A stretch of 64,000 nt of DNA from an uncultured Methanosarcinaceae archaeon (GTDB taxonomy: Archaea; Halobacteriota; Methanosarcinia; Methanosarcinales; Methanosarcinaceae): positions 704,001-768,000 of the forward strand of contig CAVTET010000001.1 in NCBI GenBank assembly GCA_963733675.1. The letters run 5' to 3'. How positions within the stretch are numbered: the first letter of the stretch is position 1; every line of letters starts with the position of its first letter. The translations under genes were made by a program, and so were the position numbers. The notes beneath the pieces are model-generated. The model worked only from the letters and a program-made list of their open reading frames with translations. It was not told the DNA's origin and ran no database searches. Of this stretch, positions 1-64,000 are shown one piece after another.

Positions 1-174
1 CAGAAAAGCCACCCGTTGATTAGGATAAGAGATGAGATTATAACTGCTGGATCACTTTCTAGAGACTTTAAAGCCATTATAGATGGAGACCTGATATCAT
101 CAAGGAGCACATATGACCGTTATGCTTTTGGAGAGAAATGATTAAACTGGGTAAGTAGTGTAAAATCAAACTAG
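1..174 (+). pseudogene. 3' remnant of a DJ-1/PfpI-family protein (partial at window edge, probably degraded)
   Basis: Frame 1 reads ...IRDEIITAGSLSRDFKAIIDGDLISSRSTYDRYAFGEK*LNWV; resembles the PfpI C-terminus (DGNLISSR..DL.AF) with a premature TGA. Confidence 0.4.
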
Positions 175-286
175 TCTATTTTTTAACCTTGATTATTAAT
201 TTTTGAAAACTTAGAAAATTTCTAATTGTATTAAATATATATAAGCAATGTAGGAATCATCTCTGCAGAAATTCTTTGAAATGATA

Positions 287-590
287 ATAGGACTTACGCA
301 GCTGAACTTATAAATCGATAATATTAAACAGAAGCTGCATAATGCAAGAATTTTGCTTCGAGGTCTACTGGACTTGATTTTACACCACTAATTGGAAATC
401 ACAATTTAAGATAATCTCTTAATTCATTGTATTTTTTGACAGCAAATCTCGAATCCGTTGAACAGGCCTTTAAAGACAAATTTGCCCCATTAAATATTTT
501 TTTACAGATTCAAAATCCTAAGATACTCTATTTTCCATTGTTTTCTGATGGAGTACAAATTTTTAATTTTGCAGGTTTTAAAGCTGTATT
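287..590. mobile_element. Truncated MITE-like element starting with ATAGGACTTACGCA
   Basis: The 14-mer at 287-300 differs by one base from the perfect TIR of the element at 57059-57178; right end not recognisable. Confidence 0.4.
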
Positions 591-609
591 CTTTTTTGAC
601 ATTATCATT

Positions 610-1094
610 TTATGATAAACTTTCTCTTTTCAGTATTTATACTGAGGTTCTGATTTCTGGACAGGATAGGGTACAAAAGCTAAAGGGATTAAGTTAATCA
701 GGTAGCTCAAAAGCTTTAATAAACCTTTTAATTCTATCCTTCATAGGACAGATTCCTGTCCAGATTGCTCCAAGCCCCAAAGCATGAGCTGCAAGTAGAA
801 GAATCTGGGTTGTTGCCGAACAGTCCTGCACCCAGTATCCAGGAGCTATTTCCTGAGTCGTATCCCCACAGACAAAGATTTTCAAGGGGAATTTACCTGC
901 ACAGCTTGCATGTGGGGATCCCCTCAAACAATTTTTGCTCATCAGTAACAATGAAGACCCAGGGATTGGCATTAACTGCAGATGGAGTGCTCATTGCAAC
1001 CTTGAGCAATTCTATAACAAGCCCCCCCAAGAAACTAAGTTTTCGGTGTATTTTCGAATGCTCTCCTAGTTTAAATCGCTTCAAGAGTCTCCAT
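610..1094 (-). pseudogene. Nitroreductase family pseudogene
   Basis: ATG 1094 METLEAI*TRR (cf. EAIKTRRSIRKY), then AMSTPSAVNANPWVFIV, a frameshift, then DCSATTQILLLAAHALGLGAIW; several stops and frameshifts. The 3' end is approximate. Confidence 0.8.
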
Positions 1095-1177
1095 GTTAAG
1101 ACTTCCTTTATCCAGTCCGAAAGATCTAAGTGAGGAAATGTCTCGCATGTCCCTTCTAACCATTCTTTACTTTGTCA

Positions 1178-1735
1178 TTATTTGAATAGCTTCAGGCCGG
1201 CAGCTTTTGCTTTCTTCATAAGCTCGGCATCATTCATTACTTCTCCTGGAGTATGGTATCCAGCTGCAACAAGAGTATCCTTTACATCCATTCCCATAAA
1301 GCGGGAAATTTGGCCTCCAAATTCTTCATAGACCCCTTTATATGCTGCAGGATCAGGCATACCCTGGGCTACCACAATTATGGCTTTTTTTCCACATGGA
1401 AGGCGGGTAGAATGATCTGAATTTATTAGGGAATAGCAACGATCCAAGAAGAGCTTCATCTGGCCTGAAAACTGACCAAAATAAATAGGAACCCCAAAAA
1501 TAACGCCATCAGCTTCTGCTAATTCTTTGAAAAGCTCTACAAGGTCATCTTCAAGTTTGCACTTCTCATGAGACTTACAGTAGTCACAGGCCTGACAGCC
1601 ACTGTACTTCATTTCGTTAAGGAGAAAAGTCCTAGTCTTTGCCCCAGCTTCGACCTCTCCTTCAAGAACCTGCTGGACGAGAGTGTTTGTGTTTCCATTT
1701 TTGCGGGGACTTCCTACAATACCTATAACTTTCAT
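1178..1735 (-). CDS. Iron-sulfur flavoprotein / NADPH-dependent FMN reductase (flavodoxin family)
   Basis: GSPRKNGNT FMN-binding start and compact CQACDYCKSHEKC cysteine motif typical of Isf. Confidence 0.9.
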   Translation of the reverse strand: MKVIGIVGSPRKNGNTNTLVQQVLEGEVEAGAKTRTFLLNEMKYSGCQACDYCKSHEKCKLEDDLVELFKELAEADGVIFGVPIYFGQFSGQMKLFLDRCYSLINSDHSTRLPCGKKAIIVVAQGMPDPAAYKGVYEEFGGQISRFMGMDVKDTLVAAGYHTPGEVMNDAELMKKAKAAGLKLFK

Positions 1736-2439
1736 TCCATTATACCTCTCATTCTTTAAATTGAATAGGACTATGAACTAAAGAAACAAAATCAAATACT
1801 TTTGACGTTATGATCAACTTTATGTTTCATCAGTTAAAGGTTTAATACTATTAATTCTTTAGTTCCACTAATAAGCTCTAATAAAACTAATTACATGAGT
1901 TCTAAAACTGGGTAATTAAATAAATTTATTTTTGGAAATAAGTCCGTAAATATTCAGTTGAATTTTTAGACCAAAGATTTTCAGAACTATTGCACTAGTA
2001 AACTTATCGATAACTAGTCCTACTTTTTCGAGTATAGTTCCATAAATAATAGTGTATAGTTATTTTTTTGTTCAGCTTTCAGAGTAAAATCAAAAGATTA
2101 TGACGTGACAATGGAAAGACCATTAAAAGAACATCTTCTGGTTATAAGGGATATATTAAGAAACACGAGCCTCAGCTCAAAAATAGCTCAGGGGGAACAG
2201 CTTATACAGTAATTGAAAAAAAATATTCAGACAGGGTAATAACTGAGGTCAGCGTCCAAAGACTACATAGATCCTCATTTTGTAAGCAATATGACAAATT
2301 TAGTTTATGTGTCCTTTATGATATAAGGGGAATTTTTCATAAATCAAATACAATCGGCAACATTTTCAGAAAAGTATATATATACAAAGACTTAAACAGT
2401 GTTTAGTAAATAATTTATGAGGTGATCTTTATATCCAAC

Positions 2440-2715
2440 ATGAGAAATTTTGTTTTACGGGACAAAGACGGCAATGAACAGGGAATTTTCACTGGAAAAC
2501 AGCCTCGACAAGCTGCTTTGAAAGCTGCAAATCGAGGCAAGGGGACAAAATCTAAACCGGAGATTATCCGCCTCAGGGAACGCGGAACAAAGAAAGTACA
2601 TGTTTTCAAAGCATGGAAGCAAATTGTCGAAGCTCCAAAAAATAAGCCTAGCTGGATGCCAGAAAAAATCAGCAAGCCCTTTGTCAAGAAAGAGAAAATA
2701 GAAACAATCGAATAA
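2440..2715 (+). CDS. Non-histone chromosomal protein MC1
   Basis: RNFVLRDKDGNEQGIFTGKQPRQAALKAANRG...IRLRERGTKKVHVF...WMPEKISKPFVKKE is the MC1 signature. Start uncertain (GTG 2422, ATA 2431 or ATG 2440). Confidence 0.95.
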   Translation: MRNFVLRDKDGNEQGIFTGKQPRQAALKAANRGKGTKSKPEIIRLRERGTKKVHVFKAWKQIVEAPKNKPSWMPEKISKPFVKKEKIETIE

Positions 2716-2907
2716 ATATAGTTTCCCTTATATGCCCTGGAAATCGAGGTTCTTTCATTTCCTTTTCGAGATTCATAAACGGAATTTGCCTGAAAATGTT
2801 GTTTCATAGCTAAGACTGTTTGATTGAACAACACTTTTCTCCTGCAAATTCAGTGTTTCAGTCCAAAAATCACTAAATCTTGGACCATAGTCCATAAGGC
2901 TGGACTT

Positions 2908-3576
2908 TTATTTTATCAATCCTTTCTGGACATACCAATCATAATCATGAGCAAAACGCTACTTATTGAATTTTGCCAGCTGGCAAAAATATTCTGTTCG
3001 CTGACGATGTATTTCATCCTGGTCGGTATATTTGATTTTTCCGCAGATTGACTTTACCAGCTTCTTCCCAAGATCTTGCGCAGGCCCAATATAATTCTCA
3101 AGTGCAGAGAGGGCTCTCCCGATTATAAATCCAATGCTTCCAACAAAGGTAATGCCAAGATTTATGAGAACTCCATTCATATATTTCAAGATTTCATCGT
3201 CACCGCTTCCACCAGCTGTGCACACCGAGTACCTAAATTTTCCAGTCAGCATCCGGCAGTGAATTGCATCTGAAAGTCTATCTAAAAGGGCTTTCATTGG
3301 AGCCGGAACAGAGTTAATACAGTTAGGAGCACCAAGAACAACTCCATCAGCGTTCATAATTTTTCCAAATATCTCCATAAAATCATCAAATAAAGAACAT
3401 TCACCTGTAGCATAACAGGCTCCGCATCCAGTACAATATTCGATATTTAGCTTATAGAGATCTATAATCTCAGTTTCTGCCCCTTCAGATTAAGCACCTT
3501 TGATGACAGAATTTGCCAGTTTTGAGGTGTTACTTGCATTGCCCTATGGACTTGCATTGATTCCAATGATTTTCAT
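2908..3576 (-). pseudogene. Iron-sulfur flavoprotein (flavodoxin family) pseudogene
   Basis: MKIIGINASP*GNASNT...KGA*SEGAE...CTGCGACYATGEC...FNK*RFAHDYDWYVQKGLIK; in-frame stops TAG (3546), TAA (3492) and TAG (2961). Confidence 0.85.
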
Positions 3577-3607
3577 TTAGCTTCCGCGATGAAATATTTC
3601 AAAATAA

Positions 3608-3700
3608 AGAGAATTCCGATTTACCTCTGATTTTCAATAGTTATTTATATACAATTTATATGCATTTCACTAAATTGAAGAGTTGATTGAAATCCTCTCT
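3608..3700. repeat. Repeat family A (~88-bp TIR element), degenerate copy
   Basis: AGAGAATTCCGATTTACCTCTGATTTTCA...GAGTTGATTGAAATCCTCTCT matches the family ends AGAATTTCGATAAAC / GTTTATCGAAATTCT. Confidence 0.6.
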
Positions 3701-3748
3701 ACACCAATTGATTTAAGAATTAAAAAATGTACTTGAGTTGATATATAT

Positions 3749-4705
3749 ATGCAAGCAATTGAAGTATCTCATCTTACCAAAAAATTCGGATCTCTCACCG
3801 CGGTCAATGATATTAGTTTCTCAGTTGGTGAAGGAGAAACCTTTGGGTTTTTGGGTCCCAATGGTGCCGGTAAAACTACTACAATTCGTATTTTGACCGG
3901 AGTATCAAGACCAACTTCTGGAACAGCAACCATTTTTGGCTATGATATTGAGCATGATACCATTAATGCAAGGCAATCCATGGGCATCGTATCCGAAAAT
4001 TCCAACGTTTACGATGATCTGACTGCATGGCAGAACTTGATGTTCTCCGCGGAACTCTATCATGTGGGACGAAATGAGAGAGAGAAAAAGGCTACCGAAT
4101 TGCTCAAGAAGTTCGAGTTATACGAACGTCTCAGTGATAAAGCGCACGGTTTTTCAAAGGGAATGAAAAGACGTCTGACCCTTGCAATGGGGCTTGTCAA
4201 CAGCCCACGTCTGCTGTTCCTGGATGAACCAACCTCAGGGCTCGATGTACAGAGTAACCTCATCATTCGTGAAGTGGTATCGGACCTCATTCTCAATGGA
4301 GTCACTGTCTTTTTAACAACGCACAATATTGAAGAGGCAAATGTCATGTGTGATCGAGTAGCTATCATCAATAAAGGGAATATCATTGCAATCGATGCAC
4401 CGGAATCTCTGAAAAAGACGTTTAAAGGTTCACAGTCGATTGAGGTATCTTTTGACCATAATTCCGTAGATCACCTGGACGAACTCAGCAGTCTCTCAAT
4501 GGTGAATGACGCACAAAAGGCAGGTGACAAGTTTAAGCTCTATACTGAAGATCCAGCTGAAGTTATTGATGCCTTAGTAGCCTATGCTCACGCGCATAAT
4601 CTTAAAATAATCAGTATTACTACTCTTGGCCCTAGCCTCGAGGATGTATTTGTAAAGTTGACTGGTCTGCAGCGGGCAGGTGATGGAATCCATGCAATCG
4701 ATTAA
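3749..4705 (+). CDS. ABC-2 type exporter ATP-binding subunit
   Basis: Walker A GPNGAGKTT, signature FSKGMKRRL, Walker B LLFLDEPT, H-loop LTTH, C-terminal PSLEDVFVKLTG. Confidence 0.95.
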   Translation: MQAIEVSHLTKKFGSLTAVNDISFSVGEGETFGFLGPNGAGKTTTIRILTGVSRPTSGTATIFGYDIEHDTINARQSMGIVSENSNVYDDLTAWQNLMFSAELYHVGRNEREKKATELLKKFELYERLSDKAHGFSKGMKRRLTLAMGLVNSPRLLFLDEPTSGLDVQSNLIIREVVSDLILNGVTVFLTTHNIEEANVMCDRVAIINKGNIIAIDAPESLKKTFKGSQSIEVSFDHNSVDHLDELSSLSMVNDAQKAGDKFKLYTEDPAEVIDALVAYAHAHNLKIISITTLGPSLEDVFVKLTGLQRAGDGIHAID

Positions 4706-5459
4706 TCATGCGAGATTGGTAAAACATCTTTTCTGTCAGATATCTGCTGCGTGGGCAATCGCCAAAAAAGACATGAGGATCTATTACCTCAAGCCAAATA
4801 TCATCGTTTCCGGCATCTTTTTCCCGCTTTTTATGTTCCTAGCCTTTGCCATTGGAAAGAACACCCCTCCAGGCACCCTAATCCCGGGATTGATCTCGAT
4901 TACTCTCCTGTTTTCGGCTTCATCAATAGAACCGGTTTCAATACCTATAGAAAGACGTGTTAAAACTTTCGAACGTTTGCTCTCAGCACCTATTTCGCTG
5001 TATTCGCTGGTATCGGGTGAGAGCCTGAGTGGATTTTTTTATAGTCTCGGCATCGCATGTCTTCCCCTTGTCATTGGCGTGATCATCTTCAATACAACTA
5101 TTGTAAATGCAACTGTCCTTGTGATTGCTATGATCCTCACAGCATTCTGTTTTGCCACGCTTGGGACACTGTTTGCTGCATACCCTACAGAAAATGTGGG
5201 TGAGGTCATGTCTATGCTTAATACAGTAAGGCTACCGCTCATCTTTATATCTGGTGTTTTTGTCCCGATATCTTCTATGCCTCAGATAGGCCAGAAAATC
5301 GCACTTATATCACCACTTACATATGGAAGTGATCTTATCGAGTATGCGTATACCGATAAATCGCTATTTCCACCTTTTATGGATATGGTGATGCTGTTGA
5401 TCTTTATCCTAATATTTCAGATAATAGCAAACTATCTTTATAAGACATTTAACGAATGA
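4692..5459 (+). CDS. ABC-2 type exporter permease
   Basis: Six hydrophobic segments; ERRVKTFERLLSAPI, ISGVFVPISSMP and SPLTY motifs; overlaps the ATPase stop. Confidence 0.92.
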   Translation: MQSINHARLVKHLFCQISAAWAIAKKDMRIYYLKPNIIVSGIFFPLFMFLAFAIGKNTPPGTLIPGLISITLLFSASSIEPVSIPIERRVKTFERLLSAPISLYSLVSGESLSGFFYSLGIACLPLVIGVIIFNTTIVNATVLVIAMILTAFCFATLGTLFAAYPTENVGEVMSMLNTVRLPLIFISGVFVPISSMPQIGQKIALISPLTYGSDLIEYAYTDKSLFPPFMDMVMLLIFILIFQIIANYLYKTFNE

Positions 5460-5644
5460 GGGTTAAAAAACTTAACTGGTTAAGATATCAAACAGTTAAG
5501 AAAAACACTCTCATAGTGAAATACTATTTTTGCTAAAAATAATCTTATTTAGTAGAATTCATCCTAGACCTACATTGTTGTAACGAGGGCCTCTTTCATC
5601 ATGGACTCAAAAAGATATTTATATCCATTTGACATGGAGAATTT

Positions 5645-7072
5645 GTGAAACAGGAAAACGATTTCATAGTTTTTCATGGTAATCTACAGCAATTAATGGA
5701 AAAAGTGGAAACGGGAGAAATGATCCCCAAGCTTCAGGCTTCACACTCCCCAATGTGCAAATTTTTTACTGCGTATTACGTTATCAGTGGGATCCGTCAT
5801 GTAGTTCCCCTGGTCCACGGTCCGACCGGATGTCCGCTTTACATGTCGGATTTTGTCAGGACACGTGAATGCTGCGAGATCCGTGGAGTTCCACTAGAAC
5901 CCACAGCCTGCACCTCCCTTGATGAAAGCCACATCATCTACGGGGGTGAGGGAAAACTCCTGGAAGCAGTAAAGGAAGCATATACAAAGTATCACCCAGA
6001 TCTCATCGTCATCCTCTCTTGTTGCTGCTCTGGGATTATCGGTGATGACGTCGAAAGTATTGCTCGTGAGGCAGAGAAGTTGGTTGGTTGCAGGGTGCTA
6101 GCGCTCCGCAGCGAAGGGTTTGGTGGAGATTTCCGAAGCGGCTATGAGGACGCGTTCAAGCTCATCATGGAGTTGATGGAGCCCCCAAAAACGAAAATGA
6201 AAGGGACGATCAATATCCTCGGGGCCCGTTGGGGCCCTTCCCCCACAGAGTTCAACTGGGACATGGATGAGATAGAGCGACTTCTTGGTGAAATTAGAAT
6301 AAAGATAAATGCCATCATCGCGGGAGGGTGCACCGTCGAGCAGATTAAGCATGCTCGGGAGGTCGAACTTAATGCTTCATGGTGCTTTGACTGGGGGCAG
6401 AAGCTGGGCGATCTGATGCAAGAAAGATTCGGAATCCCTTACAGCCGTACCGGGCAACCCTATGGCCCTGAGGCCACAAAGGAATGGCTGCTCGGCGTGG
6501 CAACACCTCTTGGTATGGAGACAATGGCTATTAAAGTGATCGAACGAGAGCTACAGGAAGTAGAACCGGAAATAGCATATCTAAGGCAAGCTCTCTCCGG
6601 AAAAACGGCTATTGTAGAGATATCGGAATTCCCCGGGCCGATACGAGCGCTTTCGATTGCAAGGATGGCAGCAGAGTTTGGTGCACATCCTGTCGTCATC
6701 AACGTTCATCCATATACGATCAAGGAGCGTATGCCCAGCATCAAGTTTCTCCTGGAAACCGGAGTTAACCCGGAGATTATCCTGACAAAAGGACTCTTTC
6801 GGCTAGGGAGCTTTCGGTCATCCAAAGAGACAGAAGACGAGCTAGAGTCAATTGTTAAGGAATATGATAACCCTATTTTCTTCGGAAACTCAGGCCGGTT
6901 TCCTCCCTGTCCAGTGGTGAACTTAACACTCATGAACCCGTCGTTTCAGCCCCAGTACGGCTTCCGGGGGATTAGGAATATCGCCGCTCTGGTCAGACAG
7001 GCACTTGAGAACAAAGATCTACCACGTTCGCGATTATTTAAGGGGATGCTCTATGGAACAAGGAAATTTTAA
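5645..7072 (+). CDS. Nitrogenase component 1-like protein, alpha/D-type subunit (not canonical NifD)
   Basis: PMC38, HGPTGC63, LDESHIIYGGE, SCC127CSGIIGDD, LNASWC247, PYG, QYGFRG; RBS GGAGA before the GTG start. Confidence 0.9.
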   Translation: MKQENDFIVFHGNLQQLMEKVETGEMIPKLQASHSPMCKFFTAYYVISGIRHVVPLVHGPTGCPLYMSDFVRTRECCEIRGVPLEPTACTSLDESHIIYGGEGKLLEAVKEAYTKYHPDLIVILSCCCSGIIGDDVESIAREAEKLVGCRVLALRSEGFGGDFRSGYEDAFKLIMELMEPPKTKMKGTINILGARWGPSPTEFNWDMDEIERLLGEIRIKINAIIAGGCTVEQIKHAREVELNASWCFDWGQKLGDLMQERFGIPYSRTGQPYGPEATKEWLLGVATPLGMETMAIKVIERELQEVEPEIAYLRQALSGKTAIVEISEFPGPIRALSIARMAAEFGAHPVVINVHPYTIKERMPSIKFLLETGVNPEIILTKGLFRLGSFRSSKETEDELESIVKEYDNPIFFGNSGRFPPCPVVNLTLMNPSFQPQYGFRGIRNIAALVRQALENKDLPRSRLFKGMLYGTRKF

Positions 7073-8411
7073 GGAAACGGTTGGGCCATCAGAGTCTTCC
7101 TCGGAGACGTGCACTGACCCCTACCTTCGCTGTGCTTTCAACGGTGCCGCCCTGACGGCCCTTGGAGTCTCTCGTTCTGCTCTGCTTGCACATTCTCCAC
7201 AAGGATGCGAGTATCTCGTCAACAATGCCTTTGCTTCGCAGGAGTGTGATTATATGGAGACAATGACCCTCTGTACCAAGCTCTGCGTGGACGAGATCGT
7301 GTATGGTGGAGAGGACATCCTTACCCGCACAATTCGGAAGGTAAAAGATCTCACGATCTCTGCCCTTTTCGTGCTTAGTGCATGTGGTCCCGAAATTGTG
7401 GGCGACGATATTGTAGCAGTATGTGAGGCCCTGCAACCAGAAATGAAGTTCCGACTCGTTCCAATTGAATGTGCCGGGTTCCGAGGATCGCAATACGATG
7501 GCATCGACATCGCGCTGGATACGATCCTAAAAAAGCTGGTAAAAGACGACGTAGAGAAGGTACCCGATTCGGTCTGTCTTGTTGCTCCCCACGCCAATGC
7601 CAACCCGACATGGCCGGCAGACCTTACATGGGTGAAACAGATTCTTTCTAGGATGGGCATTAAGGTTGTAGCCACGCTCACACACCAGACTCCGATTTCT
7701 GAAATCGAAAACATCGCATCTGCTGAGACCTCCCTCCTGCTGAGCCACGATGCTGGGCAGAAAGCAGCAGATTACCTTTTAACTGAGTATGGCATCGAGC
7801 AGATATGTCAAGGGATACCCCTTCCAATAGGGATGACAAACACGCAACATTGGTTGACCGTGCTGGGTGAGCGATTCGATGTGCTGAAAAGGGTGGAGGA
7901 GATAGTTGCAGAAGGCGAACGGATGGTGATGGCAACGTGCCGGCGCAAGTGGCCGATGGCGAGGTTCCTGTATAGGACTCCGACAGCGATTGTTGCCGAT
8001 GCAACGGTCGGAATCCCTCTAGTCCGGTTTGTTACCGAGGAGATGGAGATGACCCCTGAGCTCGTTGCCTTGTACACCTCACAGAGACCTACGCGGGAAC
8101 TGCTGGAGCGGGAACTCCAGAGCCTTGGTCTCAATCCGAAGATCATTTACGGAACAGACGTGTATAAAACACGGAAGAGTATTCGGGAGGTCAGGCCACG
8201 GGTTGTGTTCGGTAGCACCATCGAAAGGCATGCAAGCGAGGGACTTTCCGTGGCCTATGTTATTGAGATCGTTAGGACGATTCGCCAGTTTAGGATGATC
8301 AATCGGGAATACTTCGGATATACAGGCATATTGAACCTGTTCGAGTGTATTCAAAATGAGTGGACTATGGGATGGCGTTCAAAAGAAAGGAGATATGAAG
8401 CAAGGTGGTGA
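7053..8411 (+). CDS. Nitrogenase component 1-like protein, beta/K-type subunit
   Basis: PYLRC27, HSPQGC52, EIVYGGEDIL, SAC111GPEIVGDD, PLPIGMTNT..WL, VFGSTIERH, YFGYTG. ATG 7053 follows AAGGGGA and overlaps the upstream stop. Confidence 0.9.
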   Translation: MEQGNFKETVGPSESSSETCTDPYLRCAFNGAALTALGVSRSALLAHSPQGCEYLVNNAFASQECDYMETMTLCTKLCVDEIVYGGEDILTRTIRKVKDLTISALFVLSACGPEIVGDDIVAVCEALQPEMKFRLVPIECAGFRGSQYDGIDIALDTILKKLVKDDVEKVPDSVCLVAPHANANPTWPADLTWVKQILSRMGIKVVATLTHQTPISEIENIASAETSLLLSHDAGQKAADYLLTEYGIEQICQGIPLPIGMTNTQHWLTVLGERFDVLKRVEEIVAEGERMVMATCRRKWPMARFLYRTPTAIVADATVGIPLVRFVTEEMEMTPELVALYTSQRPTRELLERELQSLGLNPKIIYGTDVYKTRKSIREVRPRVVFGSTIERHASEGLSVAYVIEIVRTIRQFRMINREYFGYTGILNLFECIQNEWTMGWRSKERRYEARW

Positions 8412-8417
8412 AGGAAT

Positions 8418-9263
8418 ATGAGACAGATCGCTATCTATGGCAAAGGTGGAATAGGGAAGAGCACGATAGCTTCAAACCTGTCTGCCGCATTAAATACGAT
8501 GGGGCACATGGTAATGCAGGTTGGCTGTGATCCAAAGAGGGATTCGACAAGAATCCTTGCAGAGGGGAAGTTTATTCCCGCAGTACTGGAAGAACACCGA
8601 GAACAGCTTAGGTTAGGAAAAGATGAATATGCGATAAATCTCGACAATCTGGTCTTCAGATCACCCAGTGGGATTTACCTTGTCGAGGCGGGAGGACCGG
8701 AACCTGGTATTGGGTGTGCTGGTAGAGGCGTGCTGACAGCTCTGCAAATCCTAAAAGACCTCAAGGCTTTTTCTACCTACAACATTGACATAGCAATCTA
8801 TGATGTCCTCGGAGATGTCGTATGCGGTGGATTCTCGATGCCTATACGTGAAGGATTTGCGGAAGAAATCTATCTCATCTGTTCTGGCGGCTTCATGAGT
8901 ATCTATGCGGCAAATAACATCGCTAGGGCTGTGCAACGCCTAGCAAAAAGGGGGGATACCGGCCTGGCAGGGATTATCTGCAACAGCAATGGAAATGAAG
9001 CATTTGAGCATGCAGTCATCCCGGCTTTTGCAAAAAAGCTGGGAACCCCTTTTGTCCAATTTGTCCCCAGGAGTCCCGTGATCCAGGCATGTGAACTGGA
9101 AGGTAGACCTGTAGTGGAGTACGCCCCCGATTCACTGGAAGCGGAAATATTTCGGAAACTTGCAAAAGCGATAATGGAAAATGATTCACGTGTGATCCCA
9201 ACGCCAGTAAGCGACCTTCCAGAGCTTGAAATGATGTATCGTCAGCATCTGGTGAAGATATAA
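8418..9263 (+). CDS. NifH-like iron protein (nitrogenase reductase family)
   Basis: YGKGGIGKST, GCDPKRDSTR, EAGGPEPGIGCAGRGV and YDVLGDVVCGGF; both [4Fe-4S] cysteines are intact. Confidence 0.95.
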   Translation: MRQIAIYGKGGIGKSTIASNLSAALNTMGHMVMQVGCDPKRDSTRILAEGKFIPAVLEEHREQLRLGKDEYAINLDNLVFRSPSGIYLVEAGGPEPGIGCAGRGVLTALQILKDLKAFSTYNIDIAIYDVLGDVVCGGFSMPIREGFAEEIYLICSGGFMSIYAANNIARAVQRLAKRGDTGLAGIICNSNGNEAFEHAVIPAFAKKLGTPFVQFVPRSPVIQACELEGRPVVEYAPDSLEAEIFRKLAKAIMENDSRVIPTPVSDLPELEMMYRQHLVKI

Positions 9264-9302
9264 GAAATCAAGATATCAGATCATTTCACGGGTGTATTAT
9301 GC

Positions 9303-9935
9303 ATGAAATACGTCGATATCGACAGGATTTACCAGACAGTACCGCTTGATAAAATTCCCTGGAATAGTGAAGCACCCCCAGATAAGCTTGTTGAGCTGGT
9401 GCAAAGTGGAAAAGTCCGACCCTGCAAGACCATTGATCTCGGTTGTGGCGCTGGTAACTATGCAATATACCTGGCAGAGCGGGGATTTGAGGTAATAGGT
9501 GTCGATAGTTCACCCACTGTAATAAAGATCGCTACTGAAAATGCACAAAAACGAGGAGTCAGGTGCAATTTTATTGTCGCTGATCTTCTAGGTGACCTGC
9601 ATGAAGTTAAAGAGACATTTGATTTTGGCTACGACTGGGATTTTTTGCACCATATATTTCCAGAAGACCGGGGAAAATATGTAAAAAATGTGTATAATAT
9701 TCTGAAACCAGGAGCACAGTACTTATCAGTCTGTTTTTCTGAGAAGGATCCACAGTTTGACGGCATGGGTAAATACCGGAAAACCCCTATAGGAACAATA
9801 CTGTATTTCTCTTCGGAATCCGAAATACATGATCTTTTTTCACCTTATTTTGACATACAAGAACTGAAAACGATAGAAATCAAAACTAAATCTGTGTCAC
9901 ATTATGCAATTTATGTATTGTCTGAACGACGCTGA
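9303..9935 (+). CDS. Class I SAM-dependent methyltransferase (TPMT/TehB-like)
   Basis: N-terminal IPW, motif I IDLGCGAG, VIGVDSS, FDFGYDWDFLHH, LKPGAQYL. Confidence 0.9.
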   Translation: MKYVDIDRIYQTVPLDKIPWNSEAPPDKLVELVQSGKVRPCKTIDLGCGAGNYAIYLAERGFEVIGVDSSPTVIKIATENAQKRGVRCNFIVADLLGDLHEVKETFDFGYDWDFLHHIFPEDRGKYVKNVYNILKPGAQYLSVCFSEKDPQFDGMGKYRKTPIGTILYFSSESEIHDLFSPYFDIQELKTIEIKTKSVSHYAIYVLSERR

Positions 9936-9994
9936 GTATTAAATAAGAGTTGTATTTCTGAGACTTAGTCCAAAAATCCATTGATGAACGTAAA

Positions 9995-10086
9995 ATTAAG
10001 CTTCACAGTTGGCAAAGGAGAAAAATTTGGGTTTTTGTATCCCAATGGTGCTAGCAAAACCACTATTATTTGTATGTTGACCGGGA
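9995..10086 (+). pseudogene. N-terminal fragment of a second ABC ATPase
   Basis: SFTVGKGEKFGFLYPNGASKTTIICMLTG aligns with SFSVGEGETFGFLGPNGAGKTTTIRILTG of the gene at 3749. Confidence 0.75.
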
Positions 10087-10713
10087 GAGCTATGGTTGCC
10101 TAGGTGCCTGTGTAGAGCTGGGCTTTGGCGATGCATTATGGGAAGGTGTTAAATTCATGTCAACATTCTTTGTGAGGATGCAGAAAGCAGCGAGAACCCG
10201 GAAGCTTATTGTACAACTGTACAGCGCGAGAGCTAAAGCTCCTCACAGTGAACGCCTTCACAGAAACGCGGATAAAGCAAAGCGGTTCATGAACGTGTAC
10301 CTACTAATCACAAACATTGCTGAAAAATAAGTGATCTTCTCACCCTTAAGCAAAGTGAAACCCTCTGAAAGCACGCTTTTTGTGATGTTTGCTACAGACC
10401 CAATGCAGATCATCACGCTCGTCAAGCTGGTTGAAGCTATCCACGAAGGTACCGATCCAGTGTGGGTCCCAGCCAATGTGAGCCTGCCAGCAGATAAGGG
10501 TATTCGTGTATGAGGAGGCAATGAAGGAGCATCTGCAGGAAGTACTTGAGTACACGGACCTTGCCGCACTGGGGAACGTTAGAAAGACCAGCACAGCGAA
10601 CATTTAACGTTCGCTGTGCCGTTCTCACTCTTAGAGAAGATGGAAGAGGAGTAAAAAGTTGGTGTTTCAATAGCCCGATTTGGGAAGGGCTCGCTCAGAG
10701 CAATGAGGTGTAG
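10073..10713 (+). pseudogene. 5'-truncated DUF169 (COG2043)-family pseudogene
   Basis: YVDRESYGCLGA...ERLH...*VIFSPLSKV...DPMQI...ACQQI...EEAMKEH...TDLAA...LTFAVPFSLLEKMEE...SPIW across stops and frameshifts. Confidence 0.65.
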
Positions 10714-10718
10714 TGATC

Positions 10719-11501
10719 ATGACATACACAGATTTCAAAGAAATCGGGGCAAAGCTGAAGGCAGCATTCAGGCTTTCGACACGCCCTCTTGCTGTATACG
10801 GATCTGAAGTCCTACCAGCGAGCATTCCACCGATGACCAGAGTTAACCGGTGTTTTGCTGTCTCGATGTATCGGATGGCCACAGTAAACGAGATATCAGC
10901 GATCTATGTAAGTGCCGACATCAGTGAAGACTGCTGCCTCGGTGGGCTCTATCATATGGGATATATTCCAATACCTGATGAAATCAAGTATTTTGTATCG
11001 ACCGGCAGGAAAGATGTTCGTGGCGGGGCAGCAGAATACCTGAAAGCAGATCCGGAGCTGGTAGAGCGCTGCATGTTGTTGGCTGGACCGATACATCCAC
11101 CGGGAAAATATCTTATCGTTCAGGCATGTGAAACCCTTCCAGATCCTGGGCCTGCCATCAGATCCCTGTGTTGCTTTGGTACAGCCGAGCAAATACGTAA
11201 TATTGCGGCACTCATTCACTTCGATCGGGACGACCCATTTTCACCTGTGATCGTTCCCTGGGGATCAGCCTGTTCTACATATATCACATTCCCGGCTGGC
11301 CTTGCTGACAAAACACCGCTTGATACCGCATTCATGGGCCCGCAGGATCCCACACAGAACCATTCCCTGCCTCCAGAAATGATGGCGATAGGTATTCCTG
11401 TTGATATGGCCGAAAGAATGGAAAAAAATCTCGACGCTTCGTTTATCATTCGGAGACCGCAAGTGGCATTTCCCAATCATGAGAAGCAATTGAAACAGTA
11501 G
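10719..11501 (+). CDS. DUF169 (COG2043) family protein
   Basis: LSTRPLAVYG, RC, CCLGGLYHMGY, EYLKADPE, EQIRNIAALIHF, PWGSACS, GPQDPT and IP..M.ERME..LD.SF pattern; RBS GAGGTG. Confidence 0.75.
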   Translation: MTYTDFKEIGAKLKAAFRLSTRPLAVYGSEVLPASIPPMTRVNRCFAVSMYRMATVNEISAIYVSADISEDCCLGGLYHMGYIPIPDEIKYFVSTGRKDVRGGAAEYLKADPELVERCMLLAGPIHPPGKYLIVQACETLPDPGPAIRSLCCFGTAEQIRNIAALIHFDRDDPFSPVIVPWGSACSTYITFPAGLADKTPLDTAFMGPQDPTQNHSLPPEMMAIGIPVDMAERMEKNLDASFIIRRPQVAFPNHEKQLKQ

Positions 11502-12186
11502 ACTACCGGAAACAAGGGAAGACAAAGCGAAATAACATTTTAATTGAATTACAGTGCAATGGTTTTGCCCCTCATACGCAGGAGTCACATACCAGATTCC
11601 AGCTTCAGCCCTTGCGCCTTCAACTCAAGGCCAATATTCAAACCAAGATCCAAACCAAAATCCACCTCAAATCTACTAAAAGTGTGGAATTGCATTAAAC
11701 AAAAAAAGTAGATATCAGTAATAATAATTCTTATATAATTAAGGCCGAATAAAAAGAAAAAAAATATTTGATCCAACCTTAAATTGTTAATTCAAATAAT
11801 ATTATCGATGTTTAATTTTCACTTAATTTTATCCTTCACGAGATCAATATAACAATTTTTTGGCTTTTGGACATAACATATATTTTAAAAAAACTGCGTA
11901 TATTCAGCACAATCCGGTTAAAATGTCCGATAATTCCGGCTGAAAAATGCAAATATACATAGGTTTTCACACAAAAAACTGTGCAAGCATACAGACAAAA
12001 AAATAGTTGTTTCTTAGTATTTTTAAAAACAAAAAAACATAAAAATTTGGATCGGGAAGAAAGCTACCTATAAATTAACTTTGAACTTCTCAAAAGCATA
12101 TCTGAGGAAGATCTATAGCCATCTTTCAGGTCATTCATATAAAATGTTAACCAATTGGAGAGACAGTTTATTACTTTGGCTATGAA

Positions 12187-12947
12187 TTAGATTAAGTGAC
12201 TGCATCTTAATAATATCAATACACCTATAGCAATGAGCACTAAACCAGCATTTCCCACATATTTAACATTCTTCTCGGAAAGCCCAATTTCGATATTAGT
12301 TTGTACTTTAGTCAAAACTATAAGCAATAAGCCTGCTATCACTAAAATAACACTTATTCCCTTAAGTAAGGTATCATTCGAATTTGGTGGTTGAGGCGTT
12401 GCCTTTGTATCTGTACCGTTGAGTTCTACCTTTCTTTGGGGTGGCACTGCAGGGATAGAACCTATAAACTGTTCAAAAGTCTTCGGAGCGTCCCCTACAG
12501 GCACGTTAGGTAGCCGCATTTCAGTTTTATCGTTGATTACTGCGACATATTTGTCATTTTTACATACTACATATACTTCTTTTCCATCAGGTGTGATCGC
12601 AACTCCATAAGGCCCATTACCTACAGAAACTGAAGTAATTTGGTTTGTTGCTGTGTCAATCACAGATACATTACTACTGTATTGGTTTACCACATATACC
12701 TTTTTTCCATCTGGGGTGACTGCAACTCCTATAGTTCCGAGTCCTACAGGCACAATGTCAATGACGCTGTATGTGATCGTGTTAATCACAGAGACTGAAT
12801 TGTCTTTTTGATTTGCAATATATGCATATGTATTTAGGGAAGAGGTACTTTGTGTAGCAGCTATCGAAGCAGACGAAAATAGAATTGAAAATAAAAGTGC
12901 GGTTACGATACTAAAGCTAGTAAATATAGTTTATTTATATTTTTCAT
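12187..12947 (-). pseudogene. YVTN beta-propeller surface protein with C-terminal TM helices, frameshifted in the signal peptide
   Basis: RBS AGGAG, ATG 12947 MKNINKLYLLALVS, then a 1-nt deletion before TALLFSILFSSASIAA...YAYIANQKDNSVSVIN; GVAVTPDGKKVYV repeats; two TM segments. Confidence 0.75.
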
Positions 12948-14267
12948 CAATACTACTCCTTTATTTAATTCCAAATCGCAAAATTTTGAGTATTATAATA
13001 ATAATCAAAAATCGTTATAATTTATAGAAAATAAAATTCCTTCATAAGTAGTAAAATTTTGCGCATTGAAAAACATATTTTGTTTTTTAATAGGATTTAT
13101 ATATATATTTAATAATCTTCTATCAAAGTGAAATTCTCTAAATTTGCAAAGTCTCACCAAAAAGTTGAAGGAACAGAAGCGAAAACTACCGAAGTAGAAA
13201 TTTTGCCATTAAAAATATATTGATTCTATTAGCAAGGACAATGTTTATGAAAAATATACATTTTTTTGGATATAGTATAACTTTTTATCGGATTTTACCA
13301 ATTTTTCGGGGAAAATAGTGTATTTTTATTGGTTTGTAGCTACGTTGTTTTTGGTAAAAACGATGCGTACCATCGGCTTCGAGTAAAATTAAAAGGCTTT
13401 TTAACCCAAAATTTAAAGAAAAACCATAGTTTTTTTGTGCTAAAATCTCTGCATTTTCTCAGCTTAATCCCAAATTAAACATTTTTTAGCAATTTCATTG
13501 GAGTTATCAAGTCCTGATTCATCTACAAATCTCAAATCAGCTTCACACCATTTTTTTAAAATATTCCCTTCAAGAGTTTAGTATCGTTGAAAGACAATGG
13601 CGGAATCAATGCCTTGAATCCGTTAGCAATAATCAGATAGTCCAGTAATCACCCAATAACTTCATAAAATTGATTTTGGTGGTACATCATTATTTTATCA
13701 AGATGGTTATAACATTTTATGTTAATGGATGCATTTTGAATCAGTTTTAATTTTTAGTCAAGAGTGTATATTATTTTACATTAGATGATTTATATTATAT
13801 ATAAAGGCATTTAAAACTACAAGATGTGATTAAACTGGAATTTAATCTTATTTGCAAGTTCTGGATTTGTAAAATGTGAGCTTGTTTCTTAATTAAAAAT
13901 TGATATCATAAGGACTTGGTAGAATTTACCTATGCGTTTCAAATACTTTTTTGTATTTACTGGACATGTAATCAATAGAAACTTATATATATCGAATATC
14001 TATGGAACCTCAAGTTTTCAAGCACATAGGCAGGAAAAATAGTGAGGTATTTTTCACTATTTATAATATTTCCTACCTAAATTATATAAAAATACGATTT
14101 CCTAAAAATTAATAAATTTAAGATTTTAATGCAATATTAGTGTTGGAATCAGCTCAATTAATAGCATGCTGGAAAGTCACTGTTATTTTGATTTTACTTC
14201 CGGCCCTTCAACAGTCTTTTTGCAAGTTTTTGTAAGTACCATCTAGGGTTTTTCAAAGTAGACACAG

Positions 14268-15404
14268 CTATTTCATATACTTATTTAGGAATTCGAACAC
14301 TTTATCCATATTTTCAGTAGTTCCGAATGGGTATCCATAATGACGTGTTCCGTTAAGTAAAGTAACGGGTACACCGTGACCTGCTCCTTCAAGTAATGTA
14401 AGGGTTACTTTATTTTGTCCGATTGCTTTTATGATTACAGCTGCAAGGTCAACAGATTGCTGCGTTGGAACTAGTGGATCCAGGGTGCCGTGCTGAATTA
14501 AAAATGGGGGGCACTCTGAAGTTATATAATTTGTAGGGTCTGCCTGTTTACACAGGTCCGGTACCTTTGAGACATTTTGCCCTAAATATCGTGATGGGAC
14601 AGAATATTTGGTATTATAAATATGAACTCCTTGTACTTTCTCTCTAAGTCCACTTTCTGTGAATTGTTTATCCATAACACAGAAATTTGTAGGCCCATAC
14701 CAATCAACTACTGCTGTTACATTATCCAAAACGTTTGCGTTGCCGAGAGATGTATCATAGCAATTATTTGTGCCACCTGTTGTGCCTGCAAGTGCAGCAA
14801 GATTTCCACCTGCTGAACTGCCCCATAGAGCAATCTTATTAGGATTTAAATTATATTGCGCAGCATTAACTTTAATAAAACGAATAGCTGCTTTTGCATC
14901 ATTTATTGCTGCTGGGAATTTAGCTTCGTCACTCAAACGATAATCAACAGTTATCACCGCATAACCATGATTTAAACCCTTAAGCATAGGAGCTGTATAT
15001 TGTCCACTTTTATTGCCCTCATAAAATCCCCCACCATGAAATGCTATAATCATAGGGAAGGGACCTTTTCCTTCATTTGACAGATATATATCAAGTTATT
15101 GTGTTTATGATTTAGTGGCATGAGCAATATCAGTGAATTTATTTTTCATGCTTGGTGGCGGTGATATTTTGTCTCCACATCTACATATTTGGTTGCCGAC
15201 TTTCAAGTTGCCGTTATTTTTCTCATTAAATAAACCACTATTCACATTTTCATTAAAGTTTTCGTTGAGACTTCCCTTATCAAAGCTCCCTTTTTCATTT
15301 CAGCAATTAGCTGCACTTACTGTAATCGTCACAGATGCCATAAAAAAGGCTACAAATAAAATACTCAGTGGCTTTTCTGTTCTGTGAAATATTTGTTTTC
15401 CCAT
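14268..15404 (-). pseudogene. Secreted alpha/beta hydrolase (esterase/lipase) pseudogene
   Basis: Signal peptide from ATG 15404; three in-frame stops before LDIYL...HGGGF; GSSAGG nucleophile, HGTLDPLVP and GAGHG retained. Confidence 0.8.
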
Positions 15405-15977
15405 TTAAATACTGGCCATAAAACTGTATTAAGTTTAATATTCGTAAAAATGATTAAATTGTTAGCGGATACAATCTTAAGATTGTTGATATTTTAATTC
15501 GCTTGCCAGTGGTGGATGAACTGCATAAATACGACCATCAAATTTGGAAATCTAGCTAGGATTCTTAAAGATAATTACGATTATAAACTCAAAAGCTATT
15601 TAATATATTCAAATAGTTATCATTTGACATGAATATTAGTCAATTTACGATCCGAGGATATAATATACAGAGAAACATGTATATTAATCTGTATTCAGTT
15701 GACCTATAAACAAGGCGGCAGTGTACCGAAAGTTCGATAGAATATGATCGACTCTGTATACTTTTTCTTTCACCACAAAAAAGCAGGATTTCTCGGTTCA
15801 AGTGATGCATAGGTTTAAGAGCAAAATCACTGCACTAAATACCAGTTTTGTAAGTCTACTCATTGACTCTGGACTCTGTTTTTGCGATGGAGGAAACGGA
15901 GTACAGAAGCATTCCGAATTTACTGGCCAAAACTTTCGGTACATTGCCAGTAACGAGCTTTGTGCAAAACATAAAAA

Positions 15978-16910
15978 TCAAACCTCTTTTTTTCCATGCT
16001 TGTACAGATACTGCTCGACAACACTTTTTGAACTATACCATATCTTTCCAATTTTTACCGCATCTAAAAGCCCCTGTCTGGACCGCAGGCTGAGATATTC
16101 TTGAGAATAAGGGGTTGCTGGAGCAAGTTCGTTGAGGGGTAGTAGTTCATCGATCCCGCCAGAAATAGAGAGGTATAGAGTCAGGTTTTCATTCACGGCT
16201 TTTGCAATAAAATTGGCAAATGAAGCGAGATTTCCCGCATCTGCAGTTTTAAGGGATTTGTAGTATTTTCCTCTTTCCTCTTTTTTGAGCACGACAGTAG
16301 GGTAATCTCTTGCTATCAAATATAGATTCATGAGGAGACGAGCTACTCTGCCGTTTCCGTCACTGAAAGGATGAATCTCAACAAACCTGTGATGCAGGAA
16401 TGAAGTTGTTTCAACAGGATGCTCTTTACTTTCAGCTATCTTCTCAATCAGTTCGTCCATCAGTTTCATTATCTTTGACCAATCAGGGGAAGCTTTTACT
16501 GCACCGGCTATCCTCACATTTCTGGTACGGTATCTCCCGGCATCATCAAGTATACCTTTAGTCACGATTTCATGGATTTTTTGAATTGTAATTTGGTCTA
16601 TTGAACGTTTTTTCTTCGCGAGCTCTTCCATTAGGTCAAAAGCTTTTGCGTTATTGCTTGCCTCAATATGCTCTCTTAGAGATTTTCCGCCAATGGTCAG
16701 CCCTTCTTCTAGAACGAGTTTTGTCTCCTGAAGTGTTAGTGTGTTTCCTTCTATAGCATTGGAGTGATAGGTGTGTGCCAACCTCATTTCGCCATGCAGC
16801 TTTCCTAAAGCATCTGCAGGAATGGGCCTCATAGAGTCAAGTCTCTTCATTTTTTCATCTATTCGTGCAAGAAGTTCTTTTTGAATCAAGGACGTATCGG
16901 TATTTATCAT
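15978..16910 (-). CDS. Fic-domain protein with C-terminal HTH-like extension
   Basis: Catalytic HPFSDGNGRVAR; N-terminal inhibitory motif SNAIEGN; C-terminal LNELA...YSQEYLSLRSRQGLLDAVKIGKIW. Confidence 0.93.
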   Translation of the reverse strand: MINTDTSLIQKELLARIDEKMKRLDSMRPIPADALGKLHGEMRLAHTYHSNAIEGNTLTLQETKLVLEEGLTIGGKSLREHIEASNNAKAFDLMEELAKKKRSIDQITIQKIHEIVTKGILDDAGRYRTRNVRIAGAVKASPDWSKIMKLMDELIEKIAESKEHPVETTSFLHHRFVEIHPFSDGNGRVARLLMNLYLIARDYPTVVLKKEERGKYYKSLKTADAGNLASFANFIAKAVNENLTLYLSISGGIDELLPLNELAPATPYSQEYLSLRSRQGLLDAVKIGKIWYSSKSVVEQYLYKHGKKEV

Positions 16911-17909
16911 AATTCAACATATCCGATAGATATTTACTGATATATATCGGTATCGGCAATGGTTTAAGAGATCCGATATTTCGTTTGTTTAAGAAGTCAA
17001 GAAAAAAGTGACATTCATTCCATTGATAAATTTTTAGATCTAAACTTTCCTTTTTGGGATATTTTTTTCGGTAATGAGCTTATTCATTTGTCTGGCAGTG
17101 TACTGAAAGTTTTAGTCGACAAAATATGATTGACCCTATATTCTTTTCTGCCACTACAACAAAAAATGATGCTGAGTCAACTGTTATACTGATAGAGCTT
17201 TTGTTTTCAGTTCTCCTATGGATGTACATGTTTTAGTAAAAAACATAGGTAAATTTGAGATGTTTGTTCATTTCAATTCCTAAAAATTGGAGCTTTAAGA
17301 GCAAAATCAGTTTAATACTAAGAAATATAGCTTGATTGTATTAAGTAAACTTAAATATTTGTTGCGCAAGTGAAGCGATAATTCAAGTTAAATGTGTTTT
17401 TATATGCATACTAGTCCATAAAAAATAAAATGGAATGAAAATTTGGGCTACAAGACTGTCTTTCAGACATTGCCTTTAAACTGCTAGAAAAATATTAATA
17501 TGGATACGTTAAAAGCATCATTTTTGTAGCTGTATAAATGTTTGTGCGGTAAAGAAAAACTACGTTTCTTCACCAGATTTGCTTTCCTGTGGTGAAATTC
17601 ATCGCAATAATCTTCCCTCTTTTATTGTGGCCAATTATTATTTTCTCGGAGCTCTTGCTAGAGTTAATAGTGACTAAATTTACTACAAAAACTATACATA
17701 TGTGAAAACAATAACTAATAAAATTTAAACAGAATAATCACTAATCTATACATATTTTGTATGGTAAAAGAAAACAAATATTAGATCGTCATATTTTGCT
17801 GAACTTTTGGTCCACTGCACATTTTTCGGAATAAAAAAGTAAGGTTACCTCTTATTCGAGGCAACAGTTTACAAAAAGCATTTATGGAAATAAATAAAGC
17901 ATAGTTAAG

Positions 17910-18485
17910 TTATATATTGAGTTTTTTCAAAAGCCAGGCCATATTCTGGCCCAAAGTATGCATGGTTCGTATGCCTTCGTCATCTTTTTCCACATCTCCT
18001 TCATCAAGACCCATACCTATGTTCCAATAACTGGAACCCGGGATGATCATCTGAGTTATCGTAAATAAGTGGTTAATTGAATCAAAGACGTGAATTGATC
18101 CTGCACGTCTTACTGCAACAACAGCTGCGCCCACCTTACGCTTGAACAATCCACCATTTGCTCCGGCTACAAAGCCTGCCCTGTCTATTAGAGCTTTAAG
18201 TTCAGGAGTCAAGTCTGCAAAGTAGGTAGGAGAGGCAAGAATAATTCCATCGGCTTCAATCATCTTTTCTATGCAGTCGTTCACAATGTCTTTATCTATT
18301 ACGCACTTTTGATCTTTGTTTTCAACACATTTTCCACAGGCGATACAACCATGGATACTCTTCCCTCCTATATGCACGGTTTCTGTTTTGATTCCTTCCT
18401 TTTCAAGCTCAGCAAGGACATGCCTGACCAAGGTAGCTGTGTTTCCATCCTTTTTGGGGCTTCCATTAAATGCAACAACTTTCAT
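17910..18485 (-). CDS. Iron-sulfur flavoprotein (flavodoxin family)
   Basis: NGSPKKDGNT, CIACGKCVENKDQKC, ASPTYF, RRAG motifs. Confidence 0.92.
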   Translation of the reverse strand: MKVVAFNGSPKKDGNTATLVRHVLAELEKEGIKTETVHIGGKSIHGCIACGKCVENKDQKCVIDKDIVNDCIEKMIEADGIILASPTYFADLTPELKALIDRAGFVAGANGGLFKRKVGAAVVAVRRAGSIHVFDSINHLFTITQMIIPGSSYWNIGMGLDEGDVEKDDEGIRTMHTLGQNMAWLLKKLNI

Positions 18486-20433
18486 TTAGCTATCTCCTCC
18501 AATTAATTCTCTTCATTTACTTTTTCTCTTCTTTCTGCTTATAAAACTAAGTCTTATGTAAGTAGAAGATATTCATTTTAGGCTCGTTGTGAAATATCTT
18601 AAAGGGAGACTCTGATCCTATAAACAAAACAGATCATAGAGGTCTTGCGGCTAGGTAACTTAGAAAGAAGCTTGATACCTATTCTACGCCTCTTGAACGG
18701 AACAGATGATAAATTATTATGGATCAATGTAACCCTGCAACATTTCATTATTGACTTTCTGATAAGGCCTAGCATTTGAGGCGCAAAAAATCGAGTCCAA
18801 TTAATAATTAAATGAGTTGTTATTAAGGTGGTGTACTTGGATGAAAAATCCCTGAAAAAGATAAAAAGCCTTCTGATATCTAATAGTTGAATAGTTCGAT
18901 TTGATTAGATTTGGTTCTATGATTGGCCAAAGTAAAATTTAGAGATATCTCAGTCCTGAAAATCCATTTGCACATCTGATCTTCAATATATTGAAATTTA
19001 AGAATCTGATGAATTATACCCTACTCATAGAGAAAACTAACAAGTTCAGCTCTAATGACTTTTCCACATAATGCATTGATAGCTTTAAGTAAAATTGCAG
19101 GATCGACGACTTTGTTTGTATTCTTTATCATCTCACATATTCACATATTTTAAAGTCAAAAATATTTATATTTTCAACTTCAACGTACCATCCTATTTCT
19201 GCATAATTACCTAAACTCATGAACCTAAAAGTATAGAGAACCCCCACTCTTTTAATTTTAAACGAGCTGAGTCTTTTTAATACTTTTTTTACATCTACTG
19301 GTAGCATTAATTGGCAGAAATTTTAATATTCCTATGATCTACGGAATGATTGAGTTTACAGACACATAGACGAAAATCTGGTTCTTTGCGGTTTTGTTGA
19401 ATTGAAAATAATTATCCAGTTTAAAAATGATCGCAATAAAGCGATTAACATCGAATAGAAACGTGATTTTTCCACAATAAATTTGTTGAAAGATTATTTA
19501 TATTGCACATCCATTTAGAAAGTGGAAATATGGTTCTCAACCTAAAATAGCAAAGCGCTTATATAATTAATTTATATTGCTTCTTTAGAAAAAGCATAAT
19601 GTTAGATTTTGAAGATTTCGGGAAAATCAAAAATCATTATTAATGGTTAATTGTTTTCTGATTATGAAAAATCTTATGCGGGATTATTTTTTTGTTTAGA
19701 AACTATTCTTCATATAATTAATTTAAAATAACTACGGTGACAAAAATAAGCATCTTTAGACATGTACATTATTAGAACATAAAAATGAATAAAATTTATA
19801 ACATCATATATTTCAACAAATAAATATGGAATGGTATTTAATGGGAAAACAAGCATTTGGCAAATCGATTGAAACTAACCTGCATGATTCACTAGCTTGG
19901 TATGGTAAAGTACTTGCTATAAATAGATTAATCGATTCCGATTAGTAGGTTAATTAGTTACTTAATTTTCATTTATTTTTCTCCTTCGTGAGATAAAATA
20001 CCGCAGCTTGTTGGTTTTTACCTTAAAACTTGTTTTAATAAAAAATAGGGATTTGCTACACCATCAGGTAAAAATGTCCTATAATTTATGCTGAAAAATG
20101 AGAAAACACATGGTTTTCGCACAAAAAAAATATGTTTTATATAATTCTACACACAATAGTTTGCATGCCATATTACCATTTTACAGTGCAAAGATAGATT
20201 AAAATATAAATACCTTAGTTAATAACAGTTCTGAGGGAAGTTTCCATCTATACAGAAGGCTGCAGGGTATTCGACTGAAATAATCCTTTCGAGGTAAAAT
20301 ATCCAGTAAAAAAAATAAACATGTATCAGAAAAATTTATATTATGTTCTAATTTGCAGAGAAGGGGGTTTTTCAGGGGAAAAATATTTGCTGAAAGAAAT
20401 ATTAGAAGAGAGAATCATAACTAAGGAAATATC

Positions 20434-20892
20434 ATGGAAACAAAACTGATCATTGCAATTGCTCTTATCATCTCAGCTGCTTTATTGGCTGCAAAATTAT
20501 TTCAAGAAGTCAGCACTGAGCAGTTCAAGGAAGGTAAATATATCCATATTGATAGTGTGGTAATCGAGTTTAATAAGTCTAATGCGAATGTCAATGTAGA
20601 ATACCATATTAGCCCTTTCGCTGAAGCGTACATATTCTTGTTTGGGAGCAAGCACCTGGAGCCCAAGATGAAAGAAATTTTTGCTGATTTCAGTGATGTA
20701 AAGATCCTTAAGATAGGAAGTAATAGTGCTTCACTTCTTGTGTCAAATATTTCCCGGAAAAATGATCAGTTCTACCTGCATGAATCCAAAAAATTTGATG
20801 TACAGCCTGGTATCCTTACACTCGTTTATCCTGATGGTACAAGAAGGAATATCCTAAATACAAGCTCTACACCTAATACCTTCTATACATAG
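20434..20892 (+). CDS. Hypothetical protein with N-terminal membrane anchor/signal
   Basis: 152-aa ORF with RBS AAGGA and a hydrophobic N-terminus, upstream of the CoM genes. Confidence 0.7.
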   Translation: METKLIIAIALIISAALLAAKLFQEVSTEQFKEGKYIHIDSVVIEFNKSNANVNVEYHISPFAEAYIFLFGSKHLEPKMKEIFADFSDVKILKIGSNSASLLVSNISRKNDQFYLHESKKFDVQPGILTLVYPDGTRRNILNTSSTPNTFYT

Positions 20893-21142
20893 GGAAGATC
20901 TGCTATAACTTTCAATTACTTTTAATTAATCTTCCCTCTTCTTTTTATCCTTTTTTCGTTTTAAGTGTCCTCTAGTTGCAATTAGATGCAATTTATATAT
21001 AATATCTCATTAATTTTATTTTGATCCTATTTTTATAATCATTTCTTCCTTTTAGAAAGACTGAATATCCGAACTTGAACCATAATTTGAATATATTGCA
21101 GAAAAAAATCTATATTAAAAACTCTTTTAATGCTCCGACATT

Positions 21143-21276
21143 CTCCCATTTATGCAGATGTATAATTTTTTTGCCCTTTTGCTTATTATTGTTCAGTGAA
21201 AGTTAGATTAATTTTTAAGCTACTGGCATATCGAGAAAATAGATTGAATTTTTGTGTACATTTACGGAAAGTGGTG
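21143..21276. repeat. Repeat family B (~130-bp TIR element)
   Basis: CCCATTTATGCAGATGTA...TTAATTTTTAAGCTACTGGCATATCGAGAAAATAGAT...TGTGTACATTTACGGAAAGTGG. Confidence 0.7.
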
Positions 21277-21506
21277 TATTCATTAATATTGATTAATTTA
21301 CAAATAATTCTGTAGCATCTTTTTTCCAAAACGCCATTCTCCTTTTTTAGTACCCTGTGCTCTCTGCAAAAGTTAAAAATATGTTTATTAAAGCTCAATT
21401 TGATTGTCTAGCAGCTGAATTATTTTTCAAAAACCTATTGTTTTAATTTTATTCATATTTCAGGAATATATATTTAACAAGAGAAACCCAATTTGCTTTG
21501 ATAGCA

Positions 21507-22757
21507 ATGGGAAAATTCAAAATAAAATGTCTGAAGTGCGGAAAAGAATATGGTCATCAGTACAAGCTCACCTGTGAGAACGATGACTCCATCTTGCGGG
21601 CGGAATATTTTGAAAAAAGGCTGGATCTACGAAAGCAGCCAGGTATGGGAAGATTTCATTCCTGGCTTCCGGTCCAGGAAGAACTTACTACGGATGCAGG
21701 ACCCACTACCTACAAAAGTGAGGCTTTCGCCAGGGAACTCGGGCTCTTAAACCTTTACATAGGATTCAGTGGGTATTGGCCCGAAAGGGGATCTTTTATC
21801 AAAACCTGCAGTTTCAAAGAACTTGAGGCTTACCCTACCATGCAGCTTCTAAAAGAAAGTGGTGGTAAAGCTATAGTACTTGCCTCTGCCGGAAATACAG
21901 GTCGGGCATTTGCTCATGTCTCGGTCTTAACAGGCATAGATGCCTACATAGTAGTCCCAGATTCCGGAATTTCATATTTATGGCTGCCTGAAGAACCGAA
22001 TGAGTCAGTTCATTTGATCTATATGAGCCCAGGGAACGACTACACTGACGCTATCAACCTTGCAGTAAGAGTTGCAAAACTGCCTGGATTGGTTTTCGAA
22101 GGCGGAGCCAGAAATATCGCCCGAAGGGATGGGATGGGCACTGTGATGCTGGATGCAGCAGTAACCCTCGGAAAAATGCCTGATCACTACTTTCAGGCAG
22201 TAGGGAGCGGAACCGGGGGAATCTCAGCATGGGAAGCTTCCTTACGCTTAAGGGCCGACGGACGATTCGGGCAGAAACTTCCAAAATTACAGCTTGCTCA
22301 GAACCTTCCTTTTGTACCTATCTACAGTGCCTGGCAGGCAAAAAGAAGGGAAATTATTCCTGAAATTGATATGAAGGATGCTAAGAAACAGATAGAGGAA
22401 ACTTATGCATCGGTCCTTACAAATCGGACTCCTCCTTATGGCATAAAAGGAGGACTATATGATGCACTTGTTGATACTGATGGGGTGATGTACGCAATTA
22501 CCAGAGAAGAAGCTCTTGAGGCTAAGGTACTTTTCGAATCGCTGGAGGGGATTGACATACTGCCCCCATCCGCGGTTGCTGTAGCTTCCCTGTTAAAAGC
22601 TGTAAAAACTGGGAACGTTGGGACGGGAGATGTCATTCTCCTAAATATTGCAGGTGGGGGGTACATCAGGCTAAAAGAAGACTTCACACTTTTTCAGATC
22701 TCACCGGTAGCTCATGCCAAAAATTCAGATGTCCTTTTAGAATATCTAAATATTTGA
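21507..22757 (+). CDS. Cysteate synthase (threonine synthase-like PLP enzyme, coenzyme M biosynthesis)
   Basis: TCSFKELEA PLP lysine, ASAGNTGRAF, HYFQAVGSGTGG; directly upstream of fused comDE as in Methanosarcinales. Confidence 0.9.
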   Translation: MGKFKIKCLKCGKEYGHQYKLTCENDDSILRAEYFEKRLDLRKQPGMGRFHSWLPVQEELTTDAGPTTYKSEAFARELGLLNLYIGFSGYWPERGSFIKTCSFKELEAYPTMQLLKESGGKAIVLASAGNTGRAFAHVSVLTGIDAYIVVPDSGISYLWLPEEPNESVHLIYMSPGNDYTDAINLAVRVAKLPGLVFEGGARNIARRDGMGTVMLDAAVTLGKMPDHYFQAVGSGTGGISAWEASLRLRADGRFGQKLPKLQLAQNLPFVPIYSAWQAKRREIIPEIDMKDAKKQIEETYASVLTNRTPPYGIKGGLYDALVDTDGVMYAITREEALEAKVLFESLEGIDILPPSAVAVASLLKAVKTGNVGTGDVILLNIAGGGYIRLKEDFTLFQISPVAHAKNSDVLLEYLNI

Positions 22758-22831
22758 GTGAGGAGAACTATAGAACAAGCACTAAATATTAAAGGACTAT
22801 AGAATAAAAAAGAAAGCTGAAGAGGTATGTC

Positions 22832-23989
22832 ATGGCAAGTCCCGAAGAAGAAGTTATAGCAATTATGAAAAAAGAAGGTATTGACCTTGCTGCAACTTTG
22901 CCCTGTGACCGAATCAAGAACCTACTTCCTCTTGTTTCGGATAATTTCCCAGAAATCAGGTTGACTAGGGAAGAAAATGGTGTGGGTATTTGTGCCGGCG
23001 CTTACCTTGCAGGGGGAAAACCCATGATGCTAATTCAAAGTACAGGACTTGGGAATATGATTAACGCTCTAGAATCCCTAAATGTAATATGCAAAATTCC
23101 ATTACCTGTACTTACAAGCTGGCGTGGAGTTTATGGAGAATATATTGAGGCGCAAGTTCCTTTTGGGGTTCACCTTCCAGCCATTCTCAAAGGAGCAGAG
23201 CTGGAATACACAATAATTGGAGACGTTGAAAAGATTTATCTCCTTGAAAACGTAATTAAAGATGCTTTTGAAAATTTAAGGCCTCACGTTGCTCTGATAT
23301 CACCTAAAGTATGGGAAGCTTCGAGCTGCTGCAGATGGGAAGTTGCGGGCCTTCCAGAAAAACCGAAGGTTATGGAAAGAACATGCGGGTTTAACCTCAA
23401 GATGAAAAATATCAAGCCATTGATGCTCAGGAACGAGGCAATTTGTGCAGTTGCCTCGCAACTTGATGACGAAATTACAGTAACAAATCTAGGAATCCCC
23501 TGTAAGGAACTTTATGCCTACAAAGACAGAGATCTCAATTTTTATATGTTTGGTTCAATGGGGCTTGTTTCCTCGATTGGCCTTGGAATTGCGCTCCGCG
23601 CCGAAAAGATAGTAGTGGTTTTTGATGGGGATGGAAGCCTGTTGATGAATCCTAATGCCCTTCTTGAAGCTGCAAAAGAAGCCACTAAAAACTTAATAAT
23701 TATTGGCCTTGATAATGGTTCTTATGGGTCTACGGGTTCGCAGGAAACATGTGCTATGCGCTATATTGACCTTGAAATTTTTGCAAAAGCATGCGGGATC
23801 CAAAATACGGCTAAAGTAAACAGCAGGGAAGGTTTAATAGAGGCTTTCAAGAGGTTTAGGGCCATGCAAGAACTTTCATTCATCCATGTAATCCTTAAAC
23901 CAGGAAACACAAAAGCCCCAAATATTCCCCTAAGTCCAGAAGATGTTACAAAACGCTTTAAAAGGGCTTTAGAAGCAGAAAAACTATGA
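22832..23989 (+). CDS. comDE: Sulfopyruvate decarboxylase, fused alpha/beta
   Basis: TREENGVGICAG, IQSTGLGN, FYMFGSMG, TPP motif DGDGSLLMN...DNGSYGSTG. Confidence 0.92.
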   Translation: MASPEEEVIAIMKKEGIDLAATLPCDRIKNLLPLVSDNFPEIRLTREENGVGICAGAYLAGGKPMMLIQSTGLGNMINALESLNVICKIPLPVLTSWRGVYGEYIEAQVPFGVHLPAILKGAELEYTIIGDVEKIYLLENVIKDAFENLRPHVALISPKVWEASSCCRWEVAGLPEKPKVMERTCGFNLKMKNIKPLMLRNEAICAVASQLDDEITVTNLGIPCKELYAYKDRDLNFYMFGSMGLVSSIGLGIALRAEKIVVVFDGDGSLLMNPNALLEAAKEATKNLIIIGLDNGSYGSTGSQETCAMRYIDLEIFAKACGIQNTAKVNSREGLIEAFKRFRAMQELSFIHVILKPGNTKAPNIPLSPEDVTKRFKRALEAEKL

Positions 23990-24384
23990 ATTTTTCAAAT
24001 CAAAATGGTTATGAAACCTTGAAAACAGAACACATATTAATTATTGAAAATTCAACCCTAACTTTAACAATCGAGTAAAAATATTTGCCTTTGTTTATGT
24101 TATTCTTTCAAATAAATATAAACACAGAACAGAGAACATTCCATACACTTCCCAATAAGAATATATCCGTTGCTCCAGATTTATTCTTGCTGCGAATCCT
24201 TTTATAAATATAGATAGATCTGGTGAGTTATAAGCTAATTGATAACTTTATTGTCAAGAAAGGTGGCAAATGTTTAAGCCATGAATAAATTTTCAACACC
24301 TTATACCTTGAAGATTCCATGAAAGAGTCCTTTACCTAGCTCTTGAAATCTGGGGATTAACAAAGAGTCGATATTCCACATATG

Positions 24385-24510
24385 TTCATAGATGTAAAAT
24401 TTGTTTGCTGATTTACCCACTCTAATTCATTGAAAATTGGATTAATTGTGGAGCTACTGTCATAATGGAATAACAGCTGAATTTTTGTGTATATCTATGG
24501 AAAGTGGGGT
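24385..24510. repeat. Repeat family B copy
   Basis: ATTCATTGAAAATTGGATTAATT...GCTACTGTCATA...TTTGTGTATATCTATGGAAAGTGGGG. Confidence 0.65.
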
Positions 24511-24545
24511 AACTAATTATGTCTTCTAATCAGGTATTGGAATTT

Positions 24546-25016
24546 TTAAGATTCGGTTTTTTTTACTCGTCTGCCGTGCCTATCAATTTCTCCTTGTGCA
24601 ATTCTTGTTGAAGAAATAGGGATTCCATCTTCAGCCATTACATATTCCACATATACAATTTTCAGAAGTTCCTTTCCATTTTGTTCTCTTATAAGGTTGA
24701 TTTTAAGGGCAACTGGATAAGTCTCAGGAGAGACAATTATATAATCAAAATCCTCTTCTAGACTGGGGCCGTAGGGATCATTCAGCTTTGTAACTTCATA
24801 TGTGTCTTCAGGGAATCCAATTTCCATTAAATACCGCAGCAGTTGATTCCTACGACTTTCATAATTCTCGATAGTGTGCATCTTTTGCAGCATTTCGTCC
24901 GAGGTAAGCCCGATATGAACTTTTCCATCTCCTGCTATCTCAAATGCTTTTTTAATTAATTTGGCATGGCCATCATGAAGATACTGAAATGTACCGCCTA
25001 CTGCGACCTTTGGCAT
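24546..25016 (-). CDS. coaD: Archaeal phosphopantetheine adenylyltransferase
   Basis: MPKVAVGGTFQYLHDGH, VSPET, ISSTRI..GEID motifs. Confidence 0.92.
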   Translation of the reverse strand: MPKVAVGGTFQYLHDGHAKLIKKAFEIAGDGKVHIGLTSDEMLQKMHTIENYESRRNQLLRYLMEIGFPEDTYEVTKLNDPYGPSLEEDFDYIIVSPETYPVALKINLIREQNGKELLKIVYVEYVMAEDGIPISSTRIAQGEIDRHGRRVKKTES

Positions 25017-25279
25017 GATATGTGATAATCCACTAAGTAAAAAGAGGTTTTGGTTTTTGTTACGGTTTTTTGAAGAGATTCCTTTTTGGATTATCAAGAA
25101 TTTGCTGTTAATTTAAAGTTAAATTTTTGAGTACTGTGTGTGATAAAGTCTAATGATTTGGGTTTTCCCCATTAATAACCTATTGAGGTTTATGATTTAT
25201 CAAAAAATTAGGCAAGATGCCACTTATTTCTTCATCTTGAAATTGCAAATATAAAAATAAGACAGCTTATTTTATTTTC

Positions 25280-25410
25280 GACATTTTGCAGATGTACACT
25301 AGGTATTTGTTTACCTATTTGTCCAATGTTATTCATTAAAAGTTGGATTAATTTCGAAGATACTGTCAAATTGAGAAAGTAAATGGCATTCTCGTGTACA
25401 TCTACAGAGT
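25280..25410. repeat. Repeat family B copy
   Basis: TTTGCAGATGTACAC...TACTGTCAAATTGAGAAAG...CTCGTGTACATCTACAGA; inverted ends GATGTACAC / GTGTACATC. Confidence 0.7.
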
Positions 25411-25570
25411 AGGTTACTTATTTTTGTAAGTTTTTTCGGCATTCCACTACTTTTCACAGGCTTTCCATTAATACTTTCACTCTGGCTCCTCTAGTTATAT
25501 ATACATGCAAAACGATGTGAAACAACCGTTATGCACCTTATCTAAACATGTGAATCTAGGAGGATTTGTA

Positions 25571-26548
25571 ATGAGCGAAATGTCACTCGAAGAGTTGCCT
25601 GGAGTTGGCCCTGCAACTGCAGAAAAACTAAAAGAAGCCGGATTTAACACAATTGAAGCAGTGGCTGTAGCTTCTCCATCTGAACTTGCAACAACAGTCG
25701 AAATCGGAGAATCAACTGCTGCAAAAATCATCAATGCTGCCAGGCAGGCAGCTGATATCGGAGGTTTTGAAACCGGGGACTTAGTGCTTGAAAGGCGAAA
25801 ACTGGTGGGCAAGCTGACAACCGGTTGTACGGAATTTGATGAAATGATGGGGGGAGGAATCGAAACCCAGGCTATCACAGAGCTGTATGGGGAATTCGGT
25901 TCCGGAAAAACCCAATTGGCTCATCAGCTAGCAGTGAACGTTCAAATGGACAGAGAACACGGTGGCCTAAGTGGTTCTGTCATCATAATAGATACTGAAA
26001 ATACATTCAGGCCTGAAAGAATAACTCAAATGGTGAAAGGGATTTCTGAGAAGTACGGCATAGAACTTGACCCTGAAGAGTTCCTTCAGAATATTCATGT
26101 TGCTAGAGCATACAATTCCAATCACCAGATACTTCTTGTAGATTCCGCAACAGATTTAGCAAACGAACTTAAAGAAATTGGCAAACCTACCCGCCTGTTA
26201 ATCGTCGACTCACTTATGGCTCATTTCAGGGCTGAATATGTTGGTAGGGGAACCCTCGCTGACAGACAACAGAAACTCAATAAGCACATGCATGGTTTGC
26301 TTCGTTTTGGTGACTTATTCAATGCCTGTGTAGTTGTAACAAACCAGGTGATGTCAAAGCCCGATACATTCTTTGGCGATCCCACAAGACCAATTGGAGG
26401 GCATATTGTGGGGCACACTGCAACCTTCAGACTTTACCTAAGAAAATCCAAAGGAGAAAAAAGAATCGTACGTCTAGTTGACTCGCCCAACCTGCCGGAA
26501 GGAGAAGCTGTTATCGCAGTCACTACAGCTGGACTGACTGATCAATGA
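25571..26548 (+). CDS. radA: DNA repair and recombination protein RadA
   Basis: Hh[16 protein letters not shown], Walker [39 protein letters not shown]. Confidence 0.98.
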
Positions 26549-26616
26549 AAATTAGAACTAGATGATAAATATTTATTTATGGGAAAACATTTTATTTCCC
26601 CATCCAATAGTTTTTA

Positions 26617-26772
26617 ATGAAATGCAGAGCTATAGTTGTTGACATTGGTGGGACAATTACTTGCGAGAAAAGGGAATTCCAGATAGGGAACATCAAGAAA
26701 ATATGTTTTCTTAAAGCCTCAGTTGCTCTTGCCACGGAAGGTGTTCTATGGAGAATTTTGATAAACTCCTAG
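26617..26772 (+). pseudogene. HAD-family phosphatase (phosphoglycolate phosphatase-like) N-terminal remnant, truncated at a repeat
   Basis: MKCRAIVVDIGGTITCEKREF...VALATEG (HAD DxDGT and LATG motifs, degraded); similarity ends at the family A repeat at 26751. Confidence 0.65.
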
Positions 26773-26838
26773 GTTCTGTCACATGTTTATAAATGTCATA
26801 TGAATAATTCTTGAAAATAGAGGTTTATCGAAATCCTC
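26751..26838. repeat. Repeat family A copy
   Basis: GAGAATTTTGATAAAC...GTTTATCGAAATCCTC. Confidence 0.8.
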
Positions 26839-27185
26839 CATAGTTCATCAATACTGTATATTTGAGCATTCTTTTTGTTTATATACACGAAATGCAGCAA
26901 TGTCGCAGATTTGCTGCAAATTTGACATCATAGTTTTTGTATACTTCATGTAATTAGATTCGTCATAATTGTTATTCCTTACTTATGATTTATTTAGATG
27001 TGTGATTTTACCGAAAAATTGATACACTGCTCTGAATGTAAATTGTATATCTTTTTAGGTATAGGAGGATAAATAATCAGAAAATTTTCAAATATTTCTA
27101 GTTTTGTTAGGATTATTTATAGTTTCATCGCAATATTTAACTACAAAAAGTTTCTATTTAATGCTGATAGGAGGGTTGTTAAGTG

Positions 27186-27359
27186 ATGAAATTATGGGAA
27201 TATGATTCTCGCAGGATTCATGGTGTTCACCTGGCACAGCAGATGATAGACCTCGAAAGAATTGGAAACGAGGGCTGGGAGCTGGTATTGATGAAAAACG
27301 ATATAGACGAAGATGGAGCAGTGACAGCAATTTTCAAAAGAGAAAAAGAAAGTGAGTAA
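27186..27359 (+). CDS. Small protein (57 aa), DUF4177-like
   Basis: RBS AGGAGG; MKLWEYDSRRIHGVHLAQQMIDLERIGNEGWELVLMKNDIDEDGAVTAIFKREKESE has the WEY...G.EGWELV...FKR pattern. Not in the supplied ORF track. Confidence 0.75.
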   Translation: MKLWEYDSRRIHGVHLAQQMIDLERIGNEGWELVLMKNDIDEDGAVTAIFKREKESE

Positions 27360-28242
27360 CTAAATTTAATTGATAGCCTTTAAATTTTAATTTTCCTCAT
27401 CAAAAAGTTCCATTCTCCTAATATTTATTTTCCAAATAATTGTAGGAGTATGCTCTTAAGTATAATAGATAGTTTGTCACTCGAAAAGGAATCAATCTTA
27501 ATGATTTTCCTTTTGGAATTTCTTCTTTCGAGATTTTACAATGTCCACTAGGAAATTCACCTTACTATCTTCAGTTTTGATATCTAACATGAGATGTAAA
27601 GGGATTCAGAGCTTATTAAGATGAAAAATAATTAAATTGCTTAGTACTAGTGTTTTTAATGTTCTACGTTGTTTTTTTCCGGTACTCACACAATAGCATT
27701 CAATGGACATTGTAGTTACTAAATTTCTATAATATTACGAATAATTAGAGTTGTATCTTAGTCTACTTATATATACAGTACTGCCATTCTACTAATTTTT
27801 GTATTACTTTTAAATCATACCAAATAATGGTTCTGATTTTTTTGTAACTCTAGCTTTATATAAAATCTCAAAGACAACATTCCATGTGCTCAGTGTGATT
27901 CTTTGTTCTCTGTGGACACTTTTTCACACATCAGAAATGCTTTATTCTTCGATGATATCTTATAATTTTCCGTACTTTTTGGCTATATCTTCTCTTTTGA
28001 ATTTATCCATATTCAGATATTTGTTAGCCAATATTTAGGAGGGGAGCAAAGAGACAAAAAAAATCTAGTTAAAAAGCAAGTAAAGTGTTAACAATACAAA
28101 ATATTATTAAACTTTAATATATTATACTAATCCGAAATCCATATTTCCGACATGAAAACTCAAGATCTAATAACCTGAGACCAATGTAACTCCAATCCAA
28201 CATCTGAATAATTTAAAATAATCAGACACAGGAGCAAATTTA

Positions 28243-29460
28243 ATGTATTTTCTGAAATGTATCGAATGCGATGCAGAGTATTCCAAAGATGCAATAATCT
28301 ATACTTGCAGCAAATGTGATGGTCTGCTTGATGTTATTTATAATTATTCCTCAATTGAGATTGATATGGATAAACTAAAGACTGAATGCCCCTCGGTCTG
28401 GAAGTACGCAAAACTTCTTCCTGTAAAAAGATTGCCAGTAACTCTCAAAGAGGGAGGGACTCCTCTTTACAAATGCGACCGTCTTGCCGAAAAGATAGGA
28501 ATAAAAAAACTGTATGTAAAACACGAAGGCATGAATCCAACAGGCTCCTTTAAGGATAGGGGAATGACAGTTGGGGTTACGAAAGCGCTTGAACTCGGAA
28601 TGAAAACATTTGCTTGCGCATCTACAGGGAATACCTCTGCAGCTCTTGCGATCTATGGGGCAAAAGCAGGAGTTCCTGTAATTGTGTTGCTACCTGCAGG
28701 AAAAGTAGCTCTTGGAAAACTTGCACAGGCTTTGATGCACGGGGCAAAAGTCCTAAGCATCCGTGGGAACTTTGATGACGCACTCGCTCTTGTGCGTACT
28801 CTCTGCTACCAGGAAAATATCTACCTTTTAAACTCAATAAATCCTTATAGACTGGAAGGCCAAAAAACCATTGGTTTTGAGATTGCAGATCAGCTAGGTT
28901 TTAGGGCGCCTGACATAGTTGTCCTTCCCATAGGGAATGCAGGGAATATTACTGCTATTCATAAAGGCTTCAAGGAGTTTAAGATACTCGGTATAACTAA
29001 TTCTCTTCCGAGGATGATAGGAATTCAGGCAGAAGGCTCTTGCCCAGTTGTAAAAGCTATAAAGAGTGGAGCTCCAAAGATAACTCCGGAAGGTAATCCT
29101 GAGACAATTGCAACAGCAATCAGGATAGGAAACCCTGTCAACTCCAAAAAAGCTCTCAGAGCAATACGGGAATCCGGTGGAACTGCAGAGTCAGTCACTG
29201 ACGAAGAAATTCTCGCAGCCCAGAAGGATCTTGCAAGGCTTGAGGGTATTGGGGTCGAACCTGCGAGTGCAGCATCTGTCGCAGGACTTCGGAAACTTGT
29301 AAAAATGGGCATAATAAACATAAATGAAACCGTGGTCTGCATCACCACCGGACATCTTCTAAAGGATATATCCTCTGTTAGTAAGATTTGCGAGGAACCT
29401 ACTGTAGTAGACGCAAATATCGAATCTATCCGGGAAGCTATCCTTGGCAAGGTTGAGTAA
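28243..29460 (+). CDS. thrC: Threonine synthase
   Basis: N-terminal Zn ribbon, NPTGSFKDRG, ASTGNTSA, NSINPYRLEGQKT, EPASAASVAG. Confidence 0.95.
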   Translation: MYFLKCIECDAEYSKDAIIYTCSKCDGLLDVIYNYSSIEIDMDKLKTECPSVWKYAKLLPVKRLPVTLKEGGTPLYKCDRLAEKIGIKKLYVKHEGMNPTGSFKDRGMTVGVTKALELGMKTFACASTGNTSAALAIYGAKAGVPVIVLLPAGKVALGKLAQALMHGAKVLSIRGNFDDALALVRTLCYQENIYLLNSINPYRLEGQKTIGFEIADQLGFRAPDIVVLPIGNAGNITAIHKGFKEFKILGITNSLPRMIGIQAEGSCPVVKAIKSGAPKITPEGNPETIATAIRIGNPVNSKKALRAIRESGGTAESVTDEEILAAQKDLARLEGIGVEPASAASVAGLRKLVKMGIININETVVCITTGHLLKDISSVSKICEEPTVVDANIESIREAILGKVE

Positions 29461-29812
29461 AAAAGCAAACAATTTAGTTTCATGACTTTGATTCATTGAC
29501 CAAATCTGAAAAACGAGTAACTCTTTCATTTATGGGTAAATGTAAAACTAGTCTAGTGCTGGAGATCTTCAACAACTCATAGAGGCAACACAAGTTGGAT
29601 TATATATCAAATTAGAGTGATACGAAGATGAATATTTTCGTGTAGAATCTTAACAGTTAAGAAATTGGCATAACAAGGCTCTAGTACCTGCAATCTATAA
29701 TATTTTTTAAGACCGCTTACTGGTTTCCTGTAATCGTTTTGATATGATTCATTATATACTCTACATTTAGATTAATTTCTTTTATCATAATTTCCGGTGG
29801 GTGAGAACACGA

Positions 29813-32716
29813 ATGGAGCATGACTATAAACCTCATGAGATTGAACATAAATGGCAAAAAATTTGGACTGAAAGCAAAATTTTTCAGGCAGAACCGAATA
29901 AACGGGAAAAATTTTTCATAACTATCCCCTACCCCTACCTTAACGGAAATCTCCATGCTGGGCACACCCGGACTTTTACTATAGGAGACGTAGTAGCCCG
30001 GTATAAACGGATGCTAGGATATAATGTGCTTTACCCCATGGGTTTTCATGTAACCGGTACTCCAATTGTGGGACTTGCGGAACTAATTGCAAGCCGGGAT
30101 CCTCAAACAATGGATGTCTACGAACATCTTCATGGAATTCCCACAGATATTCTCCCTACCCTTGAAACGCCTGAAGCTGTCGTTGATTACTTCAAGCATG
30201 AGGCTGAGAAAGCAATGCGTATGATAGGGTATTCTATTGATTGGAGACGGAAGTTCACAACCACGGACCCTACTTACAAAAAATTCATACAATGGCAATA
30301 CATTCGTCTTGCTGAAAAAAACCTAATTGTCAAAGGCTCTCACCCTTTAAAATGGTGTCCTCACGACAGCAACCCTGTAGAAGACCACGACATACTTTAT
30401 GGGGAAGATGCTACTATCGTGGAATATACCCTCATCAAATTTAGATATAAAGACCTAGTCTTTCCTTGTGCAACCCTCAGGCCGGAAACAACTTACGGAG
30501 TAACAAATCTTTGGGTCAATCCGAATGTGGATTACTTAAAAATAAGGGTTGAAAAAAACAGATGCGAAGAGTTCTGGGTCGTAAGCAGGGAAGCTTTCCG
30601 AAAATTAACCTTTACTGACAGGAAAGTCGAGTATCTTGAGGATATACCTGCAAAATCCCTAGTAGGAATTAAACTCACAAATCCGATAACAGGAGATAAA
30701 ATAATTTCCCTTCCGGCTTCTTTTGTCAGGCCTGAAAACGGGACCGGAATCGTAATGAGTGTGCCTGCACATGCGCCCTTTGACTACTTGGCACTTCGTG
30801 ACCTTTATGATGCTGATTTGCATGATTATGGGATAACCGAAGACTTGAAAGAAATCAAACTACTTTCCCTTATAAAAGTACCTGAATTTGGAGAATTTCC
30901 GGCAAAAGAAATCGTAGAAAGTATGGGAATAACAAGTCAGAGTGATAAAAAAGCTGAAGAAGCCACGAAGATTGTATACAGGAGAGAATTCCATGGTGGA
31001 ATGCTCAAAAAGATCACGGGAAAATATGAAGGATGTTCAGTCTCGAAGATCAAGGATATCCTTACTAGGGACTTAATCAATTCGGATTCTGGAGAGCTAT
31101 TTTATGAACTCAGTGAGCCAGTGGTTTGTCGCTGCGGTACACCATGTGTCGTAAATATGGTAAAAGGCCAGTGGTTCCTTAATTATTCAGATCCGGAATG
31201 GAAATCGAAAGTTTATAAATGCCTTAGCAAGATGCGGATTATTCCTGAAGACTATAAGGTTGAGTTTGAAAACAAGGTTGATTGGCTAAAAGACAAAGCA
31301 TGCGCTCGCAAAAAAGGGCTTGGAACCCGTCTGCCTCTTGATAAGGAATGGCTAATCGAGTCCCTAGGGGATTCGACAATTTACATGAGTTATTACATAA
31401 TTGCCAAATTCATAGAGAAAGGCGACCTGGCTCTGGAGCAGCTTACGCTTTCTTTCTTTGACTACATACTGCTCGGAAAAGGTGATAATGCCGCTGTTTC
31501 TGCAGAAACTGGTATTGAGTCAGGGATCCTGGATGAAATTCGCAGCGATTTTACCTACTGGTATCCTGTGGACTTACGTTCGTCCGGGAAGGATCTTGTT
31601 CCGAACCACCTGCTTTTCTTCCTCTTCCACCATGTAGTCCTTTTTGGGGAAGAAAACTGGCCAAAGGCTCTTGCTGTAAACGGCTTTGTTTCCCTTGAGG
31701 GGCAAAAAATGAGCAAATCCAAAGGGCCGATCCTCACTATGGAAAGTGCAGTAAGAGATTACGGTGCTGACATAACAAGAATGTACATACTTTCCACAGC
31801 TGAACAGACTCAGGATGCAGACTGGCATAAGACAGGAATTGAATCCACTCGAAAGCAGGTGGATAGGTTTTACTCCTTTGCAAAAAATGTTATAGATAGT
31901 GAAAAACATGGCTACACAAACTCTGAACTCAAGCAGATTGATCGTTGGATGCTTTCACGGATACAGGGCTACGTTCATAAAACAAATATTGCCCTAGACT
32001 CCATCCAGACAAGGGAAGCCATCCAAAATTCTTTCTTCTTGCTCATAAACGATGTAAAGTGGTACCAAAGGAGAGGTGGAGAGAATCTGTTATACGATGT
32101 GCTTGATAATTGGGTCAGGCTCCTAGCTCCCTTTATCCCACATATTTGTGAGGAAATTTGGGAGGCTATGGGACACGAAGATCCTGTTTCCCTTGTACAG
32201 TACCCTCTCTATAATGAAGATCTAACGAACGATGGCGCAGAACTCATCGAAGAAATTATTAGAGACACTCTGGCTGACATTGAAGAAATAATAAGAGTAA
32301 CAAAGATGACTCCGCAGAAAGTCCACCTATATACAGCGCCTGCCTGGAAACTATCAGTTGTAAAAAAATATATGTGTGGAATTGCCCTAAAACCTTCTAT
32401 TGAGGCAGGCACTTTTATTAAAACCCTTATGGGAAATCCTGAACTAAGAGTATTTGGAAAAGAAATTCCAAAGTTAGTTCAAAAGATTATTACCGAGTTC
32501 AAAAGCGGAGGTGCAGAAAGGTATGAGATTTTCGATGGCCTTGGTTTAGGTGAGCAGGACCTTCTGAAAGAGTCATCTTCGTTCCTGGAAAAAGAAATAG
32601 GCTGTCCTGTTGAGATTCACAGTGCAGATTCTCCAACTTATGACCCAGAAAAGAAGTCCAGGTTTGCGGAGCCTCTTAGGCCTGCTATTTATATTGAAGG
32701 AAAGAACGGAGGATAA
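29813..32716 (+). CDS. leuS: Leucine--tRNA ligase (archaeal type)
   Basis: PYPYLNGNLHAGH, ATLRPET, GIVMSVPAHAPFD editing motif, GKDLVPNHL, KMSKS. Confidence 0.97.
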   Translation: MEHDYKPHEIEHKWQKIWTESKIFQAEPNKREKFFITIPYPYLNGNLHAGHTRTFTIGDVVARYKRMLGYNVLYPMGFHVTGTPIVGLAELIASRDPQTMDVYEHLHGIPTDILPTLETPEAVVDYFKHEAEKAMRMIGYSIDWRRKFTTTDPTYKKFIQWQYIRLAEKNLIVKGSHPLKWCPHDSNPVEDHDILYGEDATIVEYTLIKFRYKDLVFPCATLRPETTYGVTNLWVNPNVDYLKIRVEKNRCEEFWVVSREAFRKLTFTDRKVEYLEDIPAKSLVGIKLTNPITGDKIISLPASFVRPENGTGIVMSVPAHAPFDYLALRDLYDADLHDYGITEDLKEIKLLSLIKVPEFGEFPAKEIVESMGITSQSDKKAEEATKIVYRREFHGGMLKKITGKYEGCSVSKIKDILTRDLINSDSGELFYELSEPVVCRCGTPCVVNMVKGQWFLNYSDPEWKSKVYKCLSKMRIIPEDYKVEFENKVDWLKDKACARKKGLGTRLPLDKEWLIESLGDSTIYMSYYIIAKFIEKGDLALEQLTLSFFDYILLGKGDNAAVSAETGIESGILDEIRSDFTYWYPVDLRSSGKDLVPNHLLFFLFHHVVLFGEENWPKALAVNGFVSLEGQKMSKSKGPILTMESAVRDYGADITRMYILSTAEQTQDADWHKTGIESTRKQVDRFYSFAKNVIDSEKHGYTNSELKQIDRWMLSRIQGYVHKTNIALDSIQTREAIQNSFFLLINDVKWYQRRGGENLLYDVLDNWVRLLAPFIPHICEEIWEAMGHEDPVSLVQYPLYNEDLTNDGAELIEEIIRDTLADIEEIIRVTKMTPQKVHLYTAPAWKLSVVKKYMCGIALKPSIEAGTFIKTLMGNPELRVFGKEIPKLVQKIITEFKSGGAERYEIFDGLGLGEQDLLKESSSFLEKEIGCPVEIHSADSPTYDPEKKSRFAEPLRPAIYIEGKNGG

Positions 32717-32897
32717 AAGAAGCCATTTAGGCTTCTAGGCTTTTTCATGCTTTTTTAGACTATTTTGATGCTTTAACTCCAAATCATTTCTCTATTTTAC
32801 ATTGGAAACAGTAGTCTTAATTTCTGTAGTTTCGAAGACTACTCTTATTCGGTCCAATTTTTCCTCAATGGTTCACAAGAGAAAACTTCATCTATCT

Positions 32898-33035
32898 GGA
32901 ATTTTGCAGATGCACATAGATATAAAATTCATTTGCTTATTTGTCCACCATTGGTCATTGAAAGCTAGATTAATTTTTAAGCTACTTTCATATTGAGAGA
33001 ATAGATGGTATTCTTGTGTACATTTGCATAAAGTG
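32898..33035. repeat. Repeat family B copy
   Basis: TTTGCAGATGCACA...TTAATTTTTAAGCTACTTTCATATTGAGAGAATAGATGG...TGTGTACATTTGCATAAAGTG. Confidence 0.75.
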
Positions 33036-33500
33036 AATTTTCTCCTTAAGGTTTTCAATTTTCTGTTTTCTCCAAGTGAGATTTATGTTCTTTATTTTTC
33101 TTAAGAGAATATTTATCTATAAGAGATGTGTTCACATAAGGCAACCTCTTATGTTTACTCTGCATGTGGGAGATACCTCAATCAAAGCTCGAAATAGGAA
33201 TAATTCTAAAATTATATTGATTTTTAAGGAAATAAAGGTACATGTAATCTTGAAATACAGGTCTATAGACTCTTTAGCATCTTATGGGATAGGAAAATTC
33301 ATCATTATTTCCCACTATCTACGGCTAGAAAGAATTCAAAAACAGAATATAATAAAAATTTTAAGATTCAGGATGTAATACTCTCACTTTAAAACATGTT
33401 TACTTTAAACGTAATCACTTATGTACAAGCTTATATCTGATTGGTAAAGCTTATGTCCGAATATTCTTGTAATTAATCTTGTAATCTCAGGGGGAAAAAA

Positions 33501-34460
33501 ATGGATTTTCATGCTTCTATTAAAAAACTTACAACTTCAGTCAAAAGTGCAAAAATAGTCCCGAATATGACTGTAGATGAGCTTGTAACTGAATACGGTG
33601 GTTGTGCCTTTGGAGCAGGCAGGCTGGCTGAGGCTGTGGACATATATTATGAGATGCTGGGTTCCGAAAAAACGACTAAATTTTTTGGACTCGCAGGTGC
33701 CATGACTCCTGCAGGCATGAGAATAATCATTGCGGATCTTATACGCGATGGGCACATCGATGTCCTTGTAACTACTGGAGCTAATATGGTTCATGATACA
33801 GTTGAAGCTCTGGGTCTTCACCACTATAAGGATACTGATTGTTCAAATGATATCCAGCTGAGACATGAATGTATAAACAGAATTTATGATGTATATCTTC
33901 CTGACCAGCATTTTGCCGATCTTGAGGAGTTTTTGCAGAGAGTTTATGCCGGGCTTCCGGAGGAAAAGCTTTCTATCCGGCAAGTCCTTACAGAAATAGG
34001 GAATAACCTGGATGATGAATCTTCCATTTTGAAAACCGCAGCCGAGCTGGAAGTTCCAATTTATTGCCCCGCCCTACAGGACTCTGTTATGGGTCTTCAA
34101 GCATGGTTGTACAAGGAAGGAAATCCTCTGCATGTAGATGCTTTTGCTGATATGCACGAATACATGGAAATATGCTATGAGGCTGAAAGTGCTGGTGTAT
34201 TGTTGCTTGGGGGTGGAGTCCCAAAAAACTATATTCTCCAGTCCATGCTTGTGACTCCTAAGTCTTTTGACTATGCAATTCAACTTACAATGGATAGCCC
34301 TGAAACAGGCGGTTTGAGTGGGGCAACTCTTGACGAAGCCAAGTCTTGGGGAAAGGTAGGCGAAAATGCGAAATCAGTAACTGTATATGCAGACGCAACT
34401 ATCACTCTTCCGATAATGGTCGCAGCTGTGCGGACTCGTCTTTTAAAAGATGTGATTTAA
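33501..34460 (+). CDS. dys: Deoxyhypusine synthase
   Basis: [38 protein letters not shown]. Confidence 0.95.
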
Positions 34461-35125
34461 TGGAAAAGAATACATGTATAATTCTTGCCCTGGACGTACC
34501 CGAGAGGGAAGAAGCACTGAGAATTGCGGAAGATGTTCAGGAATTTGTAGATGGAATAAAAGTAGGTTATCCTCTAATACTTGCCACAGGGCTTGAGATT
34601 ATCAGGGAACTTGCCAATTTTGCCCCTGTAATAGCAGATTTCAAGGTTGCAGATATCCCAAATACCAACCGCCTTATCTGTGAGCAGGTTTTTGAAGCAG
34701 GAGCAAATGCAATTATTGTTCAGGGTTTTACTGGGAGAGACAGCCTTGATGCCTGCATTGAAGTAGCCTTCAAGTTTGGAAAAGATGTTTTTGTTGTAAC
34801 TGAAATGAGCCATCCGGGTGGAGCCGAATTTCTGCAGCCTGCAGCAGAAATAATCGCAAAGATGGCTGCTGAAGCAGGAGCTTTCGGGCTTGTTGCTCCT
34901 GCCACCAGGCCTGAAAGGATAAAAAAGCTTAGAAATATTATTGGAGACGAACTTGCTATTATTTCCCCTGGAGTAGGTGCTCAGGGAGGAGTAGCCTCTA
35001 AAGCGATTTCTGCAGGTGCAGACTGGGTAATTGTAGGAAGGACTATATATGGGGCAGAATCACCAAAAAAAGCTGTTTACGAGATTGTTAAGGAAATTGA
35101 TACTGAGCTTAGAGGGGATAGCTGA
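34460..35125 (+). CDS. pyrF: Orotidine 5'-phosphate decarboxylase
   Basis: [35 protein letters not shown]. Confidence 0.97.
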
Positions 35126-35153
35126 AGAGTATTTTTCTGAAATGTATTTCTAT

Positions 35154-35240
35154 TGGGACTTTGATAAATCTATAAATTTCGTCGTATGCTTATAAATGTT
35201 ATATACCTGACTTGTGAATCAGAGGTTTATCAAAATGCCT
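35154..35240. repeat. Repeat family A copy
   Basis: GGACTTTGATAAATC...GAGGTTTATCAAAATGCC, just after pyrF. Confidence 0.75.
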
Positions 35241-35453
35241 TTATATTAACCATATGTTATTTGAACATAAATCAGATGCCTATGATGAAAAATTTAGCTG
35301 ATTCCATGATGAACCCTATGAGTTCTGAGGCATCAAAATTGAGTGGCTCGTAAATCAAATACTAAGAAAACCAAGAGTAAGCAGGTTTATATTAGCGAAT
35401 GCTGAAATGTTTTAATGCGACTAAGAAATTTCAAGATTTAATAGAGAAATTCT

Positions 35454-36249
35454 GGTTCCGTTGCAAAAAATCCTTTCTAATGATACAATAGAATAAAAAG
35501 AAAACCAAAGATAGTAACATGCTATCTAATTCCTTTAAATGGAAGCATTATGAAGGGGAAATTATCTTATTGAATGTAAGATGGTACTTAAAATATGTAT
35601 TAAGTTATAGAAATTTAAAGGAAATGATGGCAGAAAGGGGAGTAAAAGTCGACCATACAACAATCATGAGATGGGTACATCAATATTCCCCTGAAATAGA
35701 AAAGAAGATAAGAAGACATTTAAGACCAACAAATGATTCGTGGAGAGTTGATGAAACCTATATCAAAGTAAAAGGTAAATGGAAATATTTTTACCGAGCA
35801 GTTGACTCAAATGGAGATACAATTGATTTCATGTTAAGTTCAAAACGAGATAGAAAGGCAGCGAAGAGATTCTTTAAGAAAGCTTTAAGTTCTAATCATA
35901 ATCAAATTCCAAGATTAATAACCGTTGATAAGAATCCAGCTTATCCACCTGCTATAGATAAACTAAAAATTGATAAAATACTACCTAAAAACGTAGGCAT
36001 TCGACAAATCAAGTATTTGAATAACATTATAGAACAAGATCACAGATCTATAAAGAGAATCGTTAATCCAATGTTAGGATTTCAGTCTTTTCGATCTGCG
36101 GTTCCGTTGCAAAAATAATATTTCTGCATTTTGACACTATAATTTTCACCTTTATGTATCATTTTCTTTCTAATGAATATGATTAACTTTCCTAATTGTG
36201 AAGGTTTTTTCTGATTTTGCAAGAAAGCCATATTTTTTGCAACGGAATC
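35454..36249 (+). mobile_element. IS6-family element, C-terminally truncated, ending in a 150-bp mini-element
   Basis: TIR GGTTCCGTTGCAAAAA at 35454, repeated at 36100; inverted copy TTTTTGCAACGGAATC ends at 36249. Confidence 0.9.
35519..36118 (+). CDS. IS6-family DDE transposase (C-terminus lost)
   Basis: FKWKHYEGEII..VRWYL, WRVDETYIKVKGKW, TVDKNPAY, YLNNIIEQDHR; stops just after GFQSFRSA. Confidence 0.9.
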   Translation: MLSNSFKWKHYEGEIILLNVRWYLKYVLSYRNLKEMMAERGVKVDHTTIMRWVHQYSPEIEKKIRRHLRPTNDSWRVDETYIKVKGKWKYFYRAVDSNGDTIDFMLSSKRDRKAAKRFFKKALSSNHNQIPRLITVDKNPAYPPAIDKLKIDKILPKNVGIRQIKYLNNIIEQDHRSIKRIVNPMLGFQSFRSAVPLQK

Positions 36250-36975
36250 TTATTTCAGGAATCTCTTCCTGGAAGGCCGTTAATCAAATCATAGAAAACC
36301 TTTTCACAAAATGTTCGTGATAAAGGTATTCTGATAAGATGGGCCATGGACTGAAAAATATCTCGAATCACTACATTCAAGCTTCAAATATGTCTTAAAT
36401 CTATAGATCACCTGGCAATGAAATCGAAGCTTTGGAGAAATAAAGTTTTAATTATTTTCATGAAAAGTGTAGACTGGAAATGAGTATTTTAATGTCAGTT
36501 CCTAGTATTGGATAAATTGGTGCACAACTTTAATTGCTGAAATAGGCAATAGCAAGATTTTTTCTTCAGGGAATAAGCTTGCTCCTTAGATTGAAATGGT
36601 TCCATATGGAGATCAATCTGAGGATAAATTTTACAACTGTAAATGTCTAAAAAGTGAATCAAAGAAAGCAAGGTGGAGCCTAATCCAAATTACTCATAAA
36701 TCAGCAGGAAAGAAGAGTAGCAATTTAAAAGAGTTGTTTAATCGTAAGAAAAAAAATCAATAGACCTGAAAGACAATTAATTGCATCGGAAAGGAGAATT
36801 GACACAATAATACAACATATGATTACAGATGACAAGATCTACAAAGATGAAACTGGATATCAAAAGGAGGGAACTCAAAAGAGGTAAATTGTTGAGGTTG
36901 AGACATTCTAGGTTGAGAAATATATAAACATAATTAGTGAAATTATCACAGTTATGGAAAAAGAGTACTTAAGTA
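36250..36975 (+). pseudogene. IS110-family transposase C-terminal remnant
   Basis: Across frames: ILMSVPSIG*IGA.TLIAEIGN..FSSGNKLA...QSEDKFYN...SKKARWSLIQ...LKELFNRKK...TIIQHMITDDKIYKDETGYQK. Confidence 0.75.
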
Positions 36976-38149
36976 ACCCAGTTTAGTTACATACTTTCAT
37001 GTTAAAGATATCATCTTTGTTTAAATAAGTTCTTATTAAAACTGTAATTGGACTTTAGTTAAATAAATATTTTTATTAAAATTAATCTTTTAATAAATAA
37101 ATTCATAGCAGTTTGAAATTTAATATACATATCAAAAAGCTATTTATATTGGGCTATACTATCAATTTCTTGGAGATATTTTATCATATGTTGGAATTTT
37201 TATGTTACTAAGTGTCATACCTTATAATACTATAATTCCTTATGTACTTCAGTAATTTTGGGGCTTATTTATACTTCTTTCTTTAAAAGAGGTTATGTTA
37301 TCATCAGAAGCATGGGACACATATCTTAATAGTTCTTTTAATCTGGCAATCACACCTCTACTTTTTTGTCTTGCAGCGATCATCTGTTACAAACTTGGAG
37401 CTATTATTTAACTTCAAACTAGATAGGGGTTTTAATAAGACACATGTAAATTTGTAATATTAAGAAGTAAAAAGTTCATATTTTGTTTGCTATCCACATT
37501 TTTTTTATTTGGATTGCTTATTTGTCCAGTAGAAGCGTTGATTATAAGGGGTATTTTTCTGTCAAAACAAGTGCTCTGAGATCTCATGACAATGAATGGT
37601 ACTGCATCACTGGGCTAAATGCCAGATTGCTTTTGAAAAGAGTGCCCTGTTTCCTAGGGTATGTATCAACTCTTTATTGATGGTATAAAACTAGATGGTA
37701 CAGATCGTTCTACTGTCAAGGCTTATGGAGTACAGGATTTGCACTTGGAGATAAAAAAATATCATATGGCTCAACTTCCAGTCAGAAGGTTTTGGAGGAA
37801 TCGCACCAAAGCTAGCACATATGTCCTACACTCGAATTACGATGTTCACATCTACGGTATTGTCAGCGGAACTTCTCCGATTGTGTACATTACACTTACA
37901 TATTTTCAGGATTCTCATTCGAAGACCTATGAGGATCCTGAAAATAGGTAAGTGAAATTGGGACAAAAGGATGTAATTTTCATAATTTATTCGCTCGAAA
38001 GATCTAAGCGAGCGAATCGGACTTTTTGATAGTGAAGCTAAATTCTGCTGGCGATGCATTTACATGCAAGGTGAACATACAATGTGTAGAATTCCAACAA
38101 AAAGGAAGATATGCTAAAAATCATATCAGAAAATTATAGAGGATTAGGA

Positions 38150-38617
38150 ATGACTGTGTGGAAAGAAAAGAAAGTGGTTCTGCATACAACTATGGGCGAC
38201 ATAACAATTAAGTTTTCTGAAGACATGCCAATAACAGTAGGAAACTTTGCAAAACTTGTGGACAAAGGATTCTATGATGGAATTATCTTCCACAGGATCA
38301 TCGATAAATTTATGATTCAAAGCGGGGATCCCACCGGAACGGGTATGGGAGGCCCAGGATATGAAATCCCAGACGAATTCACAAAGGATAACCATAACTA
38401 TAGGGGAACTATCGCAATGGCAAATGTAGGCCCAAATACGGGAGGCAGTCAGTTCTTTATCAACCTTGTGGACAATAACTATCTCGACAAAATGCATCCT
38501 GTTTTCGGGAAGGTAATAGCCGGCATGGAAGTTGTGGATGATATTGGAAAGGTGAAAACTGACCGTCAAGATAGCCCTAAAACGGAAGTTAAAATTATAA
38601 AGGCTGAACTGGTATAA
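38150..38617 (+). CDS. Cyclophilin-type peptidyl-prolyl cis-trans isomerase
   Basis: FYDGIIFHRIIDKFMIQSGDPTGTG, IAMANVGPNTGGSQFFI, HPVFGKV. Confidence 0.95.
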   Translation: MTVWKEKKVVLHTTMGDITIKFSEDMPITVGNFAKLVDKGFYDGIIFHRIIDKFMIQSGDPTGTGMGGPGYEIPDEFTKDNHNYRGTIAMANVGPNTGGSQFFINLVDNNYLDKMHPVFGKVIAGMEVVDDIGKVKTDRQDSPKTEVKIIKAELV

Positions 38618-38639
38618 AGTTTCTTATTTTGAGTCATTT

Positions 38640-38728
38640 TAGATATTTCGATAAACCCTTGATTTTCACGAGTTATGATATTATTATTTATAATCATATG
38701 AAGAAATTTAGGGAATTATTAAGATTTT
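38640..38728. repeat. Repeat family A copy
   Basis: AGATATTTCGATAAACCCTTGATTTTCACGAG...AAATTTAGGGAATTATTAAGAT. Confidence 0.75.
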
Positions 38729-39062
38729 TTTTAATATTAATTTAGTGCATTGGAGATTTTCAACATTTTTTGCCACAATCAATATTTATTCATTATGCAA
38801 GATTTGTTTTATTAAAAGAACATTGTCATACAAAAAGTGGCTCATCTTATTTTAAATATGAAGAAACAACTGTTATAGGATAAATATAATGTTATATTTA
38901 ATTTATAATGGAAATATAAGAGAACTACTGTTATACTTGATATTTCATGCACTATCAAAGCACTAATATATTCTATTAAAATGTAAAATGTACTCAGTAT
39001 ATCATACTGATAGCTTCACTTATCTTATAGATAGGAACTTTATTTCCAGAGGTGTCTGACAT

Positions 39063-40250
39063 ATGGACTTCGATGCAATTGATGATTTTGTACATAAAAT
39101 AATTGGGATAATTGGATCGGATAAAAGAAACCTCCTCTGCGCCGTCACTTTTGCTATTGAACATGCAGACAAGATGTCCTTTCCACCCGAACTCTTGTTT
39201 GAGATTTCTAATGCTTGTAAAAAGCAGAAAATGTTTATGGCAGAGTACGTTTTTGCAAAGGCTTGTTTTTCAAAGGCTTGTGGGGGAATCCGTGAAGAAG
39301 CTTGTGTCGCAATGGGTACCGCAGCACATTTTATGGGTTTTTCCCTCGAAACTGAAACAAGCTATATCGAAATTCTAAAAGAAACCCCTGATAATGCGGA
39401 TGTCAGATGTGCATATGCAGAGCTTTTGTTTGAACTCAAAAAGATCACGGAAGCTGAAAAGGAATATAAAACGATACTTAAAACCTTTTCAACACATTTA
39501 AAAGCAAATACCGGATATGCTTATCTCTTAGCCGAATATGGCTACACGAGAGAAGCAGAAGAATACTATTCCAGAGCACTTGATGTTGATCCTAATTATG
39601 TACCTGCCAGAGGTGGGTATGCAAATCTTCTTTTTAAAATTGGAAGAATCAGAGATGCTGAAAAAGAATATAAACTTGCAATGAAACTAGACCCTGAAGA
39701 CCCAAGCCTACATCACAACTGTGGTGCTTTACTCTATTTCCTAGGACGTTATTCAGAAGCCGAAGTTGAGTACAGAAAAGCTCTTGACCTGGACCCGAGG
39801 CAAAGACGAACTCTCTTCAATTACGGAAACCTTCTCGCAAGAGAAGGCAGATTTTCGGAAGCACAGGCACATTATTTGGAAGCACTTACCCTTGATCAAA
39901 ATGATGCAAAAATTCATTCCAATTATGCGAATCTTTTGGCCCGCTTTGGAAGAAGACACGAAGCTGAAATAGAATATAATAAAGCTCTCAGTTTGGATAC
40001 TGAAAGTACAGAAGGGCATTATAGCTATGGAAACCTACTTTTGGAGATGGCGCGCTTATCAGAAGCTGAAATTGAGTACAAAAAAGCTATTGATCTAAAC
40101 CCGTATTATCCTCCTATTCACTATAGTTATGGTCTTCTTATGAGAAAAATGGGACGCTTTGAAGAAGCCAAAAAACAGTACATAAAAGCCATGCAACTTG
40201 ACCCTGATATAGGAAGTAAAATGATAGAAACTTGGATTATTCTTGATTGA
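39063..40250 (+). CDS. Tetratricopeptide repeat protein
   Basis: About eight 34-aa repeats of the form NYGNLL...GR.SEAE.EY.KAL.LDP. Confidence 0.93.
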   Translation: MDFDAIDDFVHKIIGIIGSDKRNLLCAVTFAIEHADKMSFPPELLFEISNACKKQKMFMAEYVFAKACFSKACGGIREEACVAMGTAAHFMGFSLETETSYIEILKETPDNADVRCAYAELLFELKKITEAEKEYKTILKTFSTHLKANTGYAYLLAEYGYTREAEEYYSRALDVDPNYVPARGGYANLLFKIGRIRDAEKEYKLAMKLDPEDPSLHHNCGALLYFLGRYSEAEVEYRKALDLDPRQRRTLFNYGNLLAREGRFSEAQAHYLEALTLDQNDAKIHSNYANLLARFGRRHEAEIEYNKALSLDTESTEGHYSYGNLLLEMARLSEAEIEYKKAIDLNPYYPPIHYSYGLLMRKMGRFEEAKKQYIKAMQLDPDIGSKMIETWIILD

Positions 40251-40255
40251 ATTAA

Positions 40256-40344
40256 AGAGAATTTCGATAAACGCCTAAATTTCGTCATATGATTATAAAC
40301 AATAATATCATAATTCGTGGAAATCAGAGATTATCGAAATCCAC
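40256..40344. repeat. Repeat family A copy
   Basis: AGAGAATTTCGATAAACGCC...GAGATTATCGAAATCC; a near reverse complement of the 38640 copy. Confidence 0.8.
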
Positions 40345-40634
40345 TAAAAATTTGTTTTGTTTGAAAAATCCAATATTCCACATTTTGCTAAAAATTTCGC
40401 CTCTACTTTTATTTCATCCATTTACCCAATACATTCAATCACTGTTCTAACTCTTAACTTTCGTTTCAGTCATCCTTCGATGAGAAGTACAAATATATTA
40501 AATTTGAACTTTTTCTCACCTATAACCTTATGTCCTCATTTAACCATATATAATTTTTTTTACCAAGGCACCTCACTTCTTCCCCACAAAAACTATATCA
40601 GCCTATAAAAAGATATCATATTAACATTTTTAGA

Positions 40635-40775
40635 CCCGCCACTCTACAGATGTGCATGTATGTAGAAATTATTTTCCTATTTGCACACTATCATTCATTG
40701 AAACTGAGCTTAATTTTTAAGTTACTGTCATATTGAGAAAATAGATGGCACTCTTGTATACATCAGCGGAAACTA
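40635..40775. repeat. Repeat family B copy
   Basis: CTACAGATGTGCA...TTAATTTTTAAGTTACTGTCATATTGAGAAAATAGATGGCACTCTTGTATACATCAGCGGAAA. Confidence 0.75.
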
Positions 40776-41103
40776 GGATTTATATTAAACTAACGAATTG
40801 ATTACAATTCCAAAAACATAAATTGTTTTGAAAGCGAATATTCATATATAAGGTATTTACATTATAGTCCACTGAAGTAAAAAGTACAGAATAAGCTTCC
40901 TCTTCCTTTTTAGTGTGTTCCATGTGTTTGTTCTTTCAATTTTGAATTTGTGATTAATGAAAAGATTTATGCATTTGAAAATAAATACATTTTTCTAAGT
41001 TTTAGAATTGTCAATTTTTATGTGAGGTATAAGCAATAATAGATATCAAGTTGATCTTTTACTAAGTTTTTGATGTAACTATAAGTCTCAAAATATGACA
41101 TCT

Positions 41104-41194
41104 TTTAATATCATCTGGAGTCATCAAAATTTATCATTAATTCAGCTAGCAATTGACTGCAATTAATCAAAGAAAACAGAAAATAATAAAAAGT
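41104..41194 (+). repeat. Left arm of a 91-bp inverted repeat
   Basis: 90/91 identical to the reverse complement of 42511-42601. Confidence 0.95.
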
Positions 41195-42510
41195 CTCAAC
41201 TTCTACCAAAACTTATTCCCCTAAATAACAAATAGTTAATTAATTTTTAAAGTTTTGATCTTTAGCATCATCTTCAGAAAAGACATAATTGGGATCTTTT
41301 TTCGCTCCCTCCATATATTAAAAATTTTAACAATGCTAGTGTGGATTAAATAGTTCTTGAAGGTTCCTATTCTTACTTTAGGTGAAATATTTTCAGATTC
41401 TTTTTTTCTATAACACCACAAACTTTCTGTACACTCTGATTTTGAAAGCTATCGAAAATTTTGTAAATTCTAAATGGGTCCATACTCTTTGTCTACACAA
41501 CAGAAAAACAGGATTTATTTTTTCATCGATACATAGTTTTTGTGCTAAAATCTCTGAATTTCTGAAGTTCAATCCAGAATAAGAAAAACATTGATGAGTT
41601 ATTACTTATGGAGCTTATGGGCCTCATAGAGCATATGGATCTCATGGAACACTTTGAATTAATTAAACTAAATCAAAATCCAAAATAGAAATTTTCAGAA
41701 AAAAATGGGGTAGTAATTTTAAATAAAATTAAAAACATGAATCAACTGAATCAGAAAGTTAATTTTTTGGTACCACACTCTCACGTAACAAATTTCTACC
41801 AAAGTTCTCTATCTTTTTACTTTCAGTAGAATAACTTTTTGAGATATTTTTTCATACTGTTTACATTTTTATATCTGAATATCAGTGAAGCAGCAATCTT
41901 TAATCCCAAGAAGTTGCTGTTATGGTTAGTGGGACCAGGATTACGTACATTTGAAACTAATTAGTTGACATTATTGCTATATCGAGTATGTGAAAACACA
42001 GATATTATATCATTCTCAGCTAACATATCATGATGCATAAATGCACCATGGAATAGATCCTAAAATAAAATGTTTTAGTGTAGTTATTGTCTGTAAGTGA
42101 ACATTTGTCATGGAACTCTCCAGATCTTCTCCCAGGCTGCAGATATCTCTTTCCTGCAACTTATAAGATAGACTTTTTTGAGACATCATTGATAACTATA
42201 AGACTTCAATCATCCACTGCTGTTGTCATGGTTAAGAAATAAAATTAAGAGATGTAGGTGGAAGCTCACCTTGATCTATCCAGGGTTTTATTTCCAATAT
42301 TTCTCTCCATTTCTATAAATACGATCCTTCAGTTCCATATGAAGACCCTTCAGCCCGATCTGACGATTCTTCAGCTGCGTCAGGCGATATGCACTTCGAT
42401 TTTATTTTTAAAAGTATATGATGTTGTAAATTCTATTCTCTTTTGATGTACTTAGATGTACATGCTTAAAGATGTTTATTTTTGTCACCGTAGTTATTTT
42501 AAATTAAGAA

Positions 42511-42601
42511 ACTTTTTATTATTTTCTGTTTTCTTTGATTAATTGCAGTCAATTGCTAGCTGAATTAATGATATATTTTGATGACTCCAGATGATATTAA
42601 A
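42511..42601 (-). repeat. Right arm of a 91-bp inverted repeat
   Basis: Reverse complement of 41104-41194 with one mismatch. Confidence 0.95.
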
Positions 42602-42791
42602 TAATTTCTAAATGTATAAATGATTTCTCAAAAATCTCTATACTTTGTTCAAATGCACTCTTTTTAGCTACCCTGCACACAGGTAACCAAACAAAAAACC
42701 ATACAATGTAGTGAATAATAATGCTCAGATCAAGTATACAGCTTGTCTGATAGATATCAATTCATTTTTCTGGACAACATACTTTTGATTC

Positions 42792-43931
42792 TTATTTTAA
42801 TCTAATATCACCTTTTTTTGGATCATTAGAAAGATCCCTGTTTTCTTCAAACCATCTACAGTATTCTTCAGGGCATTGTATCTCAGGGCACTTATGTATA
42901 TATTCCAGGATATCTCTCATTTTCGCACTGGCCATTGATACTGATACATCTGCACTTCCATAATAAATACGAATTTCATCCTCCACTAAGACCCATCCGC
43001 AAGGGAACACAACATCATTAACGTCTCCACTACGTTCATACATTTCACGAGGCCCGAAAACCCATCCTTCAGATCTGTGAAGCACTTTCCGAGGATTTTC
43101 AAGATCAAGAAGAGCTAATCCAAGTCGATAACTTGCTTTAGATGTCGTTTGGCGTACTCCATGGTACATAATTAACCATCCATCAGATGTGCGAATAGGT
43201 TGTGGAGATAAACCTATCTTGTTAGCATCCCACCATCCACCTTCACGAGCATACAGAAGAACCTCGTGTTCTCCCCAGTATTTCATATCTGGAGAAAAGG
43301 ATATCCATATATTCGCCTTTGAGCCCTGCATACCGGATACCGGTCGATGTAACATTGCCCACTTACCATCAATTCTTACAGGAAAAACAGCAGCATCTTT
43401 ATTTTCAGGAGGTAGGACAGCTCCTACTCGATCAAAATTACAAAAATCTTCTGTAAAGGCAAGAGCTGGTAGAGGACCAGAATCCGAAAAAGCCGTGTAT
43501 GCTACAGCCCATTTTCCCATCTCATCGATGTAAGTTATACGCGCATCTTCAATGCCGTATATCTCTTCAGGGTAGTTTATAGGATCTGGAGCAAAGGTTG
43601 GTTTACTGTCAATCTCCCAGCCATCAATTCCATTCTTACTCCTGGCTACCGTGAAATGAGAAAAGCCCCTGTAATCTTCAACACGCACCATTAATAAAGT
43701 CATCCCATTAACGATAGCTGCTGCAGGATTAAATACTGAATGGGCCTGGTACGGCCAATCTTCAACAGTAAGTATAGGATTTTTCTTACACCTTTGGAAT
43801 AGCTCTCCACGCCCTTTCCATATTATGTTATCTTTCTCTACTGAGTGGACATTATGTGGCAAATCTTCAAAGATAAGTGTAGAATTTTCCTCATCTCTTT
43901 GGAACAGCTCTTTGTGATCTTTTAATATCAT
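42792..43931 (-). CDS. GH130-like glycosidase/phosphorylase (copy 2)
   Basis: NPIL, SVFNPAA, GIEDARIT, ENKDAAVFP, MLHRP, WLIMYHGV, GDVNDVVFPCG, YYGSAD. Confidence 0.9.
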   Translation of the reverse strand: MILKDHKELFQRDEENSTLIFEDLPHNVHSVEKDNIIWKGRGELFQRCKKNPILTVEDWPYQAHSVFNPAAAIVNGMTLLMVRVEDYRGFSHFTVARSKNGIDGWEIDSKPTFAPDPINYPEEIYGIEDARITYIDEMGKWAVAYTAFSDSGPLPALAFTEDFCNFDRVGAVLPPENKDAAVFPVRIDGKWAMLHRPVSGMQGSKANIWISFSPDMKYWGEHEVLLYAREGGWWDANKIGLSPQPIRTSDGWLIMYHGVRQTTSKASYRLGLALLDLENPRKVLHRSEGWVFGPREMYERSGDVNDVVFPCGWVLVEDEIRIYYGSADVSVSMASAKMRDILEYIHKCPEIQCPEEYCRWFEENRDLSNDPKKGDIRLK

Positions 43932-43944
43932 GTTATCTTCCTAA

Positions 43945-44144
43945 TTTCATTTAATGTATTTATAACATATTCTATATCTTTGCAGAGCCCTAGTCTCTGC
44001 TTCATCACTCACTCTGGATTGCAAGAATTTACTGAATACTTTGTTTTCAGATTTATTCAAAAAACTTAAAGCTATACGGTAACAAATTACGGGTTCTGTA
44101 TCTATATTATAGTTAATGCTGTCGCTGATGAATCCATTGTAGAC
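43945..44144 (-). pseudogene. 3' remnant of a second copy of the large GT4 glycosyltransferase
   Basis: Aligns with 47743-47906 (TGCAGAGCCC...GCTTCATCACT.ACTCTGG...CAAATTAC...GTCGCTG...AGAC). Confidence 0.7.
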
Positions 44145-44481
44145 GACACCTACTTAATACAAACATTATTAATATTTAACACTTGTTAAAATTTAATACA
44201 TTGCATATGGGATCACTTCTTGCTCAGAAGCATTTGTTAATATCATTTAAAATCATTATAAAATTATTAAATAACATTTATTTAACCTAATTCATGCATT
44301 ATTTTTAAACTATTTTACTAAATAAATTTATTCAATTAAGTTCTTGCAGTAGAACCAATGGTATAATTAGCATATAAATAGTACCGAATAAAACTAAGTT
44401 GGATAGTTTATTTGTTCCAATTTTCCGCACAGGTATATAAAAAATGATATAGATTTTCTTAATATGATAGTAGCTTATAAT

Positions 44482-44575
44482 ATAGAATATTTCGATAAAT
44501 CTCTCATTTTCAAGAGTCATTCATATACCTTTTATAAGCAGAAGACAAAATTTAGAGATTTATCGAAGTCCTATA
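44482..44575. repeat. Repeat family A copy
   Basis: ATAGAATATTTCGATAAATCTCT...AGAGATTTATCGAAGTCCTATA. Confidence 0.8.
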
Positions 44576-44903
44576 TTATCTAACTTTTGGATAATAATAG
44601 GCAAATTGGCAAACAATTTCTACATCTATAGAACTTAGGTTATGAAGTTACAAGGATGATACAAATATTCGGATTAAATTTTTGATTAACTTCTTCACAT
44701 AGTTAAACGCTGCGATAGGTTAAAAAGGTACTCTTATACTAACAAAAAAGAGTATCAGAGATTCAATCATGTACTATTATTTTCTTTCATAAAAGGAAAA
44801 TGTAATACGAATCACAGAAAATATGATATTGAATCAAAAAACTTATATGTATTTTGCAATATAGATCGTCTTCCAAAATAAGAGCGCATTAAATACATCT
44901 CTT

Positions 44904-46191
44904 TTAAAACTCTTCAATATTTCTCTTCAAGTCTTACAATGCCATATTCTCCAAGGTAATCCACCTGAGAGATCTTAATGAAAACAAGGTCTTAGTTGCC
45001 TATATTCCTTATGCTGTGAACATAGTTTAGCGGAAGATCGACAAAGTCTCCGGCAAAAATTCCTATTTCATTCCCACTTTTAGTTACAATTTCTTCTCCA
45101 TTGACTATATACCAGGGCACATTTCTATAAGCATGGTGCTGAAGTGAGATTTCATCCTTAGGTCCAATTGTGAAAGTCTGACTTTATCCCTGGCATATGC
45201 AGAAATACCTCACAGTGCCCCTAGGGCCTTACTGATTCAAGTTTTCATTTTTCAATAATTGTTCCATACACTTTGATGTAGTCATCTTCCATCCTGTCAA
45301 CAGAAAAAATTTTCTCCATCTTTCCCTACATTTTTTGCGGGAGATAAAACCAACTTTTTGCCCAGTCTCTGCAGCCTCATCAATATTATTGACCAGAAAG
45401 CCAGTCTCTCAATCTCTGATCAACTCAGACACCATATTTCTGTTCATTGCAATCACAGGTGTAATGCAAGCCATAGCTCCAACTACATCAAGTTCGAAAG
45501 CCTCATCATGATTGATCATTGCAGTAAAGCGTATGCATTTGAAAAGAGTTCCTTCTTGCTCTCAGGATCGACATGTCTCTCATAAATAATTTGTTTATTG
45601 TCTATATAGGACTGTAGTTCTTTTCGAAATCTGGCTTATTTGCATTTTTATCTTTATGAAAGCGCAAGCTAAATCTCAGATAGTCCGATGGATTCTCATT
45701 AAAATGAAGATGTTCTATATCGATGTAGTTTCGAACCGTAACTCTATAGTCCAGCTCATGGAATCTGTCAGCATCACTTATTGATACATAAAATGTTCTA
45801 TTATTGTACTTTATATAGACAGGAATACTTTTACTTGAATAAAGGCCGTGTATTGTTAGTACAAAAGGTATAATTGACAAGAGCACTGTAGGTAAGGGGA
45901 AAATAGTCAAAATGATTGTATATTATAACAAACTCATTTGCGCTCTCAAAAACTTCAGATATAAGCAGGCATTCGGCACACCTTCATCAATATACTATTA
46001 TCTTCTCAATAGGGTCTAGGGCATGCTGCATGAAGTTTAGCTGAAGCATGAGGATTGACTGTCGCAAATAATGTAACATCAATTCCCCTTTTTACTAGCC
46101 CTTCGGTTTATCAAGATATAAGAGGTTTCCATGAGCCATATTCTTTAGGTAGCGTGGTCCAGGCAATTGGAGGTAACATTCCAATTCTTAT
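44904..46191 (-). pseudogene. GT4 glycosyltransferase with C-terminal mannose-6-phosphate isomerase-type cupin, pseudogene
   Basis: IRIGMLPPIAW...EGLVKRGIDVTLFA...HFDYFPL...TIHG...VSISDADR...EAFELDVVGAMA.ITPVIA...ETGFLV...RP*G...ISLQHH...W.IVNG...YLGEYGIVRLEE; start codon ATA, many stops. Confidence 0.75.
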
Positions 46192-46660
46192 AATAATACC
46201 CCTTAAATTACTCACAGACATTATTTATAATTTATATTCTGGTCTTCCGTCATTAGGTATTTAATATTTTCAAGATTAAGTTCCCAATGAAAAACATTTT
46301 TGTGTTTTTATGCACTGAAGCAGATATGTTTTAAATACTTCACTGAAATCCGGCACAAAAACGGCTGAAAAATGGCATTAAGAGTATTCTGGAAATAATA
46401 TCAAAATAATATAGGACTATTACAACTCAAAAAAATATCTATACACTAATTTTTGAAATATAAGCATTTATAATCTTGAAAACATCAACTACTTAATGAT
46501 AGACTAACTGAGTTGTCAAAATGTGTAATTGTTAACTCATTCAAAACTAAAAAACAATCATAACCAACATTCAAAGAAAATGAGCTCAAAAAAACTTGCA
46601 AATTAAATATTAAATTATATGGTTAGATATCGTTTTTCCCAAGCTGAATAACTAAGATTT

Positions 46661-47692
46661 TTATATTAATTTAACATCGCCTTTTTTTGGATCATTAGAA
46701 AGATTCCTGCTTTCTTCAAACCATCTGCAGTATTCATCAGGGCATTGTGTCTCAGGGCACCCATGTATATACTCCAAGATATCGCTCATTTTCGCACTGG
46801 CCATTGATACTGATACATCTGCACTTCCATAATAAATACGAATTTCATCCTCCACTAAGACCCATCCGCAAGGGAACACAACATCATTAACGTCCCCACT
46901 GCGTTCATACATTTCACGAGGCCCGAAAACCCATCCTTCAGATCTGTGAAGCACTTTCCTGGGATTTTCAGGATCAAGAAGAGCTAATCCAAGTCGATAA
47001 CTTGCTTTAGATGTCGTCTGGCGTACTCCATGGTACATAATTAACCAGCCGTCAGATGTGCGAATAGGTTGTGGAGATAAACCTATCTTGTTAGCATCCC
47101 ACCATCCACCTTCACGAGCATACAGAAGAACTTTGTGTTCTCCCCAGTACTTCATATCTGGAGAAAAGGATATCCATATATTCGCCTTCGAACTTATCCG
47201 AGATACCGGTCGATGTAACATTGCCCACTTACCATCAATTCTTACAGGAAAAACAGCAGCGTCTTTATTCTCAGGAGGTAGGGCAGCTCCTACTCGATCA
47301 AAATTACAAAAATCTTCTGTAAAGGCAAGAGCTGGTAAGGGACCAGAATCCGACCAAGCTGTATATGCTACAGCCCATTTTCCCATCTCATCGATGTAAG
47401 TTATACGCGCATCTTCAATGCCGTATATCTCTTCAGGGTAGTTTATTGGATCTGGAGCAAAGGTTGGTTTGCTGTCAATCTCCCAGCCATCAATTCCATT
47501 TTTACTCCTAGCTACCGTAAAATGAGAAAAACCCCTGTGATCTTCAACACGCACCATTAATAGAGTCATCCCATTAACGATAGCTGCTGCAGGATTAAAT
47601 ACTGAATTGGCCTGATACGGCCAATCTTCAACGGTAAGTATAGGGTTTTTTTTATACCTTTGGAATAGTTCTCCGTGGTCTTCCCAGCTCAT
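46661..47692 (-). CDS. GH130-like glycosidase/phosphorylase (copy 1)
   Basis: Same motifs as 42792-43931 and nearly identical to it over the core. Confidence 0.9.
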   Translation of the reverse strand: MSWEDHGELFQRYKKNPILTVEDWPYQANSVFNPAAAIVNGMTLLMVRVEDHRGFSHFTVARSKNGIDGWEIDSKPTFAPDPINYPEEIYGIEDARITYIDEMGKWAVAYTAWSDSGPLPALAFTEDFCNFDRVGAALPPENKDAAVFPVRIDGKWAMLHRPVSRISSKANIWISFSPDMKYWGEHKVLLYAREGGWWDANKIGLSPQPIRTSDGWLIMYHGVRQTTSKASYRLGLALLDPENPRKVLHRSEGWVFGPREMYERSGDVNDVVFPCGWVLVEDEIRIYYGSADVSVSMASAKMSDILEYIHGCPETQCPDEYCRWFEESRNLSNDPKKGDVKLI

Positions 47693-47702
47693 GTTATCTT
47701 CC

Positions 47703-50102
47703 TCACTTCGTCTGATTTGCTAATGACGTATTCTTTACTCTCTGCAGAGCCCAAGTATTTGCTTCATCACTGACTCTGGGTTTCAATCGTGTACTAAATG
47801 CTTTATTTTCATGTTTCTTTAAAACGTTCAAAGCCATTAAGTAGCAAATTACTGATTCTGCACCTTGATTAAAGTTCATGCCATCGCTGGTGAGCCCATC
47901 GCAGACTGAACCGTTTGAGTAATTGTACATAACAGTTTGCAAGCGATTTCTACCTAAGAAATATTCAAAAGAATATTTTGCGAGTTCTAGATATTTCCTT
48001 TTTTTCACAATCTCATAAGCCGAAACATAAGCCTGAGTCAGGTAACCCGCCTCTATAGGTTGCTGGTCAAAAAGTGGTTTTTCTTCATTGAAGGAATACC
48101 AACCCTGATTTCCAATCAGATCAAAAAATTCGTTTCTCCATTGAATCTCAGTAAGGAAATCCAACGTAGCAAGACCAATTTTTTTGTAAGTTTTGTCTTT
48201 GGTATAATTATAAGCAAGTAAGAGAGATTCACTTATTTTTGCATTGCTGTAGGTAACCGTGGGCTCAAACCAGTTCCAGCCTTCTTTATGATTAGTCTCA
48301 TATAAGTCAACCAGAGAATCCGCATGACTGATAAAAATAGATTCAAAAGAGTTTTTCCCTACAAAAGAGTCTATGTACTTGACAGCATCCTTGTGTGAGT
48401 TGAATGGAGACTCAGATTCATCTGCCTCCACTCTTTTTTTGAGAATCTCATACAAGCCGCACATTGTGTAGGCTTTTGCCCTCGGGTAGCTTAGATTTTT
48501 CATTTCTGGTTTGGATCTGTTGACGAGGATATGTGCGAGTGTGAGCATATTTTTGGAAAGGTGAGGACAGCTGATTACATGACCAAGTCCATAGATAGCA
48601 CGTCCAAGAGTATCTTCACTGCCTTTTTCATCTAAAAATTTTCCTTTATAGCTTCTGAAGTTATGAAAATGGCCCATGTCTGTCTGTGCATGTTCAAGAA
48701 AGCTCATGTATGTTGTAATTAACTTCAAGATATCTTCTGTTTTTTCTTCACTATTAATTAATTGTGTCAGAGCAACAAGAGCTCTGCCTACATCATCAGT
48801 GCTATACCCATAACGGAGAGCAGGTACATCTATATCTGTGTGCTGTATAATCCCCACGTTATCTGTCAATAGCTTAACGTGGTCTAGTTTTACTTCAGGT
48901 AGCTTATTTGGAAGAAAACTAAATCTGTCTCGTATTTTTGGATAGGTAGTGTAGTTATGTAAAGCCTTATGAAAGATAGCAGCATATTCTTTACCAACAT
49001 TTTTCCATGTCATTTTTCTGCCAAAATTGTATGCATTTTGACGCATAATATTAAATTTTTCTGGATTTTCAATTAAATATGAGAGAGCTTTTTTAAAGCC
49101 TTCAGTGTCTCCAAAATCTACAAGCAACCCGCGATTATCGGAAAGCATTTCCTCAGCATACCAATAAGGAGTGGAAATGATTGCTTTTCCCATGCCTATG
49201 GCATAGGTCAGAGTCCCGCTTACTATCTGTTCTCTGGAAAGATAGGGAGATGCATAAATATCACTTGCAAGAATATAATTGCAGAGTTCTTCTTTTTCAA
49301 CAAACTTATCATGGAATACTATATTATTCTCAATCTCAAGTTCTGAAACAATGCTCTTAAGATATTGCCTGTATGCTTCCCCATCTTTCTTTTTGATCAT
49401 AGGATGCGTGGCGCCCAGAATAAGATAAACAAGGCCAGGATATTGAGTTATAACATCAGGAAGAGCTTTGATCAAACTTTCGATACCTTTGTTTTGGCTC
49501 AGCAAGCCGAAAGTGAGGATAAGTGGAGACCCTTTGAGATTCAGTATCTTTTTATACTTATCACAATTGCTAAATGGATAGTCTGGCATCCCATGGAAGA
49601 TAACCTCAATTTTGTCTTCTGAAATTTCATAAACATCTTTTAGTATGTTTACTGCAGTTTGGCTCATTACAACGAGTTTGTCGGAATACCTTGCTAGCTT
49701 TTCAGTGGATACTCGATACTCATCAAGTTCAGGCTCCTGGATCACAGTATGCATCGTTGTTATTACAGGCTTGCTTATTCCTGATAGGAGAGCGAAAATG
49801 TAATCTCCTGCGTCCCCCCCAAAAAGACCGAATTCGTGTTGAAGACAGATAACGTCTGCATCGGAATGATTTATAAAATCTGCAGCTCGGTAGTAATCTT
49901 CGAGCTTGTTCTTTTCAATTTGAAAAACAACTTCTTCTGAATAATTATAATTTTCAGGAGGATCTATCAAAGCAATGACTTCACAATGAATGTCATCCTT
50001 TCCTACAGAAACCGAATTTAAAAGATCAGAAGTAAATGTAGCAATCCCACATTCTTTTGGAACATAGGTTCCTATAAATAATACTCGTAATTGCCTATTC
50101 AA
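47703..50102 (-). CDS. GT4 glycosyltransferase with C-terminal glycosidase-like helical domain
   Basis: GTYVPKECGIATFT, QHEFGLFGG, TFGLLSQNKGIE, EQIVSGTLTYA; C-terminal GIIQH, YSTDD..RAL, FDQQPIEA, NQGAES. Confidence 0.88.
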   Translation of the reverse strand: MNRQLRVLFIGTYVPKECGIATFTSDLLNSVSVGKDDIHCEVIALIDPPENYNYSEEVVFQIEKNKLEDYYRAADFINHSDADVICLQHEFGLFGGDAGDYIFALLSGISKPVITTMHTVIQEPELDEYRVSTEKLARYSDKLVVMSQTAVNILKDVYEISEDKIEVIFHGMPDYPFSNCDKYKKILNLKGSPLILTFGLLSQNKGIESLIKALPDVITQYPGLVYLILGATHPMIKKKDGEAYRQYLKSIVSELEIENNIVFHDKFVEKEELCNYILASDIYASPYLSREQIVSGTLTYAIGMGKAIISTPYWYAEEMLSDNRGLLVDFGDTEGFKKALSYLIENPEKFNIMRQNAYNFGRKMTWKNVGKEYAAIFHKALHNYTTYPKIRDRFSFLPNKLPEVKLDHVKLLTDNVGIIQHTDIDVPALRYGYSTDDVGRALVALTQLINSEEKTEDILKLITTYMSFLEHAQTDMGHFHNFRSYKGKFLDEKGSEDTLGRAIYGLGHVISCPHLSKNMLTLAHILVNRSKPEMKNLSYPRAKAYTMCGLYEILKKRVEADESESPFNSHKDAVKYIDSFVGKNSFESIFISHADSLVDLYETNHKEGWNWFEPTVTYSNAKISESLLLAYNYTKDKTYKKIGLATLDFLTEIQWRNEFFDLIGNQGWYSFNEEKPLFDQQPIEAGYLTQAYVSAYEIVKKRKYLELAKYSFEYFLGRNRLQTVMYNYSNGSVCDGLTSDGMNFNQGAESVICYLMALNVLKKHENKAFSTRLKPRVSDEANTWALQRVKNTSLANQTK

Positions 50103-50877
50103 TTGATTCCACCAACTTATAGAATTTGAGTTAAATTTTATCCCCCCATTTTAGCCTTAGATTTTTTATAATAAACTTAAAATTGTATACTTTATCTTAA
50201 TACAGTTCGTTCATCTTTCAGTTTCCCATCTGCAGCTCTACTGCATTAATATTGTATTATCAATTAATCGTTATGAATAAATTAATTGTCCAGATTCATT
50301 TCTGGAAGAATAGTTCACTGGTAAGTTTTACTCACACATTCATCACACATTATCCGATTAAGATATAATTTGTAAAAATGTGTTACTTTTACTGCGTTTT
50401 TTGCAAACCTATTTCTGTAAACCTATATCCGGATGATAGTTTCAGTAGTCGTTTTAACGTTTACAGTATTACTTTATTCAGGCACAACTGAAAAATGATT
50501 GGAAGAGAGCCCGGAAAGTTATGTTCCTTATCCCAACTCCAAAGGTATTGCCTGAACAACAATATTTCCTAAACAACATCTTCCGGGCAATTCTTTCTTT
50601 TTATTTATAGGTTTACTAATTTATTATCCTACAAAATAGAATACCCATCTACTTTATTTCTAATTTTTTATACGAAAAAATGTTTATGAACAAAAATTAT
50701 GTTTACGTAGCCAATTATAAAGATAAACAATATTTTAATATTGGGTATGTAATTTTTCATTATTTTTGGTAATTGTAATAATTTAGTAGCAAGTCCATTT
50801 CTAAAACGATCTAGACTTTAACACAAAATATTTAAAATAATAAAAAATCCAAAAAATAATAAAAAACTCAAATGAAT

Positions 50878-50973
50878 ATAGAGTATTTCGATAAACTCCG
50901 ATTTTTGACTGGTTGCTTATAAAGCATATATAAGCAATTTGTTGAAATCGATGGTTTATCAAAATTTCCTCTA
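50878..50973. repeat. Repeat family A copy
   Basis: ATAGAGTATTTCGATAAAC...GGTTTATCAAAATTTCCTCTA. Confidence 0.75.
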
Positions 50974-52267
50974 AATATTTTTTTTGTTGCTTCATAAATA
51001 ATTTTTCGCTGCTAAACTCTTTGTGATGTCCATGGTAGCATACGAGATATGTTTTGCAAGTTATCTATGTGGATATCACTGAATATCCCCCACACATTTT
51101 AGAGATTGTGGGTTTATCTTTTTTAACAGTGTTCTTTGGACGTCTTCTATGGTTTCAAGGTGTTGATGATGCCACCAGTTATTATAATTTTTGGTGGTGA
51201 GCTTAAGTTTTGTGAAATCAACTCTCATATCAAAAAAACGTTCCTGCGTCTTTCAAATGATTTGCAATCTTCGAACTTTTACCAAGGATAGCAAGCTGGT
51301 GAATTGTTAATCCGCCGAAGATTGGGAATGATTTACCTACATGACAATATGAAAGCTGTTGACATTTTTGTTGTAATTGGGAGCCTTTGCCACCTCTGAA
51401 TTGGCTCCCAATTGTGCGATTCAACCCTGCGATTAAGAGACAAAACATATTAACTCTTAATCGTTAACTTCTCCTATATGTTGTAGCTGTATATAACATG
51501 AACGAATCTCAAATTCCCCTTCCATTAAGTTATATTGCTTTCTTACAATATAGCTGACTTGTCTTATTATTGACTTATATAAAAATTATTTCTCTATTTG
51601 AGTATATATATATGTATATATATACATATCTTTTTGCAATTATATCCTTCTCATAATTATTATTCTAAATATATAATTCTCGTTAATTATGATAGATGGC
51701 TAATTTTTCCAGAATAAAAGAACAGTAGGTTCCTCAATTCATAGTTTCTTCAATTTCGAAACCATTTCTACAAATCAAAAGGGAATAACAAAAATTATTT
51801 GAAGTAATTAAGTAGTTGATTGTGGCAACGAAAAATGACTACACTCTGGTAAAGACACAACCAATTTACTGGCTACGTCTTCTAATTATGTAGTCTCGTT
51901 AATTTAATAACTTTACCTGATGAAGCAAAATATGCGCCTCCAAAAATGTTTAATGTTTTGATTTCGTTCTGTAATATCTTTGACCAATTCTTTTGAATCT
52001 ATAACAAAATATATCTAGTCAAATATGCCAATCTATCAAAACGCTTTCAACTTATTTGAAAATGAGGTTCACAAAAATGCTGCTGACTTTAATGATATTC
52101 CACATTATGTGGCAGAGACACCAAATATATGGGAATTAAAATAGAAAAATAAAATTTTAAGAGAATATTAATTATGTGCTCTAGATATATTGGAAGCTCA
52201 AAGCTAAAACTTGATGTTATTGAAATAAACGGGTTAAGCAAAGAATATTTGATCCTTATGAAATACT

Positions 52268-52305
52268 TGAGGATTTCGATAAACCTCTGATTTTAAAGAG
52301 TCATT
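52268..52305. repeat. Repeat family A, one-ended fragment
   Basis: GAGGATTTCGATAAACCTCTGATTTTAAAGAGTCATT. Confidence 0.65.
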
Positions 52306-52511
52306 TCTGTACCTCAGAAATATCACCAAATTTCCATTCTGGATCAGACAGAAATATTGATTAAAGCATAAAAATAGTGAGCTTTGGTTTTGCTCATCGT
52401 TTTTCCATTATAATATATCTATCCCATTTATTGAATACCAACTAGCTCTAGATGGAGAACTATCTTCCAGAATGACAAAATTAGCCCTTTTGAACCTCTC
52501 AATTTTGAAAA

Positions 52512-53735
52512 TTATATTCCGAAAGCTGTCTGAGCGATTGTATTTTCAATTTCAATTCTTAGCTCATCTGGGATTCCCCTTATCCCAACATCCAGGAATC
52601 CGCGAACGATCATACCAACGGCTTCTTCTTCGGGAATTCCCCTGGCCATCAGGTACTCCACCTGATCTTTAGCAATTTTTCCTACGGCTGCTTCGTGAGT
52701 AAGCTCAATATCAGCTACATTTGCTTCAAGGACTGGGATTGCTAGTTGGCTTCCCTTGTCAGTAAGGACGAGCCCCTTGCATTCCAGATGCCCTTTAGCG
52801 CCATTTGCATTGCCTACCATCTCTCCCCTTGCAACAATTCTTCCGCCAATTGTGATCGTCCTTGAGACCAGTTCAGCTTTGGTTTCAGGAGCATTCAAAA
52901 TCGCCCGGCTTCCAAGATCAAGCTCAGAGCCTGAATGAGCAATTGCTATGGTATTGAGCCTGGCAACTGCTCCTTTTCCTTCGAGCCTGACAGTTGGGTA
53001 GGTCTGCACAGAACGAACGGGCTTGAGGCAAATGTAATTGCTTATATAAGTTCCTCCTTCCTCCACATGAACTACTGTTCTGGGTCTGACTCCTATTTGC
53101 TTGGCCCAGTTGTGAATCATTGTGAAACTTAGAGTAGCTCCTTTTTTCACGTACATCTCGGAAATTCCAAGATGTAGTCCTTCTTCTACCCCTTTTTTGG
53201 AGGTACAGCCTGTGATAATATCAAGATTTGCTTCTTCCTCAACGATTATGATATTATGTACGGTCTGAGATATCTTTTTGCTGTCCAGCATAAGGCAGGT
53301 CTGAACTGGCATAGAGGACTTCTTACCTGCAGGGACACGAACAAAGTAGCCGTCAGCATTTTCTAGATAGGTTTTTGAAGTGTATTTGTCAGTGTCCACC
53401 TGCACGAGTTTCCAGGAGTAATCTTTCAGCCACTCATACTTTTCCATGGCTTTGTGAGTAGACATAAGCTCCACATTTTTATCTCTTAAGGAAGAGTGTG
53501 AGACTGCATTGTCCAACATAAGGAAACTTCCAGATCTTCCTTCTTCGTTTGGTACTACCCCTACTTGTAGCAAAGTTTTTTTGCTTTCTTCGTCAAGTGT
53601 CTGGAGGTTTTCAATAGGTTTGCTAACCTTGGAACCTTCCTCAAAGTTTTCCAGCTCAAAGTCCTCGCCATAAGAAGCTTTTTTATTGGCTGAGCTCTCA
53701 GCTCTCTTTTTCAGGTTCAAACCATCAGTCTGCAT
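52512..53735 (-). CDS. sufB: SufB/SufD-family Fe-S cluster scaffold (minimal archaeal SUF)
   Basis: QTVHNIIIVEE, TGCT, HLGISEMYV, GHLECKGL, THEAAVGKI..EYLMARG. Confidence 0.9.
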   Translation of the reverse strand: MQTDGLNLKKRAESSANKKASYGEDFELENFEEGSKVSKPIENLQTLDEESKKTLLQVGVVPNEEGRSGSFLMLDNAVSHSSLRDKNVELMSTHKAMEKYEWLKDYSWKLVQVDTDKYTSKTYLENADGYFVRVPAGKKSSMPVQTCLMLDSKKISQTVHNIIIVEEEANLDIITGCTSKKGVEEGLHLGISEMYVKKGATLSFTMIHNWAKQIGVRPRTVVHVEEGGTYISNYICLKPVRSVQTYPTVRLEGKGAVARLNTIAIAHSGSELDLGSRAILNAPETKAELVSRTITIGGRIVARGEMVGNANGAKGHLECKGLVLTDKGSQLAIPVLEANVADIELTHEAAVGKIAKDQVEYLMARGIPEEEAVGMIVRGFLDVGIRGIPDELRIEIENTIAQTAFGI

Positions 53736-54466
53736 TTTATACACTCCTCATACCCTTTATTTTTGATTTCTTCCAGCATTTTGAGAGGATTTCCGGAACA
53801 CATAATTGTCCCATTGCATAGGATATATCCTCTATCTGCCTTCACATAATCCAGTATCCGACCTGTGTGAGTAATAATAAGAGCAGATTTTCCCATCTCA
53901 CAACTTTCGCCTGGACAGTTCAGGCCTTCTTCAAGCAGGTCTTTTATTGTCACTCCAACCTGTTCTATGCTTACAAGGTCAACTCCAGATTCAGGTTCAT
54001 CCAGTAGATAGAAACTCGGATCCTGGGCTGCAAGCTGCAGAAGTTCGGAGCGTTTGATTTCTCCTCCTGAAAAACCCACATTTATATCTCGGTCCAGAAA
54101 AGACTTCATAGAAAGCTTTTCGGAAAGTTTTTCAGGATTTTTATGCCCCTTGGATGCTACTCTTATAAGATCTTTCAGTTTAATCCCAGACATATCTGGA
54201 GGACGCTGCATCATAATCCCAAGTCCGCGACTGGCTCGTTCATCAACTGGCATGTCGTTAATTTTTTCTTCATTGAACAGAATCTGGCCTTTCACAATCT
54301 TGTATTCACTAAAGCCCATAATTGTTCTCATTAAAGCTGTTTTCCCAGCTCCGTTTGGCCCAAAAAGCACATTAGTATACCCTTTTTTGACTTCGAGGTT
54401 TATGTCATGAAGCAAAGTTTTTCCGTTGACTTCGACGGTCAGATCCTCTATTTTCAGCATCGACAT
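53717..54466 (-). CDS. sufC: SufC-like Fe-S assembly ABC ATPase
   Basis: GPNGAGKT, RDINVGFSGGEIKRSE, LLDEPESGVD, IITH, C-terminal CIKC. Confidence 0.92.
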   Translation of the reverse strand: MSMLKIEDLTVEVNGKTLLHDINLEVKKGYTNVLFGPNGAGKTALMRTIMGFSEYKIVKGQILFNEEKINDMPVDERASRGLGIMMQRPPDMSGIKLKDLIRVASKGHKNPEKLSEKLSMKSFLDRDINVGFSGGEIKRSELLQLAAQDPSFYLLDEPESGVDLVSIEQVGVTIKDLLEEGLNCPGESCEMGKSALIITHTGRILDYVKADRGYILCNGTIMCSGNPLKMLEEIKNKGYEECIKCRLMV

Positions 54467-55162
54467 TTTCTCCTTTATCCCCTTTTACTTTATGGATTTT
54501 TGATATATGCAGTCAATTGGTGGTGGAATTAATAGTAAATTTTGGCGATTCCAGAAGGGATTTAAAAATTTTAACCATATTATAAGGTAGAAAAATTGCA
54601 AAAATTGGACAATTTTAGCGTATTGCTTGAATTATGGTTTCTTGCCAGGTCTCTATTTATTCCTCACTAATTTCTTTGTTTAATTTTGAAGACATCCCAT
54701 TTCTAATTATACATTCTCCTCTGAATATATATGTCTCGTTTGAACCTTTGTATCGAATGCAACAATATTCTGAAACAATTAATTTGAGTCTTATCATTGA
54801 GTCATTGATCAAGATAGAAAGTGAAGGAATAAAACTTTTAATTTCCTGCGATTATCCAACTTGGAGAGATTATTTATCATGCTTTCTATTTTCCTTCAGT
54901 CAGTAATTTCAAACATTGTTGTGTCGAAATAGATCTCAACAAATTGATTTTAGGCAGCTTAACTAACTGCAATTTTCTCTCGGTTCATTTTCAGCTCGTA
55001 CATTAAATTATTGATAATTCTAAACAAAAATAATATATTATCCTTACTATTGTGAAGCTTTTCGAAAATTTCCTTCTCATATGCTTCTGTTATACATATA
55101 GATATTTCTGTAGTTTATGTTGCTTAACTAATAGTACATTTTTAGTACATTTTTTTCAATTT

Positions 55163-55257
55163 ATAGAAAATTTCGATGAATCTATGATTTTCACGAATCA
55201 TTATATATAAATTTATAAGCATATGACGAAATTTAGGGTTTATTAAACTCTTCTATA
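55163..55257. repeat. Repeat family A copy
   Basis: TATAGAAAATTTCGATGAATC...AAATTTAGGGTTTATTAAACTCTTCTATA. Confidence 0.75.
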
Positions 55258-55503
55258 TTTTTTAAATATTCTAAAAAAAGAGTTCCATATATAGTTCCAT
55301 TGTTTGTGGGAAAAAATATTTTTTTGGGTATATCTAGGGTAAATATGGAAGTGCCTCATATTTATGAAGAGAAAAGTTCCATCCCAACATGTATATAACA
55401 GATGGAGCTTGTCACTTGTATAACTAGGCCTAAAATCCCCAGCTCCCTACAAAATTCTTAGCTGTGTTATCATGGATTACAGTAATCTAAACACCTGCTC
55501 TTC

Positions 55504-56475
55504 TCAGATTTCTGACATCGTTTTATATTCTAGAACTGTAGAAACTGGATTTGTTTCAATTCTAATTCCTGTCTCTTCAAGGGCGCAGATTCCATTAATT
55601 CCTCCTACGATTGCAATTCCGAACTTTCCCATCTCAATAGGTGCCCCGAGTAGAGACCCATCAATATCTCCGGGAGGGAAAAAGCCTCCTAATCCCATTT
55701 TTTCTGCTTGTTGAATAATTTCTATGACCCTATCATAAGCCGATAAATTTATTTGTCTAATATTTGCAAGAATTTTACCTTCCCCCGTCTCAACCACTTC
55801 GAGAACTGAAGTAGGTTTCCGTTTCATAAAAATTTGTATTGGATCAATTGAAGTTCCGCTATAAGAAATTAGATCCAAAAAATATGAAGGCTTTCTGTTT
55901 TCTATCTGGAGAATTCCACCGTAGGAAGGTTCTACAGGAATGCCTGATTTAAGAAGAAGTCCATCAAAAGTAACACTGCATACTGTAGCTATTCCGACCT
56001 TTCCCGGAGGCAGAATAATTAAATCTTCATCTTCTTCAAAAATTCTTACTTTCGGACTTATCATATATCCTGAATGTGCGGTATAAGAAATCACATCAAT
56101 AACGGTTTCCAAATCCTCTTTAGCAAAGTAAGAGATATTTACTGGTACGACCCCTTCACTGGTCTTTGGATTAATGGTAGTTCTAAATGCCATCTCTTCA
56201 ATCTGGGATATCACAAAACCAAAGCGATCTCCAATGAGAGCATCACTCATTTCACTTTCTCCCAGTTCAGTAAGTGTACGGCCTGCATACCCGTGTTTGC
56301 GTGTGAATCCTCTCTCGTCCAGGATCCTTAGATGATACCGGACAGCGCGCTCTCCTATATCATATCCCCTATCGTTCAGTTCATCAGCTATGGCTCGGGC
56401 ACCTATAGGCTTGTCATTTTCGTTAATCACCCTCATAATTTCAATGAGTTTTCGCTCGATTTGCGGATCCATCAT
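55504..56475 (-). CDS. nrpR: Global nitrogen regulator NrpRI (winged HTH + NRD/DUF128 domain)
   Basis: IGARAIADEL..RGYDIGERAVRYHLRILDERG HTH, followed by TVCSVTFDG, GTSIDP and GGIN NRD motifs. Confidence 0.88.
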   Translation of the reverse strand: MMDPQIERKLIEIMRVINENDKPIGARAIADELNDRGYDIGERAVRYHLRILDERGFTRKHGYAGRTLTELGESEMSDALIGDRFGFVISQIEEMAFRTTINPKTSEGVVPVNISYFAKEDLETVIDVISYTAHSGYMISPKVRIFEEDEDLIILPPGKVGIATVCSVTFDGLLLKSGIPVEPSYGGILQIENRKPSYFLDLISYSGTSIDPIQIFMKRKPTSVLEVVETGEGKILANIRQINLSAYDRVIEIIQQAEKMGLGGFFPPGDIDGSLLGAPIEMGKFGIAIVGGINGICALEETGIRIETNPVSTVLEYKTMSEI

Positions 56476-56569
56476 ATATAACACCGTTATTCTGTTATCA
56501 TACCACAAGCTTTATTGATAATCTTAGCAAAAAACTAAAACATACATTCTAATTTTTTCAAATATTACA

Positions 56570-56660
56570 TAGAATCTTGATAATTCCCAAATAATATAAT
56601 AAGCTTATAAAATTGTATATTCTGACTCGTGAAAATAAGAGGTTTATCGAAATTCTCTTA
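56570..56660. repeat. Repeat family A copy
   Basis: TAGAATCTTGATAATT...GAGGTTTATCGAAATTCTCT. Confidence 0.75.
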
Positions 56661-57058
56661 TTTTATAGACACGTTATTTTGCGTTACGTAACTCCATTTT
56701 ATAGTACAAAGATAACTTAATATATAAATCAGCCAGTTAATAACGGTTCGCTGGAAATTTACTATCTCCTCAGAAAGTGAAGGGTATTTAGACGAAATAA
56801 AGTTGAGTTATTCAATATTTTTTCTCTTCCCACAGGCCTGAAAATTTGTAATAGATTAAAATAACTGGAACGTCTTAAAGGGTAATAGACAAGTTTTAAT
56901 TTCATATTTAGAAAAGGCCTTTTCTGATATGAAACAGATATTAAGTTTACCCTCTGTCTTTTATTCAAGAAGTACCTTTAAGTTTTAAATTGACCTAAAA
57001 AGTTTAATTATAGCGAATTCTGAGTCCTTCACATAAAGATGCCTAGATCTTTTTTTAC

Positions 57059-57178
57059 ATAGGACTTATGCAGATGAATTTCGAAACAAATTCCAATCTA
57101 CTTTGAAGTTAAAGTCATGCTTAAGAAAATTAGAGGTTTAACATCATTGATTTCTTATTTCAATTGCATAAGTCCTAT
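57059..57178. mobile_element. 120-bp MITE with perfect 14-bp TIRs
   Basis: ATAGGACTTATGCA (57059-57072) ... TGCATAAGTCCTAT (57165-57178). Confidence 0.8.
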
Positions 57179-57225
57179 TATAGTTACAAAAACTTTAAAC
57201 TACCTGCAAGAACACTTGATATGAT

Positions 57226-59787
57226 ATGTCTGATCCAAATTTCAACTGTAATCCACCTGAAATTCTGGTTCCTGTAGGCGGCCAAAAAGCCCTTCTCGCC
57301 GCAATCAAAGGAAGAGCTGACGCCATATACCTTGGGCTCGGCGAATTTAATGCCCGCCAGGGTATAAACAATTTTACCCTTGGAGAACTGGAAGAGGCAG
57401 TTGATCTTTCCCACTCGCATGATGTTTCTGTTTATCTGGCACTGAATATTCCTATTAAACAAAAAGAACTTCAGCAAGTTCTGGGGATAGTAGACCATGC
57501 ATACTCTGTTGGAGTTGATGCAATTATCCTGCAGGATCTAGGTCTTCTAAGTCTTATAAAAGAAATTTATCCCAACCTTGAGTTACACACGAGTACGCAG
57601 CTGACTATCCATAATAGTAAGGGAGTTGATTTTGTAGAAGGTCTTGGGGCAAAAAGAGTTATAGTCGCAAGGGAGCTCACTGCAGACGAGGTAAAAGTCA
57701 TTGTGGATTATTCAAAAGTGGGTATCGAGGTTTTCGTACATGGATCTCTTTGTTATTCATATTCCGGAAAATGTCTCTTCAGTAGTTTAATGGAAGGCAG
57801 AAGTGCCAACCGAGGAGCCTGTGCTCAGCATTGCAGACGTCGTTACAGATTCCTGGTAAACGGTATAGAAATTGATGAAAGAAATATTAGAGGCAGCTAT
57901 CCCCTAAGTTGTGCCGAGCTTTCCACTCTTACTGAACTTGAAAAAATAGTAAAAACCGGGGTTGTAAGTCTTAAAATTGAGGGCAGGATGAAAAAACCCG
58001 AATATGTGACAGCGAGTGCTGCTGCCTACAAGGCTGTAATTGAGGACATTTGCAATCCAGAAAAGAGTCTGACAAAGGAAGAGCTTGAATCAAGGGAAGC
58101 ACAAATTGCAAAACTCTTTTGCAGGGGCTTTACAAGAGGGTTCATACTTGAGGAAAGAGACGTATCACATCCCAAATACAGCTCAAACTACGGAGCTTTC
58201 CTAGGAAAAGTCCTAGATATTTTCCGTTCAAAAATGAACACAAAACTTACAGTCAAGCTAGATGAAGATCTCCAGGTCAAAGATGGTATCAGCGTCTTCG
58301 TGGGAGAACGAATGATTGGCTCTGCAGTTGCAGGCATAATCACAAGTAAAGGCGACCATGTAAAAAGTGCAAAAAAAGGCGAAAAAGTAGGGCTTGAAAT
58401 CAGCTCGAAAACAGGAAGAGTAATACACATAGGAGACGAACTATACCTTACAACAAGCACACAACTCTTGGATACCCTTCAAAAAACAAAACTGAAAACT
58501 TACCCAGTGGAACTGAAAGTAAGAGCCAGAAAAGGAGAACGGTTTACAGTTGAAATTAGAGAAGAAAAAGGAAAAAGAAGTGTAAGGAAAGATCTCTCAA
58601 TTGCGGAATTTTCAGATGACTATATTGTTCAAGGAGCCGACCAAGCTCCAACTACCTCCGAGCAGATAAAAAAGGTGATGGGAAGCCTTGGAGACGTTTC
58701 ATTTGAAGCTATAGATATCTCTATTGAAGCTGATGAAAATATTTTTATCCCTGTTGGTGTGCTAAAGAATACTAGGCGAAAGGCTGCAGACCTTTTGTTG
58801 GATAAAATCCTTAAGGTGCATAAGAAAAAACAAAAACACCCGCTTTTGAATAATTTCAACTACATTTGTGTTTCCAGAAATGCTGAGAGTAAAAAAAGTG
58901 ATAGTAAAGAAAGTAATCTCAGAAATGAAAGGATTAGGGACATAACTTCAAAGAAACTCTTCCTTAGCGTTGAAGTGGATGAAATTTCCTCGTTATTTGC
59001 AGCTTTAGATGGTGGGGCAGATATTATTTATGTCCCGATTTCAAGGTTTGAAGAGCTGAATACCTCTGAAAACGCAGAGATATTTCAGGAGCTAGTAGCA
59101 GACAGAAATGAGATTGCCTTTAAGGTTCCCCTCATTGCTCATGACAGAGAACTGGATGAACTCAAATTACTTATAAAAAAAGTAAGAGATGCAGGCTTTA
59201 GTATAGCATGTTCCGATCTAGGAGCTGCACAGCTAGCAAAAAACCTTTCTATACCCTTTGTTGCTCAGAAGGACTTCAATATTTTTAATTCTTTTACAGT
59301 CAGTATTTTCTACCAAGCAGGAGCGTACAGAGCAACACTCTCAAGCGAACTAAACCTTAGTGAAATAAAGAACATATGTGAAACACTTCATACCTGGGGG
59401 GAAGTGGGACAAGTTGAAATTCTCGTTTATGGCAGAGAACTTATGCTGATTACAGAAAATGATCTTTTAAAGCCTCTTATTCACAAAAAAATAGTAAAAC
59501 AAGACAGCGAAGTTCATCTTCTTGATCAGTTAGGCTCCAAGTTTCCTATTAAACGGATGGGCACTCGGACTCTAATCTATAACTCGAAAATACTCAACAT
59601 GCTAAGATATGTCAAAAATTTAGGAGGGTATGGAGTGGATGTTATTCGGCTTGATCTATCACTGAATAATGATTCTGAGATAAAAGGAATCGTAAAAACA
59701 TATAAAGAGGCTCTTGTAGGAAAAGAGGGAGCACTAAGTGAAAAAGGAGTTGAGCATACAACTGGACACTATTTCAAAGGAGTTTAA
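57226..59787 (+). CDS. U32-family peptidase-like protein, long form (likely Fe-S RNA hydroxylation factor)
   Basis: PEIL.PVG, ELHTSTQ, EVFVHGSLCYSYSGKC..S, SANRGACAQHCRR, LKIEGRMK..EYV, terminal TTGHYFKGV. Confidence 0.88.
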   Translation: MSDPNFNCNPPEILVPVGGQKALLAAIKGRADAIYLGLGEFNARQGINNFTLGELEEAVDLSHSHDVSVYLALNIPIKQKELQQVLGIVDHAYSVGVDAIILQDLGLLSLIKEIYPNLELHTSTQLTIHNSKGVDFVEGLGAKRVIVARELTADEVKVIVDYSKVGIEVFVHGSLCYSYSGKCLFSSLMEGRSANRGACAQHCRRRYRFLVNGIEIDERNIRGSYPLSCAELSTLTELEKIVKTGVVSLKIEGRMKKPEYVTASAAAYKAVIEDICNPEKSLTKEELESREAQIAKLFCRGFTRGFILEERDVSHPKYSSNYGAFLGKVLDIFRSKMNTKLTVKLDEDLQVKDGISVFVGERMIGSAVAGIITSKGDHVKSAKKGEKVGLEISSKTGRVIHIGDELYLTTSTQLLDTLQKTKLKTYPVELKVRARKGERFTVEIREEKGKRSVRKDLSIAEFSDDYIVQGADQAPTTSEQIKKVMGSLGDVSFEAIDISIEADENIFIPVGVLKNTRRKAADLLLDKILKVHKKKQKHPLLNNFNYICVSRNAESKKSDSKESNLRNERIRDITSKKLFLSVEVDEISSLFAALDGGADIIYVPISRFEELNTSENAEIFQELVADRNEIAFKVPLIAHDRELDELKLLIKKVRDAGFSIACSDLGAAQLAKNLSIPFVAQKDFNIFNSFTVSIFYQAGAYRATLSSELNLSEIKNICETLHTWGEVGQVEILVYGRELMLITENDLLKPLIHKKIVKQDSEVHLLDQLGSKFPIKRMGTRTLIYNSKILNMLRYVKNLGGYGVDVIRLDLSLNNDSEIKGIVKTYKEALVGKEGALSEKGVEHTTGHYFKGV

Positions 59788-60470
59788 TAGAGGACTCGTG
59801 GCAAGTATTAAAAAGAGAGTTTAGATAGAAGAAACAATGTATTTAAATTTACCAAGAAATCCACTCAATCCAGTCTTCTGTGAGTATGTGAATAAACATT
59901 AACTTGTTAAACTCCTCGGTTGTTAAGTTTGATTTGCAGGGGATAGCAAATCTTACCTAAAAACTGACACTGTTTTATTTATCACCAGACTGGAAAAGTT
60001 TTACCCTGAATAAATCTCGAATTAACTGTTTTAAGTTGAATTCACATTCTACTGTAGAACTCAACGCCAGAATAATCAGACTGATCATCTTTCAAGAGAA
60101 AATGGGGGAAAAATATCCAATATAGTTGAAATCAAGATCTCTCAGCTCGCCGACTTCAACATATCCTGAAGGAACACCTTTATGATGATTAGGAATATTT
60201 TATTGGCATGAACCTTGGCTGACCAAATAAATTATCTGATGATGAAATAACGTTAGTTGAACAAATTGATTCCGATCCAAACCAATTTCACTACGAATTT
60301 GGAGCTTTTTACCTTGAGCATGTCATTGAAGCTGAGGACAATAAAATATCGAATACTAGAACCCATAATAACCTGTTCAGTAGAACCTTGCTAGTTAATA
60401 GAGCAAAAAATGTCAATAGTGGGCCAATTTCCCCATTTTTATCGGTTTAAATCATCTACCTTCTATTATA

Positions 60471-60615
60471 ACCCACTTTCTGCAGACATACACAAGAGTG
60501 CCATATATTTTCTCAATATGACAGTAGCTTAAAAATTAAGCTAACTTCCAATGAATGAATAAACTACAGTAGCTAATTGGGCAACAAATTATAGTCTTAG
60601 TATATATGTGGACCA
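60471..60615. repeat. Repeat family B copy (opposite orientation)
   Basis: CCCACTTTCTGCAGACATACACAAGAGTGCCAT...TTTCTCAATATGACAGTAGCTTAAAAATTAA. Confidence 0.75.
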
Positions 60616-60908
60616 GGGACACTATAATTATACAAATATCCACATAAAAGTGGAAACTTACAGATTAAAAAAAATAATTGAACCGGATATAAAAGCAGTA
60701 AATTTCTACCCTTAATTTGTAGTGAATCCATGAAATATTAAGTAAATTTTATATCACAAAGCTGGGAAATTCAAATCGAACAAAATTGGAAACTCAAATC
60801 GCCATTAACAGTACTCAATCTGTAAATTTTTCGATTAGGCTCATGTAGAAAAATACAACTATTTGCCAATTCACCGTCTCACATTAAGTTAAATCAACGT
60901 GTTTACTT

Positions 60909-61550
60909 TTAAGAATCAGAGATCTCTATCAATTTTTTTGACCACTTCAATTTTTTTTTCTTTATTGGGTTCACAAGGGGATCCTCAAAATCAAACCCTG
61001 CAAGCCTAATTTCATTAGCTCCAAATTCTCTAGCTACAAAGACACACCTATCTCCATCGCTAAATCCGCCGAAATTGTACACCTTATCTAAGGGTCTGGC
61101 CTGTGTTGTAGCAATAAAGCGCTGGAAACGTGGCACGTACTTCTTAAGCTTATCGATATTTTTCCCGTGGGCATGAATCAGGACTATGGAGGCCTTTTCA
61201 CAGGCAAGGATTTCTTTTTCAATATCAACTTCGGAATTGCCATCAAGGTCGGTACAGATGACTTCAGGCACACGGCCAATATCCATTAAAACGGCAGCAG
61301 CTCCGTCAGCTGCGATTATCACAAAAGTAGAAAGATCGATTTCTGAAAGTTCATTACTTAGTTTTTTGGCGTTCCCGCATACCAGGATGGATTTTCCGGA
61401 AATTGCAGCTTCAAGTTCAGAAAGGTTGAGGGTGTTATTTTTAATCAACATGCTGAAAAGGAATCGTGCAGCTTCTTCATCGTCTATGCGATCAAACCCG
61501 AAATCTTCAAGAATTTTTTCATAAATAGGCTCCCAGGCAACAAAGTCCAC
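60909..61550 (-). CDS. mptE: 6-hydroxymethyl-7,8-dihydropterin pyrophosphokinase (DUF115)
   Basis: W.P.YEKILEDFGF, IAADGA, CTDLDG, HAHG.N, NFGGFSDGDR, LAGFDF. Confidence 0.85.
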   Translation of the reverse strand: MDFVAWEPIYEKILEDFGFDRIDDEEAARFLFSMLIKNNTLNLSELEAAISGKSILVCGNAKKLSNELSEIDLSTFVIIAADGAAAVLMDIGRVPEVICTDLDGNSEVDIEKEILACEKASIVLIHAHGKNIDKLKKYVPRFQRFIATTQARPLDKVYNFGGFSDGDRCVFVAREFGANEIRLAGFDFEDPLVNPIKKKKLKWSKKLIEISDS

Positions 61551-61694
61551 ATGTATCACTTTTTGTCCTATGGTTCAAATTTTTTAAATTAAATTTAGAC
61601 TGAATATCCTTCCAACATGCAGGCATCTTCATCCATTTGTGCCTGCTATTCGAAGGATTTCATGTTTTTTTCTTTGAGTTCCAACATTTTGGAG

Positions 61695-64000
61695 TTATTT
61701 CTTTGCAATTCCCATCCTCATTGCAATGCCTTCAACATCCCAGTTCTTTAAAAGGGCCCCTGAAACATCAATTTCGCTGCCAAGATCAAGGACCTCGACT
61801 CTTACTTCTTCTGCAATAAGGCTTTTCATGGTTTCAATTAGATTTAAAACCCGTTTATCTTCGATCCTGACAGATGCGCAAATGCTTTCGTCTATGACAA
61901 GATCGAGTTCTTTTCGCATTTCTTGGAGCCTGCGTATGACTTCCCTTGCATATCCTTCAGCTTCTAATTCTGGAGTGAGGTTTGCGTCCACATAGATACA
62001 GCCGGCATTTGACTCGGCATTGGCTATGCCTATTGGAAGAATTTCCTTGAAGTTTGCCATTCCAGAAGTAACTATAGCAGTTGACCCATCTTCAAGGGTT
62101 AGTTCGAACTCACCGGTCTTGGAAAAGGCTTTCTTTAGGGCAAAGCCATCGATTTTTTGAAGAGCAAAGATAACTTTCCCTGCATCCTTTTTGAAAGCAG
62201 GACCTATTTTTCCAGGGTCTGGGATCACTTCAAGTCCAAGTTCATCCCACCACTCACCCACACCCATCAGAACAATCGCCTTGGAATTAGTCTGATCCAT
62301 GAGGACTGAGGACAAGCTCTTGACAGCCTTTGCTGAATCCTCACTGCAAGGAGACACTATTATTCTTGATATAGGCCATCTGAGTTTCCGTCCTTTTTTC
62401 TGGCGAGCATTTGATGCCGCTTCCACTATGGAGCGAACAGTATCCATACCAGCTTCAAGATCACTGTCAAGGTAAGCTTCATTGACTTTAGGCCAATCGC
62501 ACATATGAACCGATTCAAGAGCATTTGGATTTACATTAAAGATTAGGTTCTGGTACATCTCTTCAGCCAAATAAGGCATAAAGGGAGATATCAGTTTTGT
62601 AAGAGTTATGTAAACTTCGTAAAGCACACAGTAAGCTGCAAGTTTATCTGGATCATTAGCTTCGATCCAGGTTCTTGGTCGGATAAGCTGGATATACCAG
62701 CGAGAGAGATCTTCAATAGTAAATTCCAGGATTTCACGAACTGCTTTATGCAACAAATAACCTTTCATGGCTTCATCTACTGCTTTGATAACAGATTGAA
62801 TTCTTGAAAGAATCCATCTATCTTCCTCACGGAGAGCATGTTTTATAGAATCAATGCTGACCTGCAGAGGATCAAAGTTATCAAGTACCATATATGGCAG
62901 TGGGAATCTAAAAACATTCCATAAAATATTTATTGAGCGGTGGATGGTTTCTATTTCTTCGAGGTTAAACTTCAGGTCTTCCCATGGAGCGCTTGAGGAA
63001 AGTACATAGGTACGAAGGGTATCTGCCCCGAACCTGTCGATAATATCCAGGGGCGAGATCACATTTCCATAGCTTTTGGACATCTTCTTTCCGCCTGCGT
63101 CCAGGGTAAATCCATGCATAAGTACACTTTTGTAAGGAGCTTTTTCAAAGCCTACTATGCTTGCTCCAAGCTGGGAATAGAACCAACCGCGAGTTTGGTC
63201 GTGACCTTCAGTTATGAAATCAGCAGGCCACCATTCATCAAACTTCTCCCGAGCCTGAGGAAACTTGAGGGTTGCCCAGGAGGCAACAGCCGAGTCAAAC
63301 CAGACGTCAAATACATCTTCAATGCGCATTTTCTCTCCGCCGCACCCACAGGGAATGATGACTCTATCCACGTAAGGACGGTGAAGTTCTATATCTTCGC
63401 TTACATTTGCCTTTTCCAACAATTCAGCTTTGGTCCCTATTATCTCAAGCTTTCCGCATTTCTTGCACTTCCATATCGGGATCGGGATTCCCCAGTATCG
63501 CTGCCTGGAAATGCACCAATCCCTAGCGCCTTCTACCCAAGTTCTGAAACGTGCTGAGCCTGCCCAATCAGGATACCAGTCTACTGCATCGATTTCCTCG
63601 AGCATTTTTTCCTTTATCTCGGTAATTTTGAGGAACCATTGTTCTGTAGCGAGATAGATGATGGGGGTCTTGCAGCGCCAACAGTGCCCGTACCTATGCG
63701 TGACTGTTCCTTCTGCAAAGAGCCTGTTGCGTTCCTTTAAGTCTTTAATTACAATTGTATTTGCTTCCCTGACGTTTTTGCCCTCGTATTCCCCGGCTTC
63801 GCTTGTATAAGTACCATTTGATCCTACGGGGCAGAAAATCGGAAGGCTATATTTCACACCAAGGTTAAAGTCTTCCATACCGTGTCCTGGTGCAAGATGC
63901 ACGCAACCTGTATTTTCGATGGTTACGAAATCCGCAAGATAAATCCCATGCTTAATCTTATTCTGGATAGGTACCAAATCCCCAACAGGGCTTTCATATT
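61695..64000 (-). CDS. ileS: Isoleucine--tRNA ligase (5' part outside window)
   Basis: [50 protein letters not shown]. Confidence 0.97.

Follow-up and report, generated by a model that had tools for sequence, protein, structure and literature searches.

Nitrogen-fixation-like (NFL) enzymes that hold nitrogenase-type clusters are described as catalysts of unexpected chemistry, for example C-S cleavage by methylthio-alkane reductase (MAR) or sulfonate cleavage by Isr, and a review of the field sees its bottleneck in the many uncharacterised clades and few tractable hosts (PMC13474568). MAR is reported to carry a P-cluster together with an [Fe8S9C] cluster and to need MarB or NifB (PMC12552129, PMC13753814); according to the second of these sources, both MAR and the Fe-only nitrogenase build their cluster in place, without a scaffold, and a 2026 review assigns a His ligand (H428) to MarD. 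Group IV NFL proteins are characterized, in the accounts of PMC13474568 and PMC3464626, by a position outside Nif/Vnf/Anf, retained P-cluster Cys, the absence of His442, and a Cys275 in the 'green' class. The genes considered here lie in a 64,000-nucleotide stretch of DNA (the whole stretch analyzed, hereafter the window) from an uncultured Methanosarcinaceae archaeon, in which a sequence-only reading had recognized an orphan, two-subunit group IV-type nitrogenase-like reductase encoded by the three genes D, K, and H.

Gene content and neighbourhood of the D-K-H cluster

The D, K, and H frames, as obtained from the ORF reading of the window, contain no internal stops and all lie on the + strand (Table 1). 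The frame of K opens earlier, with a TTG at 7005; counted from the ATG, the protein has the same length (452 aa) as K in related loci and in the NCBI record of M. acetivorans, and the Cys numbering of the sequence-only reading is reproduced. With this start, D and K overlap by 20 nt and K is separated from H by 6 nt, which bears out the tight coupling and the gene order claimed for the cluster. Both D (E 2.4e-69, 234.6 bits) and K (E 5.2e-74, 249.9 bits) match PF00148 (gathering cut-off 28.6), while H matches PF00142 (E 1.1e-92, 310.8 bits, gathering cut-off 25), and the cluster thus belongs to the nitrogenase superfamily, with an adjacent two-subunit component 1 and an Fe protein, as had been proposed. 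Archaeal promoters show a TATA-box pattern, and TTTATATC, found approximately 30 nt ahead of the GTG start of D, is a putative archaeal promoter.

Table 1. Coordinates of the D-K-H genes and of neighbouring features in the window
Feature	Coordinates	Strand	Details
DrrA-like ATPase of ABC-2 type exporter	3749-4705	+	TIGR01188 drrA; PF01061
Permease of ABC-2 type exporter	4680-5459	+	directly upstream of D cluster
AT-rich spacer ahead of D, carrying TTTATATC	5460..5644	+	putative promoter, by eye
D (alpha subunit, VnfE/NifD-like)	5645..7072	+	475 aa; GTG start; PF00148
K (beta subunit, VnfN/NifK-like)	7053..8411	+	452 aa from ATG at 7053; PF00148
H (Fe protein, NifH-like ATPase)	8418..9263	+	281 aa; PF00142
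Class I SAM methyltransferase, TPMT/TehB/thiol-halide type	9303..9935	+	210 aa; Pfam TPMT + Methyltransf_25
DUF169 protein	10713..11501	+	262 aa; PF02596 at E 2.3e-27

None of nifB, PII, E/N, G, or marB adjoins D-K-H in the window, so the claim that accessory genes are lacking stood at this scale; it did not stand beyond it, as the same genome carries nifB elsewhere (361 bits), and a NifB-like gene follows H directly in three Chloroflexota genomes. In methanogens, nifB sits at a site apart from D-K-H, whereas in both Anaerolineae loci (2/2) an overlap joins the end of H to the NifB-like gene (TIGR01290 core domain, 273 and 256 bits); one Chloroflexota genome (G500) shows the arrangement K-H-B, and another (G499) has no PF00148, strong NifH-type, or NifB-like genes outside this locus, which contributes two, one, and one, respectively. 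Compared with the Mar minimal set marB-H-D-K, H, D, and K are adjacent here, and B lies outside the window but in the genome, and is adjacent in the Chloroflexota relatives. Given the NifB genes of the genome and of the Chloroflexota operons, the gene content would correspond to that of the minimal B-H-D-K sets known from Mar and Nfa, although the genes are ordered differently. Another genome, G178, has no PF00148 genes other than the D/K pair and one CfbD-type match, and therefore no nitrogenase that the cluster could serve.

The methyltransferase gene, located 39 nt behind H on the same strand, is likely an accessory gene of the cluster: it matches Pfam TPMT over residues 16-201, has relatives in the PDB, and is present in 13/36 loci and 4/12 genome regions from three archaeal families (0/3 Chloroflexota loci). 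The DUF169 gene, a possible accessory gene, has a GC content (0.49) like that of D, K, and H, has counterparts close to the cluster in five other loci (69-91% protein identity), and appears to have been transferred together with them. The link of the ABC-2 exporter to the cluster is weak; its ATPase scores above the cut-off of the drrA model (330.8 bits), with close copies (88-95%) only in nearby Methanosarcinaceae loci and distant ones in three Methanoregula-type loci. Across the 36 loci, 12 regions, and the Chloroflexota loci, no substrate-related neighbour conserved across lineages was found.

Ligands, phylogenetic place and distribution

All six P-cluster-type Cys listed by the sequence-only reading are present, aligned, and near-invariant. 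D C38, C63, and C127 align with Cys of NifD and NifE from the same genome and are kept in 111/112, 112/112, and 112/112 family sequences, respectively; K C27, C52, and C111 align with Cys of its NifK and are kept in 21/21. D C247, the equivalent of the cofactor ligand Cys275 of NifD, is kept in 112/112 family sequences, and the position of the FeMo-co ligand His442 is occupied by Thr, while NifD and D2 of the same genome have His there. This missing His ligand, which is found in Nif and MarD, speaks against a reductase. D also contains the motif N353-x-H355-P356, common to the family and VnfE, and K has five further invariant Cys (C20, C74, C78, C124, and C296). H carries the P-loop (residues 8-15), CDPK (37), CAGRG (Cys100), and DVLGDVVCGGF (Cys136) motifs, a combination which we take to mark a complete Fe protein, as had been claimed; C100 and C136 are its [4Fe-4S] Cys.

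None of the three proteins reached an equivalog cut-off of nif, vnf, anf, or cfb in the NCBIfam search, in agreement with the claim that the cluster matches none of these systems. The best match of D was nifE (154 bits, cut-off 505); further scores were 121 bits for nifD (cut-off 654), 67 for VNFD (cut-off 823), 66 for ANFD (cut-off 874), and 44.7 for the CfbD model methan_mark_13 (cut-off 268.4), and the nifK score was 50 bits (cut-off 427). H scored 333 bits with nifH (cut-off 394) and 331.6 with F430_CfbC (cut-off 402), and is 50% identical to NifH of the same genome, 46-47% to VnfH-type proteins, and 44% to CfbC. A bona fide nitrogenase (NifDK, VnfDK, or AnfDK) was rejected on these scores and on the replacement of His442 by Thr, even with the Cys275 equivalent in place. 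CfbCD (Group IV-B) was likewise rejected, as there are two different large subunits, both CfbCD model scores fall below the cut-off, and cfbCD is found separately in this genome, on contig C3.

In the trees, the D-K-H family and VnfE are reciprocally monophyletic (support 100/99 and 100/100), and a clade supported at 98/97 unites the family with VnfE/VnfN; the sister relation itself received only 82/59 in the same tree. K was placed as sister to a VnfN from a vnf operon (FastTree, SH-like support 99, 37% identity). By sequence, VnfE and VnfN of vnf operons are the nearest relatives of D and K, and the terms E-like and N-like would fit better than the original D-like and K-like. The family is separate from MarD, NifD/NifE, and CfbD: starred branches part it from the Mar-like clade (anchor P0236, 453 bits to MarD 9fmg_A), and NifE of the same genome groups with NifD, far from the family. 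The sequence-only reading had counted nesting inside VnfEN or MarDK against itself, and the family is sister to VnfEN instead of nested in it and lies outside the Mar clade. Two further assignments were dropped, namely a VnfEN scaffold as defined by clade and locus (no nesting in the VnfE/VnfN clades, no vnf-operon position) and membership of D in Group IV-C Mar. By its sequence features, D-K-H falls under the Group IV NFL description given above, in line with the group IV-type assignment.

The label 'orphan' had to be given up, considering 528 database homologues, the presence of the family in Chloroflexota and in 26 of the 401 genomes sampled from the phylum, and orthologues in Methanosarcina acetivorans C2A that have long been annotated as 'nitrogenase associated protein E/N' (public names also include 'VnfE'). 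The D-K-H order is kept in 24/24 loci that hold all three genes and in 10/12 further genome regions. Methanosarcina obtained the cluster from Methanoregulaceae, as seen from the GC content of D, K, and H (0.48-0.51 against 0.36 for the genome) and from the nesting of the Methanosarcina sequences among those of Methanoregulaceae. Protein identity to Methanoregula (92%) exceeds nucleotide identity (78-79%), which indicates purifying selection on these genes. Decay is seen in some Methanosarcina (five stops in one genome; a locus without K and H), and this, as well as the missing lineage-wide substrate-related neighbour, is a point against a reductase.

DNA and RNA runs that contain the sequence come from peat and soil. 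Absence of transcription was also to have counted against the sequence-only reading; RNA-library contigs from two studies of peat metatranscriptomes, which may include DNA, cover D, K, H, and the methyltransferase gene at ~95-98% identity, with zero depth in some spacers, and one of them spans K through H into the methyltransferase gene.

Candidate functions

We consider D-K-H to be a self-contained, ATP-driven reductase with P-type and NifB-derived clusters, often paired with a thiol/halide-type methyltransferase, with a probability of roughly 0.55. An H dimer with a [4Fe-4S] cluster would pass electrons, with ATP hydrolysis, to a catalytic component formed by D and K as an alpha2-beta2 tetramer, whose subunits would share their ancestry with VnfE/VnfN, the cofactor scaffold of V-nitrogenase. 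The six Cys at the D/K interface would hold a P-type [8Fe-7S] cluster, and a NifB-made [8Fe-9S-C]-type cluster on alpha-Cys247 would be the catalytic site, as in MAR, with NifB supplied by a stand-alone gene in methanogens and by the operon in Chloroflexota. As for the substrate, our favoured but doubtful guess is a small compound of sulfur, selenium, or another heteroatom, and the thiol/halide-type methyltransferase next to H and the exporters may act on its reduced product or its precursor. Among wetland anaerobes, the cluster is an accessory module that moves horizontally.

The main rival, to which we give a limited chance, is a cofactor maturase, in which an E-like/N-like scaffold (cf. VnfEN, NifEN) with its own Fe protein and NifB would process an [8Fe-9S-C] precursor for a recipient other than nitrogenase; in methanogens, L-cluster sites in the MCR activation complex or in Mtr are candidates. 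Such a role draws on the sister position to VnfE/VnfN and the common motifs, nifE as the best NCBIfam match of D, the public names, the NifB linkage, and the L-cluster-like clusters described outside nitrogenase in methanogens (PMC12176620; preprint 10.64898/2026.07.03.736320). However, a family with such a restricted occurrence in the phylum cannot serve universal MCR or Mtr sites, and no conserved recipient gene was found next to it in the loci and regions scanned. The family is also present in Chloroflexota, which to our knowledge are expected to lack MCR and Mtr. The in-place cluster assembly of MAR and the Fe-only nitrogenase, as reported in PMC13753814, also argues against a dedicated maturase. 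Conversely, the nearest relatives (VnfEN) are scaffolds and not enzymes, with N-x-H-P and extra Cys common to both, an observation that speaks against the reductase.

A special case of the reductase reading, i.e., a methylthio-alkane-type enzyme that would break the C-S bonds in volatile organosulfur compounds (e.g., DMS) for sulfur acquisition in sulfate-poor peat, is improbable. The ligand logic and the need for NifB are as in MAR, a thiol-type methyltransferase adjoins the cluster, runs with the sequence come from peat and soil, and H scores 271.7 bits against MarH; D, however, lies outside the Mar-like clade and is no closer to MarD 9fmg_A (110.5 bits) than to Clostridium NifD (112.7 bits). 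Neither sulfur-assimilation genes nor a cysteine or methionine synthase were found among the neighbours scanned. In addition, PMC13753814 reports no MAR activity in R. rubrum for NFL systems of clades other than IV-C, so a Mar-like substrate is not favoured.

Still less probable is a reductase in tetrapyrrole or other cofactor biosynthesis (of the CfbCD, DPOR, or proposed Group VI kind), with the methyltransferase acting on the same cofactor. Modified tetrapyrroles abound in the host methanogens, one Anaerolineae locus has a HemN/ChuW-like radical SAM gene upstream of the cluster, and the methyltransferase weakly matches BchM/ChlM (46 bits) and CpaM, but these matches are far below the cut-offs and the genome already carries cfbCD. 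Such enzymes are described as using [4Fe-4S] clusters and fewer Cys, without NifB (PMC13474568), in contrast to the six Cys, Cys275 equivalent, and NifB linkage of the family. A cryptic nitrogenase, fixing N2 as proposed for Group IV-A Nfa of Endomicrobium, is highly improbable despite the P-cluster Cys and Cys275 equivalent, the nitrogen-poor peat habitat, and the occurrence in a genome without nifDK (G178), as D has no His442 equivalent, PII, NifV, and E/N genes were not found near the cluster (36 loci, 12 regions), all scores are far under the nitrogenase equivalog cut-offs, nif and a second set of nitrogenase genes are already present in the genome of the window, and Methanocella paludicola is treated as lacking nitrogenase in its genome paper (PMC3146512).

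The reductase reading has a bolder form that we regard as unlikely: a scaffold turned enzyme, in which an independent L-cluster reductase that depends on NifB and has an Fe protein of its own would have come out of the VnfEN lineage. Peatland methanogens, Bathyarchaeota-type archaea, and Chloroflexota would exchange this module by horizontal transfer, and with the methyltransferase and exporters it would form a reduce-methylate-export route for a heteroatom (S, Se, or other) compound. If true, volatile methylated species or hydrocarbons would be made in wetlands, and, CfbCD aside, the reductase would be the first NFL enzyme from archaea to combine a complex cluster with a new reaction.

Methanogens of peat and wetlands, in which the clade is abundant, drive methane emission. 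The family bears on the roles of NifB-made clusters beyond nitrogen fixation and, by its place beside VnfEN, on the way in which scaffolds and catalysts within the nitrogenase family arose from one another. As proposed, the system would need only D, K, H, and NifB, and M. acetivorans C2A, a genetically tractable methanogen with a set of orthologues, makes direct testing possible.

Comparison with described systems

The VnfE/VnfN proteins of anaerobe-type (Methanosarcina-type) vnf operons, which also go by the public name 'VnfE/N-like', are 36-40% identical to D and 34-39% to K, and have in common with the family the six Cys, the Cys275 equivalent, the alpha N-x-H-P and C229, and the beta C20, C74, and C124. 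Their genes lie behind vnfH-I1-I2-D-G-K and ahead of nifB in 19/21 loci read, an arrangement seen in 0/48 loci of the family, with no D/G/K-type nitrogenase genes beside the cluster in 36 loci or 12 regions. Unlike VnfEN, the family has its own Fe protein, is present in genomes without any nitrogenase (G178 and G499), where a hand-over of cofactor to VnfDGK would find no recipient, and shows an invariant CCC triplet (126-128), C89, and K C78 and C296. NifEN, the FeMo-co scaffold, also has the Cys275 equivalent without His442 (Asn in NifE of the same genome) and works with NifH, but the family lies outside nif operons, and D falls well short of the nifE cut-off and is far from NifE of the same genome in the trees. 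CfbCD (Group IV-B, F430 biosynthesis) is likewise a methanogen NFL system with a NifH-like partner, although CfbD has only one type of subunit, which is homomeric and carries a [4Fe-4S] cluster.

MarBHDK (Group IV-C NFL; PDB 9FMG), with a minimal gene content of B, H, D, and K, resembles the proposed reductase as a two-component, ATP-driven system with six-Cys P-cluster ligand logic and no E/N scaffold. It differs in its clade, in its His at the second ligand position, and in its occurrence in Proteobacteria and Firmicutes, while the family occurs in archaea and Chloroflexota with the order D-K-H(-B) and with B unlinked in archaea. NfaBHDK (IV-A) and IsrBHDK (IV-F) are, according to the review and the Isr paper, similar B-H-D-K type NFL sets of anaerobes; by these accounts the P-cluster Cys are not conserved as such in Isr, and the B protein of Isr does not resemble NifB, whereas the Cys of the family are complete and its B reaches 273 bits on the nifB model.

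Gene complement, distribution and history of the cluster

When K is started at ATG 7053, its product has 452 aa, equal to the K of relatives and to the NCBI M. acetivorans record, and this start gives a 20-nt overlap between D and K and leaves 6 nt between K and H. All three proteins (see the table for coordinates) missed every NCBIfam equivalog cut-off, the top match of D being nifE with 154 bits vs. a cut-off of 505, and H reaching 333 bits on the nifH model (cut-off 394) and 332 on that of CfbC, of F430 biosynthesis (cut-off 402). Elsewhere, the genome carrying the window has two nitrogenase sets (the first being nifH...DKEN), cfbCD, a nifB standing by itself and a PF00148 fragment with a broken frame. 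The second nitrogenase set has no E/N genes alongside and clusters with the Anf-type D of G130 (the genome carrying the M. acetivorans C2A orthologues), while the PF00148 fragment, together with a nearby NifX-like piece, looks like a decayed nitrogenase-related locus.

Coordinates of the cluster, its surroundings and related loci (positions without prefix are those of the window; G000 is the genome carrying it)
Feature	Location	Strand	Remarks
FMN_red paralogue	1178-1735	-	NADPH-dependent FMN reductase/flavodoxin-like
FMN_red paralogue	2959-3378	-	same type; truncated
DrrA-type ABC-2 exporter pair			upstream of D-K-H
D	5645-7072	+	intact frame, 475 aa; PF00148, E 2.4e-69
K	7005/7053-8411	+	intact frame; PF00148, E 5.2e-74
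H	8418-9263	+	intact frame, 281 aa; PF00142 Fe protein, E 1.1e-92
SAM methyltransferase, TPMT/TehB-type	9303-9935		downstream of D-K-H
DUF169 protein	10713-11501		downstream of D-K-H
Beta-propeller-like ORF	12187-12789	-	
Region of the beta-propeller-like ORF	12629-13000		
BD-FAE-type alpha/beta hydrolase	14268-15053	-	downstream of cluster
Fic-domain protein	15978-16910	-	downstream of cluster
FMN_red paralogue	17910-18485	-	same type as the two upstream
Second nitrogenase set (H, D, K)	G000:C4:161418-166419		
PF00148 fragment	G000:C12:21645-22495		in-frame stops
NifX-like piece	G000:C12:17369-17692		near the PF00148 fragment
D copy, same genus as window	G071:C1:647187-648155		4 TGA and 1 TAA
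L056, a Methanosarcinaceae MAG	10001-11800		D fragments, then methyltransferase directly; K and H missing
L036, a Methanoregula MAG	7461-9079	-	two distinct DUF169 genes (24% identical) side by side, adjoining cluster
L156	G130:C1:2522880-2525389		nitrogenase-like pair: 764-aa open frame, then 428-aa frame
L157	G154:C1:706750-707865		PF00148 protein of f8 genomes, frame ~400 aa
L158	G500:C661:10013-13043		K-H-NifB-like together
L159/L052	G500:C251		D with ~170-aa N-terminal extension, by itself on contig

The sequence-only reading had taken the enzyme for an orphan, a description that has to be abandoned: 528 homologues were found at E ≤ 1e-20 in a 90%-cluster database, the D protein occurs in 26 of the 401 sampled genomes of the phylum, and orthologues are present in M. 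acetivorans C2A. The best 120 of the 528 homologues all have an identity of at least 65% and come under the source names Methanoregula, Methanomicrobiales, Methanoculleus and Methanocella paludicola ("nitrogenase associated protein"), with Dehalococcoidia, Bathyarchaeota and Acidoferrales in addition. When species genomes were scanned, 35 loci turned up, belonging to Methanosarcina(ceae), Methanoregula(ceae), Methanomicrobiales and Chloroflexota. Family f8 has the D protein in 14/24 sampled genomes, and the family of the window in 5 of 150 others, all belonging to its own genus (5/34), with one of these copies bearing five in-frame stops.

Four proteins at the G130 locus are letter-for-letter identical to the M. 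acetivorans C2A records AAM05041.1-AAM05044.1, named "nitrogenase associated protein E" (AAM05041.1) and "...N" (AAM05042.1), "Nitrogenase (iron protein)" (AAM05043.1) and, for AAM05044.1, a methyltransferase. Some cluster members are called "VnfE" by JGI, and the names of the nearest cluster representatives give no useful annotation. In the accessible text of Pi et al. 2022 such genes correspond to the "VnfE/N-like" sequences of earlier phylogenies, and the available part of a NifB preprint states that methanogens have further nitrogenase-like proteins without known function. A literature search, with subscription papers and supplements outside its reach, found no paper devoted to the D-K-H cluster. 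The finding is real and concerns a known but unstudied lineage.

The GC content of D, K, H and the DUF169 gene is 0.48-0.51 (GC3 0.46-0.55) vs. 0.358 for the genome, with the methyltransferase at 0.40; in Methanoregula loci the cluster is close to its flanks in GC, and in Methanosarcina loci it lies about 0.10 above them. A phylogeny of 39 D proteins of the family (FastTree only) placed the six Methanosarcina(ceae) sequences in one clade (SH-like 91), itself nested in a crown of 19 Methanoregula(ceae) rows (support 95), with Chloroflexota basal. Relative to Methanoregula, nucleotide identity is 78-79% and protein identity ~92%, which indicates that the transfer from Methanoregulaceae to Methanosarcina was not recent and that the D-K-H genes are under purifying selection. 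The cluster is dispensable and decaying in some lineages, namely in some Methanosarcina copies.

Contigs covering D, K, H and the methyltransferase at ~95-98% identity were recovered from four metatranscriptome runs of two studies, one of them (2,089 nt) spanning 7334-9378, i.e., starting in K, crossing H and ending in the methyltransferase; being assembled contigs, they attest presence, not strand or level, and may include DNA carry-over. Some spacers had zero depth in certain runs. Stretches of the window had no RNA-library cover (e.g., 1802-2202 in runs X11 and X13), a hint that the RNA libraries are not plain DNA. Habitat assignments follow the run labels and leave out the small-share runs X18-X20. 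Over the beta-propeller-like ORF, many RNA-library contigs had loose ends and back-joints, like a repeat common to other organisms.

Position in the nitrogenase superfamily

The family, i.e., the D homologues with their partners, forms one cluster in a 50%-identity library, where the next full-length representatives fall to 39% (P0121), 36% (P0122) and 33% identity. Genes of the P0122 type were found in 80 loci by a metagenome scan, and in 19 of the 21 long loci examined they stand with an N-like partner, after H, two PII genes and D-G-K genes; in such vnf-type loci nifB often comes next. The neighbours at one of these loci, L102, exceed the NCBIfam cut-offs for nifH, VNFD, vnfG and nifB, and in FastTree the E of the G130 vnf operon clusters with P0122 and its N with the K of the window. 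A metagenome scan that used only P0121 gave no match, and for P0175, a member of the next sister clade, the PDB holds no relative at E ≤ 1e-20.

In an IQ-TREE analysis of 30 rows (LG+C20+F+G4; L102_VnfD and L102_Nlike left out as out-of-frame rows with long branches, as was CfbD_own owing to its long branch in a 55-row tree), the family (100/99) and VnfE (100/100) were each recovered, and together with P0121/P0270 they formed a group supported at 98/97, the sister relation of family and VnfE itself reaching 82/59 only. The Mar-like clade and the NifD/NifE/VnfD clade fell elsewhere, and the placement was concordant in FastTree (116 and 52 rows) and in a quick IQ-TREE (55 rows). Family and VnfE/VnfN have in common N353-x-H355-P356 and C229 of D and the K residues C20, C74 and C124, beyond which the family has invariant Cys of its own. 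The trees and these shared residues indicate that the subunits are E-like and N-like rather than, as labelled from the sequence at first, D-like and K-like. The family adjoins the VnfEN clade, which the sequence-only reading had named as a possible refutation, without nesting inside it, and it lies outside the Mar-like one.

Kinship with VnfEN, the cofactor scaffold of vanadium nitrogenase, speaks for the D-K pair being itself a scaffold, which we consider unlikely, as the patchy spread of the family fits poorly and the family occurs where there is no known recipient. Three further readings are less likely. A methylthio-alkane reductase of the Mar type is improbable; D has 110.5 bits on MarD, no better than 112.7 on Clostridium NifD, and the Mar-like clade was anchored by P0236 (453 bits to MarD 9fmg_A, the identity of 9FMG following the available text of PMC12552129). 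A reductase of tetrapyrroles is more doubtful again.

Other nitrogenase-like genes were seen in these genomes. For the pair at L156, a possible identity is the fused H-E plus N type of PMC3464626, and the L157 protein falls close to the NifD/E clade, in a group with P0224 and P0235, two representatives without a name. The text of a Group IV review makes no mention of IV-D or IV-E.

Cluster ligands and neighbouring genes

Cysteines C38, C63 and C127 of D and C27, C52 and C111 of K line up with Cys of NifD and NifK from the same genome, positions that we take to be P-cluster ligands. They are kept in 111/112, 112/112 and 112/112 D sequences, respectively, and in 21/21 K sequences, and H has the P-loop, the switch motifs and both cluster Cys, so the initial observation of these Cys, residue numbers included, is borne out. 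The description in the accessible part of PMC3464626 agrees with their role as P-cluster ligands. Furthermore, D C247 (112/112) falls in the column of the NifD FeMo-co Cys, where NifE has its matching Cys. The His442 column holds Thr in D, His in the own NifD and D2, and Asn in the own NifE; that D-K-H is a cryptic nitrogenase is very improbable.

The order D-K-H was found in 24/24 loci having all three genes and in 10 of 12 further genome regions, the two exceptions being one that stops at a contig edge and one without H inside the stretch. Among 36 loci including the window, the neighbours comprised methyltransferases (13), ABC-2 permeases (8), FMN_red flavoproteins (7), DUF169 proteins (6) and MFS carriers (4), and the methyltransferase recurred in 4/12 further regions, across three archaeal families; L069 duplicates L042. 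In the PDB, the methyltransferase is related to an M. acetivorans methyltransferase (6mro), to thiol methyltransferases, to a methyl-halide transferase and to TehB. Accessory methyltransferase and exporters weakly point to a small heteroatom compound, of sulfur, selenium or another element. A Pfam scan of the neighbours revealed no cysteine or methionine synthase, and the flanks in Chloroflexota genomes held housekeeping or unannotated genes with no substrate clue. The FMN_red paralogues may supply the Fe protein with electrons. For DUF169, no literature link to nitrogenase was found, the DUF169 papers give no function, and an AlphaFold2 model (7-row alignment) was unusable (mean pLDDT 36.4). 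In GC, the genes for the hydrolase and the Fic-domain protein resemble the host, and other loci do not keep them beside the cluster.

Linkage to NifB and predicted activity

At both Anaerolineae loci a radical-SAM gene overlaps the end of H; against the nifB model the two genes reach 273 and 256 bits, over the core domain. In G499, the Chloroflexota genome of locus L050, these four neighbours are the sole two PF00148 genes, the sole strong NifH-type gene and the sole NifB-like gene; in G500, also of Chloroflexota, K-H-B stand in this order on one contig and D alone on another; and in G178 (family f12) the PF00148 genes are limited to the D-K pair of the family and a CfbD-type match, with nifB also there. 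Such gene contents argue that the unit is D-K-H plus NifB, and this predicted unit would work without any nitrogenase in the genome. According to the literature, methanogens generally retain NifB for other L-cluster sites, which would explain archaeal loci without a B of their own.

The reading that we favour, with a probability of roughly 0.55, is a predicted two-component reductase, catalytic in function, that carries a P-type cluster and, on C247, a second cluster derived from NifB. In gene content, the predicted unit of D-K-H plus NifB would equal marBHDK, of methylthio-alkane reductase, and nfaBHDK, of Group IV-A.
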